Virus record (IMG/VR): IMGVR_UViG_2579778784_000011 | From: a virus | Taxonomy: Duplodnaviria; Heunggongvirae; Uroviricota; Caudoviricetes | Strand: one strand, 5' to 3' | Length of the DNA stretch: 4,393 bases | Part shown: positions 1 through 4,393 of the stretch, piece after piece | Numbering within the stretch: the stretch's first letter is position 1 | Layout: every line of letters begins with the position of its first letter | Program-made: the position numbers and the translations under genes | The notes under the pieces: model-generated | The model's database searches: none | The model's input: the letters and a program-made list of their open reading frames with translations, nothing else | Told to the model about the DNA's origin: nothing

Positions 1-1734
1 GCACGCAACGCTGAAGCCGCCTCTCAGAGCGCAGCGGCAGCAAAGAAATCAGAAACAGCAGCGGCATCGTCCAGGAATGCGGCGAAAACATCAGAGACGA
101 ATGCAGGTAACAGCGCGAAAGCGGCAGCTTCTTCAAAAACAGCCGCACAAAACGCAGCAACAGCGGCAGAACGTTCAGAGACAAATGCCCGTGCGTCAGA
201 AGAAGCCTCCGCAGACAGTGAAGAGGCTTCCCGCCGTAATGCAGAGTCAGCCGCTGAAAATGCCGGAGTCGCCACCACAAAAGCGCGGGAGGCCGCAGCA
301 GACGCAACAAAGGCCGGGCAGAAAAAGGATGAGGCTCTGTCGGCAGCGACACGGGCTGAAAAGGCGGCAGACCGCGCAGAAGTCGCAGCGGAAGTGACTG
401 CAGAGCCCTATGCGAATATAGTGCCGCCGCTGCCTGATGTGTGGATACCGTTTAACGATTCACTGGATATGATTGCGGGTTTTTCTCCGGGCTATAAAAA
501 AATAGCTATTGGTGACGATGTGGTTCAGGTCGCCAGTGATAAACAGGTTAATTTCAGTCGCGCATCAACGGCAACATATATCAACAAATCTGGCGAACTG
601 AAAACGGCGGAAATTAATGAGCCGCGATTTGAGTGTGATGGCCTGCTTATTGAGGGACAAAGAACGAACTACATGCTCAATTCGGAAAGTCCAGCCAGCT
701 GGGGGAAGTCATCAAACATGGATGTGCCCGAAACCGGGACGGATAGTTTTGGTTTTACTTATGGAAAGTTTGTCTGCAACGATTCTCTGGTTGGGCAAAC
801 TTCGGCTATTAATATGGCATCAATTGCTGCAACAAAGTCAGTTGATGTCTCAGGCGATAACAAGTACGTGACAACCTCATGCCGTTTTAAAACAGAACGA
901 CAGGTAAGGTTACGTATACGGTTTGATAAGTATGATGGTAGTGCAACAACTTTTCTTGGCGATGCGTACATTGATACGCAAACGCTTGAAATTAATATGA
1001 CAGGTGGTGCTGCCGGCAGAATTACGGCACGAGTCAGGAAGGATAAGACCACAGGCTGGATTTTTGCAGAGGCAACGATTCAGGCAATTGATGGTGAGTT
1101 AAAAATAGGCTCTCAGATACAGTATTCTCCTGAGCAGGGTGGGGCAACAGTATCTGGTGACTATATTTATCTTGCCACCCCACAAGTAGAGAATGGGCCG
1201 TGTGTATCATCATTTATTATTTCAGGAGGCAGCGCAACGACAAGAGCCAGTGATTTGGTTAGTATCCCCACCAGAAATAATCTTTATAAGTTACCATTTA
1301 CTTTTTTACTTGAGATTCATAAAAACTGGGATATTGCACCAAACGCCGCACCCCGCGTGTGGGATATAGCAGCAGCCAATACCGGGCAATTAGCAATTGC
1401 AGCAATCAACAGAGGTAGTGGTAAGTTATATATGAGTCTGTCAAACCCTTCAGGCTCGTATGTTAATAGCGCAGCGACAGATGTATTTGCAGAGAAAACC
1501 ACATTTGGATGTATTGCAAAAGCTGATGGTCACTTTCATGTGGTGACAAATGGTAAAGCGGTTAATGAAGTTTATTGTGAATATAATGGCGTGACCGCTG
1601 ATAAAAATATCCGATTTGGAGGGCAGACGAATACTGGAGAACGACATCTGTTTGGCCATATTCGCAATTTCCGCATATGGCATAAAGAAAAGCAATTGCA
1701 GCAATCAACAGAGGTAGTGGTAAGTTATATATGA
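1..1734 (+). CDS. side tail fibre protein (Stf-like), 5'-partial at window edge; 3' end frameshifted by a tandem duplication
   Basis: Frame 1 is open from nt 1 with no stop until 1732-1734, so the gene enters the window in progress and the GTG at 394 in the ORF track is internal. The first ~130 codons are an Ala/Ser/Thr/Glu/Lys-rich low-complexity shaft (e.g. AAKTSETNAGNSAKAAASSKTAAQNAATAAERSETNARASEEA), as in lambdoid Stf-type side tail fibres. A less GC-rich C-terminal region follows. The last 14 codons before the stop lie in copy 2 of the 299-bp duplication and are read out of phase. Confidence 0.8.
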   Translation, partial: ARNAEAASQSAAAAKKSETAAASSRNAAKTSETNAGNSAKAAASSKTAAQNAATAAERSETNARASEEASADSEEASRRNAESAAENAGVATTKAREAAADATKAGQKKDEALSAATRAEKAADRAEVAAEVTAEPYANIVPPLPDVWIPFNDSLDMIAGFSPGYKKIAIGDDVVQVASDKQVNFSRASTATYINKSGELKTAEINEPRFECDGLLIEGQRTNYMLNSESPASWGKSSNMDVPETGTDSFGFTYGKFVCNDSLVGQTSAINMASIAATKSVDVSGDNKYVTTSCRFKTERQVRLRIRFDKYDGSATTFLGDAYIDTQTLEINMTGGAAGRITARVRKDKTTGWIFAEATIQAIDGELKIGSQIQYSPEQGGATVSGDYIYLATPQVENGPCVSSFIISGGSATTRASDLVSIPTRNNLYKLPFTFLLEIHKNWDIAPNAAPRVWDIAAANTGQLAIAAINRGSGKLYMSLSNPSGSYVNSAATDVFAEKTTFGCIAKADGHFHVVTNGKAVNEVYCEYNGVTADKNIRFGGQTNTGERHLFGHIRNFRIWHKEKQLQQSTEVVVSYI

Positions 1735-1989
1735 GTCTGTCAAACCCTTCAGGCTCGTATGTTAATAGCGCAGCGACAGATGTATTTGCAGAGAAAACCA
1801 CATTTGGATGTATTGCAAAAGCTGATGGTCACTTTCATGTGGTGACAAATGGTAAAGCGGTTAATGAAGTTTATTGTGAATATAATGGCGTGACCGCTGA
1901 TAAAAATATCCGATTTGGAGGGCAGACGAATACTGGAGAACGACATCTGTTTGGCCATATTCGCAATTTCCGCATATGGCATAAAGAAT
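1392..1989. repeat. perfect direct tandem duplication, 2 x 299 bp (unit 1392-1689, junction base A at 1690, copy 1691-1988)
   Basis: Base-by-base comparison: 1392-1689 is identical to 1691-1988 over 298 bp. The first difference is 1690 (A) versus 1989 (T). Confidence 0.97.
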
Positions 1990-2021
1990 TAAATGACAGG
2001 CAATTAAAAGAGGTCGTATGA
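1731..2021 (+). CDS. displaced tail fibre C-terminal fragment (copy 2 of the duplicated segment in the native phase); likely remnant, not an independent gene
   Basis: Encodes the same 85 residues as copy 1 (MSLSNPSGSY...FRIWHKE), then LNDRQLKEVV and a TGA that overlaps the next ATG (ATGA at 2018-2021). This looks like the original end of the tail fibre gene. Its own ATG overlaps the upstream stop (ATGA at 1731-1734), so reinitiation is possible. Confidence 0.4.
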   Translation: MSLSNPSGSYVNSAATDVFAEKTTFGCIAKADGHFHVVTNGKAVNEVYCEYNGVTADKNIRFGGQTNTGERHLFGHIRNFRIWHKELNDRQLKEVV

Positions 2022-2296
2022 AAGATTTAACTTTGAAGTTTCATGACAAACTGCAGTTTAAGGCCTTCCTGTCATCTCTTGGCTGGGCGGAAGATGAAGA
2101 CCTCCAGAATAAACTGTTAGTTGATGAAATTGGTTTCACCTACACAGAAACAGGGGTAACAGAAGAGGGAGAACCTGTCTGTATCCGGAATGATGGTTAT
2201 TTTGTCAACATTCGCATTCTTGATGACTTGTTTGATGTTTCTGTATTCTCTGATTATGTCGTGGAGCTGGAAACACCGCTTCGGGAATGGAGCTGA
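2018..2296 (+). CDS. hypothetical small acidic protein (92 aa), translationally coupled to the tail fibre gene
   Basis: ATG at 2018 overlaps the native-phase tail fibre stop (ATGA), with AAGAGG a few nt upstream. 92 aa, strongly acidic (about 20 Asp/Glu versus 8 Lys/Arg). No motif recognised. Its 3' two-thirds lies inside the 271-bp duplication. Confidence 0.6.
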   Translation: MKDLTLKFHDKLQFKAFLSSLGWAEDEDLQNKLLVDEIGFTYTETGVTEEGEPVCIRNDGYFVNIRILDDLFDVSVFSDYVVELETPLREWS

Positions 2297-2618
2297 AAGG
2301 AGGAAATAATGGATATAAGCCCCTTACTTCATGCACTTTGTGCTGTATCTTGGCTGGGCGGAAGATGAAGACCTCCAGAATAAACTGTTAGTTGATGAAA
2401 TTGGTTTCACCTACACAGAAACAGGGGTAACAGAAGAGGGAGAACCTGTCTGTATCCGGAATGATGGTTATTTTGTCAACATTCGCATTCTTGATGACTT
2501 GTTTGATGTTTCTGTATTCTCTGATTATGTCGTGGAGCTGGAAACACCGCTTCGGGAATGGAGCTGAAAGGAGGAAATAATGGATATAAGCCCCTTACTT
2601 CATGCACTTTGTGCTGTG
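2077..2618. repeat. perfect direct tandem duplication, 2 x 271 bp (unit 2077-2346, junction base A at 2347, copy 2348-2617)
   Basis: Base-by-base comparison: 2077-2346 is identical to 2348-2617 over 270 bp. Position 2347 is A where the base after copy 2 (2618) is G. Confidence 0.97.
2331..2567 (+). CDS. chimeric duplicate ORF created by the 271-bp duplication; probably not an independent gene
   Basis: MHFVLY, from the start region of the downstream gene, is fused in frame to residues 21-92 of the 2018-2296 product. No Shine-Dalgarno precedes its ATG. The strong RBS+ATG at 2297-2311 instead opens a 19-codon ORF ending at 2363-2365. Confidence 0.3.
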   Translation: MHFVLYLGWAEDEDLQNKLLVDEIGFTYTETGVTEEGEPVCIRNDGYFVNIRILDDLFDVSVFSDYVVELETPLREWS

Positions 2619-2868
2619 GCTGCGCAGATACTGGTTGGTCTTTTTTACCGGAAACTGGGCTTACGGAGCGATAGCCGGTTGTACGTTCTTCATTGCGCGT
2701 GAACATACCCAGGCAGAATATCGCTGGATTGAAATGTTCGGGCATGGCAAGCGAATGAATATGCCGTGGTGGGGCGGTTTTGATCCGCGTGCTTGGGATG
2801 TGGCAAGCCTGATGGATTTTGCTGTGCCGGTGGTGGCGTGTCTGCTGATCTGGATGTTGATCCGTTAA
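2602..2868 (+). CDS. hypothetical small membrane protein (88 aa, two predicted transmembrane segments); start uncertain
   Basis: Open frame with enterobacterial-like codon choice (CTG, GTG, CCG, GCG frequent). Two hydrophobic stretches long enough to span a membrane (WLVFFTGNWAYGAIAGCTFFIA and VASLMDFAVPVVACLLIWMLI), with Arg-Arg before the first. No Shine-Dalgarno before ATG 2602; a strong AAGGAGG-N5-ATG lies at 2568-2582 in a different frame. Confidence 0.55.
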   Translation: MHFVLWLRRYWLVFFTGNWAYGAIAGCTFFIAREHTQAEYRWIEMFGHGKRMNMPWWGGFDPRAWDVASLMDFAVPVVACLLIWMLIR

Positions 2869-2919
2869 ATATAAAAAGTAAAAAGCCGCAGTAACTTGTC
2901 ATGATAGGATACTGCGGCT
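2869..2919 (-). terminator. candidate intrinsic terminator for dinI (hairpin plus U-tract on the minus strand), possibly bidirectional
   Basis: Inverted repeat AGCCGCAGTA (2884-2893) / TACTGCGGCT (2910-2919): a 10-bp stem with a 16-nt loop. On the minus strand the stem is followed by UUUUACUUUUUAUAU (complement of 2869-2883), about 65 nt past the dinI stop. The loop is long for a canonical terminator. Confidence 0.45.
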
Positions 2920-2985
2920 GGCTGGTTAACTTTCGATAGTGCGAGTATTGAATGATTTCCAGCCGTTACTGATTTTACGTGCTAA

Positions 2986-3234
2986 TTAGTGAACAAACCA
3001 CTCGTCAGCAGACTCCCAGGTATCTTTCAGAGTTTCCTGAACAAAAGTTTTAGCTGAATCTTTATCGGCGGTGCGCGTAACAGAAAGGCCATCGTTGCTG
3101 GTGGCTTTTACGATCACCTCTACATCGTCATAACGTTTACTGATGCGTCGGGTTAATTCTTCCTTTAACGCATCCACAGCACCGTTTGGCATTTTAGTCA
3201 TTTTTTCTTTGGCTATGCAGATCTCAATACGCAT
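2986..3234 (-). CDS. dinI: DinI-family DNA-damage-inducible protein (82 aa)
   Basis: The translation [82 protein letters not shown] matches my memory of E. coli DinI at many positions (MRIE..IAK, GA.DAL, EL.RRI, LSV, QET, TWESAD.WFV). It is preceded by an AGAGGG Shine-Dalgarno and two LexA boxes. Not verified by search. Confidence 0.9.
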
Positions 3235-3249
3235 AAAAGTCCCTCTATA

Positions 3250-3265
3250 CTGTGTTTGTATACAG
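3250..3265 (-). promoter_or_regulatory. LexA box (SOS operator), promoter-proximal, overlapping the likely transcription start of dinI
   Basis: CTGTGTTTGTATACAG on the + strand matches the CTGT-N8-ACAG core of the enterobacterial LexA consensus TACTGTATATATATACAGTA, with flanking TA...TG. It lies 16-31 nt upstream of the dinI ATG. Confidence 0.75.
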
Positions 3266-3270
3266 TGTTA

Positions 3271-3299
3271 TTTTTAACTGTATGGATAAACAGTGTCAA
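3271..3299 (-). promoter_or_regulatory. candidate sigma70 promoter of dinI (-35 TTGACA at 3294-3299, -10 TAAAAA/AAAAAT near 3270-3276, minus-strand sense)
   Basis: Minus-strand sequence is cTTGACA-ctgtttatccatacagt-TAAAAAt: a perfect -35 hexamer, a 17-18 bp spacer and an A/T-rich -10 (4/6 match to TATAAT). The -35 hexamer overlaps the integrase stop codon (3296-3298). Confidence 0.5.
3278..3293 (-). promoter_or_regulatory. second LexA box, occupying the -35/-10 spacer of the dinI promoter
   Basis: CTGTATGGATAAACAG (CTGT-N8-ACAG), 12 bp from the first box and directly abutting the TTGACA -35 element. Confidence 0.75.
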
Positions 3300-4393
3300 G
3301 AGGTCTTATTTCTGCTCCTTTGGAGCTCTTCAAAACGATTATGTAAAGATTTCGGATACAGTTCGGTATATACCTGCCATAGCACGTTTAATGAACGATG
3401 CCCTGTAACCTGAGCGACTTCCTCAATACTAAAACCAGCCTCAAATAAGCGACTTGCCCCTTCTCTACGCAAATCATGGTATCGCAGATCTTTAATACCT
3501 AATTTGCTTCTTACCCTCTGAAATCCTGCAGTAACAGAAGTGCTGTTATATGGAAAAATGAATTCCGATTTTTTGGGCTGTCGTTGGACGATATCCCAGG
3601 CTTCCCCAAGCAAGGCTACTTTCATGTGGTTGCCTTCCTTTTTGCGTGGATCTTTCCTGTCTCTTACGAGTATAGATTTTTGTTCCTGGTCGAGATCTTC
3701 CCATCGTAACCGGCATACTTCTCCGATCCGCATACAGGACCACACAGAAAATTTGAGGATATCAACGAACGGAATTTTTGAGCATTTATGAGTAGATCGT
3801 TGTTGAAGGCCTTCAATGAGCATGTCCAGTTCATCAGATGCTGGTCTACGATTACGACGGTTTGATTTACCAATCAAACCAAGTTTAAGTAGATATGGGC
3901 GAGCGCTTTTCGCCGGGTTTGATGTGTAATTAATTCCGTATACAGGTTTGGCCGCATCCAGAACACTGCCAAGATAACTAACATCGTGGCTGACTGTTGC
4001 TGGACCTGCACCAGCGTTGTTTCTTAGCCTGCAATGTTCAATTACGTCATTTTCTGTCAGTTCAGATAGTTTGATCGCGGAGATGTCACTATCCATAAGC
4101 AGTTCCAGCACATATCTTTTAGTACGGCCTGCTTTACCTCCGGCATTTGGGTCATTTAAATATTTGTGTAGTAAGTCACGGACTGTAAGTCCGTCAACTG
4201 CATTTGATGATGGAATGCCATATAGATCTAATTCCATCACTTTCTGTGTTCCCCATGTTTTGGCATGAGCATGTTTAGGGAATGTTTTGCTTTCCCTGTA
4301 AGTGATAACACCTTTTTCTTTGATAATCACATTACAGCGATAGCGTGGTGTGCCATCGGATTTTAGTCGTTTCTCTATGTTATAGTACGCCAT
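3296..4393 (-). CDS. int: phage integrase, tyrosine recombinase family (365 aa); ATG at window edge, apparently complete
   Basis: C-terminal catalytic-domain signature in order: Arg in MRIGEVCRLRWEDL, Lys in KKEGNHMKVAL, HDLRREGASRL (His-x-x-Arg), GHRSLNVLWQVYTEL (His/Trp and the presumptive catalytic Tyr). Size is typical of lambda-like integrases, and it sits next to a tail module and a moron region. Start codon is at 4391-4393; an upstream extension beyond the window cannot be excluded. Confidence 0.9.
   Translation of the reverse strand: MAYYNIEKRLKSDGTPRYRCNVIIKEKGVITYRESKTFPKHAHAKTWGTQKVMELDLYGIPSSNAVDGLTVRDLLHKYLNDPNAGGKAGRTKRYVLELLMDSDISAIKLSELTENDVIEHCRLRNNAGAGPATVSHDVSYLGSVLDAAKPVYGINYTSNPAKSARPYLLKLGLIGKSNRRNRRPASDELDMLIEGLQQRSTHKCSKIPFVDILKFSVWSCMRIGEVCRLRWEDLDQEQKSILVRDRKDPRKKEGNHMKVALLGEAWDIVQRQPKKSEFIFPYNSTSVTAGFQRVRSKLGIKDLRYHDLRREGASRLFEAGFSIEEVAQVTGHRSLNVLWQVYTELYPKSLHNRFEELQRSRNKTS

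Follow-up and report, generated by a model that had tools for sequence, protein, structure and literature searches.

Two perfect tandem duplications in a lambdoid prophage tail fibre module, most likely an error of sequence construction

The window, by which we mean the whole stretch of 4,393 nt that was analysed, is the right arm of a lambdoid prophage and carries the following reading frames.

1–1734, + strand: lambda Stf-like side tail fibre gene, its 3' 577 codons, made up of native residues 114–676 and 14 aberrant codons, with a stop at 1732–1734
1731–2021, + strand: orphan ORF of 96 aa in the native phase, carrying the native fibre C-terminus; its ATG overlaps the new stop (ATGA)
2018–2296, + strand: gene of 92 aa with no family match, intact here and translationally coupled to the fibre gene in the wild type
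2580–2868, + strand: third small gene, with a hydrophobic product of 95 aa in relatives, frameshifted here by an extra T in the run at 2637–2642
2986–3234, − strand: DinI-like gene, context on the dusA-prophage side
3296–4393, − strand: tyrosine integrase gene of the prophage that adjoins dusA in relatives; the window ends at its start codon

The integrase gene abuts dusA in relatives, and neither the 92-aa nor the 95-aa protein matched a Pfam or NCBIfam family. No Tfa-type assembly chaperone (Caudo_TAP) was found downstream of the fibre gene, and a hairpin at 2884–2919 was not called as a terminator by a simple scan. The fibre enters the window at residue 114, and domain calls were taken from the intact allele P0046 (686 aa), along which these regions were recognized.

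Residues 1–131: PF08400 N-terminal domain (230 bits)
Residues 118–248: Ala-rich stretch
Residues 297–543: match to the RcGTA head spike fibre (PDB 6tb9)
Residues 329–529: match to a GTA head-spike-fibre model
Residues 560–681: Concanavalin A-like/LamG_3 match (25.1 bits, just below the Pfam cut-off of 27.6)

The PF08400 domain on P0046 and the gene order J–lom–fibre in locus L002 place the gene among lambda Stf-like side tail fibres. Its 3' end is occupied by a first tandem duplication.

1392–1689, + strand: duplication 1, copy 1, 298 nt, encoding fibre residues 578–676 and thus most of the ConA-like/LamG_3 region
1690, + strand: duplication 1, joining base, a single untemplated A that differs from both flanks; A is found in 0 of 577 records at the in-register site (window position 1989)
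1691–1988, + strand: duplication 1, copy 2, same sequence as copy 1

Repeat search, TRF and direct string comparison agree that the two copies are identical at 298 of 298 positions with a period of 299 nt, and so bear out the coordinates, the copy identity and the period indivisible by three given in the first-pass annotation. That account was nonetheless incomplete, a second perfect duplication of the same unit–A–unit form, 88 nt downstream, having been missed. Junction 1 reads GAA/A/AGC (slashes mark the breakpoints), or in longer form ...CATAAAGAA-A-AGCAATTGC..., and the corresponding natural flanks are ..AATT/AGC and GAA/TTA. The breakpoints share no base, and there is accordingly no microhomology at the junction itself.

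The fibre frame runs in phase through copy 1, is shifted at junction 1 and continues as KQLQQSTEVVVSYI to the stop at 1732–1734, whereas the 96-aa ORF ends in ...IWHKELNDRQLKEVV, its stop overlapping the ATG of the next gene at 2018. The truncated fibre product and the orphan ORF were both predicted earlier and both are confirmed by the reading of the frames. The ATGA overlap at 1731–1734, which had been described as created by the junction, in fact lies within the repeated unit and occurs also at 1432–1435; the frame shift at junction 1 does no more than bring its TGA into phase. Similarly, the statement that the distal receptor-binding domain is altered goes too far, as only the last 10 of 686 residues (677–686), the tail end of the last domain of the fibre, are replaced.

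The second duplication spans 2077–2617 and has the layout 270 nt + A + 270 nt.

2077–2346, + strand: duplication 2, copy 1, comprising the 3' 220 nt of the 92-aa gene, a spacer and the first 38 nt of the third gene
2347, + strand: duplication 2, joining base, a single untemplated A; A is found at the in-register site in 0 of 1153 records
2348–2617, + strand: duplication 2, copy 2, same sequence as copy 1

Here too the three methods agree, with identity at 270 of 270 positions and a period of 271 nt. Junction 2 reads TGT/A/TCT, or ...GTGCTGT-A-TCTTGGCTG... in longer form, against natural flanks of ..ATC/TCT and TGT/GGC; its breakpoints likewise share no base, and the joining A matches neither flank. 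The strings that run across the two junctions are CATAAAGAAAAGCAATTGCAG and GTGCTGTATCTTGGCTGGG. After this duplication the 92-aa gene is still present once in intact form, and the third gene retains one complete start; if real, the duplication would have added a junk ORF and destroyed nothing. The third gene is already frameshifted in the lineage. The possibility that the joining bases are natural alleles was considered since one locus (L022) has an A in register with 2347, yet in the same sequence context E. coli records have none (0 of 577 at the first site and 0 of 1153 at the second). No restriction-site or Tn5-type end signature was seen by eye at any of the four duplication borders.

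When the duplications are collapsed, an ordinary allele appears. The fibre becomes P0046, an intact E. coli protein of 686 aa, at 100% identity and on 164 contigs; the single-copy allele ending ...KELNDRQLKEVV, for which the first-pass annotation had proposed a search, therefore exists, and all relatives examined are single-copy. The corresponding span measures ~3822 nt in eight E. coli chromosomes and in phage mEp460_4F5, compared with 3823 nt in the collapsed window. By contrast, the duplicated form was found nowhere else. Junctions 1 and 2 are absent from 5,426 complete E. coli genomes, in which junction-centred queries matched 578 and 1,150 genomes, always as two pieces that span exactly 298 or 270 nt and correspond to the end and the start of one unit. 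Both junctions are also absent from phage records, IMG/VR, JGI metagenomes and GTDB genomes (by exact scans in the last three), none of the 31 loci that were fetched has a duplication in the module, and no second carrier occurs among more than 1,100 E. coli records with the module. At the protein level, five reconstructed truncated full-length fibres, the 78- and 75-aa ORFs of junction 2 and further ORFs of 34 and 40 aa are all absent from ~15 billion proteins. The 96-aa ORF is on record (122 blocks) and could be taken as proof of a duplicated allele; this was rejected, the six loci examined (L003–L008) being single-copy prophage remnants in which the fibre gene is broken elsewhere.

One relative, L009, is a single-copy dusA-prophage contig from a human gut metagenome (project PRJNA231909) that differs from the collapsed window at 4 of 3823 positions (78, 995, 1133 and 1391), all at or to the left of 1391. 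Publications in which PRJNA231909 appears deal with type 1 diabetes and the gut microbiome in early life. L009 also has the rare extra T in the run at 2637–2642, the product of which is found on two ENA contigs only. Because this allele is common to L009, the frameshift of the third gene is natural, whereas the duplications are private to the window.

E. coli strains of B2 type carry two fibre modules that are ~99% identical, one in a remnant adjacent to sitABCD and one in the dusA prophage, and both are present in strains such as TUM13754. Positions 1–1391 of the window match the sit-adjacent copy L019 exactly (T78, A995, A1133, T1391), while the sequence from 2042 on matches the dusA copy L009 (C2042, +T2641, A2848/A2854/A2860, then the DinI-like and integrase genes). 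The last of the left-hand markers is the following.

1391, + strand: T, where most relatives have C; a rare natural allele of L019, found in 7 of 577 records, that abuts the left border of copy 1

As the left markers are of sit type and the right markers of dusA type, the switch lies between 1392 and 2041, the interval of duplication 1, and the window is a hybrid of two paralogous fibre loci. No complete genome combines T1391 with C2042, and among 583 records the best still has one mismatch. Junction 2 has no sites that are informative for haplotype. We also considered T1391 as a part of the event itself, the trace of an A-tailed fragment of the form T-X-A, and rejected this given that T1391 is a natural allele linked to the left haplotype; the same signature fails at duplication 2, where there is no matching T.

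One further feature concerns the period of duplication 1.

1402–1419, + strand: R1, GCAATCAACAGAGGTAGT, 10 nt inside the unit, found again at 1701–1718 in copy 2
2000–2017, + strand: R2, GCAATTAAAAGAGGTCGT, identical to R1 at 15 of 18 positions and including the ribosome-binding site of the next gene

In the single-copy sequence, R1 and R2 are spaced by exactly 299 nt. The first-pass annotation had noted the 15/18 match as a partial third copy that may be due to chance; the match is real and is not due to chance, as none of 5000 trials with random positions and lags reached 15/18 and lag 299 was the best of all lags around the borders. On this basis the period of duplication 1 looks homology-guided. 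Junction 1 is nonetheless located 10–11 nt to the left of the R1/R2 homology, outside the repeat, and attempts at a simple model, by slippage or annealing, did not arrive at the junction as observed. Duplication 2 has no homology at lag 271, the best match being 12/18 at lag 266.

With zero divergence between the copies, the alternative posed at the outset, either a very recent event or an artefact, stands, and we consider that the duplications are probably a by-product of sequence construction rather than a natural allele. Three overlapping pieces (up to 1689, 1392–2346 and from 2077 on) would have been set end to end with their overlaps of 298 and 270 nt unmerged, and the first two pieces would each have ended in one extra untemplated 3' A, giving the order piece 1 (to 1689) + A + piece 2 (1392–2346, 656 nt) + A + piece 3 (from 2077). 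Piece 1 has the sitABCD-adjacent haplotype and piece 3 that of the dusA prophage copy. Piece 2 has a single informative site, 2042, at which it disagrees with the sit copy L019; junction 1 would thus be a stitch between paralogues that are ~99% identical. We infer a technical cause, be it an assembly, scaffolding, finishing or editing step, in which the joining A may be a piece-end artefact (polymerase run-off or an A-tail base) or a filled one-base gap, and the exact technical route is a matter of conjecture.

Several observations point to this explanation. Two events lie 88 nt apart, share the same unusual unit–A–unit design and show zero divergence. Neither junction has a shared base and neither A is templated or a natural allele; collapsing both duplications returns ordinary natural sequence; and the junctions and their products are absent from all collections searched. 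The hybrid haplotype fits as well, and SNP 1391, which lies against the border of copy 1, agrees with the logic of an overlap bounded by a mismatch, whereas a biological switch gives no reason for this position. The middle piece is read- or amplicon-sized, and runs of N inside the fibre gene of drafts L005 and L006 show that short-read assemblies of this two-copy module do break up. Overlapping contigs that were left unmerged are known to yield mis-assemblies in the form of spurious duplications, adjacent and nearly identical (PMC2864568); the window has the marks of this class, in that identical copies are adjacent, their removal restores a known single-copy sequence and, at junction 1, the pieces are of different paralogue type (L019 on the left, L009 on the right).

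The resemblance to the duplicated overlapping contigs described by Kelley and Salzberg in 2010 (PMC2864568) is that near-identical neighbours mimic a very recent duplication, collapse restores a normal gene, and the contigs arise where two slightly different versions confuse the assembly, the two versions here being paralogous prophage copies. The differences are that the overlaps here are 100% identical, with differences at the flanking bases only, that they measure 270–300 bp in a bacterial prophage as opposed to kilobases in a diploid genome, and that the join is a single A instead of a run of Ns, the window being uninterrupted and free of N with no gap mark or contig boundary at either join. 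This last point counts against an artefact, and so does the 100% identity of the overlaps, which a normal assembler should merge. Duplications within one contig, moreover, are rarely mis-assemblies (Kelley and Salzberg, PMC2864568), and the imperfect repeat at a spacing of exactly 299 nt, close to the borders of duplication 1, would hardly be expected if the piece ends were arbitrary and suggests a molecular event guided by homology. An uncollapsed De Bruijn overlap (k − 1) was rejected as the specific cause, since it would require k = 299 at one join and k = 271 at the other, which is inconsistent.

The R1/R2 repeat supports the main rival, a genuine and very recent complex rearrangement, a double template switch of FoSTeS/MMBIR type within one replication or repair episode, which we regard as a tentative possibility. 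Synthesis would have reached 1689, where an A was added, resumed 298 nt further back and run on to 2346, where an A would again have been added before a backward jump of 270 nt, possibly while the sit-adjacent paralogue served as template for repair of the dusA prophage. Template-switch events typically leave junctions in clusters and short untemplated insertions, both present here, and the 299-nt period of duplication 1 is set by a microhomology that is imperfect but in register. A change of haplotype in the same interval would fit repair from a paralogue. The natural frameshift in the adjacent gene shows that the module is decaying, and side tail fibres are dispensable in lambda, of which the laboratory form has a frameshift in stf. 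The difficulties are that junction 1 lies 10–11 nt left of the microhomology and not within it, that in-register homology is entirely lacking for duplication 2 (12/18 at best, with a lag of 266 where 271 would be needed), that the same one-nucleotide A filler is needed twice, and that the paralogue-discriminating SNP at 1391 falls exactly at the border of copy 1. Perfect tandem repeats of 270–300 bp are furthermore unstable in RecA+ cells, and there is no second example among the more than 1,100 E. coli records with the module. In the comparison with FoSTeS/MMBIR, the clustered junctions, the duplication–normal–duplication layout, the short untemplated insertions and the microhomology near one junction are shared, whereas neither junction itself has microhomology, the sole homology is offset by 10–11 nt and the event is tiny. 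Stress-induced amplification in E. coli is an example of replication-based template switching (PMC3161906). The more specific form of this rearrangement, in which the duplications are real and the dusA fibre gene was repaired from the sitABCD-side paralogue in a natural gut E. coli by two switches back over ~300 nt, both leaving an untemplated A and the first guided in register by the 18-nt imperfect repeat, is in our view doubtful; it would be a bacterial miniature of the duplication–normal–duplication rearrangements of human genomic disorders.

The same design of both events, the natural character of the collapsed sequence and the absence of the junctions from every collection searched would also suit an in-silico edit or simulation, in which two natural segments were each repeated in tandem, one base apart, at arbitrary positions. 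We consider this quite improbable, given that arbitrary placement is unlikely to produce the exact 299-nt in-register homology (~1e-4, our own estimate) or a border beside the one SNP that separates the paralogues, and that it leaves the hybrid haplotype unexplained. Hardly credible is the idea of two independent genuine duplications retained as useful, either as padding for packaging or as a separately translated C-terminal fibre fragment. The ATGA overlap at 1731–1734 could allow reinitiation of the 96-aa product and restore coupling to the 92-aa gene, but the Shine–Dalgarno-like GAGG closest to that ATG is 16 nt upstream, a poor spacing, and both periods are out of frame. The added 570 bp amount to ~1.3% of a genome of ~43 kb (the length of a relative), too little for packaging, and the zero divergence and the lack of a second carrier anywhere searched equally speak against retention. 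Two known systems that vary receptor-binding genes were also compared. As in loci with a diversity-generating retroelement (DGR), a receptor-binding gene has two copies of a segment of ~100–300 bp at its 3' end, and adenine is involved in the only difference, but here the copies are identical and abutting and the domain is ConA-like/LamG_3-like, while DGR targets are typically C-type lectin folds; a DGR with VR and TR was rejected on the 100% identity of the copies and the absence of a reverse transcriptase gene in the window and within 3 kb in annotated relatives. An invertible tail-fibre segment of the Gin/Cin/Pin kind was rejected as well, the repeats being direct, with no flanking inverted arms and no invertase ORF in the window or in annotated relatives.

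The duplications, found in no related genome, are thus most likely an error of sequence construction and not new biology, and at best they would be a mutation that is private to the window, unstable and located in a dispensable prophage gene. If they are an artefact, their value is one of quality control, as the truncated fibre, the junk ORF and the orphan 96-aa "tail fibre protein" in the record would all be false, and the record, being a chimera of two prophages, would be misleading for analyses of host range or prophage typing. If they are real, the fibre would consist of residues 1–676 and a 14-residue aberrant tail, that is, 10 residues of a dispensable side tail fibre would be replaced, and ribosomes would halt 284 nt upstream of the 92-aa gene; the wild-type coupling through the ATGA at 2018–2021 would be lost, unless reinitiation at the 1731–1734 ATGA makes the 96-aa fragment. 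The locus would then be of interest solely as a case of template-switch repair between paralogous prophages caught in nature. Such a lesion would have a parallel in lambda, where stf, also encoding a lambdoid side tail fibre and also broken towards its 3' part, was reportedly described by Hendrix and Duda in 1992 as frameshifted in the laboratory phage. Lambda tolerates the disruption of stf because the central J fibre is enough for infection. The lambda lesion is a single-base frameshift that splits the gene; the lesion here is a 299-bp duplication that exchanges only the last 10 residues.

The tandem duplication at the 3' end of the fibre gene (1392-1988) is not the only one in the window. 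Another perfect tandem duplication occupies 2077-2617, where it extends from the 3' part of the 92-aa gene into the beginning of the third gene, and it has the same design, namely two 270-nt copies joined by a single A (period 271). An imperfect 18-nt direct repeat (1402-1419 versus 2000-2017, 15/18 identical) was also found, the copies of which lie at a distance of exactly 299 nt once each duplication is reduced to one unit. Both repeat copies contain GAGGT, and each is followed on its 3' side by ATGA, at 1432 and 2018, respectively.

The third gene, 95 aa long in relatives, is frameshifted by an extra T in the run at 2637-2642, which comprises six Ts in the window versus five in most relatives. 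The frameshift is a rare natural allele rather than a sequencing error, because the six-T allele, recorded on two contigs only, is also present in the gut-metagenome contig L009. Between this gene and dinI lies a hairpin (2884-2919) with 18-nt arms (AGCCGCAGTA...TACTGCGGCT), flanked on its left by an A-rich run, that is, a T-rich run on the minus strand. The hairpin was not called as a terminator by a simple scan, but it may be a terminator for the dinI/int strand.

The window combines two haplotypes. Positions 1-1391 carry that of the sitABCD-adjacent fibre module (L019), and 2042-4393 that of the dusA prophage (L009), a combination absent from complete E. coli genomes. On the left, the window begins partway through the fibre gene, in sequence belonging to the two-copy repeat, and its last three positions (4391-4393) coincide exactly with the start codon of the integrase, as though the sequence had been trimmed to a gene boundary, e.g. 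as a provirus. The two-copy fibre module breaks short-read assemblies, as seen in the E. coli drafts L005 and L006, both of which have the fibre gene interrupted by N-runs at the equivalent of window position ~1095-1101.

Annotation of the fibre is inconsistent, since RefSeq splits it in two in L019 and L020 (NZ_CP134362.1), whereas the same sequence elsewhere on record is one intact gene of 686-687 aa. The split annotations are as follows:

L019, 2311-4371: N-terminal 'pseudogene' and separate 'phage head spike fiber domain-containing protein'
L020, 1159-3222: the same two pieces

Mid-protein, fibre residues 297-543 (window about 550-1290) match PDB 6tb9 (E = 1.4e-9), the Rhodobacter gene transfer agent's head spike fibre, and also NCBIfam NF048003. 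The matching region is on a capsid spike in the gene transfer agent but on a side tail fibre in the lambdoid prophage, and one fold apparently serves both structures.

What the first reader, a model, noticed from the sequence alone, without database searches (positions are those of the whole stretch)
1392..2618. Two independent zero-divergence duplications within 1.2 kb share one junction signature
Both events are exact copies of a unit (298 bp and 270 bp) separated by one extra A, and both give periods not divisible by 3. Two recent duplications this close together, with the same junction form, are unlikely as independent natural events. More plausible are a common mechanism (replication slippage or template switching in a recombination-prone tail fibre region), a mis-assembled concatemeric read, or deliberate engineering. 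Repeats are direct and identical, which rules out a diversity-generating retroelement or an invertase/shufflon switch.
Basis: partly seen in the sequence, partly recalled or inferred. Interest (0 to 1): 0.6.

Follow-up and report, generated by a model that had tools for sequence, protein, structure and literature searches.

The report
Probable false duplications from unmerged overlaps
Two perfect back-to-back duplications at the end of a coliphage tail-fibre gene are really in this sequence, but they look like three overlapping sequence pieces pasted end to end rather than merged, so they are most likely an assembly artefact and not biology.

Summary
Units 1392-1689/1691-1988 (298 nt) and 2077-2346/2348-2617 (270 nt) are 100% identical tandem copies, each pair separated by one A.

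The window is the side-tail-fibre to integrase end of a phage-21/mEp460-like E. coli prophage. Removing one copy of each unit, plus its A, gives 3,823 nt collinear with every relative. Neither junction occurs in 5,426 complete E. coli genomes, INPHARED, IMG/VR, GTDB or JGI contigs.

Both junctions have 0 bp of microhomology, and the A is templated by neither flank. That argues against slippage.

The units lie only 88 nt apart, so the window reads as [1-1689]+A+[1691-2346]+A+[2348-4393]: three overlapping pieces placed end to end. Each piece matches a public sequence exactly:
- Piece 1 matches only a sit-adjacent prophage allele.
- Piece 2 matches the dusA-prophage contig and seven other loci.
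- Piece 3 matches only that dusA-prophage contig.

The last left-parent marker (1391) touches the first unit's boundary.

Best reading (about 0.6): false tandem duplications from unmerged overlapping contigs or reads across a module present twice per genome. A real complex duplication or a deliberate edit cannot be excluded without reads. Interest is low.

The parts
1..1689 (+). Piece 1: side tail fibre (Stf) codons 114-676. It carries the 'P' allele found in sit-adjacent prophages, including the rare T at 1391.
   Evidence: Exact substring of L004 and L005 only, among 17 related loci. SNP table. Stf identity from PF08400, Laminin_G_3 and phrog_1419 on the intact L010 homologue.
1392..1689 (+). 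Unit U1, copy 1 (298 nt). Encodes Stf residues about 578-676, in the C-terminal concanavalin/LamG-like region.
1690..1690 (+). Junction base A of D1. It is templated by neither flank: T at 1391 (C in most relatives) and T at 1989.
1691..1988 (+). Unit U1, copy 2 (298 nt), 100% identical to copy 1. It is also the start of piece 2.
1691..2346 (+). Piece 2 (656 nt) = U1 + 88-nt spacer + U2. It carries the 'Q' allele C at 2042.
   Evidence: Exact substring of L010 and seven other loci, but not of L004 or L005.
1989..2076 (+). 88-nt single-copy spacer between the two units. It holds the stf stop codon, the start of orf92 (ATGA overlap at 2018-2021) and the parent-discriminating site 2042.
2077..2346 (+). 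Unit U2, copy 1 (270 nt). Runs from codon 20 of orf92, through its stop and the RBS, to codon 13 of the membrane-protein gene.
2347..2347 (+). Junction base A of D2. It is templated by neither flank (C at 2076, G at 2618).
2348..2617 (+). Unit U2, copy 2 (270 nt), 100% identical to copy 1. It is also the start of piece 3.
2348..4393 (+). Piece 3: U2, the frameshifted membrane-protein gene, dinI-like gene and dusA-type integrase, all 'Q' allele.
   Evidence: Exact substring of L010 only. L010 places this integrase next to dusA.
1..1734 (+). Stf reading frame as it stands in the window. After ...FRIWHKE it runs into copy 2 out of frame and ends ...KQLQQSTEVVVSYI* in place of the natural ...LNDRQLKEVV*.
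1731..2021 (+). 96-aa ORF created by copy 2. It is the natural last 96 residues of Stf.
   Evidence: The same 96-aa product is called in many genomes where stf is broken upstream.
2018..2296 (+). orf92 (phrog_1361, function unknown), intact in copy 1.
2309..2368 (+). Membrane-protein gene start in copy 1, truncated to 19 aa (MDISPLLHALCAVSWLGGR*) by the D2 junction.
2331..2567 (+). 78-aa hybrid ORF that spans the D2 junction. It is not found in any public collection.
2580..2868 (+). Membrane-protein gene (phrog_1443, 95 aa in relatives). Here it is split into 40-aa and 88-aa ORFs by a 6-T run at 2636-2641; relatives have 5 T.
2986..3234 (-). DinI-like gene. Context only; not part of the duplications.
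   Evidence: PF06183, E = 1.2e-19.
3296..4393 (-). Tyrosine integrase of the dusA-integrating type. Context only. The window ends exactly at its start codon.
   Evidence: PF00589. Adjacent to dusA in L002, L006 and L010.

Best explanation
The two duplications are probably not present in the biological DNA. They look like false tandem duplications, made when three overlapping sequence pieces were placed end to end without merging their overlaps. The pieces could be contigs, gap-fill sequence, reads or amplicon sequences.

The pieces are window 1-1689, 1691-2346 and 2348-4393. The 298-nt and 270-nt 'units' are simply the overlaps between neighbouring pieces. The single A at each join is a non-genomic base at the 3' end of the left-hand piece. 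It could be a leftover A-tail or first adapter base, a read-end error, a non-templated polymerase addition, or a one-base gap placeholder turned into A. A terminal mismatch of this kind would also explain why an exact-overlap merge failed.

The likely trigger is that this stf-orf92-membrane module occurs twice per genome in many E. coli strains, as about 99.8%-identical copies: one in a sit-adjacent prophage and one in a dusA-integrated prophage. Assemblers break there and build variant-anchored pieces that share their ends.

Shown here:
- the three-piece geometry;
- the exact parentage of each piece;
- the lack of microhomology;
- the absence of both junctions from all collections searched.

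Inferred: that the join was made in silico or from chimeric library molecules, and where the A came from.
For: 1. Collapsing both duplications gives 3,823 nt collinear end to end with all relatives, which are all single-copy.

2. Neither junction exists in 5,426 complete E. coli genomes (only two-piece hits to the ends of one unit), INPHARED phages (only junction 1 was searched there), IMG/VR, GTDB genome contigs or JGI metagenome contigs. The junction-specific ORFs are absent from a 15-billion-protein index.

3. In single-copy coordinates the units are 88 nt apart, so one cause explains both events: a 656-nt middle piece that overlaps its neighbours by 298 and 270 nt.

4. Each piece is a 100% exact substring of a public sequence. 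Piece 1 matches only L004 and L005 (sit-adjacent prophage). Piece 2 matches L010 and seven other loci. Piece 3 matches only L010 (dusA prophage). The parent therefore changes across junction 1.

5. The last left-parent marker (1391 T; 7 of 577 E. coli records) is the base immediately outside U1. Simulation gives p of about 0.012 for such adjacency.

6. All 7 genomes with 1391 T carry two copies of the module. TUM13754 has both the sit-adjacent and the dusA-integrated versions.

7. Draft assemblies visibly struggle here. Two NCBI drafts have 10-N scaffold gaps inside stf. Many 'partial' products of the 95-aa gene are on record.

8. The window has no private substitutions. Its only private features are the two insertions.

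9. Both junctions have 0 bp of microhomology plus an untemplated A, unlike E. coli duplication junctions, which had 4-15 bp in 31 of 31 cases (PMC1428787).

10. The error class is documented. 'Duplicated overlapping contigs' arise when two divergent copies are assembled separately and placed adjacently (Kelley & Salzberg 2010, PMC2864568).

11. Both events destroy reading frames and create no sensible product.
Against: - No reads, coverage, AGP file or assembly graph are available, so the artefact is inferred and not demonstrated.
- The D2 boundaries do not coincide with any polymorphism seen in 13 relatives.
- The overlaps (298 and 270 nt) differ, so a fixed-k de Bruijn explanation does not fit. 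Only a read-limited or overlap-layout picture does.
- Kelley & Salzberg note that duplications inside a single contig are rarely mis-assemblies. The explanation therefore needs a scaffolding, gap-filling or manual joining step.
- The origin of the A is unproven.
- A P-left/Q-right hybrid could equally be a natural recombinant, so the mosaic alone does not prove a chimeric join.
- The adjacency statistic was computed post hoc.
Confidence: 0.6

Rival explanations
1. The duplications are real and very recent, and arose in one complex event. A broken or stalled replication or repair intermediate in the phage or prophage DNA switched template twice within about 650 bp, without homology. Alternatively, its ends were joined by an end-joining reaction. 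Either way, a polymerase added one untemplated A at each join. The result is a prophage or phage with a disabled side tail fibre C-terminus and a scrambled orf92/membrane-gene junction. This is tolerated because side tail fibres are dispensable (lambda PaPa carries an stf frameshift; established knowledge).
For: - The sequence as given contains the junctions.
- An identical junction form and 88-nt proximity fit one event better than two.
- Zero divergence fits recency.
- Bacterial tandem duplications with 0-1 bp of junction homology have been reported in Pseudomonas (bioRxiv 10.64898/2026.05.22.727201).
- stf is often already broken in related prophages.
- The neighbouring membrane gene in this lineage is already a pseudogene, so selection on this module is weak.
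Against: - No other genome or contig in any collection has either junction.
- E. coli lacks Ku/LigD (established knowledge), and its characterised duplication junctions use 4-15 bp of microhomology. Here there is 0 bp plus a filler base, twice.
- Direct repeats of 270-300 bp are recombinationally unstable in RecA+/Red+ backgrounds (established knowledge), so catching two at once is a priori very improbable.
- This model does not explain why the rare 1391 marker abuts the unit boundary.
Confidence: 0.15
2. Chimeric molecules made in vitro during library preparation or amplification supplied genuine junction-containing reads, and the assembler then threaded them into the contig. Possible sources are A-tailed fragments of about 300 bp that self-ligated or concatenated, or an exo-minus polymerase that added a 3' A and then jumped.
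For: - The untemplated base is A at both joins, which is the base added in A-tailing and by Taq-type polymerases (established knowledge).
- Unit sizes of 298 and 270 nt are typical short-insert fragment sizes.
- There is no microhomology.
- The junctions are absent everywhere else.
Against: - Ligation of two A-overhangs is inefficient, and random chimeras would not be this local.
- This model needs two such molecules within 1.2 kb to survive assembly.
- It does not explain the parental switch or the 1391 adjacency.
Confidence: 0.1
3. The sequence was deliberately edited or constructed. One possibility is concatenation of overlapping amplicon or donor-fragment sequences from a phage-engineering design (a 656-bp fragment with about 300-bp arms). 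Another is duplications introduced in silico.
For: - The form 'unit + A + unit' is identical and formulaic at both sites.
- All three pieces match public sequences at 100%, with no private substitutions.
- The source record cannot be found in any collection.
Against: - No cloning scars, restriction sites or foreign payload lie at the joins.
- The edits have no design logic, since both break reading frames.
- The coincidence of the boundary with a natural rare SNP favours a graph or variant-driven origin.
Confidence: 0.1
4. Two independent replication-slippage tandem duplications occurred in a recombination-prone tail-fibre region.
For: The tail-fibre module is mosaic among prophages.
Against: - There is 0 bp of microhomology at both junctions, plus an inserted base. 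Slippage requires short direct repeats.
- Two independent unfixed events, 88 nt apart, with the same odd junction, are vanishingly unlikely.
- No copy-number variation appears in about 580-950 related E. coli records.
Confidence: 0.03

Closest known systems
False duplications from 'duplicated overlapping contigs' (Kelley & Salzberg 2010, Genome Biol 11:R28, PMC2864568)
   Same: Two slightly divergent copies of a region give contigs that share sequence at opposite ends. In that paper the copies are haplotypes; here they are two co-resident prophage modules. The contigs are placed next to each other, so the shared end appears twice in tandem. Here the overlaps are marker-free stretches between parent-discriminating sites, and the parent changes across the first join.
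   Different: Described for diploid vertebrate assemblies with gaps between contigs. Here the source is a bacterial or phage sequence, the 'gap' is a single A, and there are no mate-pair data to apply the authors' test.
RecA-independent, microhomology-mediated tandem duplication or amplification in E. coli (Slack et al. 2006, PMC1428787)
   Same: Direct, head-to-tail duplication with a single novel junction per event.
   Different: Those junctions lie in 4-15 bp direct repeats with no inserted base. The units are kilobases long and are selected. Here there is 0 bp of microhomology, a filler A, about 300-bp units, and no conceivable selective benefit.
In-frame domain duplications in phage tail-fibre adhesins that extend host range (T4 gp37; recalled from the literature, not checked here)
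   Same: A tandem duplication inside the C-terminal, receptor-binding part of a tail fibre gene.
   Different: Those duplications are in frame and give a functional, longer adhesin. D1 here is 299 nt, shifts the frame and replaces the last 10 residues with 14 unrelated ones. D2 is not in the fibre gene at all.
Phage 21 / mEp460_4F5 / Perceval-type lambdoid late-operon end (stf-orf92-membrane ORF), with dusA-type integrase
   Same: The window, once collapsed, is 99-99.9% identical to these phages and to E. coli prophages.
   Different: All of them carry one copy of each unit. Only the ENA gut-metagenome contig L010 shares the 6-T frameshift allele.

Membership tests
False tandem duplication from unmerged overlapping contigs or reads | The duplicated copies are adjacent and (near-)identical, and removing one copy restores collinearity with related genomes. 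| tested here: met
   100% identical copies. The collapsed window aligns 1-3823 with L001, L002, L006 and L010 with no other structural difference.
False tandem duplication from unmerged overlapping contigs or reads | The region exists as two slightly divergent copies in the same genome or sample, and the pieces carry different copies' alleles. | tested here: met
   Piece 1 is exact only in the sit-prophage allele. Pieces 2 and 3 are exact in the dusA-prophage contig. All 7 genomes with the 1391 T allele hold two copies of the module. The source genome itself could not be examined.
False tandem duplication from unmerged overlapping contigs or reads | Piece boundaries are tied to variant sites or read and contig ends. 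| tested here: inconclusive
   The left boundary of D1 abuts marker 1391 (p of about 0.012). No known variant lies at the D2 boundaries. The free ends sit 293-304 nt beyond the last marker, a post hoc observation.
False tandem duplication from unmerged overlapping contigs or reads | Reads or mate pairs do not support the junctions, and depth over the units is single-copy. | not testable with these tools
   No reads, coverage or assembly metadata are available. The source record was not found.
Slippage or microhomology-mediated tandem duplication (E. coli) | A short direct repeat (microhomology) at the two breakpoints, with one copy retained at the junction. | tested here: not met
   0 bp on both sides of both junctions. 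The reference expectation is 4-15 bp.
Slippage or microhomology-mediated tandem duplication (E. coli) | No untemplated bases at the junction. | tested here: not met
   The A at 1690 and the A at 2347 match neither flank.
Slippage or microhomology-mediated tandem duplication (E. coli) | Copy-number polymorphism among related genomes. | tested here: not met
   Only single copies appear in all E. coli, phage, viral and metagenome collections searched and in 17 fetched loci.
Diversity-generating retroelement | Template and variable repeats that differ at adenines, plus a nearby reverse transcriptase. | tested here: not met
   The copies are 100% identical. The five annotated genes searched gave only Stf-type domains, DinI and a tyrosine integrase, with no reverse transcriptase family; the whole window was not screened for RT.
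Invertase or shufflon switch | Inverted repeats flanking an invertible segment, plus a dedicated recombinase. | tested here: not met
   The repeats are direct, and no inverted repeats lie at the boundaries. The only recombinase is the dusA-type prophage integrase.
Adaptive in-frame tail-fibre domain duplication | The duplication preserves the reading frame and yields a longer fibre. | tested here: not met
   The 299-nt period shifts the frame, and Stf ends 14 codons into copy 2.

The most novel reading that the evidence does not exclude
Both duplications are physically present in a temperate coliphage genome and were made in one event by a homology-independent joining or template-switching activity that adds a single untemplated A at each join. 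That would be an end-joining-like or 'A-rule' polymerase signature not expected in E. coli or lambdoid phages. It would also point to a phage- or host-encoded pathway that produces clustered short tandem duplications.
Probability: 0.1. Interest if true: 0.45.

Novelty: not a real feature. Interest (0 to 1): 0.1.

Why it matters
If this is an artefact, as I think most likely, it matters only as quality control. It would corrupt annotation by producing a truncated tail fibre, a spurious 96-aa ORF and a spurious 78-aa hybrid ORF. It would also inflate counts of 'recent duplications' in phage tail-fibre regions. The recognisable signature is unit + one untemplated base + unit, with no microhomology, neighbouring units separated by less than a read or fragment length, and a change of parental allele across the join. 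This could be used to screen other assemblies.

If the duplications were real, they would be an unusual case of homology-independent, filler-containing tandem duplication in an organism that lacks classical end joining. That would be worth a bench check, but it would still be a loss-of-function lesion and not a new system.

Tried and rejected
1. Searching for the source record or any second instance of the junctions gave no hit. I ran exact scans of IMG/VR, GTDB genome contigs and JGI metagenome contigs for both junction strings, and megablast of junction-spanning 80-mers against complete E. coli genomes (both junctions) and against INPHARED phages (junction 1 only).

2. Looking up junction-specific ORFs found nothing on record. 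These were the 78-aa hybrid, the 577-aa partial Stf and the 40-aa fragment. The 96-aa ORF is common but uninformative, because it is called wherever stf is broken upstream.

3. Phage mEp460 (NC_019716) as the source was rejected. It has a different, 1,202-aa fibre.

4. The idea that 1391 T and the extra T at 2636-2641 are private errors linked to the duplications was rejected.
   - 1391 T is a rare natural allele, present in 7 of 577 records.
   - The 6-T allele occurs in an independent Illumina/MEGAHIT gut-metagenome contig.

5. A fixed-k de Bruijn overlap (k-1 = 298) fits D1 exactly but not D2, where the overlap is 270 nt and the ends are offset 5-6 nt from the prediction. It is rejected as a complete explanation.

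6. IMG/VR scans for the 6-T allele and the 1391 T allele, made to find a natural P/Q hybrid without duplications, gave no hits.

7. The DGR, invertase and transposon-footprint readings were rejected on anatomy.

8. The promoter/terminator scan found nothing related to the junctions.
Full report
**1. Observation**

The repeats are exactly as described. The repeat finder gives 1392-1689 / 1691-1988 (298 nt, 100%) and 2077-2346 / 2348-2617 (270 nt, 100%). Tandem Repeats Finder gives periods 299 and 271, 2.0 copies, 100% match and no indels. One A sits between the copies at 1690 and at 2347. Chance cannot produce this.

**2. What the region is**

The window is the right end of the late operon of a phage-21 / mEp460_4F5 / Perceval-type lambdoid prophage of E. 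coli. Its genes, in order:

| Window position | Gene | Evidence |
|---|---|---|
| 1 onward | Side tail fibre Stf, from codon 114 (PF08400 N-terminal domain in the intact homologue, weak Laminin_G_3 C-terminal match, phrog_1419) | |
| 2018-2296 | 92-aa gene of unknown function (phrog_1361) | |
| 2580-2868 | 95-aa membrane-protein gene (phrog_1443) | |
| 2986-3234, minus strand | DinI-like gene | |
| 3296-4393, minus strand | Tyrosine integrase, next to dusA in the closest relatives | |

**3. Comparison with relatives**

Deleting 1690-1988 and 2347-2617 leaves 3,823 nt. This aligns end to end with mEp460_4F5, E. coli C25 and TUM13754 at 99.2-99.4%. It aligns with a human-gut metagenome contig (ENA ERZ915809 k127_2055, L010) with only four substitutions. 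Every relative has one copy of each unit.

Junction-spanning 80-mers hit complete E. coli genomes (both junctions) and INPHARED phages (junction 1 only) solely as two pieces that map to the two ends of one unit. Exact junction strings are absent from IMG/VR, GTDB genome contigs and JGI metagenome contigs. ORFs created by the junctions are absent from the 15-billion-protein index. TRF finds no comparable repeat in this module in 17 related loci.

**4. What else is private to the window**

Nothing else is.
- With 13 relatives aligned, every substitution in the window is seen in at least one of them.
- The T at 1391 is a rare natural allele, present in 7 of 577 E. coli records.
- The extra T in the run at 2636-2641 frameshifts the membrane gene. 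It is absent from 1,241 E. coli records but present in L010, an independent Illumina/MEGAHIT assembly. Its 88-aa product is on record from only two ENA contigs.

The only unique features are therefore the two insertions of 299 and 271 nt.

**5. Junction anatomy**

Both junctions have 0 bp of microhomology on either side. The A matches neither the base before the unit (T, C) nor the base after it (T, G).

Characterised E. coli duplication and amplification junctions lie in 4-15 bp direct repeats; this held for 31 of 31 in Slack et al. 2006 (PMC1428787). E. coli has no Ku/LigD end joining (established knowledge). Slippage, or microhomology-guided template switching, is therefore not supported.

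**6. Geometry**

In single-copy coordinates the layout is L - U1(298) - S(88) - U2(270) - R. The window is [L U1] A [U1 S U2] A [U2 R].

That is three overlapping pieces (1-1689, 1691-2346, 2348-4393) placed end to end, each of the first two followed by one extra A. One cause then explains:
- both 'events';
- their proximity;
- the zero divergence between copies;
- the shared junction form;
- periods that ignore the reading frame.

**7. Parentage of the pieces**

Exact-substring tests gave:

| Piece | Exact substring of |
|---|---|
| 1 | Only L004 and L005, the sit-adjacent prophage of strains TUM13754 and F11 |
| 2 | L010 and seven other loci, but not L004 or L005 |
| 3 | Only L010 |

The SNP table shows the window equals L004/L005 from 1 to 2041 and equals L010 from 1392 to the end. 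The parental switch therefore falls in the interval that contains junction 1.

The last left-parent marker (1391) is the base immediately outside U1. A simulation gives about 0.012 for such adjacency by chance (the test was chosen post hoc).

The three markers that separate the two parents bracket the units:
- 1391 lies just left of U1.
- 2042 lies inside the 88-nt spacer.
- The T-run lies 18 nt right of U2.

The overlaps are thus exactly the marker-free shared stretches. The free ends of the pieces lie 298, 304 and 293 nt beyond their last discriminating marker. That is roughly one 300-nt read. This is suggestive only.

**8. Why an assembler would stumble here**

All seven complete genomes with the 1391 T allele contain two copies of this module. 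TUM13754 carries it both next to sitABCD and in a dusA-integrated prophage. Across E. coli genomes that match the window, the median is two matching places per genome.

Draft assemblies show 10-N gaps inside stf (L013, L014) and many 'partial' products of the 95-aa gene. This matches the 'duplicated overlapping contigs' error of Kelley & Salzberg 2010 (PMC2864568), with two co-resident prophage copies playing the part of the two haplotypes.

**9. Consequences if taken at face value**

- Stf loses its last 10 residues (LNDRQLKEVV) and gains KQLQQSTEVVVSYI.
- A 96-aa ORF repeats the natural Stf C-terminus.
- The first copy of the membrane gene is cut to 19 aa.
- A 78-aa hybrid ORF spans junction 2.

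Nothing functional is created.

**10. Verdict**

| Explanation | Estimated probability |
|---|---|
| False tandem duplications from three overlapping pieces abutted rather than merged | about 0.6 |
| Real, single complex homology-independent event | about 0.15 |
| Library-preparation chimeras that were then assembled | about 0.1 |
| Deliberate or in-silico construction | about 0.1 |
| Two independent slippage events | about 0.03 |

In the best explanation, the filler A is a non-genomic terminal base: an adapter or A-tail remnant, a read-end error, a polymerase addition, or N converted to A. Its origin is not established.

The decisive data are the raw reads, or a PCR across 1300-2700 (1,401 bp versus 831 bp). 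I could not obtain either. Interest is low whichever explanation is right.

Noticed in passing
window 2636-2641 (ORFs 2580-2702 and 2602-2868): A 6-T run, where relatives have 5 T, frameshifts the conserved 95-aa membrane-protein gene (phrog_1443). The allele is absent from 1,241 E. coli records. It is shared with one human-gut metagenome contig, ENA ERZ915809 k127_2055. The 88-aa product is on record from only 2 contigs among 15 billion proteins. It is therefore a rare but real lineage marker, not a private error.
   Followed up: yes
window 1-2859 versus 2860-4393; loci L004, L005, L010: The window is a mosaic. Its left part is identical to the module next to sitABCD in strains F11 and TUM13754. 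From 1392 onward it is identical to a dusA-integrated prophage. The same stf-orf92-membrane module sits in two different prophage contexts (sit-adjacent and dusA-integrated), often both in one genome.
   Followed up: partly
window 2884-2919: A hairpin lies between the convergent late operon and the dinI-int unit. It has a perfect 9-bp stem, GCCGCAGTA...TACTGCGGC, with a 16-nt loop. An A-run precedes it on the + strand, which is a T-run after it on the - strand. It looks like a terminator for the minus-strand dinI/int transcript. The consensus scan missed it because its loop limit is 8 nt.
   Followed up: no
L013 and L014 (NCBI drafts SQLI01000048, SQDL01000104), equivalent to window positions about 1095-1101: A run of 10 N (a scaffold gap) sits inside the same stf gene in two draft assemblies. 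In addition, many 'partial' versions of the 95-aa protein are deposited. Contig breaks commonly fall in this module.
   Followed up: partly
L009 (E. coli SCU-484, NZ_CP051744): The same 2.3-kb module carries at least 9 single-base indels, including a 7-T run. Both stf and the membrane gene are annotated as frameshifted. This looks like unpolished long-read homopolymer error rather than biology.
   Followed up: no
window 3270-3299 (- strand): A promoter-like site (TTGACA, 18-nt spacer, AAAAAT) overlaps the 3' end of int, upstream of dinI. It is in the position where the mEp460 record annotates a promoter.
   Followed up: no
window ends (1 and 4393): The window starts in frame at codon 114 of stf, just past the widely shared PF08400 N-terminal domain. 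It ends exactly on the start codon of int. This may reflect contig or extraction boundaries at repeat or gene edges.
   Followed up: no

Follow-up and report, generated by a model that had tools for sequence, protein, structure and literature searches.

A small gene placed directly after the side tail fibre gene of a lambdoid phage encodes a strongly acidic 92-aa protein, and the family to which this protein belongs is almost always linked to a single fibre module, whatever the backbone, lifestyle or host of the phage. We conclude that the 92-aa protein is very probably a fibre-dedicated accessory protein and, with more reserve, we read its genomic context as pointing to a trans-acting assembly chaperone or cap for that module.

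Host recognition begins with lateral and side tail fibres, which bind O-antigen or capsule and which engineers swap to retarget phages or phage-derived delivery particles. We found no paper that assigns a function to the small protein: BASEL annotation lists it as hypothetical or as 'tail fiber protein', and the model of the Bas32 fibre omits it (PMC11990801). Tightly linked to a widespread lectin-ended module and without any known relative, the protein may be a fibre accessory of a new kind, a possibility that can be tested directly.

The 92-aa gene overlaps the end of the fibre gene

The stretch of DNA that we analysed (the window; 4,393 nt) comprises the right end of a lambdoid phage late operon and the adjacent dinI–int region. 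Its features are listed below.

1–1734, + strand: side tail fibre gene (Stf-type), 3′ two-thirds, open from base 1 in frame 1
1–390, + strand: Ala-rich shaft of the fibre gene, with the distal module downstream
1392–1689 and 1691–1988, + strand: perfect tandem duplication D1 (298 nt, extra A at 1690, period 299)
1731–2021, + strand: ORF for a 96-aa C-terminal fibre fragment with the native end FRIWHKELNDRQLKEVV before its stop; Laminin_G_3 at residues 12–91
2008–2013, + strand: Shine–Dalgarno-like AAGAGG, 4 nt upstream of the ATG and within the last fibre codons
2018–2296, + strand: ORF for the 92-aa acidic protein (PHROG 1361)
2077–2346 and 2348–2617, + strand: perfect tandem duplication D2 (270 nt, extra A at 2347, period 271)
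2331–2567, + strand: 78-aa chimeric ORF made by D2, a partial second copy of the small gene
2580–2868, + strand: gene for a 95-aa membrane protein with two TM segments (PHROG 1443), preceded by a strong Shine–Dalgarno sequence, AAGGAGG
2986–3234, − strand: dinI
3296–4393, − strand: int

Escherichia virus mEp460_4F5 (LR595868.1, 19012–22833) is 99.3% identical to the window at the DNA level, and phage 21 is about 99% identical to it over the fibre region. The fibre gene was assigned from its 99.3% DNA identity to mEp460_4F5 and the match to phage 21, annotated 'side tail fiber', and from a match to PHROG 1419 ('tail protein', E 7e-207). In both mEp460 and phage 21, the annotated gene order is J/central fibre, side tail fibre (686 aa), a 92-aa hypothetical protein and a 95–97-aa membrane protein, followed by DinI and integrase in mEp460 and by sitABCD in phage 21.

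The ATG of the 92-aa gene (2018–2020) overlaps the fibre TGA (2019–2021) to form an ATGA, in the sequence GTATGAAA. The overlapping stop is that of the 96-aa fibre fragment, whose native end is identical to that of the reference fibres. No sigma-70-like promoter was detected on the + strand between the fibre and the small gene, and related loci have AAGGAGG or GGAG at the position of the AAGAGG of the window. The product contains ten Asp and ten Glu residues (20 in total) against five Lys and three Arg (8 in total), which corresponds to a pI of 4.17 and a net charge of about −12. ORF calling and composition thus reproduced exactly what the earlier note had described, namely a 92-aa ORF with an ATGA overlap and 20 acidic against 8 basic residues.

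A conserved family of small acidic proteins

The 92-aa protein matched PHROG 1361 over its full length (hmmscan E 3.2e-42; residues 1–91 on profile positions 1–91 of 92), and among 30 diverse family members all matched phrog_1361 and 23 matched phrog_18574. Both PHROGs are entries without a function, and linkage to a fibre module is absent from them. Hundreds of homologues were found, down to about 25% identity, with the extremes at 24–30%. dN/dS was 0.2–0.4 between close pairs, with dS saturated between distant pairs, and the small-gene family is under purifying selection that acts on the protein. The 92-aa ORF is a real gene, beyond chance, and the copy in the window is an ordinary member of a common family. 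Acidity is shared throughout the family (median pI 4.38 and median net charge −9 for 149 full-length members). Residues M1, D3, L6, D36, N64 and R66 never vary, P87, R89 and W91 hardly do, and F8, G39, G60 and V63 are further conserved positions.

An AlphaFold2 model of the protein, computed from a 19-row alignment, was confident (mean pLDDT 90.4). The predicted fold, β1(2–8)–α(11–20)–α(27–32)–β(33–39)–β(42–47)–β(53–57)–β(61–67), consists of a five-stranded sheet and two helices; the extended C-terminal tail behind them, which bears the conserved P87-x-R89-x-W91, was modelled with less confidence. Structure prediction followed by a fold search, as the earlier note had proposed, gave a confident model that matched no solved fold in the PDB, and a search of BFVD returned uncharacterised phage proteins of similar size and nothing else. 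Neither the single protein nor a profile of 30 family members had a sequence relative in Pfam, NCBIfam, PADLOC or the PDB, which agrees with the remark in the earlier note that the protein shows no recognisable motif. The sole Pfam match at E ≤ 1, LUD_dom, was judged to be due to chance, and long matches in a search of representative proteins (PKD-repeat and TPR proteins of 985–2744 aa) were set aside as artefacts of composition or repeats.

Linkage to one fibre module

We surveyed the genomic context of the family in about 185 loci, comprising 96 loci from IMG/VR, NCBI assemblies and GTDB, 80 loci of a divergent clade, three distant metagenomic loci and annotated phages. The start of the small gene overlaps the upstream stop, or is separated from it by a 1-nt gap, in about 180 of these. 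In the first set the overlap is 4 nt (ATGA or GTGA) or 1 nt (TAATG or TGATG) in 95 of the 96 loci; the one exception, L093, has a disrupted fibre ORF, yet directly before its ATG it carries the same bases as L094, its intact sister locus. Nearly all upstream proteins of the first set end in a homologue of the last ~435 aa of the window fibre, with a few loci in which only a fibre remnant is present or the end is lost at the contig edge. L093, the sole locus among the ~185 with no upstream fibre match, looks like a degraded fibre ORF that has retained its 3′ end, and not like a fibre-free context. In the divergent clade, both the overlap and the fibre module were present in all 80 loci. One of the three very distant metagenomic loci has a 4-nt overlap and an intact fibre module, in the second the fibre is degraded, but its final codons and the small-gene start still form an ATGA overlap, and the third has its fibre module upstream as well, three small ORFs away.

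The linkage is kept at 24–30% identity of the small protein, in Leclercia, Silvania, Atlantibacter and Martelella, in podovirus-like metagenomic contigs, in an Aeromonas T5-like phage and in Vequintavirus myophages; in the Leclercia, Silvania, Atlantibacter and Martelella loci both fibre and small protein are only 24–32% identical to those of the window. Among cultured, annotated phages, the family follows the lateral or side fibre gene in Drexlerviridae (PeterMerian and many more), Dhillonvirus (KarlBarth, rolling), Queuovirinae (KurtStettler, JenP1/2), T5-like Demerecviridae (IrisVonRoten, SelmaRatti, AKFV33 and an Aeromonas Shenzhenvirus) and Vequintavirus myophages (nomo and about 35 others). 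Start and stop overlap or abut also in the annotated virulent phages IrisVonRoten, PeterMerian, KurtStettler, SelmaRatti, AKFV33 and nomo. Because a family member is present in rV5-like myophages, the pair of module and partner crosses the siphovirus/myovirus divide. The module occurs in roughly 10–20% of complete E. coli genomes, including Nissle 1917, as well as in phage 21, in mEp460-type lambdoids and in many BASEL and therapeutic-type virulent phages.

A reverse search found the fibre module in 223 phage records, compared with 147 records detected by tblastn with the 92-aa protein. Three phages that were positive for the fibre and negative by tblastn (SelmaRatti, nomo and AhP_Mru1) were inspected, and all three carry a divergent family member directly after the fibre; at least part of the difference is therefore a matter of search sensitivity. 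In DT57C, no such ORF was found between LtfA and LtfB. The question posed by the earlier note, whether homologues always follow a tail fibre gene or also occur elsewhere, can thus be answered: the same fibre C-terminal module, intact or as a remnant, lies upstream in almost all loci. Together, these results show that the small gene hardly ever occurs apart from this one fibre module, although the phages concerned have unrelated backbones, different lifestyles and different hosts.

Individual loci show some further features. In the rV5-like phage nomo (locus L187), positions 3796–4128 encode a 110-aa family member of pI 4.05 behind a 1479-aa tail fibre. At 3716–5354 of the Martelella lutilitoris locus (L098), beside xseA, the gene for a 430-aa fibre of this alphaproteobacterium overlaps by 8 nt the gene behind it, which encodes a distant family member of 117 aa. 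In one prophage (L028, 5001–5279), the small gene is cut short by a stop at codon 11. In Leclercia L093 and in the metagenomic locus L182, the fibre is disrupted and the small gene is intact, its start still overlapping or abutting the remnant fibre stop.

The earlier note had also considered that the protein could be one of the small acidic anti-defence or DNA-mimic proteins carried in accessory positions. Such a protein would block a host restriction or defence system. Its small size and the strong acidity of the whole family would suit such a role, the protein (pI 4.17, net charge −12) resembles Ocr and ArdA-type mimics in this respect, and its gene in the lambdoid window is close to where the late operon ends in accessory genes, by dinI and int. 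However, the gene is embedded in, and coupled to, a late structural fibre operon in virulent and temperate phages alike, and is not placed early or among accessory genes, away from structural ones. The family occurs where one fibre module occurs and does not follow host defence repertoires, there was no PADLOC match, no sequence similarity to Ocr or ArdA-type mimics was found, and neither these nor any other mimic appeared among the PDB fold matches. We consider an anti-defence role extremely improbable and find that part of the earlier proposal unsupported.

The partner fibre module ends in a lectin-like domain

The module that accompanies the small gene is the C-terminal ~435 aa of the fibre, an RcGTA head-spike-fibre-like domain followed by a LamG/galectin-like lectin end. 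The window fibre scored 57 bits against NCBIfam NF048003 (GTA_spike_fiber; curated cut-off 36 bits), and the cut-off was reached by all eight partner fibres scanned, the other seven being L001 (55.7 bits), L084 (50), L095 (98.7), L098 (42.1), Bas32 (56.9), Bas05 (55.2) and Bas22 (62.9). The fibre C-terminus gave a weak, sub-threshold match to Laminin_G_3. For the homologue Gp22 of IrisVonRoten, the BASEL authors reported a galectin-like C-terminus that may be a further receptor-binding domain (PMC11990801), and the AKFV33 homologue, ORF137, is a confirmed virion protein (PMC3326045). Pfam scans of four fibres (the window fragment, Bas32, Bas05 and Bas22) detected no Peptidase_S74 domain. AlphaFold prediction of the distal module from a 14-row alignment gave a mean pLDDT of 47, which is too low to use.

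Upstream of the module, the fibre N-termini vary and include the lambda Stf-type phage_tail_N, the T5 Ltf-type and a head-proximal 704-aa protein, with further types in Leclercia, Silvania, Atlantibacter and Martelella; in one E. coli prophage type, the fibre has an unrelated 270-aa N-terminus and the pair lies between head genes and a Peptidase_S74 fibre. The module itself is mosaic, with conserved first ~120 residues, hypervariable central and loop segments and conserved last ~37 residues. In L022, the small protein is 99% identical to that of the window, while the central fibre segments are only 18–30% identical. The small protein therefore does not vary in step with the hypervariable segments and is neither an adhesin nor a tip partner matched to fibre specificity; if it binds the fibre, its target is a conserved feature.

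The same mosaic pattern could mean that the small gene is a passenger of a fibre-exchange cassette, with a role unrelated to the fibre (a late regulator or a host-directed factor), the 3′ end of the fibre gene together with the small gene serving as the downstream homology arm: the last ~37 fibre codons are conserved, and the small gene goes with this flank and not with the variable parts. However, the linkage persists where the proteins are only 24–30% identical and no DNA homology arm is left, in unrelated backbones and hosts; selection acts at the level of the protein; and the start/stop overlap is conserved while the surrounding nucleotides change. A mere passenger is therefore quite improbable.

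A proposed trans-acting chaperone for the fibre end

The context established here allows us to propose a role for the small protein. We suggest that it is the dedicated accessory of one widespread, horizontally exchanged distal fibre module. Its gene is expressed from the late operon of the fibre, and since its start overlaps or abuts the fibre stop at the loci described above, ribosomes finishing the fibre can re-initiate on it, so that synthesis would be coupled, near-stoichiometric and located beside the emerging fibre C-terminus. The compact acidic α/β protein would then bind a conserved part of the module, most plausibly the ~35 invariant residues with which the lectin domain ends (…RHLFGHxRNxRIWHxxLxDxQL), perhaps through its own C-terminal tail (P-x-R-x-W). 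It would act in trans as a folding or assembly chaperone, where other fibres carry Peptidase_S74 in cis, and might stay bound for a time as a cap. Of the chaperone or adaptor that the earlier note had imagined as co-translated with the fibre, the context part is thus strongly supported, by the overlap at about 180 of about 185 loci, whereas clear homology to a known fibre chaperone was not found; the chaperone role is accordingly one that we infer from genomic context.

A bolder version of this proposal, which we regard as distinctly unlikely, is that the protein represents a new structural class of trans partner that clips onto the conserved C-terminal strands of lectin-ended fibres and serves as a removable acidic cap, a general switch for the timing of receptor binding. 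Such a cap would be made one-for-one with the fibre by termination–reinitiation, would silence the glycan-binding head in the O-antigen- or capsule-rich producer cell and on its debris, and would later be released, a timing switch that sipho-, myo- and podophages would have in common.

If the small protein is needed for folding, or gates binding, it must accompany chimeric fibre designs and the production of recombinant receptor-binding proteins. It would also belong in structure predictions of these fibres, where it is now 'hypothetical' or ignored, and it would represent a third, unrelated solution to fibre maturation beside Tfa/gp38-type proteins and S74 domains.

Comparison with known fibre partners

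The proposed chaperone parallels Tfa proteins (lambda Tfa, Mu gpU, P2 gpG; Caudo_TAP), whose genes likewise lie directly after the (side) fibre gene in the same late operon and travel with the distal part of the fibre in exchange, and whose role in folding the distal part is the one proposed here. The earlier note had held that the protein is not a classical Tfa, and our searches agree: Pfam and NCBIfam gave no Tfa/Caudo_TAP sequence match, and the model showed no fold resembling solved Tfa structures (for example, Mu Tfa). The small protein most likely functions like Tfa or gp38 and is unrelated to either.

Peptidase_S74 domains (T5 pb1, K1F endosialidase) would, under the chaperone reading, be alike in serving the fibre C-terminus, and both arrangements can be seen in the same loci, where the small gene follows a fibre that lacks S74 and the next fibre has S74 in cis. 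Unlike S74, the small protein is a separate polypeptide without sequence similarity to that domain (no S74 match in Pfam), and autoproteolysis is neither predicted nor needed.

The tail-fibre chaperones of Alteromonas phages V22 and A5, described as 'transient chaperone caps', are reported to resemble intramolecular chaperone domains (PMC10579305). There, fibre and cognate small partner form one host-recognition module common to morphologically unrelated phage families, much as in the loci studied here, and the idea of a partner that may cap a glycan-binding tip (PMC10579305; also raised in PMC11990801) can be carried over. Our comparison of the small protein with the V22/A5 chaperones covers the Pfam and PDB searches, which gave no match.

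The namesake of NF048003, 'phage head spike fiber domain', is the RcGTA head fibre Rcc01080, which binds capsular polysaccharide (PMC7296036, PMC5026251) and so fits a glycan-binding role for the partner module. Rcc01080 is a relative of the partner fibre and not of the 92-aa protein. It is a single chain of 325 aa on capsid vertices, with capsule genes downstream and no small partner described. When the Martelella fibre was used as the query in seeking a small partner near Rhodobacter/GTA fibre genes, there was no match in alphaproteobacterial phages.

The gene downstream and an adaptor role

The third gene of the arrangement is variable, being the 95-aa membrane protein in lambdoid prophages, a second fibre with S74 in virulent siphophages and one prophage type, and other genes elsewhere. 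The second fibre, with Peptidase_S74 (231–582 aa), follows the small gene in L179 (IrisVonRoten), L180 (PeterMerian), L181 (KurtStettler), L084, L186 and L188. In Bas05 and Bas22, this second-fibre gene carries the BASEL label 'putative lateral tail fiber chaperone', which is probably a mislabelling of a distal fibre.

This arrangement raises the possibility that the small protein is a structural adaptor or virion component that docks on the lectin end of the proximal fibre, joins a second distal fibre to it or decorates the tip. The small gene lies exactly between the proximal fibre and the S74 second fibre in T5-like phages, Drexlerviridae, Queuovirinae and one E. coli prophage type; the BASEL authors describe Gp24 of IrisVonRoten as a distal, T-shaped fibre joined to Gp22, the proximal one (PMC11990801); Bas32 gp23 and Bas34 gp22 are annotated 'tail fiber protein'; and coupled, roughly equimolar synthesis would also fit a structural subunit. 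Yet the small gene is equally conserved without a second fibre gene, in all lambdoid prophages, in the podovirus-like loci L184 and L185 and in Vequintavirus nomo, and the published model joins Gp24 to Gp22 without the small protein (PMC11990801). The only virion proteomics set that we found, for AKFV33, was obtained from four bands of a 10% gel and is blind to a 10-kDa protein. Weighing these points, we consider an adaptor role unlikely, and we retain the chaperone or cap as the preferred reading.

The 95-aa membrane protein ('putative membrane protein, 2 TMDs') is encoded behind the small gene in lambdoid prophages alone and is absent from virulent phages. It is 75–100% identical across the lambdoid prophages (L001–L092) and had no match in Pfam, NCBIfam or PADLOC. 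It may be a prophage-specific add-on, for example with an exclusion or conversion function.

Lesions private to the window

The window carries two duplications and a single inserted base that none of the references has. D1 shifts the frame of the fibre gene, adding 14 aberrant codons and then a stop at 1732–1734; what is left in front of the small gene in the window, the ORF ending at 2021, therefore encodes no more than a 96-aa piece of the fibre, a limitation to which the earlier note alluded only through the word 'native'. The new stop at 1734 happens to form another ATGA, with an in-frame Met at 1731 from which the duplicated 96-aa fibre end could be re-initiated. D2 starts inside the 92-aa ORF yet leaves it intact; the repeated unit contains codons 20–92 of the small gene, the intergenic Shine–Dalgarno sequence and the first 38 nt of the membrane gene. 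The resulting 78-aa ORF (2331–2567) has an out-of-frame start in the first copy of the 5′ end of the membrane gene and continues into residues 21–92 of the small protein, and is very unlikely to be a natural gene. A T-run at 2641–2646 is T6 in the window and T5 in 69 of 69 related loci, and the extra T frameshifts the membrane gene: the frame from 2580 stops at 2702, and the remainder is read in the 2602–2868 frame.

Neither duplication junction was found in 50,697 phage records, 5,426 complete E. coli genomes, IMG/VR or JGI metagenome contigs, and a query spanning the D1 junction split into two separate pieces in all 578 E. coli genomes that it matched. Both junctions have the same pattern, 'copy + A + copy', and this shared form looks artificial or like an assembly artefact. 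The two duplications and the extra T are thus peculiar to the source or else artefacts; in neither case do they alter what the 92-aa gene is.

Beyond the membrane gene, the minus strand holds a 10-bp GC-rich hairpin at 2885–2918 with arms GCCGCAGTA… and …TACTGCGGC and a 16-nt loop, followed by UUUUUACUUUUU. Its folding energy is −16.6 kcal/mol (z = −4.9), and it was missed by the terminator scanner owing to the long loop. The hairpin is a likely terminator of dinI.

What the first reader, a model, noticed from the sequence alone, without database searches (positions are those of the whole stretch)
2077..2618. Perfect 2 x 271 bp tandem duplication spanning a gene boundary and creating a chimeric ORF
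Nt 2077-2346 and 2348-2617 are identical over 270 bp, with an A at 2347 where the base after copy 2 (2618) is G. The unit covers codons ~21-92 of the 92-aa acidic ORF, its stop, the AAGGAGG ribosome-binding site and the first 38 nt after the next ATG. The result is a second copy of most of the acidic ORF fused in frame to MHFVLY (ORF 2331-2567), plus a second strong RBS+ATG. The period again breaks the reading frame of whatever starts at the duplicated RBS.
Basis: seen in the sequence. Interest (0 to 1): 0.65.

Follow-up and report, generated by a model that had tools for sequence, protein, structure and literature searches.

The report
Unmerged contig overlaps mimicking tandem duplications
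The perfect 271-base repeat is really in the sequence, but together with a 299-base repeat just upstream it looks like three overlapping stretches of an E. coli prophage pasted end to end with a one-base spacer, so it is most likely an assembly join error and not biology.

Summary
Bases 2077-2346 and 2348-2617 are identical, with a lone A at 2347. A second repeat has the same design: 1392-1689 equals 1691-1988, with a lone A at 1690.

The window is the right arm of a lambdoid (mEp460/phage 21-like) prophage at dusA: side tail fibre, 92-aa acidic ORF, 95-aa membrane ORF, DinI, integrase.

Both repeats disappear under one parse: piece A (1-1689) + A + piece B (1691-2346) + A + piece C (2348-4393). 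B overlaps A by 298 nt and C by 270 nt.
- Piece A exactly matches the sitABCD-linked copy of this region.
- B merged with C exactly matches a dusA-linked gut metagenome contig.
- B starts at the first base after the last SNP (1391) that separates the two copies.
- Many E. coli genomes carry both copies.

Neither junction has microhomology. Every sampled relative is single-copy. The junction sequences occur in none of 5,426 E. coli genomes, 50,697 phages, 72,556 plasmids, IMG/VR, JGI metagenomes or GTDB representatives. The chimeric ORF has no ribosome-binding site and is not on record.

Best explanation, about 0.8: a repeat-induced mis-join of overlapping contigs. Rival, about 0.17: two very recent, functionless duplications. 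Interest is low. Read mapping or PCR would settle it.

The parts
1..1689 (+). Piece A: the side tail fibre (stf) reading frame from about codon 114 onwards. It ends 298 nt after the paralog-discriminating SNP at 1391.
   Evidence: Exact match to the sitABCD-linked copy in E. coli Rb-3 (L003) and TUM13754 (L068). It matches no dinI/int-linked locus exactly. The Stf family is PF08400 N-terminal domain plus phrog_1419.
1392..1689 (+). Overlap U1, copy 1 (298 nt): the last 298 nt of piece A.
   Evidence: 100% identical to 1691-1988.
1690..1690 (.). Single filler base A at seam 1.
   Evidence: It matches neither the base before copy 1 (1391 T) nor the base after copy 2 (1989 T). Microhomology is 0 on both sides.
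1691..2346 (+). Piece B (656 nt): one contiguous natural stretch made of U1 (298 nt), an 88-nt unique middle (1989-2076) and U2 (270 nt).
   Evidence: Found exactly and uninterrupted in 25 fetched loci, including L025, L004 and L015-L017.
2018..2296 (+). 92-aa acidic ORF of unknown function (phrog_1361). It is intact and its start overlaps the stf stop (ATGA).
   Evidence: phrog_1361 at E 3e-42. No Pfam, NCBIfam or PDB match. Annotated as a hypothetical protein in all relatives.
2077..2346 (+). Overlap U2, copy 1 (270 nt): the last 270 nt of piece B. This is the first copy in the finding.
   Evidence: 100% identical to 2348-2617.
2309..2368 (+). First copy of AAGGAGG plus ATG for the membrane ORF. 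It reads across the seam into a 19-aa stub.
   Evidence: Translation is MDISPLLHALCAVSWLGGR*.
2347..2347 (.). Single filler base A at seam 2.
   Evidence: It differs from 2076 (C) and 2618 (G). Microhomology is 0.
2331..2567 (+). The 'chimeric' 78-aa ORF: MHFVLY followed by codons 21-92 of the acidic ORF.
   Evidence: Listed by the ORF listing. No Shine-Dalgarno sequence upstream. Not on record anywhere.
2348..4393 (+). Piece C: U2 copy 2, the membrane ORF, a hairpin, DinI (-) and the integrase (-).
   Evidence: B merged with C (2,432 nt) is an exact match to the gut metagenome contig L025, which is dusA/dinI/int-linked.
2580..2868 (+). Membrane ORF (phrog_1443; 95 aa in relatives), split into a 40-aa ORF and an 88-aa ORF by an extra T in the run 2641-2646 (T6 against T5).
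   Evidence: One-base gap against L001, L003 and L011. The same T6 allele is in L025. phrog_1443 at E 2e-57.
2884..2919 (.). Stable hairpin between the convergent membrane ORF and dinI. It is probably a bidirectional terminator.
   Evidence: Folding energy -21.5 kcal/mol, z-score -4.2. It appears as inverted repeat I2.
2986..3234 (-). DinI-like protein.
   Evidence: PF06183 at E 1e-19.
3296..4393 (-). Tyrosine integrase of prophages inserted next to dusA.
   Evidence: PF00589. The exact protein lies next to dusA (PF01207) in 10 of 10 places shown.

Best explanation
The two 'tandem duplications' (1392-1988 and 2077-2617) are not genomic events. Three overlapping sequence pieces were laid end to end with a single placeholder base instead of being merged through their overlaps. 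The layout is A (1-1689), an A, B (1691-2346), an A, C (2348-4393). The unmerged overlaps, 298 nt between A and B and 270 nt between B and C, then read as perfect tandem repeats.

The likely cause is that this 2.9-kb region exists in two or more near-identical copies in many E. coli genomes. One copy sits in the cryptic prophage next to sitABCD and one in the prophage at dusA. That is a classic assembly hazard. Piece A comes from the sit-linked copy, and B and C from the dusA-linked copy.

Shown by the sequence and the searches: the three-piece parse, the exact matches of the pieces to the two copies, the absence of the junctions everywhere searched, and the absence of microhomology.

Inferred: that the joining was done by an assembler, scaffolder, gap-filler or other concatenation step, and that each lone A stands for a one-base gap (for example an N stored as A).
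For: 1. One parse explains both repeats. A's last 298 nt equal B's first 298, B's last 270 equal C's first 270, and B is a single natural 656-nt stretch.
2. The A|B seam is also where the sequence switches between copies. A exactly matches the sit-linked copies L003 and L068. B+C exactly matches the dusA-linked contig L025, including its rare T6 allele.
3. B begins at 1392, the first base after the last SNP that separates A from L025 (1391: T in 2 of 41 loci, both sit-linked; C in all 5 dinI/int-linked). A ends 298 nt after that SNP, and B ends 304 nt after the next discriminating SNP (2042). Both distances are about one read length.
4. Both copies occur in one genome: TUM13754 loci L067 and L068 differ at 741, 1008, 1136, 1391, 1489, 2042 and other sites. 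The median is 2 places per genome.
5. Both seams share an odd signature: a blunt join, 0 nt of microhomology and a lone A.
6. All sampled relatives are single-copy. This covers the 8 full-length E. coli genomes (record spans of 3,821 to 3,828 nt against the 4,393-nt window) and all 40 listed rows of the 450 genomes that hold the left part (850-nt spans). The junction-specific search in point 7 is the exhaustive test. Among fetched loci, 50 of 50 have one U2. For U1, 38 of 39 have one copy; in the remaining locus, L049, a single U1 is interrupted by a 2.5-kb insertion and is not duplicated.
7. The junction sequences (41-mers for the BLAST searches, 28-32-nt exact patterns for the collection scans) are absent from 5,426 complete E. 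coli genomes, 50,697 phage records, 72,556 plasmids, IMG/VR, JGI metagenome contigs and GTDB representatives. As a positive control, the wild-type boundary is found in 41 IMG/VR contigs.
8. The literature describes this class of artefact. False duplications are typically separated by a gap or by unsupported filler (PMC9516828). 'Artifactual tandem duplications (negative gaps)' are introduced by scaffolding (PMC8389630).
Against: - No reads are available, so absence of the junction from the sequenced DNA is not shown.
- The right end of B and the left end of C do not abut a known polymorphic site. C starts 35 nt after SNP 2042, and B ends 23 nt before the T-run. Seam 2 therefore has a weaker graph-based rationale than seam 1.
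- The two overlaps differ in length (298 and 270 nt), which does not fit a single-k de Bruijn assembler.
- The placeholder reading of the lone A is a guess.
- Natural recombination between the two prophage copies is common, so the mosaic pattern alone would not prove mis-assembly.
Confidence: 0.8

Rival explanations
1. Both repeats are real and very recent. They arose in a prophage right arm either as two blunt tandem duplications or as one complex replication template-switching event with two backward jumps, each adding an untemplated A. The region tolerates damage and the repeats have no designed function. Stf would swap its last 10 residues (LNDRQLKEVV) for 14 others (KQLQQSTEVVVSYI). The 92-aa ORF and the start of the membrane ORF would each keep one intact copy, separated by 271 nt of junk.
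For: - The copies are identical, so any real event would be recent.
- The region already carries a frameshift that a relative shares (the T6 allele in L025). stf is often broken in related prophages: a 481-aa fragment plus a 96-aa fragment, and pseudogene annotations. Loss of function is therefore tolerated here.
- Tandem duplications are frequent spontaneous mutations in enterobacteria (PMC3411829).
Against: - Verified spontaneous duplications in Salmonella and E. coli have direct microhomology at their endpoints: at least 11 bp in PMC3411829 and 4-15 bp in all 31 junctions of PMC1428787. Here it is 0 nt at both junctions, plus a filler base. E. coli has no classical end-joining pathway (established knowledge).
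- Two events of the same rare type would have to fall 88 nt apart in a lineage that is otherwise identical to L025 over 2.4 kb.
- The left endpoint of event 1 would have to fall, by coincidence, on the base next to the last copy-discriminating SNP.
- No other genome or contig carries either junction.
Confidence: 0.17
2. The repeats were selected for a function. Candidates are a new chimeric protein (ORF 2331-2567), altered translational coupling between stf, the 92-aa ORF and the membrane ORF, or a changed tail-fibre C-terminus that alters host range.
For: - Duplications in tail-fibre adhesins can expand host range in T4 (recalled from the literature, not tested here).
- A second strong RBS plus ATG is created at 2297-2311 / 2568-2582.
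Against: - Neither period is a multiple of 3 (299 and 271), so no domain is duplicated in frame.
- No complete gene is duplicated.
- The chimeric ORF lacks a Shine-Dalgarno sequence and is not on record.
- There is no conservation: every sampled relative is single-copy.
- The downstream membrane ORF is frameshifted anyway.
Confidence: 0.03

Closest known systems
Artefactual tandem duplications at unmerged contig overlaps ('negative gaps') and false duplications flanking gaps or filler in assemblies (PMC8389630; PMC9516828; Kelley & Salzberg 2010, PMC2864568)
   Same: - The two copies are identical and separated only by a minimal spacer.
- The repeat is absent from independent assemblies of the same sequence.
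- It lies in a region repeated within the genome.
- It creates false partial or chimeric gene models.
   Different: - The published cases are mostly in large eukaryotic assemblies and have visible N gaps.
- Here the spacer is a called base (A) and the overlaps are only 270-298 nt.
- The software responsible is unknown.
- Read support could not be examined.
RecA-independent, microhomology-mediated tandem duplication in E. coli and Salmonella (Slack et al. 2006, PMC1428787; Sun et al. 2012, PMC3411829)
   Same: A direct head-to-tail repeat with a single novel junction per event.
   Different: - Those junctions carry 4-15 bp or more of direct microhomology and no filler.
- Here there is 0 nt of microhomology and a 1-nt filler at both junctions.
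In-frame duplications of tail-fibre adhesin segments that expand phage host range (T4 gp37; recalled, not tested here)
   Same: The first repeat (1392-1988) lies in the C-terminal, receptor-binding part of a side tail fibre gene.
   Different: - The repeat is out of frame (299 nt).
- The repeat in the finding (271 nt) is not in the fibre gene at all.
- There is no flanking homology.

Membership tests
Assembly join artefact (unmerged overlap / negative-gap false tandem duplication) | The two copies are identical, because they are the same DNA read twice. | tested here: met
   270/270 and 298/298 identical.
Assembly join artefact (unmerged overlap / negative-gap false tandem duplication) | The copies are separated by a gap, placeholder or unsupported filler at the seam. 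| tested here: met
   A single base (A) sits at 1690 and at 2347 and matches neither flank. Whether it was originally an N cannot be tested.
Assembly join artefact (unmerged overlap / negative-gap false tandem duplication) | The sequence can be cut at the seams into pieces that each match real, contiguous DNA and overlap one another. | tested here: met
   A is exact in L003 and L068. B is exact in 25 loci. B+C is exact in L025.
Assembly join artefact (unmerged overlap / negative-gap false tandem duplication) | It lies in sequence repeated within the genome or sample, with a seam tied to a difference between the copies. | tested here: met
   The median is 2 places per E. coli genome. Both copies occur in TUM13754. 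B starts one base after discriminating SNP 1391. Seam 2 is less clearly tied to such a site.
Assembly join artefact (unmerged overlap / negative-gap false tandem duplication) | It is absent from independent assemblies of near-identical sequence. | tested here: met
Assembly join artefact (unmerged overlap / negative-gap false tandem duplication) | No reads span the junction, and the read depth of the copies is half that of the flanks. | not testable with these tools
   The source and its reads are unknown. The chimeric ORF and the 40-aa ORF are not on record.
Spontaneous microhomology-mediated tandem duplication (enterobacteria) | A short direct repeat (microhomology) is shared by the two endpoints and retained once at the junction. 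| tested here: not met
   0 nt of microhomology at all four flank comparisons, and a filler base instead. The norm is 4-15 bp or at least 11 bp.
Adaptive in-frame tail-fibre domain duplication | The repeat length is a multiple of 3 and lies within the adhesin coding region. | tested here: not met
   299 mod 3 = 2 and 271 mod 3 = 1. The 271-nt unit spans the 3' end of the 92-aa ORF and the start of the next ORF.
Gene amplification ('accordion') | At least one complete gene with its expression signals is gained. | tested here: not met
   U2 lacks codons 1-20 of the 92-aa ORF and holds only the first 38 nt (12 complete codons) of the next ORF. U1 is internal to stf.

The most novel reading that the evidence does not exclude
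Both repeats are real and came from a single complex replication event in an E. coli prophage. The event would involve two backward template switches without microhomology, each adding an untemplated A. That would be an end-joining-like or MMBIR-like signature not normally seen in E. coli, and it would have created new ORFs in the process.
Probability: 0.1. Interest if true: 0.35.

Novelty: not a real feature. Interest (0 to 1): 0.08.

Why it matters
The main value is as a caution. If taken at face value, the repeats would add a false chimeric gene, a false truncated side tail fibre and a false extra ribosome-binding site to the annotation of a common E. coli prophage.

The case also gives a practical rule for a genome scan. 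Suppose two or more perfect repeats sit close together, each has a one-base spacer, and none has junction microhomology. It is then worth testing whether the sequence splits into overlapping pieces that each match known DNA.

If the repeats were shown to be real, they would be a small curiosity about blunt-ended duplication in E. coli. No function is evident.

Tried and rejected
- **Microhomology or slippage origin.** I compared the bases flanking both copies at both junctions and found 0 nt shared. Nearby short repeats (GGCAATTA near 1385 and 1999; GGCTG near 2081 and 2618) would predict junctions different from those observed (read from the sequence).
- **Finding the source record.** I looked up products created by the lesions. 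The 78-aa chimeric ORF and the 40-aa ORF are not on record. The 96-aa stf fragment is on record only in single-copy contigs with other stf lesions. The 88-aa ORF led to L025, which has T6 but no repeats. The source itself was not found.
There were none among 68 fetched loci.
- **An RNA gene or regulatory element inside the unit.** No Rfam match at gathering thresholds. No promoter-like site within the 271-nt repeat and no terminator-like site in 1300-3300; the three promoter-like matches all lie downstream on the minus strand (2901-3299), no more than in shuffled sequence.
- **Function of the 92-aa and 95-aa ORFs.** They match only PHROG families of unknown function, with no Pfam, NCBIfam or PDB match.
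- **T6 as a programmed frameshift site.** The codon context CTT TTT TAC is not a canonical slippery heptamer, and an extra base would need a +1 or -2 shift. I rejected this by inspection.
- **A-tailing or polymerase template-jumping as the source of the lone A.** This remains plausible but is untestable here, so I kept it only as a variant of the artefact explanation.
- **A single-k de Bruijn explanation.** I rejected it because the two overlaps differ (298 against 270 nt).

Full report
**1. The observation**

The repeat is real and at the stated place. Bases 2077-2346 and 2348-2617 are identical over 270 nt (repeat finder; Tandem Repeats Finder period 271, 2.0 copies, 100% matches). Base 2347 is A, whereas the base before copy 1 is C (2076) and the base after copy 2 is G (2618).

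The unit runs from the third base of codon 20 of a 92-aa acidic ORF (2018-2296; pI 4.17). It passes through that ORF's stop and an AAGGAGG site and ends 38 nt into the next ORF (ATG at 2309). An open frame at 2331-2567 (MHFVLY followed by codons 21-92) exists mechanically.

A twin of the same design lies 88 nt upstream: 1392-1689 equals 1691-1988 (298 nt, 100%), with a lone A at 1690.

**2. What the region is**

The window is the right arm of a lambdoid prophage. It holds the side tail fibre gene stf from about codon 114 (PF08400 family, phrog_1419). Next come a 92-aa ORF (phrog_1361, unknown function) and a 95-aa membrane ORF (phrog_1443, unknown function), followed by a strong hairpin (-21.5 kcal/mol, z -4.2). 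On the minus strand are a DinI-like gene (PF06183) and a tyrosine integrase (PF00589).

The exact integrase lies next to dusA in 10 of 10 places shown. The closest named phages are mEp460_4F5 (LR595868, 99.3%) and, for the left 2.86 kb, phage 21, Perceval and others.

No Rfam family matches the window. Consensus promoter and terminator scans found no promoter-like site within the repeat and no terminator-like site. The three promoter-like matches lie downstream on the minus strand and are no more than shuffled sequence gives.

**3. Comparison with relatives**

Deleting 1690-1988 and 2347-2617 gives 3,823 nt.
- It aligns end to end with mEp460_4F5, with 28 substitutions and one 1-base gap.
- It aligns with a dusA-linked E. 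coli chromosome locus (L011) with 4 substitutions plus the same gap.
- It aligns with a human gut metagenome contig (L025, ERZ915809 / SRR1915992 k127_2055) with only 4 substitutions and no gap.

The gap is an extra T in the run 2641-2646. It splits the membrane ORF into 40-aa and 88-aa frames. L025 shares it, so it is a real lineage marker and not private to the window.

All sampled relatives are single-copy for both units.
- The 8 full-length E. coli genomes span 3,821 to 3,828 nt, against the window's 4,393.
- 450 genomes hold the left part. All 40 listed rows span 850 nt where the query is 1,421. The unlisted records rest on the junction search described below.
- Among fetched loci, 50 of 50 have one U2. 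For U1, 38 of 39 have one copy. In the remaining locus, L049, a single U1 is interrupted by a 2.5-kb insertion and is not duplicated.

I built a query that can only match if a junction is present: 41-mers centred on each seam, so that single-copy DNA offers no 28-nt word. It found nothing in 5,426 complete E. coli genomes, 50,697 phage records or 72,556 plasmids. Exact junction patterns are absent from IMG/VR, JGI metagenome contigs and GTDB representative genomes. As a positive control, the wild-type boundary occurs in 41 IMG/VR contigs.

The chimeric ORF's product and the 40-aa product are not on record among 153 billion gene positions.

**4. One parse removes both repeats**

The window equals piece A (1-1689) + A + piece B (1691-2346, 656 nt) + A + piece C (2348-4393).
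- The last 298 nt of A equal the first 298 nt of B.
- The last 270 nt of B equal the first 270 nt of C.
- B is one uninterrupted natural stretch found exactly in 25 fetched loci.

The pieces come from different copies of this region.
- A is an exact match to the copy that sits next to sitABCD in E. coli Rb-3 and TUM13754 (L003, L068). It matches none of the dinI/int-linked loci exactly.
- B merged with C (2,432 nt) is an exact match to the dinI/int/dusA-linked contig L025, including T6.
- Position 1391 is T in only 2 of 41 loci, both sit-linked, and C in all five dinI/int-linked loci.

B therefore starts at the first base after the last site that separates A's lineage from L025. A ends 298 nt beyond that site, and B ends 304 nt beyond the next discriminating site (2042).

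Both copies coexist in single genomes. TUM13754 carries both, differing at 741, 1008, 1136, 1391, 1489, 2042 and other sites. The median is two places per genome. This is the setting in which assemblers break contigs and scaffolders join them wrongly.

**5. The junctions**

Neither seam has microhomology: 0 nt in all four flank comparisons. Each has a one-base filler, A both times.

Verified spontaneous duplications in enterobacteria carry direct microhomology at their endpoints.
- All experimentally confirmed rearrangements in Salmonella did, with a cut-off of at least 11 bp for duplications. Zero-homology junctions were treated as ligation chimeras (PMC3411829).
- All 31 amplification junctions sequenced in E. 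coli had 4-15 bp (PMC1428787).

By contrast, false duplications in assemblies are typically separated by a gap or by unsupported filler (PMC9516828). Scaffolding is known to introduce 'artifactual tandem duplications (negative gaps)' (PMC8389630).

**6. Best explanation and rivals**

I take the repeats to be unmerged overlaps of three contigs or pieces, butt-joined with a one-base placeholder across a repeated prophage region. I put this at about 0.8.

The parse, the exact matches, the switch between copies at the seam, the missing microhomology and the absence from all other data are shown. The identity of the joining step and the meaning of the lone A are inferred.

The explanation has four weak points. 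Seam 2 does not abut a known polymorphism. The overlaps are unequal. Natural recombination between the two copies is common. I have no reads.

The main rival, at about 0.17, is a pair of very recent real duplications, or one complex template-switching event. In that case the consequences are small.
- Stf would exchange its last 10 residues (LNDRQLKEVV) for KQLQQSTEVVVSYI.
- The 92-aa ORF stays intact in copy 1.
- The membrane ORF's RBS and start stay intact in copy 2.
- The first RBS/ATG gives a 19-aa stub.
- The chimeric ORF has no Shine-Dalgarno sequence.

A selected function, at about 0.03, is not supported. Neither period is a multiple of three, no complete gene is gained, and nothing is conserved.

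**7. Verdict**

The interpretation as a genomic duplication that creates a new gene is not supported. The feature is most likely not real, and interest is low. Read mapping or two simple PCRs would settle it.

Noticed in passing
window 1392-1988: A second perfect tandem repeat lies here: 298 nt twice, with a lone A at 1690 (period 299). It sits inside the 3' end of the side tail fibre gene and has the same design as the finding. If real, it replaces the last 10 residues of Stf and leaves a 96-aa C-terminal fragment ORF (1731-2021).
   Followed up: yes
window 2641-2646: The T-run has 6 T where 50 related loci and all complete E. coli genomes searched have 5. This frameshifts the 95-aa membrane ORF (phrog_1443). 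The same T6 allele is in gut metagenome contig L025 (ERZ915809, SRR1915992), so it looks like a real, rare lineage marker and not a private error.
   Followed up: partly
window 1-2859 versus 2860-4393; loci L003, L068, L067: The left 2.86 kb (stf, 92-aa ORF, membrane ORF) is shared at 99.5% identity or more between two prophage contexts. One is next to sitABCD and one is next to dinI-int-dusA. Both often occur in the same E. coli genome (median 2 places per genome). Similarity to the sit-linked copy ends at about 2848-2859.
   Followed up: partly
window 1391: This is a T/C polymorphism. T occurs in only 2 of 41 loci, both sit-linked, and C occurs in all dinI/int-linked loci. It lies immediately before the first repeat unit and marks the switch between the two copies.
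   Followed up: yes
window 2884-2919: A stable hairpin (-21.5 kcal/mol, z-score -4.2) lies between the convergent membrane ORF and dinI. It is probably a bidirectional terminator, although the consensus terminator scan did not call it because it has no T-run.
   Followed up: partly
window 3296-4393 (-); loci L005-L014: The exact 365-aa integrase is extremely widespread (indexed in 12,108 blocks of the collection). It always sits next to dusA, while the tail-fibre modules beside it vary greatly (Peptidase_S74, Phage_fiber_C, Caudo_TAP, NleG effectors, IS elements). The right arm is a mosaic hot spot.
   Followed up: no
L049 (IMGVR_UViG_2687453297_000002) 1560-4397: In this viral contig the U1 stretch of stf is split into 198 nt and 108 nt, about 2.5 kb apart, with about 8 nt counted twice. 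This fits an IS insertion with a target-site duplication, as annotated ('mobile element protein') in Lambda_4C10, 4A7, 1W and 3W.
   Followed up: no
window 2018-2296 and 2580-2868: The two small ORFs downstream of stf (phrog_1361 and phrog_1443) have no Pfam, NCBIfam or PDB match. They are conserved next to this fibre type in hundreds of genomes. Their position, with a start overlapping the stf stop, suggests a fibre accessory or chaperone role, which I did not test.
   Followed up: partly

Follow-up and report, generated by a model that had tools for sequence, protein, structure and literature searches.

We conclude that the two overlapping reading frames found behind a strong ribosome-binding site (RBS) in this stretch of 4,393 nucleotides (hereafter the window, meaning the whole stretch of DNA that was analysed) are one gene and not two. 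Positions 2568-2868 encode a conserved small inner-membrane protein of about 95 amino acids with three predicted helices, a member of PHROG 1443 (phage-21 gp24-like), and the window holds a disrupted copy of this gene. The most likely reading of the run of six Ts (T6) at which the two frames cross is that of a genuine and inherited mutation, either loss-of-function or strongly hypomorphic, in a single 95-codon gene for a dispensable accessory membrane protein. It is thus probably an ordinary single-base homopolymer frameshift, real and inactivating, in a known but uncharacterised prophage gene.

Layout of the locus

The window is the end of the right arm of a phage-21/mEp460-like lambdoid prophage, in which the membrane-protein gene sits between the side-tail-fibre genes and dinI/int. 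Its features are as follows, in order of position:

1-2021: side-tail-fibre gene, 3' two-thirds
1392-1689 and 1691-1988, plus strand: two exact copies, in tandem, of a 298-base segment at the 3' end of the side-tail-fibre gene, separated by an additional A (1690)
2018-2296, plus strand: gene for a 92-aa protein, PHROG 1361, intact in copy 1 of the duplication
2077-2346 and 2348-2617, plus strand: two exact copies, in tandem, of a 270-base segment, separated by an additional A (2347) and repeating the 92-aa gene's 3' part together with the RBS and the opening 38 bases of the membrane-protein gene
2297-2368, plus strand: duplicate RBS (2297-2303) and ATG (2309) opening a chimeric ORF of 19 codons (2309-2368; MDISPLLHALCAVSWLGGR), a by-product of the duplication
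2568-2574, plus strand: AAGGAGG, the Shine-Dalgarno sequence that truly belongs to the membrane-protein gene; phage 21 has the identical RBS in its annotation (CPT_21_24)
2580-2702, plus strand: truncated reading frame of 40 codons and a stop; the true N-terminus, with the first helix, is encoded by codons 1-22, and codons 23-40 are out of frame past the extra T
2602-2604, plus strand: fortuitous out-of-frame ATG opening an ORF of 88 codons, with no Shine-Dalgarno; this start is not conserved
2641-2646, plus strand: T6 homopolymer, the frameshift point; T5 in 47 of 47 relatives, hence one T inserted
2647-2868, plus strand: rest of the gene, wild-type codons 23-95 and stop, shifted to +1 with respect to the start codon
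2986-3234, minus strand: DinI-family gene (Pfam PF06183)
3296-4393, minus strand: tyrosine integrase

Read directly, the sequence has AAGGAGG at 2568-2574, a five-base spacer (AAATA) and an ATG at 2580-2582, which opens a frame of 40 codons with the product MDISPLLHALCAVAAQILVGLFYRKLGLRSDSRLYVLHCA and a stop at 2700-2702; these coordinates agree exactly with the original prediction, as do the six Ts at 2641-2646. The longer frame (2602-2868; 88 aa, beginning MHFVLWLRRYWLVFFTGNW) had been described as starting without a Shine-Dalgarno sequence, and this is confirmed: the 17 bases preceding ATG 2602, TATAAGCCCCTTACTTC, contain no such purine-rich site. The RBS and ATG at 2568-2582 are no chance arrangement, but the genuine RBS and start of a conserved gene. 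It had further been proposed that one T fewer would fuse the two frames into one protein. The fusion does give a single protein of 95 amino acids, as in mEp460_4F5, but the junction reads ...ILVGLFTGNWAYG... with one F, and not GL-FFTGNW as had been written.

In the window a run of five Ts (T5) in codons 21-22 (CTT TTT) has gained one T, which would have arisen by replication slippage within the homopolymer. Ribosomes starting at 2580 therefore synthesize 22 correct residues, corresponding to helix 1, followed by 18 wrong residues, and stop at 2700; the 18 unrelated residues after helix 1 are YRKLGLRSDSRLYVLHCA. What the product lacks is the conserved core (FIAREHTQAEYRWI...NMPWWGGFD), and with it the last helix. 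The 88-codon ORF is the remainder of the gene in the +1 frame, and is probably not expressed, since ATG 2602 has no RBS and lies inside the translated upstream frame. The position after the tail-fibre genes fits that of an accessory ("moron") gene, which would account for the tolerance of its loss.

The chromosomal setting is visible in a near-identical metagenome contig (k127_2055, described below), which places the prophage beside dusA, pspG and dnaB in the E. coli chromosome. The integrase abuts dusA in this contig (locus L050, 5386-7919), and the element is probably a dusA-integrating lambdoid prophage. Between the convergent membrane-protein and dinI-like genes there is an 18-base inverted repeat with abutting arms (AGCCGCAGTAACTTGTCA / TGATAGGATACTGCGGCT; 2884-2919), which may form a bidirectional terminator hairpin; a terminator consensus scan over 1950-3350 called no site, the repeat having no T tail.

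Close and distant relatives of the gene

The relatives considered were phage 21, mEp460_4F5 and 45 IMG/VR contigs (n=47). The pattern used to scan IMG/VR consisted of the RBS and start only, the T-run being left out to avoid selecting on it, and the length of the run was then measured at each locus. This census gives T5 in all 47 relatives, in agreement with the DNA alignments, and the ORF from MDISPLL is uninterrupted over 95-110 codons in 46 of them. Escherichia virus mEp460_4F5 (LR595868) and phage 21 (OL657228) are the nearest records, and in both the same RBS and ATG open one gene of 95 or 97 codons; in the DNA alignment with the relatives the only difference at the site is their T5 against T6 in the window. 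Once its duplications are collapsed, the window differs from mEp460_4F5 over 3.8 kb by 28 substitutions and exactly one indel, the T of the T-run. A separate scan with the T5 context recovered 44 IMG/VR contigs. The locus therefore has the make-up of a homopolymer frameshift pseudogene, with intact relatives, one indel in a mononucleotide run and a premature stop 18 codons past the shift.

Such close relatives are too similar to show selection, and distant homologues were therefore examined. The repaired 95-aa protein, for which 568 homologues were found, matches the PHROG 1443 profile over residues 1-95 of 97 positions (E = 1.7e-57). An intact gene of this family would have one unbroken ORF, leading from the MD start through to the C-terminal helix; in the window the frame breaks after codon 22. 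An alignment of homologous proteins had been proposed as the means of deciding which N-terminus is conserved, and it is the N-terminus of the MDIS frame that is conserved across genera: it is kept in full-length homologues of 57-70% identity, found in Aeromonas, Comamonas, Citrobacter, Leclercia and Salmonella, whose alignment begins at residue 1. Distant homologues retain the N-terminal pattern MDxxP..H.......Q...G, and in an alignment of 70 sequences D2 is invariant and at least 90% of the sequences share P5, H8, A9, Q16 and G20. In the Aeromonas and Comamonas genes, the two that were read as DNA, the MD start is preceded by an AAGGA/AAGGAG of its own, and the corresponding codons contain no T-run. 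For a homologue with 93% identity the AlphaFold model, for which 70 homologues were used, has a mean pLDDT of 92 and comprises three helices, the first of which spans residues 4-23.

Among database proteins, by comparison, MHFVLW is the start only where a gene was called on a frameshifted allele (P0055, P0061 and the exact 88-aa product). Since the MDIS start is conserved and MHFVLW starts are confined to damaged alleles, the true start is that of the MDIS frame; ATG 2602 is fortuitous, and the sixth T is derived, an insertion. The original prediction had held against a fusion that frame 1 has the more host-like codon choice upstream of the run; this comparison concerns 13 codons and is overridden by the conservation at the protein level.

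Origin of the sixth T

The inserted T is a rare allele. The exact repaired 95-aa protein is found on 292 contigs and the exact 88-aa product on two, both of them ENA metagenome contigs, one of which was read. This contig (ENA ERZ915809 k127_2055; 54.6 kb, human gut metagenome) has T6; over 1691-4393 its sequence matches the window at 100% identity, and in 1-1689 it differs from it at four positions; neither duplication is present and its tail-fibre gene is intact. Compared with mEp460_4F5 over 4.4 kb it has two indels, of which T6 is the only coding one, the other being in a T-run upstream of the tail-fibre gene. The window and the two ENA contigs are the only places where the T6 allele was seen. 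Exact-pattern scans with the T6 context gave no match in IMG/VR, in the GTDB representative genomes or in the JGI metagenomes; an 80-base T6 query had no 100% match among 5426 complete E. coli genomes, T6 being absent from the 1316 that hold this stretch. Other lengths of the run do occur. T4 alleles are present on 12 Logan contigs, with products of the form MELKGGNN...FTGNW (P0022), and a T7 allele is present in E. coli SCU-484 (NZ_CP051744, locus L057; HHJ53_RS13340), where the gene is flagged "frameshifted" by PGAP. The T-run may thus be a minor indel hot spot or a recurrent site of sequencing error, and some of the T4 and T7 variants may themselves be errors.

The two tandem duplications, which were missed in the original prediction, bear on how far the sequence of the window can be trusted. 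The A at each junction (1690 and 2347) matches neither flank. The 298-base duplication shifts the frame of the tail-fibre gene ten codons before its normal stop, giving a fibre protein without its last 10 residues and with 14 unrelated ones. The RBS and ATG of the membrane-protein ORF, with its first 38 bases, lie at the end of copy 2 of the 270-base duplication (2567-2617), and the same duplication also creates a 78-codon ORF (2331-2567), for whose 78-aa product there is no database record. Neither junction was found in the relatives, IMG/VR, the GTDB genomes, the JGI metagenomes or the complete E. coli genomes; in the latter each junction's two halves are separated by 270 or 298 bases, as a single copy predicts. 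A 96-aa ORF at 1731-2021 is on record elsewhere, only because many prophages have a tail-fibre gene broken in other ways, and is thus uninformative about where the window comes from. The duplications have the look of contig-overlap joins that were left unresolved and padded with one base; alternatively, they may be of very recent date. They are not the cause of the frameshift, since the metagenome contig has T6 without them. At positions 78 and 1391 the window has T where both mEp460_4F5 and the near-identical metagenome contig have C; position 1391 is the base directly before the first copy of the 298-base duplication.

Could the real DNA have T5 and an intact gene, the sixth T being an error of sequencing or assembly? 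Single-base homopolymer indels are a classic error on several sequencing platforms, the window contains two artefact-like tandem duplications within 1.3 kb (298 and 270 bases, each with a stray A) that are found nowhere else and reduce trust in the source sequence, and the T7 variant of SCU-484 adjoins another gene flagged as frameshifted. However, the MEGAHIT-style contig k127_2055 shares T6 on a background identical over 2.7 kb and free of the duplications, and T6 is the sole indel of the collapsed window, and the sole coding indel of the metagenome contig, against the closest phage, mEp460_4F5. The occurrence of the same rare indel on the same background in two independent assemblies argues for an inherited allele, even if the window's source and that contig might derive from related samples. 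An error, one of the explanations listed in the original prediction, is therefore unlikely, and the genuine frameshift mutation listed beside it is favoured by the independent contig; we infer that T6 is a true mutation and that its product is non-functional.

It is very unlikely that the T-run acts as a weakly mutable switch or as a low-efficiency +1 slip site permitting residual or reversible expression of a prophage membrane protein. If it did, the protein could be, for instance, a superinfection-exclusion or receptor-masking factor encoded beside the tail-fibre genes, and the T4, T6 and T7 alleles would reflect selection for switching the gene off in some hosts. A contingency (phase-variable) locus, in which slipped-strand mispairing in the T-run toggles the membrane protein, is highly improbable. 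T4, T5, T6 and T7 alleles are all present in public data, but the off-length alleles are very rare (2 against 292 contigs on the same background, none of the 47 relatives and 1 of the 1316 complete genomes with the stretch), the homologues of Aeromonas and Comamonas lack the tract, and a tract of five bases is short for phase variation.

Recoding, either by a programmed +1 ribosomal frameshift of the prfB or antizyme type or by transcriptional slippage on the T-run to give a regulated full-length protein, is extremely improbable. The sequence CUU_UUU_U (2640-2646) would let a P-site tRNA-Leu or tRNA-Phe re-pair perfectly one base downstream, and the +1-shifted product would have the exact wild-type sequence GLFTGNW. 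Against this, the split arrangement is not conserved, the run being T5 in 47 of 47 relatives and missing in the distant Aeromonas and Comamonas homologues. The zero-frame codons following the slippery codon, UUU and UAC, are both sense and neither slow nor stop. There is no stimulator: the upstream CUGGUUGGU is not Shine-Dalgarno-like, RNA folding of the 74 nt downstream is no stronger than that of shuffled sequence (z = +0.58) and an Rfam search gave no relevant match. Efficient slippage of RNA polymerase in E. coli needs roughly 8-9 Ts, and six are too few for it. The programmed +1 shift raised in the original prediction is thus unsupported, T6 not being conserved and a stimulator being absent, and any restoration of full-length protein by slipping would be at background level.

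Finally, the idea of two genes, in which a 40-aa leader or small membrane peptide overlaps an independently translated 88-aa protein from MHFVLW, has a negligible probability: both ORFs are open in the window and the frame-1 codons upstream of the run (CTG twice, GTG, CGC) are more host-like than those of the other frame (ATA twice, TTA, CTT three times), but T6 is not conserved, ATG 2602 has no RBS, the exact 40-aa product is absent among roughly 15 billion recorded proteins, MHFVLW starts are confined to proteins called on frameshifted alleles (P0055, P0061), and it is in the MDIS frame that residues are conserved between genera.

The protein family and comparison with known systems

Genes of this family are present in about a third of the complete E. 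coli genomes (1903 of 5426), and the core of the protein, REHTQAEYRWI...MPWWGGFD, is strongly conserved. For the repaired protein Pfam returned only a sub-threshold PhoR match (E = 0.078), and NCBIfam and PADLOC no family match; Foldseek against PDB and BFVD yielded no structural neighbour, the best E being 0.75. The literature on mEp460 and phage 21 contained no functional study of the membrane-protein gene that we could find. A paper on prophage sRNAs was also checked for a link to the gene and proved unrelated. Among the distant homologues, of which two loci were read (L058, 5001-5309; L059, 5001-5303), no consistent gene neighbourhood was found: the Aeromonas homologue is chromosomal and non-prophage, between a pirin gene and a RIO1 kinase gene, and the one in Comamonas is part of a prophage and follows a GpJ-like tail-tip gene.

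For annotation, the two ORFs of the window are best treated as one frameshifted gene (a pseudogene), and neither as a leader peptide with a membrane protein nor as a recoding site. The duplications need a read-level check before any inference is made about the tail-fibre gene. The protein family itself, which is widespread and has a confident three-helix model and no assigned function, is of mild interest, more so than the frameshift.

The gene of the window shares its RBS, start and coding sequence with CPT_21_24 of phage 21 (UMO75439.1, "putative membrane protein", with annotated RBS) and with VUD37822.1 of mEp460_4F5, both PHROG 1443 and about 98-99% identical to it in DNA. The position is also the same, after the side-tail-fibre gene and the 92-aa gene, and the mEp460_4F5 protein is identical to the repaired product of the window. 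The window differs from both in having T6 instead of T5, with the frame broken after codon 22, and in carrying an extra 271-base duplicated insert just upstream. The T7 allele of SCU-484 and the T4 alleles of P0022 offer a second comparison: the same gene has lost its frame at the same homopolymer, whereas the length of the run and the direction of the shift differ from those in the window. With the prfB-type +1 site (CUU UGA C with an upstream Shine-Dalgarno-like element) the window shares the slippery motif CUU U, at which re-pairing of the P-site tRNA in the +1 frame is possible. However, the window has neither an in-frame stop or rare A-site codon nor an upstream stimulator, and the split is not conserved; the likeness is thus limited to the slippery tetranucleotide.

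What the first reader, a model, noticed from the sequence alone, without database searches (positions are those of the whole stretch)
2602..2868. Small two-helix membrane protein in moron position, candidate superinfection-exclusion or receptor-masking factor
An ~88-aa protein with two predicted transmembrane helices sits between the tail fibre module and the dinI/int arm. In lambdoid phages this position holds lysogenic-conversion and exclusion genes such as cor, lom and bor. The local composition is more host-like than the adjacent AT-richer tail fibre 3' region, consistent with separately acquired cargo. Function is not deducible from sequence.
Basis: inference. Interest (0 to 1): 0.4.

Follow-up and report, generated by a model that had tools for sequence, protein, structure and literature searches.

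The report
Frameshifted small phage membrane gene
The ORF is real but wrongly delimited: it is a frameshifted copy of a conserved 95-residue, three-helix inner-membrane protein of unknown function that many unrelated phages carry just after their receptor-binding tail genes, so it is a reasonable but untested exclusion candidate.

Summary
The 2602-2868 ORF exists, but its first 15 codons are out of frame. In mEp460, phage 21 and E. coli prophages the gene starts at the ATG at 2580, behind an AAGGAGG ribosome-binding site, and encodes 95-97 aa. The window has T6 at 2641-2646 where relatives have T5. That +1 frameshift cuts off helix 1. The same allele is in one human-gut metagenome contig.

The intact protein matches PHROG 1443 (unknown function) over its full length. 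It has no Pfam, NCBIfam, PADLOC, PDB or fold match, and no profile similarity to Cor, T4 Imm, P22 SieA, HK97 gp15 or GtrA. AlphaFold gives three helices (pLDDT 94). Charge distribution places the invariant loop (AREHTQAEYRW...MPWWGGFD) in the cytoplasm.

Close copies occur in about 23% of complete E. coli genomes, with dN/dS 0.19. Relatives occur across alpha-, beta-, gamma- and deltaproteobacteria. In lambda-, P22-, P2/HP1-, P1- and Kuttervirus-like phages the gene lies directly after non-homologous tail fibres or tailspikes. Lone chromosomal copies also persist.

Function is inferred, not shown. I favour an inner-membrane exclusion role. Outer-membrane receptor masking is unlikely. Two perfect tandem duplications in the window have no public counterpart.

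The parts
2568..2574 (+). Shine-Dalgarno AAGGAGG, five bases upstream of the true start codon
   Evidence: Read directly from the sequence. Annotated as the ribosome-binding site of the orthologue in phage 21.
2580..2868 (+). True gene: a frameshifted allele (289 nt, against 288 in mEp460) of a 95-aa three-helix membrane protein, PHROG 1443
   Evidence: Alignment with mEp460 and phage 21. Full-length PHROG 1443 match for the corrected protein, E 1.7e-57. The exact corrected protein is on 292 public contigs.
2641..2646 (+). T6 run: a one-base insertion relative to T5 in relatives, giving a +1 frameshift. The frame from 2580 then stops at 2702.
   Evidence: The same allele is in ENA contig ERZ915809 k127_2055.
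2602..2646 (+).
2647..2868 (+). Genuine coding part. It encodes residues 23-95: helix 2, the invariant loop AREHTQAEYRWI...MPWWGGFD, and helix 3.
2309..2346 (+). Duplicated first 38 nt of the gene, with its ribosome-binding site at 2297-2303. It lies inside the 270-nt tandem repeat and would give only a 19-aa peptide (MDISPLLHALCAVSWLGGR).
   Evidence: The junction is absent from all public relatives.
2018..2296 (+). Upstream 92-aa gene (PHROG 1361, unknown function). It follows Laminin_G_3-type fibres and is probably fibre-specific.
2884..2919 (.). Stable hairpin between the convergent late operon and dinI. A T-run follows it only on the - strand.
   Evidence: -21.5 kcal/mol with z -3.8 on the + strand; -17.4 kcal/mol with z -3.9 on the - strand.
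2986..3234 (-). dinI-like gene (context)
   Evidence: Pfam DinI, E 1.2e-19
3296..4393 (-). Tyrosine integrase (context). The prophage is integrated next to dusA.

Best explanation
Identity (near certain). The feature is a frameshifted allele of a conserved 95-aa phage gene of the PHROG 1443 family. The gene starts at 2580 and is the last gene of the late-operon receptor-binding cassette of a dusA-integrated lambdoid prophage: J, lom, stf, 92-aa gene, this gene, then convergent dinI and int. The intact product is a three-helix inner-membrane protein. The best-supported topology has the N-terminus inside, a two-residue periplasmic turn, the invariant 34-residue loop on the cytoplasmic face, and the C-terminus outside.

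Function (inferred, about 0.35). The intact protein acts alone, with host components, at the cytoplasmic membrane. It protects an infected or lysogenic cell from further phage, most likely by blocking productive genome entry after adsorption, as T4 Imm, P22 SieA and HK97 gp15 do. It does not act by covering an outer-membrane receptor. Phages carry it with their exchangeable receptor-binding modules. It is made late in infection from the late transcript. Whether lysogens make it is unknown.

In this window the T6 insertion removes helix 1, including the conserved D2, H8 and Q16. The local copy is therefore probably inactive, unless a rare +1 slip on CUU-UUU-U restores the frame.
For: Identity: orthologues and alignment; full-length PHROG 1443 match; gene order, dusA site; exact corrected protein on 292 contigs.

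A real, selected gene: 80 of 80 IMG/VR alleles are intact. dN/dS is 0.19 over 53 alleles. Close copies are in 1,261 of 5,426 complete E. coli genomes. There are 568 homologue clusters at 90% identity and 430 representatives at 50% identity, all stand-alone proteins of 58-146 aa with no fusions.

Structure and topology: AlphaFold2 pLDDT 93.9, three helices. Mean K+R is 5.2-5.5 in loop 40-73, against 0.25-0.6 (N-tail), 0.02-0.04 (turn) and about 0.5 (C-tail).

Linkage to receptor-binding genes of unrelated types:
- lambdoid Laminin_G_3 fibre plus the 92-aa gene
- Peptidase_S74 short fibres in 76 of 80 E. coli IMG/VR loci, with gaps of 9-76 nt, mostly 10 or 42
- P22-like tailspike
- phiHAP-1 tail fibre assembly gene
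- HP1/P2-like tail fibres in Leclercia, Enterobacter and Aeromonas
- P1-like fibres
- pectate-lyase tailspikes in Citrobacter and in a Kuttervirus-sized Salmonella contig
- gpJ in Comamonas
- tail proteins in Chelativorans, Sphingobium and Desulfovibrio
The sampled upstream tail proteins do not match one another by BLASTP.

Autonomy and benefit to the host: lone chromosomal copies sit in housekeeping neighbourhoods in Aeromonas (next to pirin), Leclercia, Silvania and sphingomonads (next to ligA or pnp). Decayed fragments sit next to acquired tailspike modules in the virulent phages HC6 and KFSST3, which fits a function not needed for virion production.
Against: No experiment bears on function. 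There is no sequence, profile or fold similarity to any known exclusion protein.

Known genome-entry blockers are not usually linked to receptor-binding genes. The known linked examples (Cor, Llp, gtrABC, oac) act on the receptor itself.

No promoter of its own was found, so expression in a lysogen is unproven.

The phage 21 annotators report a different prediction: TMHMM gives 2 transmembrane domains, N-in and C-in, and SignalP gives a signal sequence. That would put the conserved loop in the periplasm.

Intact copies inside tail gene clusters (the HP1-like prophages, and a Kuttervirus-sized Salmonella contig where it lies between two tailspike genes) and after terminase genes show that the function is not confined to lysogeny.

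The very strong conservation of polar residues (H8, R40, E41, Q44, E46) would also suit an enzyme or a ligand-binding site.
Confidence: 0.4

Rival explanations
1. Surface-glycan pathway modulator. From the cytoplasmic face of the inner membrane the protein interferes with a conserved step of O-antigen, capsule or ECA assembly, such as undecaprenyl-phosphate-linked initiation, flipping or polymerisation. The infected or lysogenic cell then loses or alters the polysaccharide that the neighbouring tail fibre or tailspike recognises. This would stop kin phages and prevent progeny from being lost on cell debris. It would work like Pseudomonas D3 Iap or the Gnarl proteins, not like Cor.
For: Where the neighbouring tail proteins have recognisable domains, these are of glycan-binding or glycan-cleaving types: Laminin_G_3 lectin, Peptidase_S74 fibres, pectate-lyase tailspikes and a P22-type tailspike. 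Known genes linked to receptor-binding genes act on the receptor. In P22 the same slot, between the tailspike gene and int, holds gtrABC; in the P22-like phage JEP4 it holds this gene. Small stand-alone phage proteins that alter O-antigen have recently been shown to exist (PMC12373910). A conserved lipid-carrier step could explain the conservation across four proteobacterial classes.
Against: There is no similarity to GtrA, and the family's motifs are absent from the Gnarl paper's supplements. Carriers such as phage 21 are listed with E. coli as host, and other carriers list K-12 MG1655 as host; K-12 lacks O-antigen (own knowledge). Copies after terminase genes and lone copies in unrelated housekeeping neighbourhoods show no link to glycan loci. 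No LPS data exist.
Confidence: 0.22
2. Accessory factor for the phage's own tail fibres, virion or lysis. The protein helps mature or release the adjacent receptor-binding protein, or tunes lysis, and has nothing to do with excluding other phages.
For: Start and stop are tightly coupled with the upstream fibre gene in many phages. In HP1-like prophages it lies inside the tail gene cluster. In Comamonas prophages it lies just before a putative lysis cassette, and in the P1-like element just before a gene pair of which the second is LydB.
Against: The upstream tail proteins are unrelated to each other, while this protein is highly conserved. It persists as a lone chromosomal gene without any phage genes nearby. 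It has decayed in two virulent phages that keep the adjacent tailspike. Laminin_G_3 fibres already have their own small partner, the 92-95-aa gene. It lacks the charged C-terminal tail typical of holins (read from the sequence).
Confidence: 0.1
3. General membrane-homeostasis protein or small membrane enzyme of bacterial origin. Phages picked it up, and it spreads mainly by hitch-hiking with the frequently exchanged receptor-binding cassettes.
For: Copies sit at the same chromosomal position in several Aeromonas species (next to pirin) and next to ligA or pnp in sphingomonads. Invariant His, Arg, Glu and Gln residues within or at the edge of the membrane resemble an active or binding site.
Against: Hitch-hiking alone does not explain how one gene came to lie next to so many non-homologous tail genes in different genome architectures. 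Most members found are in prophage or phage context. No fold or family match to any membrane enzyme was found.
Confidence: 0.15
4. The 88-aa ORF as read (start at 2602), or a programmed +1 frameshift at CUU-UUU-U, gives the functional product of this locus.
For: A +1 slip of tRNA-Phe from UUU to the overlapping UUU would restore exactly the wild-type sequence LF-TGNW (read from the sequence). The T6 allele is recorded in an independent assembly.
Against: Relatives have T5 and a single open frame. There is no ribosome-binding site before 2602. The 88-aa product lacks helix 1 and its conserved D2, H8 and Q16.
Confidence: 0.05

Closest known systems
T4 Imm, P22 SieA and HK97 gp15 (inner-membrane superinfection-exclusion proteins that block genome entry)
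   Same: Small, stand-alone, phage-encoded integral inner-membrane proteins with little or no periplasmic domain. HK97 gp15 is also an insert among the tail genes.
   Different: No sequence or profile similarity (hhalign probability below 1%). Different sizes and helix numbers. None of the three lies directly after a receptor-binding gene in the records read here. No exclusion phenotype has been shown for this family.
Cor (HK022, phi80, N15, T1) and T5 Llp (receptor blockers encoded next to tail or receptor-binding genes)
   Same: Small gene placed after the host-recognition genes (HK022 cor lies after J). The logic of linking protection to the receptor-binding module is the same.
   Different: Cor and Llp are outer-membrane lipoproteins that act on FhuA (own knowledge). 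This protein has no lipobox (its C11 is not conserved), is a polytopic inner-membrane protein, and shows no similarity to Cor.
Small phage proteins that alter O-antigen: Gnarl1-3 (PMC12373910) and Pseudomonas D3 Iap
   Same: Stand-alone proteins of 40-90 aa, found in both temperate and virulent phages, proposed to protect against kin phages and debris. This gene sits next to glycan-directed tail proteins.
   Different: No sequence relation was found. Gnarl3 binds the soluble enzyme GalU, whereas this is an integral membrane protein. No LPS data exist for this family.
Conversion slots after tail genes: P22 gtrABC, lambda lom, P2 Z/fun (between G and FI; own knowledge)
   Same: Same genomic slot. 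In JEP4 the gene lies between the tailspike gene and int, where P22 has gtrABC. In phiHAP-1 it lies between the tail fibre assembly gene and the sheath gene FI.
   Different: gtrABC, in the P22 record, has its own promoter and terminator and is transcribed on the opposite strand to the tailspike gene. This gene is co-oriented with the fibre genes, closely spaced, and no promoter was found.

Membership tests
PHROG 1443 (uncharacterised phage protein family) | Full-length match to the family profile | tested here: met
The corrected 95-aa protein scores E 1.7e-57, residues 1-95 on profile positions 1-95 of 97.
PHROG 1443 (uncharacterised phage protein family) | Single uninterrupted reading frame of about 95-100 codons | tested here: not met
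   T6 against T5 at 2641-2646 shifts the frame. The frame from 2580 stops at 2702. 80 of 80 IMG/VR relatives are intact.
PHROG 1443 (uncharacterised phage protein family) | Conserved motif: H8, R40-E41, Q44-A45-E46, W72, P83 | tested here: met
   All are present in the corrected protein. H8 is lost from any product of the window as written.
Cor / Llp receptor-blocking lipoproteins | Sequence or profile similarity to Cor | tested here: not met
   hhalign probability 0.3% against HK022 Cor.
Cor / Llp receptor-blocking lipoproteins | Lipoprotein signal peptide with a lipobox cysteine | tested here: not met
   The residues before C11 are H-A-L, which is not a lipobox. There is no basic n-region, and C11 is not conserved.
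T4 Imm (Pfam Imm_superinfect) | Sequence or profile similarity | tested here: not met
   No Pfam hit up to E 10 other than a chance PhoR match. hhalign probability 0.25% against T4 Imm.
P22 SieA | Sequence or profile similarity | tested here: not met
   hhalign probability 0.09%.
HK97 gp15 | Sequence or profile similarity | tested here: not met
   hhalign probability 0.17%.
Superinfection-exclusion proteins (functional class) | Reduced plating of challenge phage when the protein is expressed | not testable with these tools
   Needs the experiment described under next steps.
Moron (Hendrix-type autonomous insert) | Base composition different from the flanks | tested here: met
   GC 0.525, against 0.40-0.425 upstream and 0.435 downstream.
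Moron (Hendrix-type autonomous insert) | Own promoter upstream | tested here: not met
   No sigma-70-like site on the + strand in 1900-3350. The gap to the upstream gene is 12 nt in the unduplicated orthologues. A consensus scan cannot exclude a weak or embedded promoter.
Moron (Hendrix-type autonomous insert) | Own terminator downstream | tested here: inconclusive
   There is a strong hairpin at 2884-2919, but the T-run follows it only on the - strand.
Moron (Hendrix-type autonomous insert) | Expressed from the repressed prophage | not testable with these tools
   Needs RNA-seq or a reporter in a lysogen.
Gnarl proteins (PMC12373910) | Sequence identity with Gnarl1-3 or with other library genes of that screen | tested here: not met
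   The family's motifs are absent from the 16 supplementary files.
Holins | Highly charged C-terminal cytoplasmic tail and a place in a lysis cassette | tested here: not met
   The protein ends 0-7 residues after helix 3. The adjacent genes in the window are tail-fibre genes, dinI and int; no lysis gene lies in the window.

The most novel reading that the evidence does not exclude
PHROG 1443 is an unrecognised class of single-gene, inner-membrane protection factor found across the proteobacteria. It travels with exchangeable receptor-binding cassettes in lambda-, P22-, P2/HP1-, P1- and Ackermannviridae-like phages. It acts through its invariant cytoplasmic-face motif on a universally conserved host component, for example the polyprenyl-phosphate carrier pathway or a general genome-entry step. 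Bacteria have repeatedly kept it as a lone chromosomal gene after the prophage decayed.
Probability: 0.25. Interest if true: 0.6.

Novelty: new member of a known kind. Interest (0 to 1): 0.3.

Why it matters
For this window alone it matters little, because the local copy is frameshifted and probably dead.

The family is of more interest. It is present in roughly a quarter of complete E. coli genomes and in phages of at least five architectures. It is under purifying selection and has no Pfam family, no known structure and no literature. Its consistent position after unrelated tail fibres and tailspikes makes it a cheap, well-defined candidate for a plasmid-expression test of exclusion or surface remodelling. 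A positive result would add a widespread determinant of phage host range, which is relevant to phage therapy and to predicting prophage-mediated resistance.

The case also shows that an ORF list alone can mis-delimit a gene at a homopolymer frameshift.

Tried and rejected
- Pfam, NCBIfam and PADLOC scans of the corrected protein, and Pfam scans of 49 diverse relatives, gave nothing above chance.
- A PDB sequence-profile search gave 0 hits.
- An exhaustive HMM search for informative domain fusions found none.
- Literature searches by concept, by motif and by PHROG number found no paper on the family. One search call failed on term length.
- The search for related loci with the wide alignment A4 failed because no conserved stretch was long enough. 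It was repeated with A3.
- The idea that all upstream tail proteins share one receptor-binding domain, which would have argued for receptor-specific masking or a dedicated chaperone, was rejected: none of the sampled tail proteins that precede the gene in different phages matches another by BLASTP.
- My first context script reported the 92-aa gene upstream in only 1 of 80 IMG/VR loci. Inspection showed that most loci have an extra Peptidase_S74 fibre gene between the 92-aa homologue and the focal gene.
- Naive ORF calling in GC-rich loci was used only as a guide and was checked with PHROG and Pfam scans.
- The holin idea was rejected: no charged C-terminal tail, and the sequence is too conserved.
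- Programmed frameshifting was rejected as the normal mode, because relatives have T5.
Full report
**What is in the window.** The window is the right end of the late arm of a lambdoid prophage. It holds the 3' two-thirds of a side tail fibre gene, a 92-aa ORF (2018-2296), the focal small ORF, then a convergent dinI-like gene (2986-3234) and a tyrosine integrase (3296-4393). The closest phage is mEp460_4F5 (99.5% identity), followed by lambda-like recombinants and phage 21. In E. coli C25 and seven other complete genomes the same block reads J, lom, stf, 92-aa gene, 95-aa gene, dinI, int, dusA, so this is a dusA-integrated prophage.

**Checking the observation.** The ORF at 2602-2868 exists but is mis-delimited.
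- In mEp460 and phage 21 the gene is 288-294 nt and begins at the ATG that corresponds to window 2580, five bases after AAGGAGG.
- The three-way DNA alignment shows one difference of consequence: the window has T6 at 2641-2646 where the others have T5.
- The frame from 2580 therefore ends at 2702 after 40 aa.
- Its first 15 codons are out-of-frame sequence, and no ribosome-binding site precedes it.
- The composition claim holds: GC is 0.525 at 2601-2800, against 0.40-0.425 upstream.
- The two-helix claim holds only for the ORF as read. The intact protein has three helices.

**Is the frameshift real?**
- None of 1,264 E. coli records carrying this segment matches the 71-nt stretch around the T-run perfectly.
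- IMG/VR has no T6 match, and 76 of 80 IMG/VR alleles show T5; the pattern did not match in the other 4.
- However, the exact 88-aa ORF is gene-called on two ENA contigs. The one shown comes from a human-gut metagenome (ERZ915809, k127_2055, 54.6 kb) and has the same gene order through dusA and pspG.
- Apart from two extra repeat copies and four substitutions (positions 78, 995, 1133, 1391), the window is identical to that contig.
- T6 is therefore a recorded, rare allele. It is either a recent inactivating mutation or an assembly error; only the reads can tell.
- A +1 slip of tRNA-Phe on CUU-UUU-U would restore the wild-type sequence. Since relatives have T5, this is not a conserved programmed event.

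**Two duplications in the window.** There are two perfect tandem repeats: 1392-1689 with 1691-1988, and 2077-2346 with 2348-2617. In each, the two copies are separated by a single A that matches neither flank.
- The first repeat shifts the frame of the fibre gene 10 codons before its natural stop.
- The second repeat duplicates the 3' part of the 92-aa gene, the ribosome-binding site and the first 38 nt of the focal gene.
- Neither junction occurs in IMG/VR, in 5,426 complete E. coli genomes (the two halves of each junction query map 270 or 298 nt apart), or in the near-identical metagenome contig.
- The products they would create are not in the 15-billion-protein collection.
- I treat them as artefacts or private variants. 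They do not change the reading of the focal gene.

**The protein family.** The corrected protein has 568 homologue clusters at 90% identity, all called hypothetical and nearly all 95-102 aa. They come from Escherichia, Shigella, Salmonella, Citrobacter, Enterobacter, Leclercia, Aeromonas and Comamonas.
- An exhaustive profile search finds 430 representatives at 50% identity. All are stand-alone proteins of 58-146 aa with no fusions.
- A scan of one genome per species adds sphingomonads, Chelativorans, Devosia, Halomonas, Acidovorax, Pigmentiphaga and Desulfovibrio.
- The central motif AREHTQAEYRWI..FG.GKR.NMPWWGGFD.R.W..S..D..VP is almost invariant among close relatives.
- Across the whole family H8, R40, E41, Q44, A45, E46, W72 and P83 persist.
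- Among 53 E. coli-type alleles dN/dS is 0.19, and 80 of 80 IMG/VR copies are intact.
- Close copies are in 1,261 of 5,426 complete E. coli genomes.
- There is no Pfam, NCBIfam or PADLOC match, no PDB sequence match and no paper.

**Structure and topology.** AlphaFold2 on a 76-sequence alignment gives pLDDT 93.9 and three helices at 4-23, 26-52 and 74-94.
- Helices 1 and 3 are strongly hydrophobic. Helix 2 is hydrophobic for about 15 residues and then continues as the charged REHTQAEYRWIE segment.
- Fold searches return only generic helical bundles.
- Mean K+R counts are 5.2-5.5 in loop 40-73, against 0.25-0.6 in the N-tail, 0.02-0.04 in the helix 1-2 turn and about 0.5 in the C-tail.
- By the positive-inside rule this gives N-in, three spans, conserved loop cytoplasmic and C-out. 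Almost nothing is then exposed to the periplasm.
- This is an inference. The phage 21 annotators report TMHMM with 2 transmembrane domains, N-in and C-in.

**Genomic context elsewhere.** This is the main positive result. The gene lies directly after receptor-binding genes of many kinds:

| Phage or prophage type | Gene directly upstream |
|---|---|
| Lambdoid (this window, mEp460, phage 21) | Laminin_G_3 side fibre, then the 92-aa gene |
| E. coli IMG/VR loci (76 of 80) | 234- or 346-aa Peptidase_S74 short fibre; gaps 9-76 nt, mostly 10 or 42 |
| P22-like JEP4 | Tailspike; int lies downstream |
| phiHAP-1 | Tail fibre assembly gene; sheath gene downstream |
| HP1/P2-like prophages (Leclercia, Enterobacter, Aeromonas) | 875-939-aa tail fibre |
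| P1-like element | Two Laminin_G_3 fibres, each with a 94-95-aa partner |
| Citrobacter lambdoid | Pectate-lyase tailspike |
| Kuttervirus-sized Salmonella contig | Lies between two tailspike genes |
| Comamonas prophage | A 2,520-aa gpJ, then a 72-aa gene |
| Chelativorans, Sphingobium, Desulfovibrio | Tail proteins |

- The sampled upstream tail proteins do not match one another by BLASTP.
- Exceptions exist. Intact copies follow terminase genes in an Aeromonas jumbo phage and in a Desulfovibrio locus.
- Lone copies sit among housekeeping genes in Aeromonas (next to pirin, in several species), Leclercia, Silvania and sphingomonads (next to ligA or pnp).
- The virulent phages HC6 and KFSST3 carry only decayed fragments beside their tailspike genes.

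**Comparison with known families.**
- Profile-profile comparison with HK022 Cor, HK97 gp15, T4 Imm, P22 SieA and P22 GtrA gives probabilities below 1%.
- The protein has no lipobox, and its one N-terminal cysteine is not conserved.
- It is not a classical moron. No promoter was found on its strand, and in the unduplicated orthologues it lies 12 nt after the preceding gene.
- A strong hairpin follows at 2884-2919, but the T-run suits termination of dinI transcription on the other strand.
- The closest published concept is the Gnarl proteins, small stand-alone phage proteins that alter O-antigen (PMC12373910). The family's motifs are not in that paper's supplementary data.

**Most likely mechanism.** What is shown:
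- a selected, autonomous, three-helix membrane protein;
- carried next to heterogeneous receptor-binding genes;
- retained by bacteria as a lone gene;
- lost in some virulent phages;
- almost no predicted periplasmic exposure.

From this I infer a protective function exerted at the inner membrane, through the conserved cytoplasmic-face loop, on a conserved host component. I commit to a block of productive genome entry, working like Imm, SieA or gp15, at about 0.35. Interference with the lipid-linked glycan pathway, working like Gnarl or Iap, is a close rival at about 0.22, mainly because the linkage to glycan-directed tail proteins is what one expects of receptor-level protection. A role in fibre assembly or lysis (0.10) and a general membrane function spread by hitch-hiking (0.15) are less likely. 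In this window the gene is frameshifted, so whatever the family does, this copy probably does not do it.

**Verdict.** The local feature is an ordinary, probably inactive copy of an already catalogued hypothetical gene. The family behind it is a reasonable and inexpensive experimental target.

Noticed in passing
window 1392-1689 and 1691-1988 (single A at 1690): A perfect 298-nt tandem duplication inside the side tail fibre gene. The copies are separated by one A that matches neither flank. It shifts the frame 10 codons before the natural stop, giving ORFs 394-1734 and 1731-2021. It is absent from IMG/VR, from all complete E. coli genomes and from the near-identical metagenome contig.
   Followed up: yes
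window 2077-2346 and 2348-2617 (single A at 2347): A second perfect tandem duplication of 270 nt, with the same one-base A filler. It spans the 3' part of the 92-aa gene, the ribosome-binding site and the first 38 nt of the focal gene. It has no public counterpart. Two events with the same unusual anatomy suggest an artefact of assembly or of how the window was prepared.
   Followed up: yes
window 78, 995, 1133, 1391: These are the only four substitutions relative to ENA contig ERZ915809 k127_2055. One of them (1391) lies immediately next to the first duplication boundary.
   Followed up: partly
window 3248-3267: TACTGTGTTTGTATACAGTG is a good LexA box (CTG-N10-CAG). It lies just downstream of a predicted - strand promoter (3299-3270) and upstream of dinI, so the prophage dinI is probably SOS-regulated.
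   Followed up: no
window 2018-2296: The 92-aa ORF (PHROG 1361, no Pfam match) overlaps the fibre gene's stop codon. Homologues of 92-95 aa follow the Laminin_G_3-type fibres in other prophages, and 94- and 95-aa genes (homology not tested) follow both Laminin_G_3 fibres of a P1-like element. It is probably a fibre-specific partner or chaperone of unknown fold.
   Followed up: partly
L010 3965-4120 (phage HC6) and L012 2980-3105 (Kuttervirus KFSST3): Unannotated, decayed fragments of the same gene lie just after the tailspike or S74 fibre genes of virulent phages. This suggests that receptor-binding cassettes were imported from temperate phages together with this gene, which then decayed.
   Followed up: partly
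L004, L018, L019, L021, L026 (Aeromonas); L074, L078 (sphingomonads): Lone chromosomal copies of the family sit at conserved positions, after pirin in several Aeromonas species and after ligA in sphingomonads, with no phage genes nearby.
   Followed up: partly
L003 8300-10033 (Comamonas testosteroni prophage): Here the homologue is followed directly by what looks like a lysis cassette: two small multi-helix membrane proteins, a 183-aa candidate endolysin and an Rz-like protein with an N-terminal anchor. In this phage the tail and lysis modules abut.
   Followed up: no
L002 3118-5511 (phage 21): In phage 21 the slot after this gene holds the sitBCD iron/manganese transporter genes instead of dinI and int. 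The variable cargo therefore begins immediately downstream of the focal gene.
   Followed up: no

Follow-up and report, generated by a model that had tools for sequence, protein, structure and literature searches.

Integration module and dinI-adjacent spacer in an mEp460-like lambdoid phage

The DNA analyzed here, a stretch of 4393 nucleotides that we call the window, comes in our estimation (probability about 0.8) from an mEp460-like lambdoid phage, where it forms the right end of the late region, and the integrase of this phage is a tyrosine recombinase of the DusA-associated type. According to this reading, attP lies upstream of int, and the 117-bp ORF-free spacer at 2869–2985 is the 3′ flank and terminator of dinI, with no recombination site. 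An earlier note on the same DNA had proposed this spacer as the best candidate for attP. We have compared the window with phage records, with integrated prophages and with 5426 complete Escherichia coli genomes, and describe below the junctions at which the phage group integrates, the hairpins of the spacer, and the functions that these hairpins may have.

Gene content and boundaries of the window

The left part of the window holds the 3′ two-thirds of a side tail-fibre gene (+ strand, ending at 2021), followed on the same strand by an ORF of 92 amino acids (2018–2296) and by a small membrane-protein ORF (2580–2868) that is frameshifted in the window. The spacer was correctly described in the earlier note as non-coding: there is no ORF between the end of the membrane ORF (2602–2868, + strand) and the start of the dinI interval at 2986. 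dinI (2986–3234, − strand) encodes 82 amino acids of the DinI-like family (Pfam DinI, E = 1.2e-19). Its promoter region contains two LexA-box-like sites, CTG-N10-CAG, at 3250–3265 and 3278–3293, and a predicted promoter-like site with a −35 hexamer TTGACA at 3299–3294 and a −10 element ending at 3270. The int gene (3296–4393, − strand; PF00589, E = 1.1e-20) encodes a tyrosine recombinase of the DusA-associated type. Its start (ATG) is at the last base of the window, 4393, and its stop codon (TGA, 3296–3298) overlaps the predicted −35 hexamer of dinI.

Escherichia phage mEp460 (mEp460_4F5, LR595868.1) has an identical gene order and is 99.3% identical across the window when both of the window's duplications are removed. 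It differs in lacking two tandem duplications (299 and 271 bp) and one additional T, which the window alone has. Both duplications are perfect (1392–1689/1691–1988 and 2077–2346/2348–2617), and neither length is divisible by 3; the 299-bp duplication splits the tail-fibre ORF into 394–1734 and 1731–2021, and the 271-bp duplication makes a second copy of the last part of the 92-aa ORF and of the beginning of the membrane ORF. The additional T makes a run of six at 2641–2646, compared with five in mEp460, and the 95-aa membrane ORF is frameshifted there into 2580–2702 and 2602–2868. The duplications and the extra T are absent from mEp460 and from every complete E. coli genome checked; all close relatives have 3822 bp over the region that measures 4393 bp in the window, and the best E. 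coli matches at the junction region come in three pieces. Judged from these alignments, the tandem duplications suggest an assembly artefact or a very recent event, and the extra T looks like a homopolymer sequencing error.

Two boundaries in the window are revealed by comparison with other phages. The first is a mosaic junction at 2859–2868: many phage records match window 1–2859 only, and this tail-fibre/moron module is common to phages 21, Perceval, ev017 and 4A7, with divergence beyond it. In PhiR55_1, PhiR47_1 and phiSTEC1575-Stx2k the match starts at 2567–2682 and runs to 4393. The other is the boundary of the att/int cassette at 3299–3302, up to which relatives that integrate in prfC share the window (1–3302) and after which they have an att arm of their own. 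This end of homology almost coincides with the end of int that encodes the C-terminus, so the integrase cassette was fused to the dinI module only a few bases from there.

attP, dusA junctions and the spacer

The tail-fibre ORF and int are convergent and 1274 nt apart, as the earlier note had observed, with 271 nt of this distance due to the tandem duplication unique to the window. From this gene order it had deduced a circular or packaged, non-integrated form of the phage. However, the identical tail fibre–dinI–int order is present in integrated prophages of complete E. coli chromosomes, with host genes on both sides (zur on one and dusA-pspG-qorA on the other), an arrangement that the note itself had regarded as incompatible with its proposal. 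The entire window is contiguous in eight complete E. coli chromosomes. In the three that were examined (C25, PG20180057 and LH85-a), the order is J-lom-stf-ORF-ORF-dinI-int, then 88 bp from the int ATG, and then the divergent dusA-pspG-qorA; in strain C25 the opposite end of the prophage adjoins zur. The int and tail-fibre genes are therefore at the same end of the integrated prophage. Strain C25 is without yjbL-yjbM between zur and dusA.

Upstream of int, mEp460 carries 104 nt with 82% identity to the 5′ end of K-12 dusA (9908–10011 in the mEp460 locus, L001). The earlier note had suggested a search for integrated copies and their attL and attR; prophages were found at dusA, and both junctions were aligned in C25. 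A four-way alignment of attP, attR, attL and attB gave the common core ATGCTTGA, at L001 10007–10014. The phage attP reads ...GCATTGCTCCT ATGCTTGA TAGGATGTACCG, attR of C25 reads ...GCATTGCTCCT ATGCTTGA CTGGACGGACAG, attL of C25 reads ...CGATTGCCCCG ATGCTTGA TAGGATGTACCG, and attB of K-12 reads ...GCGTTGCACCA ATGCTCGA CTGGACGGACAG. The native dusA start is retained at attL of C25, with phage DNA after it. Matches to the att region were found in 905 of the 5426 complete genomes, the int-side match ending at L001 10011–10014, over integrase/dusA, and one 43.7-kb circular record contains an uninterrupted attP.

By homology with mEp460, the attP region of the window's phage is located immediately beyond 4393, with GGGAACC-type repeats at +21 to +55; the start codon of the surrogate dusA is at +89, and ATGCTTGA, the core, occupies +185 to +192, equivalent to window positions 4578–4585. 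attP is thus outside the window, and its position is inferred from relatives with 99.3% identity. Of the two places for attP considered in the earlier note, the fallback, upstream of int past nucleotide 4393, is the one that these data bear out. Its broader statement, that attP should be in or next to the window, holds as far as 'next to' is concerned (185–192 nt past the end), and fails both in the ground given for it and for a position inside the spacer. The mEp460 core has five GGGAACC/GGGAGCC/GGTTCCC repeats around it; the int side has three of them, and the opposite side has two (L001 9843, 9859, 9871, 10058 and 10069; spans 9843–9877 and 10058–10075). These repeats are candidate arm-type binding sites of the dusA-specific integrase.

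Compared at the sequence level, the integration module of the window is that of the DusA-associated integrase (DAI) system, which is already known, the family having been defined by Farrugia et al. (2015; PMC4482086). The features of a DAI module that we find are a tyrosine recombinase of the phage integrase family, int beside the dusA 5′ end with the island DNA on the 3′ side of int, a replacement dusA 5′ end brought by the element while the original 5′ end stays at the other junction, and, at each of the two junctions, semi-conserved direct repeats some 100 nt inside dusA, as seen in the four-way alignment. The site matches the Citrobacter rodentium attB quoted in PMC6328086, and Int is 52–56% identical to integrases of Salinivibrio, Vibrio, Shewanella and Klebsiella phages. 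Elements of this type insert about 100 nt into the host dusA, with int adjoining and divergent from dusA, and supply a surrogate dusA 5′ end. This places attP upstream of int and leaves int beside dinI and the tail-fibre genes once the prophage has formed. The slot beside attL of C25 (L003 7184–8172) holds a Panacea-domain gene and a small ORF, and mEp460 has a different ORF of 177 amino acids there; by this comparison it is a variable cargo site.

The closest precedent is the lambdoid phage 1720a-02 (Phi-stx2dact, KF030445.1), for which experiments showed integration 100 bp into dusA, a 7-base core, a need for Int in regenerating attP, and a 'noncanonical' gene orientation (PMC6328086). Its Int is identical to that of the window in 364 of 365 positions, and its core is at the same dusA site as that of the window's phage group. 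Both 1720a-02 and the DAI elements resemble the window's phage in having int beside and divergent from dusA, a surrogate 5′ end, semi-conserved att repeats, a short core, and a non-canonical order with int beside the tail end; nothing essential differs. By analogy with 1720a-02 and its near-identical Int, Int-dependent excision and integration at dusA would be expected for the window's phage. Homology of 1720a-02 with the window is limited to 2988–4393, with other DNA in place of 1–2987, the spacer included.

Phages lambda and HK97 resemble the window's phage in the succession of late genes, b-region or morons, and then the int region, and both have the conserved segment of the spacer. However, attP is 3′ of int in those phages, so that int and the tail genes come to lie at opposite ends of the prophage, whereas the 5′ position of attP relative to int in the window's phage keeps int with the tail genes. 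In the prfC-integrating relatives the att arm is directly to the right of dinI: it is phage-specific, contains a surrogate prfC 5′ end, and begins at about window-equivalent 3300, which is the start of the int module. This establishes the att/int cassette boundary to the right of dinI and assigns the spacer to the dinI module. In one such relative (NZ_CP134718.1, L012 8181–8375, compared with K-12 L180 4415–4460), the insertion is in the 5′ end of prfC, and the element brings a prfC start of its own as surrogate, with identity to the host regained at 46 nt into prfC, a replacement of a gene 5′ end as at dusA.

Spelled out in full, the proposal of 2869–2985 as attP has the inverted repeat and the A/T-rich flank as core and arm region, in a circular or packaged phage. 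The earlier note's description of the spacer was largely accurate. The 10-bp inverted repeat is exact (AGCCGCAGTA at 2884–2893 and TACTGCGGCT at 2910–2919), and no tRNA-derived segment had been seen by eye; our tRNA search of the window was negative too, which disposes of a tRNA-derived att site. Of the A/T-rich flanks, only the left one is so (2869–2883, 7% G+C); the right one (2920–2985) has 41% G+C, compared with 45% for the whole window. The analogy with lambda and HK97 favors the proposal, all the more as the homologous segment in HK97 is next to sib and about 190 bp from the attP core, and so does a 9-nt match: TGATAGGAT (2902–2910), in the loop of the inverted repeat, equals the first 9 nt on the phage (P′) side of the attP crossover (L001 10012–10020). 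This match is, however, at chance level (E = 0.13) and is not kept in the sister variant L012A.

Against it stand the gene order within integrated prophages flanked by host genes and the junctions found elsewhere in 905 genomes. Neither the core (ATGCTTGA or ATGCTCGA) with dusA-like surroundings nor any GGGARCC-type arm repeat was found in the window. In the integrated prophages the spacer is intact and internal, about 1.5 kb from the dusA junction, so its sequence is not divided over the prophage ends. Co-variation with the integrase is required of an attP, and the spacer lacks it: phages with at least five other integration sites carry it, and 1720a-02, whose Int is 99.5% identical, does not. 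The integration sites of spacer-bearing phages include the lambda site (HK97), the phi80 site, the site of Stx2 phage 1717, ydfJ (Qin), prfC and dusA. The spacer is thus not an att site, and the proposal has next to no probability left.

Structure and distribution of the spacer

The inverted repeat forms hairpin 1 (H1, 2884–2919), with a perfect 10-bp stem (2884–2893/2910–2919), a 16-nt loop and equal stability on both strands. It is the only perfect inverted repeat in the window with at least 10 bp and a loop of 3–20 nt; shuffled windows have a mean of 0.087, and only 20 of 300 have any. Hairpin 2 (H2) spans 2920–2964 and is favored on the + strand, with an outer stem GGCTGG/CCAGCC (2920–2925/2959–2964), an inner stem TTCGATA/TATTGAA (2932–2938/2946–2952) and the loop GTGCGAG. 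The region folds far better than shuffled sequences, with z values of −3.8 on the − strand and −4.7 on the + strand, and none of 200 shuffles is as good.

The comparison took in 28 variants, which come from Escherichia, Shigella, Citrobacter, Salmonella, Trabulsiella and Pantoea, and was followed by a structure-guided covariance model that recovers 107 copies in 100 loci. Compensatory double changes are found in 21 of the 32 modelled pairs (174 cells), a number that none of 500 column shuffles reaches, and the signal collapses when the partners are slid by 1–3 columns; the alignment was fitted to the model, and these compensatory counts therefore lean towards it. RNAalifold on a plain MAFFT alignment, in which the arms are misaligned by indels, did not recover H1. 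In the covariance alignment, 12 of the 13 modelled H1 pairs and 9 of the 19 H2 pairs have compensatory changes. H1 is formed in all 28 variants (−12 to −27 kcal/mol on the + strand), with stems that differ in sequence and keep their pairing, such as CCGCAG/CTGCGG, CCGCCGC/GCGGCGG and GCTGCAG/CTGCAG; the H1 loop in the window differs from that of most copies. H2 is a 19-bp stem with four or five G·U pairs in Citrobacter, Salmonella and Trabulsiella variants, and in 27 of the 28 variants it is more stable on the + strand (composition-controlled z of −3.4 versus −2.0).

The right two-thirds of the spacer (2912–2978) is conserved across lambdoid phages with 80–96% identity. It matches lambda at 24190–24256, between ea47 and ea31, and HK97 at 20974–21041, abutting sib, and is also present in phi80, in many Stx phages and in one Salmonella phage. 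The spacer element exists in 5386 of the 5426 E. coli genomes, its copies including one at the end of the cryptic prophage Qin and one in the ykgJ-ecpE intergenic region of K-12. The latter is 91% identical over 2910–2985; a dinI pseudogene remnant adjoins it, and a tfa remnant is not far off. In MG1655 this stretch (304202–304345, locus L182; L010 2961–3100) comprises the hairpin module and a degraded dinI 3′ end, CTAATTCGTGATTAAACCACTCGTTAG, and an IS009/tfa-like remnant is on the other side of ykgJ; in its make-up the ykgJ-ecpE region looks like the relic of a prophage end. Among the 92 distinct copies with enough flanking sequence, a DinI-family gene directly follows on the right in 41, always on the − strand and convergent. 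The generic ORF context around the copies, convergent or not, was not decisive.

Two copies of the module bracket a cassette at some loci. In lambda they lie on either side of ea47 (L005 869–968 and 2458–2582), and in the prfC prophage of NZ_CP134718.1 (L012 4993–5115 and 7748–7872) they enclose an ATP-dependent nuclease gene and a small ORF. Further loci (L015, L020, L071, L081 and L108) likewise show another, weaker copy at a distance of about 1 kb. Such bracketing fits terminators that insulate morons, and could also reflect a linker for recombination. No Rfam family matched the window at an E value of 1 or less, and we found no prior description of the element in the literature.

Candidate functions of the hairpins

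The spacer is an ordinary, if unusually conserved, intergenic module of the terminator type belonging to dinI. H1 is located 66 nt past the dinI stop codon, and on the same (−) strand its 10-bp stem has −16.1 kcal/mol and is followed immediately by a proposed U-tract, UUUUACUUUUUAUAU (2883 to 2869, 7% G+C). This is the layout of an intrinsic terminator, and H1 and this T-run most likely constitute the terminator, or a stable 3′ end, of leftward dinI transcription. The leftward transcripts would cross H2 and stop at H1 and the U-tract, with a predicted RNA 3′ end at about 2875–2880, and such a stop would shield the convergent tail-fibre and moron genes from SOS-induced read-through of dinI; H1 may be bidirectional and serve rightward transcripts as well. 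Intrinsic terminators between convergent genes, which are often bidirectional, likewise have a G+C-rich stem and then a U-tract past a stop codon. The window differs from typical ones in its unusually long loop of 16 nt, and in the second conserved and strand-biased hairpin alongside. A simple terminator pattern scan reported nothing at the spacer because its loop limit was 8 nt. The T-run is not kept specifically with dinI: the A-run 5′ of H1 is as common where the gene is missing as where it is present (4.7 vs 5.5 A in 11 nt).

An RNA end has been mapped at a homologue of H1 in K-12. Term-seq data (Adams et al. 2021, PMC7815308, supplementary files 1 and 3) contain an 'orphan' 3′ end at 304212/304213 on the − strand, with about 95,000 reads at 304212 and about 88,000–99,000 over the tabs that list it. 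It is outside the Rho termination regions, and its intrinsic score of 2.78 is just under the cut-off of 3.0. This end maps 7 nt after the homologous H1 of the ykgJ-ecpE copy, inside the counterpart of the U-tract and upstream of ykgJ, and the RNA that ends there is a very abundant, unannotated − strand transcript (PMC7815308); its 3′ end could be a processed or trimmed one. From this homologue we infer termination in the window's phage.

The + strand bias of H2 is not accounted for by a dinI terminator and suggests an RNA function in late or moron transcripts. The functional molecule might then be mainly a + strand RNA, beside or instead of dinI termination: the 3′ end of a late/moron transcript, a CssrB-like small RNA ending at H1, or an RNase III-type processing hairpin (H2). 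Several observations agree with this. The G·U pairs of H2, four or five in several genera, turn into C·A mismatches on the − strand; the + strand is the more stable in 27 of 28 variants, also with composition controlled; and in lambda an H1-like stem with a U-rich tail comes directly after tfa. Moreover, the Shigella small RNA CssrB (Rfam RF02799), detected by Northern blot at about 180 nt, ends on the + strand in an H1-like stem, and its 3′-terminal hairpin aligns with the common form of H1, as shown on HK97. However, the likeness is confined to that terminal hairpin, scores 29.1 bits in HK97 against a gathering threshold of 76 and gives no match in the window, and the CssrB 3′ end was set by prediction rather than by mapping. 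There is also no canonical U-tract directly past H1 or H2 on the + strand in the window, and the one 3′ end that has been mapped in a homologue belongs to the − strand. We regard a mainly + strand RNA as possible, with the odds leaning against it. The published probe AATCCCGCAGTGATCGCGGAGCT for the EPEC small RNA PasB, which is near tail genes, does not match the element.

A more far-reaching version is that the H1–H2 module is a distinct, uncatalogued structured element of about 100 nt in enterobacterial lambdoid prophages, with H2 acting as + strand RNA and the copies marking slots of cassette exchange. Copies of the module exist in several genera and in >99% of E. coli genomes, and Rfam lists no family for it. 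H2 may then be a processing or stability signal at the end of late/moron transcripts, or may take part in antisense interplay with the dinI 3′ UTR, and repeated copies may mark slots for the exchange of defence or moron cassettes next to the prophage end. We put this forward tentatively, as something rather improbable in its entirety. The copies might instead act as DNA, as a conserved linker through which lambdoid phages exchange modules and gain morons by homologous recombination. The mosaic junctions at the edges of the element (2859–2868 and about 2912) and the paired copies around ea47 and the nuclease cassette are as this would predict. However, the compensatory changes keep the pairing and not the sequence, which argues for selection on structure, and repeated terminators would bracket cassettes passively; we consider a linker unlikely.

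In every chromosome examined, RefSeq/PGAP annotates a 'capsid protein' pseudogene over 2908–2988 (L002 14338–14418), and many copies share the translated motif RRMQERAAAGW(R)(T)FDSASIE. The element might on these grounds be the decayed 3′ end of a protein gene or encode a micro-peptide (MQERAAAGW...). Against this, none of about 90 copies has a long or conserved upstream ORF, the position of the stop varies (9 aa, 18 aa or more), and the window has no ATG and contains in-frame stops. Moreover, third codon positions of the core do not vary between genera, and the 5′ arm alters amino acids freely with the pairing kept. A coding origin is very improbable, and by these features the pseudogene annotation is probably spurious.

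The integration biology at dusA is already documented. What the present comparison means for this phage group is that int beside the tail genes is an unreliable sign of an excised phage, because integrases with attP upstream of int, such as the dusA type, keep this order in the prophage. Prophage boundaries and attP sites called by analogy with lambda would be wrong for the common dusA-type group of E. coli phages, whose att region is found in 905 of 5426 complete genomes. Recognizing the hairpin module as a terminator or RNA element would clean up its annotation and would give a handle on how morons are insulated.

Follow-up and report, generated by a model that had tools for sequence, protein, structure and literature searches.

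Two putative LexA operators in the promoter of a dinI-like gene located downstream of a prophage integrase gene

Introduction

Prophage-borne homologs of dinI that respond to DNA damage have been described in several systems. The dinI-gfoA/gftA-irsA operons of Gifsy-1, -2, and -3 are LexA-controlled (Lemire et al. 2011, PMC3121763), and induction of the Gifsy dinI homolog by DNA damage was demonstrated by use of a tagged protein and promoter replacement (PMC3121763) as well as by transcriptomics (PMC8072944). Deletion of the Gifsy dinI homologs had no measurable effect on induction (PMC3121763), and a role of a dinI-like gene in prophage behavior is thus hypothetical. In the Shiga toxin phage VT1-Sakai, the record of H0001 (DinI; GenBank AP000400) annotates a 29-bp "putative promoter" and a proximal "LexA protein, putative SOS box." Coliphage 186 carries Tum, a LexA-controlled unit that includes a DinI-like domain. 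DinI, LexA, UmuD, and the lambda-type repressors share one groove on RecA filaments (PMC9926225), and an effect of additional DinI on prophage induction has already been the subject of speculation (PMC8456039).

Here we analyze a stretch of 4,393 nucleotides of Caudoviricetes DNA (IMG/VR record IMGVR_UViG_2579778784_000011), referred to as the window, in which a dinI-like gene follows an integrase gene. SOS-controlled prophage dinI has already been annotated (AP000400) and studied (Gifsy), and the observation is largely ordinary in this respect. The distal of two putative LexA operators is the only part that appears not to have been annotated before.

Results

Gene order and identity of the DinI-like protein

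The integrase gene int and the dinI-like gene are separated by a gap of 61 bp (3235-3295), and a scan detected no hairpin terminator between them. The preliminary description of this DNA assumed convergent int transcription, which does not apply: both genes are on the minus strand, so that int is transcribed in tandem with dinI and the issue is one of read-through or occlusion. By contrast, its observation of a perfect TTGACA hexamer overlapping the int stop codon was correct, with the int TGA (3298-3296) positioned inside the -35 hexamer of the dinI-like promoter (Table 1). The integrase belongs to a lambdoid prophage inserted beside dusA. The matching locus in E. coli 20Ec-P-124 adjoins dusA, with 100% identity over a 551-nt query (2870-3420) and 99.0% identity over 2569-4393.

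Table 1. Coordinates of genes and putative regulatory elements in the window
Feature	Position	Strand	Basis
int, tyrosine integrase gene (365 aa)	3296-4393	minus	ORF list; Pfam Phage_integrase E=1.1e-20
-35 hexamer TTGACA	3299-3294	minus	sequence; promoter scan; annotated in mEp460 and VT1-Sakai
Distal LexA box CACTGTTTATCCATACAGTT (putative)	3276-3295, 16-mer core 3278-3293	minus	pattern match; heterology index 5.77
-10 hexamer TAAAAA, 17-bp spacing	3276-3271	minus	sequence; kept as TAAA(A/T)(A/T) at 17 bp in relatives
Alternative -10 AAAAAT, 18-bp spacing	3275-3270	minus	choice of promoter scan
Proximal LexA box CACTGTATACAAACACAGTA (putative)	3248-3267, 16-mer core 3250-3265	minus	pattern match; heterology index 3.91
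Ribosome-binding site AGAGGG (within AGAGGGA; core GAGGG 3245-3241)	3246-3241	minus	sequence
dinI-like gene (82 aa)	2986-3234	minus	ORF list; Pfam PF06183
First hairpin, stem GGCUGG/CCAGCC	2964-2920	minus	fold z=-3.95; alignments; covariation
Second hairpin, 10-bp stem 2919-2910 with 2893-2884, and U-rich tail 2883-2871	2919-2871	minus	fold

The assignment of the small gene to the DinI family, made earlier from the sequence alone, is borne out by profile searches. The product is a bare DinI domain that matches Pfam PF06183 (DinI) over profile positions 1-63 of 63 (E=1.2e-19; 70.8 bits vs a cut-off of 24.2) and PDB 1ghh/7ywa at E=8e-13, and it shares 46% identity with K-12 DinI. The RecA-contact residues of DinI are L13, L21, W71, W77, and F78 in a hydrophobic pocket and E24, E69, and D76 in an acidic patch (PMC9926225). 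Based on an alignment to K-12 DinI, these correspond to M15, L23, W73, W79, and F80 and to E26, D71, and E78, so that all 8 positions are either identical or conservatively replaced. [quoted passage not shown] Its score of 72.5 bits against the NCBIfam equivalog NF007893 is below the cut-off of 111, which indicates a DinI-like paralog rather than the chromosomal ortholog.

Two putative LexA boxes on the promoter elements

The pattern CTGTNNNNNNNNACAG matches exactly twice in the whole window, at 3250-3265 and 3278-3293. As recognized in the preliminary description, these two CTGT-N8-ACAG palindromes are in the gap between int and dinI, with 12 bp (3266-3277) between them. In shuffled versions of the window, the mean number of matches was 0.07, and none of 200 shuffles contained two. 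For the matrix scoring suggested earlier, we used a Berg-von Hippel heterology matrix derived from 18 E. coli SOS boxes (Table 4 of PMC3009722). Both boxes (3.91 and 5.77) fall inside the range of these 18 proven operators (0.27-9.29; 0.58-12.8 upon leave-one-out scoring), on a scale that is not comparable in absolute value with published indices because the matrix draws on 18 sites of a single paper and is not the original matrix of Lewis et al. The next best 20-mer in the window has an index of 14.9, and an index of 5.77 or better is expected by chance at approximately 7e-8 per 20-mer. Both boxes agree with the LexA consensus in core and flanks alike. The index of the distal box is comparable to those of the recA, lexA, and uvrD operators in the same matrix (median among relatives 5.8). 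A heterology scan of int, the dusA junction, and neighboring DNA detected no further LexA site scoring 12.8 or better, so that int itself is without a LexA box. The sole match in a literature search with the box sequences was a primer for int deletion in PMC6328086.

The promoter scan reported 10 of 12 hexamer matches. The -10 hexamer TAAAAA matches at only four of six positions, and the 29-bp promoter annotated in the mEp460 and VT1-Sakai records implies the corresponding 17-bp spacer. As described earlier, one box fills the spacer and the other covers the expected start: the distal 16-mer occupies the 17-nt spacer (3293-3277), and the proximal 20-mer (3267-3248) extends over the region in which the start is predicted, 5-8 nt past the -10 hexamer, and over the early 5' UTR. 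The centers of the boxes are 28 bp apart, with 8 bp between the 20-mers. The ribosome-binding site is located 6 nt before the ATG, and its purine-rich GG core is retained in relatives.

Conservation of the module and its genomic contexts

Relatives were gathered from homologous proteins with their encoding contigs and from IMG/VR, which yielded 39 distinct upstream variants from E. coli, Shigella, Salmonella, Enterobacter, and Citrobacter. The order -35, box, -10, box, ribosome-binding site is present in 38 of the 39. Across all variants, CTG and CAG are fixed in the boxes and the inner bases drift; in the distal box, CTG and CAG are invariant in all five genera and none of the 10 inner bases is. 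Heterology indices among relatives range from 3.7 to 9.5 for the distal and from 0.8 to 9.0 for the proximal box, with the distal one stronger in a prfC-linked E. coli variant (3.7 vs 8.4 proximal). Spacing between box centers varies from 26 to 29 bp. A single box is present in Klebsiella P18-100 and Klebsiella Kp4884-1, and Citrobacter retains one box, the distal. Such close relatives with one box (Klebsiella P18-100, Citrobacter) indicate that the distal box is not indispensable.

Homology between phages is limited to approximately 2912-3302. TTGACA marks the upstream edge of the conserved module, with no conservation upstream of TTGAC among the 39 variants. The module is found in Stx1, Stx2, cdtI, and mEp460 phages with differing integrases and upstream contexts, which points to a host factor rather than to a phage-specific repressor. 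In various prophages the unit adjoins host genes, an att site, or either of two unrelated integrases; in most contexts, host genes or an att site take the place of int upstream of the two-box promoter. The second of the integrases, from Enterobacter (22% identity over 96 aa), also ends at the TGA in TTGACA. With its own promoter, its own transcript end, and homology edges at its boundaries, the unit from the -35 hexamer to the dinI stop codon has the character of a moron. It is positioned downstream of int here and at the tail-fiber end in many other lambdoid prophages. The gene is carried by many Stx1 and Stx2 phages. Of 5426 complete E. coli genomes, 3185 yielded a match to the 551-bp query along at least part of its length, and a single genome could hold as many as 8 matches.

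A two-hairpin element in the 3' UTR

[quoted passage not shown] The loop of the first hairpin is nearly invariant and contains a 21-nt core, CAUUCAAUACUCGCACUAUCG (2954-2934). Covariation supports this hairpin, with 86% of cells paired and compensatory changes in four of eight pairs, a level reached in none of 500 shuffles. The second hairpin and its U-rich tail likely serve the dinI-like transcript as its intrinsic terminator. At this site, all 93 distinct relatives are predicted to have a hairpin of 8 bp or more, and the U tail is found in only about one-third of these. An automated terminator scan returned nothing because the loop comprises 16 nt; folding reveals both hairpin and U tail. 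Rfam searches of the whole window and of the 3' UTR alone gave only noise, and we found no description of the two-hairpin element in the literature searched.

Phage lambda has the element as well (around position 24232), as do HK633-type phages, in which it directly follows int, and a remnant next to ykgJ in K-12. A K-12 copy is located near position 304286. The "attP" label given to it in HK633 was considered as a general explanation and set aside: the label derives from resemblance to a prophage remnant of K-12, and phages with unrelated integrases also carry the element, which in lambda is far from attP. The inserted dinI moron separates int from the two-hairpin element. Units without dinI have this element as well, and the terminator of the moron may thus be borrowed.

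Comparison with known systems

The closest annotated relative is VT1-Sakai H0001, a DinI with 96% identity, in which TTGACA, the distal palindrome, TAAAAA, the proximal palindrome, and the ribosome-binding site follow in the same order. That record marks one SOS box, and the distal one falls within the annotated promoter without a label of its own. Both boxes are weaker in VT1-Sakai (9.5 and 8.5, vs 5.77 and 3.91 in the window) and are 29 bp apart instead of 28. In place of an integrase, the VT1-Sakai module faces the yehV att site, and it is followed by a ykgJ-like gene.

The Gifsy systems share with the window a prophage dinI homolog behind a promoter with a LexA box. However, Gifsy-2 DinI (77 aa) is only 42% identical, and its gene has one box, which overlaps the -10 and the start, compared with two boxes here. 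The Gifsy operon is located elsewhere in the phage, after the replication genes, and carries an antirepressor that triggers induction, whereas the gene in the window is monocistronic without an antirepressor. Similarly, Tum consists of an antirepressor half fused to a DinI half, and the antirepressor domain is missing from the protein studied here. The analogy drawn earlier to Tum and to Gifsy-type antirepressor operons is therefore not upheld by a bare DinI domain followed by no ORF before the terminator hairpin. P2/186-like prophages have a LexA-controlled pair in which antirepressor and DinI are split, c0943 of CFT073 being an example. In this P2-like prophage of CFT073, a small ORF precedes DinI and two overlapping boxes are 15 bp apart; the window has no such partner ORF.

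K-12 chromosomal dinI belongs to the same family, retains the C-terminal TWESAD(D/E)WF helix, and is LexA-repressed. It differs in its single box, ACCTGTATAAATAACCAGTA, over the -10, and in its 3' end, where a short and simple terminator takes the place of the conserved pair of hairpins. Promoters with multiple LexA boxes, as seen here, are known from lexA, recN, Salmonella dinI, and colicin genes. In Salmonella, the boxes are spaced by 21 bp in lexA, 18 and 22 bp in recN, and 23 bp in dinI (Table 1 of PMC8072944).

In the literature searched, there was no report of LexA binding or SOS induction for the E. coli dinI subfamily of the window. Transcriptome papers on EHEC and STEC covered chromosomal dinI only. 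CFT073 c0943, which is reported to be co-regulated with SOS genes, was rejected as expression evidence because it encodes a P2/186-type DinI outside this subfamily, as was an EHEC radioresistance preprint, which concerns chromosomal dinI.

Discussion

Taken together, the anatomy, operator quality, and conservation of the 61-bp spacer make it very likely that it serves as a sigma-70 promoter, repressed by LexA at two operators, that drives a self-contained dinI moron. We infer that in an undamaged cell one LexA dimer would be bound in the -35/-10 spacer, where it would block the binding of RNA polymerase. A second dimer over the predicted start and the early transcribed region would block open-complex formation or promoter escape. 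With each dimer blocking a step, the promoter would fire only when both sites are empty. Compared with a single box, two boxes would be expected to keep basal expression low and to make the response to falling LexA steeper and somewhat later. Upon DNA damage, RecA-stimulated self-cleavage of LexA would free the promoter, and a transcript of approximately 390 nt, coding only for the DinI-like protein, would end at the second hairpin and its U-tract. The RecA groove that this protein would bind is one also used by LexA, UmuD, and lambda-type repressors. The preliminary description went further in predicting cooperative repression, which we find unsupported: the spacing of 28 bp, and of 26-29 bp in relatives, differs from the 18-23 bp of the Salmonella promoters, and its variability argues against a phase-dependent contact between the two dimers.

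It is unlikely that the proximal box is the sole working operator and that the distal palindrome is kept for spacer geometry or by recent common descent. Such a single-operator promoter would agree with the VT1-Sakai record, which marks the proximal site alone, with the single boxes of K-12 dinI, Gifsy-2 dinI, and the two Klebsiella loci, and with the weakness of both boxes in the VT1-Sakai-type variant (indices 8.5-9.5). Citrobacter also has one box only, in that case the distal. However, promoter spacers normally vary freely, yet in the distal box neither CTG nor CAG changes across the 39 variants of five genera. Moreover, the distal index (median 5.8) equals those of the proven recA, lexA, and uvrD operators, and the prfC-linked variant has the stronger box at the distal site.

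Two readings unrelated to repression of dinI initiation were also considered. The LexA sites could act mainly as a roadblock to transcripts from int, defining where int mRNA ends in lysogens and permitting read-through only during the SOS response. The co-directional arrangement of int and dinI without an intervening hairpin terminator is compatible with this idea, as is the position of the int stop inside the -35 hexamer, shared with the unrelated Enterobacter integrase. We nevertheless regard a roadblock as very unlikely, since the boxes are conserved in most contexts without int upstream and are placed exactly on promoter elements, as expected of a repressor of initiation. Finally, it is extremely improbable that the palindromes arose by chance or bind another protein (a phage repressor or recombination factor, for example). 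The chance probability of about 7e-8 per position for each site, the match to the LexA consensus in flanks and core, the occurrence of the module in phages with different integrases and upstream contexts, and the lack of further such sites near int or att all speak against this reading.

DinR is cut from the 3' UTR of Klebsiella dinI. By analogy, an SOS-gated transcript from the two-operator promoter might deliver more than DinI, namely a LexA-controlled regulatory RNA derived from the 3' UTR, or a sib-like processing site that governs the stability of the int and dinI messages. Separately, the multicopy matches (up to 8 per genome) might restrain RecA-mediated repressor cleavage in polylysogens in a dosage-dependent manner. 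We consider these possibilities speculative and rather unlikely.

In conclusion, the two-operator design is conserved and separates the prophage subfamily of the window from chromosomal and Gifsy dinI, a modest addition to what is known. The locus offers a clean test case but no new principle. If LexA indeed holds this promoter, each such prophage adds an SOS-inducible RecA-filament binder to its host. Because DinI, LexA, UmuD, and lambda-type repressors share the RecA groove, additional DinI could alter the threshold at which, or the time when, prophages are induced and Shiga toxin is released, as well as the level of SOS mutagenesis.

Results

The window covers the right-hand end of a lambdoid prophage (see the table of features). 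Its segment 2870-3420 has 100% identity to those E. coli chromosomes whose integrase adjoins dusA, and 96.9-98.7% identity to phage mEp460 and relatives. Among 5426 complete E. coli genomes, this 551-bp query was matched at least partly in 3185, with at most eight matches per genome, and at least 80% of it was present in 641. The dinI-like gene also occurs in many Stx1-, Stx2-, and cdt-converting phages. Two perfect tandem duplications, each with a 1-nt spacer, were observed in the tail-fibre and downstream ORFs. Positions 1300-2700 (1401 nt) map to only 830 nt in the best-matching complete E. coli genomes; both duplications are therefore absent there, and their presence in the window probably reflects an assembly artefact or else a rare variant.

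Features of the prophage segment, in window coordinates
Feature	Position	Strand	Remark
Tail-fibre genes		plus	
Tandem duplication	1392-1689 / 1691-1988		298 nt
Tandem duplication	2077-2346 / 2348-2617		270 nt
Two-hairpin 3' element	2871-2978	minus	conserved 3' UTR
Second hairpin	2919-2884	minus	stable; U tail after it in the window
First hairpin	2964-2920	minus	stem GGCUGG/CCAGCC; nearly invariant loop holding CAUUCAAUACUCGCACUAUCG
DinI-family gene	2986-3234	minus	82 aa
Proximal LexA-type palindrome	3250-3265		CTGT-N8-ACAG
Predicted transcription start	3266-3263	minus	5-8 nt past -10
-10 element	3276-3271	minus	TAAAAA
Distal LexA-type palindrome	3278-3293		CTGT-N8-ACAG
-35 element	3299-3294	minus	TTGACA
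Integrase stop codon	3298-3296	minus	TGA
Tyrosine integrase (int)	3296-4393	minus	365 aa; ATG at the window's very last base

A preliminary description of this locus had placed two CTGT-N8-ACAG operators, 12 bp apart, in a 61-bp gap between int and dinI. Both distances are correct, and the two palindromes are the only exact matches in the window; dinucleotide-preserving shuffles contained a mean of 0.07 matches, and two matches in none of 200. Both sites were scored by a Berg-von Hippel heterology index trained on 18 E. coli SOS boxes (Table 4 of PMC3009722), in which lower values are better; the values are off the original scale of Lewis et al., and their ranking among proven sites is what matters. 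The proximal 20-mer, CACTGTATACAAACACAGTA, has an index of 3.91 and the distal 20-mer, CACTGTTTATCCATACAGTT, one of 5.77, where the training sites range from 0.27 to 9.29 (0.58-12.8 in leave-one-out scoring) and the next best of 8748 window positions reaches 14.9. At the base composition of the window, the chance of an index of 5.77 or better is about 7e-8 per position. Further LexA-quality sites were not found near int or the dusA junction.

On the gene strand, TTGACA is followed by a 17-nt spacer, TAAAAA, the proximal palindrome, GAGGGA, and ATG. The arrangement described earlier is borne out: the integrase stop codon lies inside TTGACA, the distal palindrome takes up 16 of the 17 spacer nucleotides, and the predicted start falls within the proximal 20-mer. 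A consensus scan returned TTGACA, an 18-bp spacer, and AAAAAT (10/12 matches), and the 29-bp promoter annotated in the mEp460 and VT1-Sakai records is the 17-bp version, TTGACA-N17-TAAAAA. We prefer the latter because relatives keep TAAA(A/T)(A/T) at 17 bp.

Conservation was assessed in 80 IMG/VR loci with 98-100% identical DinI, together with loci of homologues that are 67-77% identical (E. coli, Salmonella, Enterobacter, and Citrobacter). Of the 39 distinct 85-nt upstream sequences, 38 carry a pair of sites that reach an index of 9.5 or better, with medians of 5.8 (distal) and 3.9 (proximal). The alignment shows no variation in either outer triplet of the distal box (CTG, CAG) or in the proximal CAG; every one of the ten inner columns of the distal box varies, and there is no conservation upstream of TTGAC. 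The inner sequence differs by lineage (TTTATCCATA, TTTATTTATA, GTTATCCATA, ATTGTTTATA, and TATAAATAAC). From centre to centre, the boxes are 28 bp apart in 28 variants, 29 bp in 5, 27 bp in 3, and 26 bp in 2. Fixed CTG/CAG, drifting inner bases, and a lack of conservation upstream of TTGAC are what selection for LexA recognition would leave, as opposed to recent common descent alone. Outside this group, the box is single and lies over -10 in K-12 chromosomal dinI (46% identity); in Gifsy-2 dinI (42%) and in dinI of Klebsiella phage Kp4884-1 (51%), one strong box covers -10 and the start; Klebsiella P18-100 (68%) has the proximal box only, and Yersinia YeP1 has none, its gene being located behind another ORF. 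The two-operator promoter is thus a hallmark of a single prophage subfamily of 82-aa DinI-like genes.

Phage matches without the shared integrase span query positions 43/45 to 433, that is, window positions 2912-3302. Upstream of TTGACA the sequence varies with context, comprising the dusA-type integrase, host genes (such as prfC or btsS/yehU), or the VT1-Sakai att site. In an Enterobacter locus (L106, 2400-2520), a 427-aa integrase with an Arm-DNA-bind_3 domain ends at a TGA inside the TTGACA of a two-box dinI-like promoter; this integrase is essentially unrelated to that of the window (only 22% identity over 96 aa). The overlap of -35 and integrase stop thus recurs and is not peculiar to the phage of the window. 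In the loci compared it appears as a recurring junction, and we saw no evidence for a separate function of the overlap. Between att site and dinI promoter, BP-4795 (L112, 100-170) and VT1-Sakai (L117, about 1080-1130) carry three to four tandem 11-bp repeats, GATGCCCCATT, which may be integrase arm-type sites.

The assignment of the 82-aa protein to the DinI family was upheld by Pfam DinI (70.8 bits; cut-off 24.2) and by PDB DinI structures (1ghh and 7ywa, E=8e-13). It scores below the cut-off of the NCBIfam equivalog for chromosomal DinI (72.5 versus 111 bits), and PGAP for this reason names it 'DinI-like family protein'. The residues of DinI that contact RecA in the cryo-EM structure (L13, L21, W71, W77, F78, E24, E69, and D76; PMC9926225) correspond in pairwise alignment to M15, L23, W73, W79, F80, E26, D71, and E78, and it is therefore reasonable to infer that the protein binds the RecA filament groove.

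Between genera, conservation is higher in the 3' UTR of dinI than in its coding region. Across 58 diverse copies, pairing in the first stem amounts to 86%, compensatory changes affect four of eight pairs, and all 500 shuffles score lower. The second hairpin forms in 93/93 distinct copies, most with the loop CUUGCAUAC, and a U tail follows in only about one-third. No Rfam family matched the element, and its core sequence is absent from the searchable literature. At least 120 IMG/VR contigs contain the exact 21-mer of the core. Of 108 usable copies, 65 had no upstream DinI-like gene when tested for a simple C-terminal motif; this figure is an overestimate, as at least one of those groups has a more diverged DinI-like ORF.

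The element is widespread in lambdoid phages and is not restricted to dinI loci. It lies downstream of ea31 in phage lambda (L239, about 24232, leftward strand) and 80 nt downstream of int in HK633 (L240, 1501-1585), whose record marks it as attP because of its similarity to K-12. In the ecpE-ykgJ spacer of K-12 MG1655 (L241, about 304290-304480), a decayed dinI-like pseudogene is followed by the element (about 304286) and ykgJ, an order that mirrors H0001-H0002 (dinI, ykgJ-like) of VT1-Sakai and suggests that K-12 ykgJ is located in a prophage remnant. PGAP annotates the plus strand of the element as a 'capsid protein' pseudogene. The dinI stop lies a few bases ahead of the conserved 5' edge of the element; thus, the dinI moron (promoter and coding sequence) appears to be an insertion that separates int from an element which already formed the 3' end of leftward transcripts and which faces the convergent tail-fibre genes. 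The element may be a terminator/insulator, a processing site, or a 3'-UTR-derived RNA, the last modelled on DinR of Klebsiella, which is such an RNA (PMC10907235).

Discussion

Judged from sequence, the tandem LexA boxes are genuine, conserved sites of operator quality in the correct position. LexA very probably represses the promoter of the DinI-like gene, and it is likely that both boxes contribute. In the most likely mechanism, LexA would repress a monocistronic DinI-like moron through both operators; the two sites would be occupied independently on one promoter, sufficient for tighter, steeper control, and the transcript would end at the hairpin and U-tract at 2919-2871.

The cooperative repression proposed earlier was a guess, and true cooperativity between the boxes is unlikely: boxes in Salmonella SOS promoters are 18-23 bp apart (lexA 21 bp, recN 18 and 22 bp, dinI 23 bp; PMC8072944); here the gap between the two 20-mers is 8 bp, and the spacing of the boxes shifts by 3 bp from relative to relative. 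Nor is int transcription convergent on this promoter, as had been stated, since int and dinI lie on the same strand, in tandem. Read-through from int into dinI, occlusion, or a LexA roadblock is conceivable, but int is not the reason for the boxes because the two-box promoter is equally conserved without int upstream. The likeness drawn to coliphage 186 Tum and Gifsy-type antirepressor operons fails on its defining feature, as an antirepressor domain or partner ORF is absent before the predicted transcript end.

Two further arrangements were observed among relatives. A P2/186-like prophage of E. coli CFT073 (L118, 32612-33105) has a pair of overlapping LexA boxes at a spacing of 15 bp (indices 4.3 and 8.8) ahead of a 62-aa ORF and then a 77-aa DinI-family gene, which looks like the split tum of PSP3 and Fels-2. 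In Salmonella (L102 and L103, 2750-5204), a gene for a colicin/pyocin-type bacteriocin (Cloacin and Pyocin_S domains) comes after the dinI-like gene and 3' element, in the same orientation; immediately ahead of the bacteriocin gene is a LexA-like half-conserved box of its own, TGCTGTATATACATCCACCA.

Experiments have established that LexA controls the prophage dinI homologues of Gifsy phages (PMC3121763), and these homologues are included in the Salmonella SOS regulon (PMC8072944). Upstream of VT1-Sakai H0001, whose DinI is 96% identical, the record (AP000400) annotates a 'putative promoter of H0001 and H0002 genes' and a 'LexA protein putative SOS box', the counterpart of the proximal box; the distal box is unmarked inside the annotated promoter. 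The mEp460 record annotates the promoter and no more. In the searchable literature, subscription journals being outside its coverage, neither the second operator nor binding of LexA to this E. coli subfamily was found to be described.

It has been suggested that phage DinI might limit induction of Stx phages (PMC8456039). LexA, UmuD, and lambda CI occupy the same RecA groove as DinI (PMC9926225), hence the idea that extra DinI modulates cleavage reactions. Tandem LexA boxes on a prophage dinI are ordinary for the field; the finding is known in kind and largely in instance, and the conserved distal operator is a small addition.
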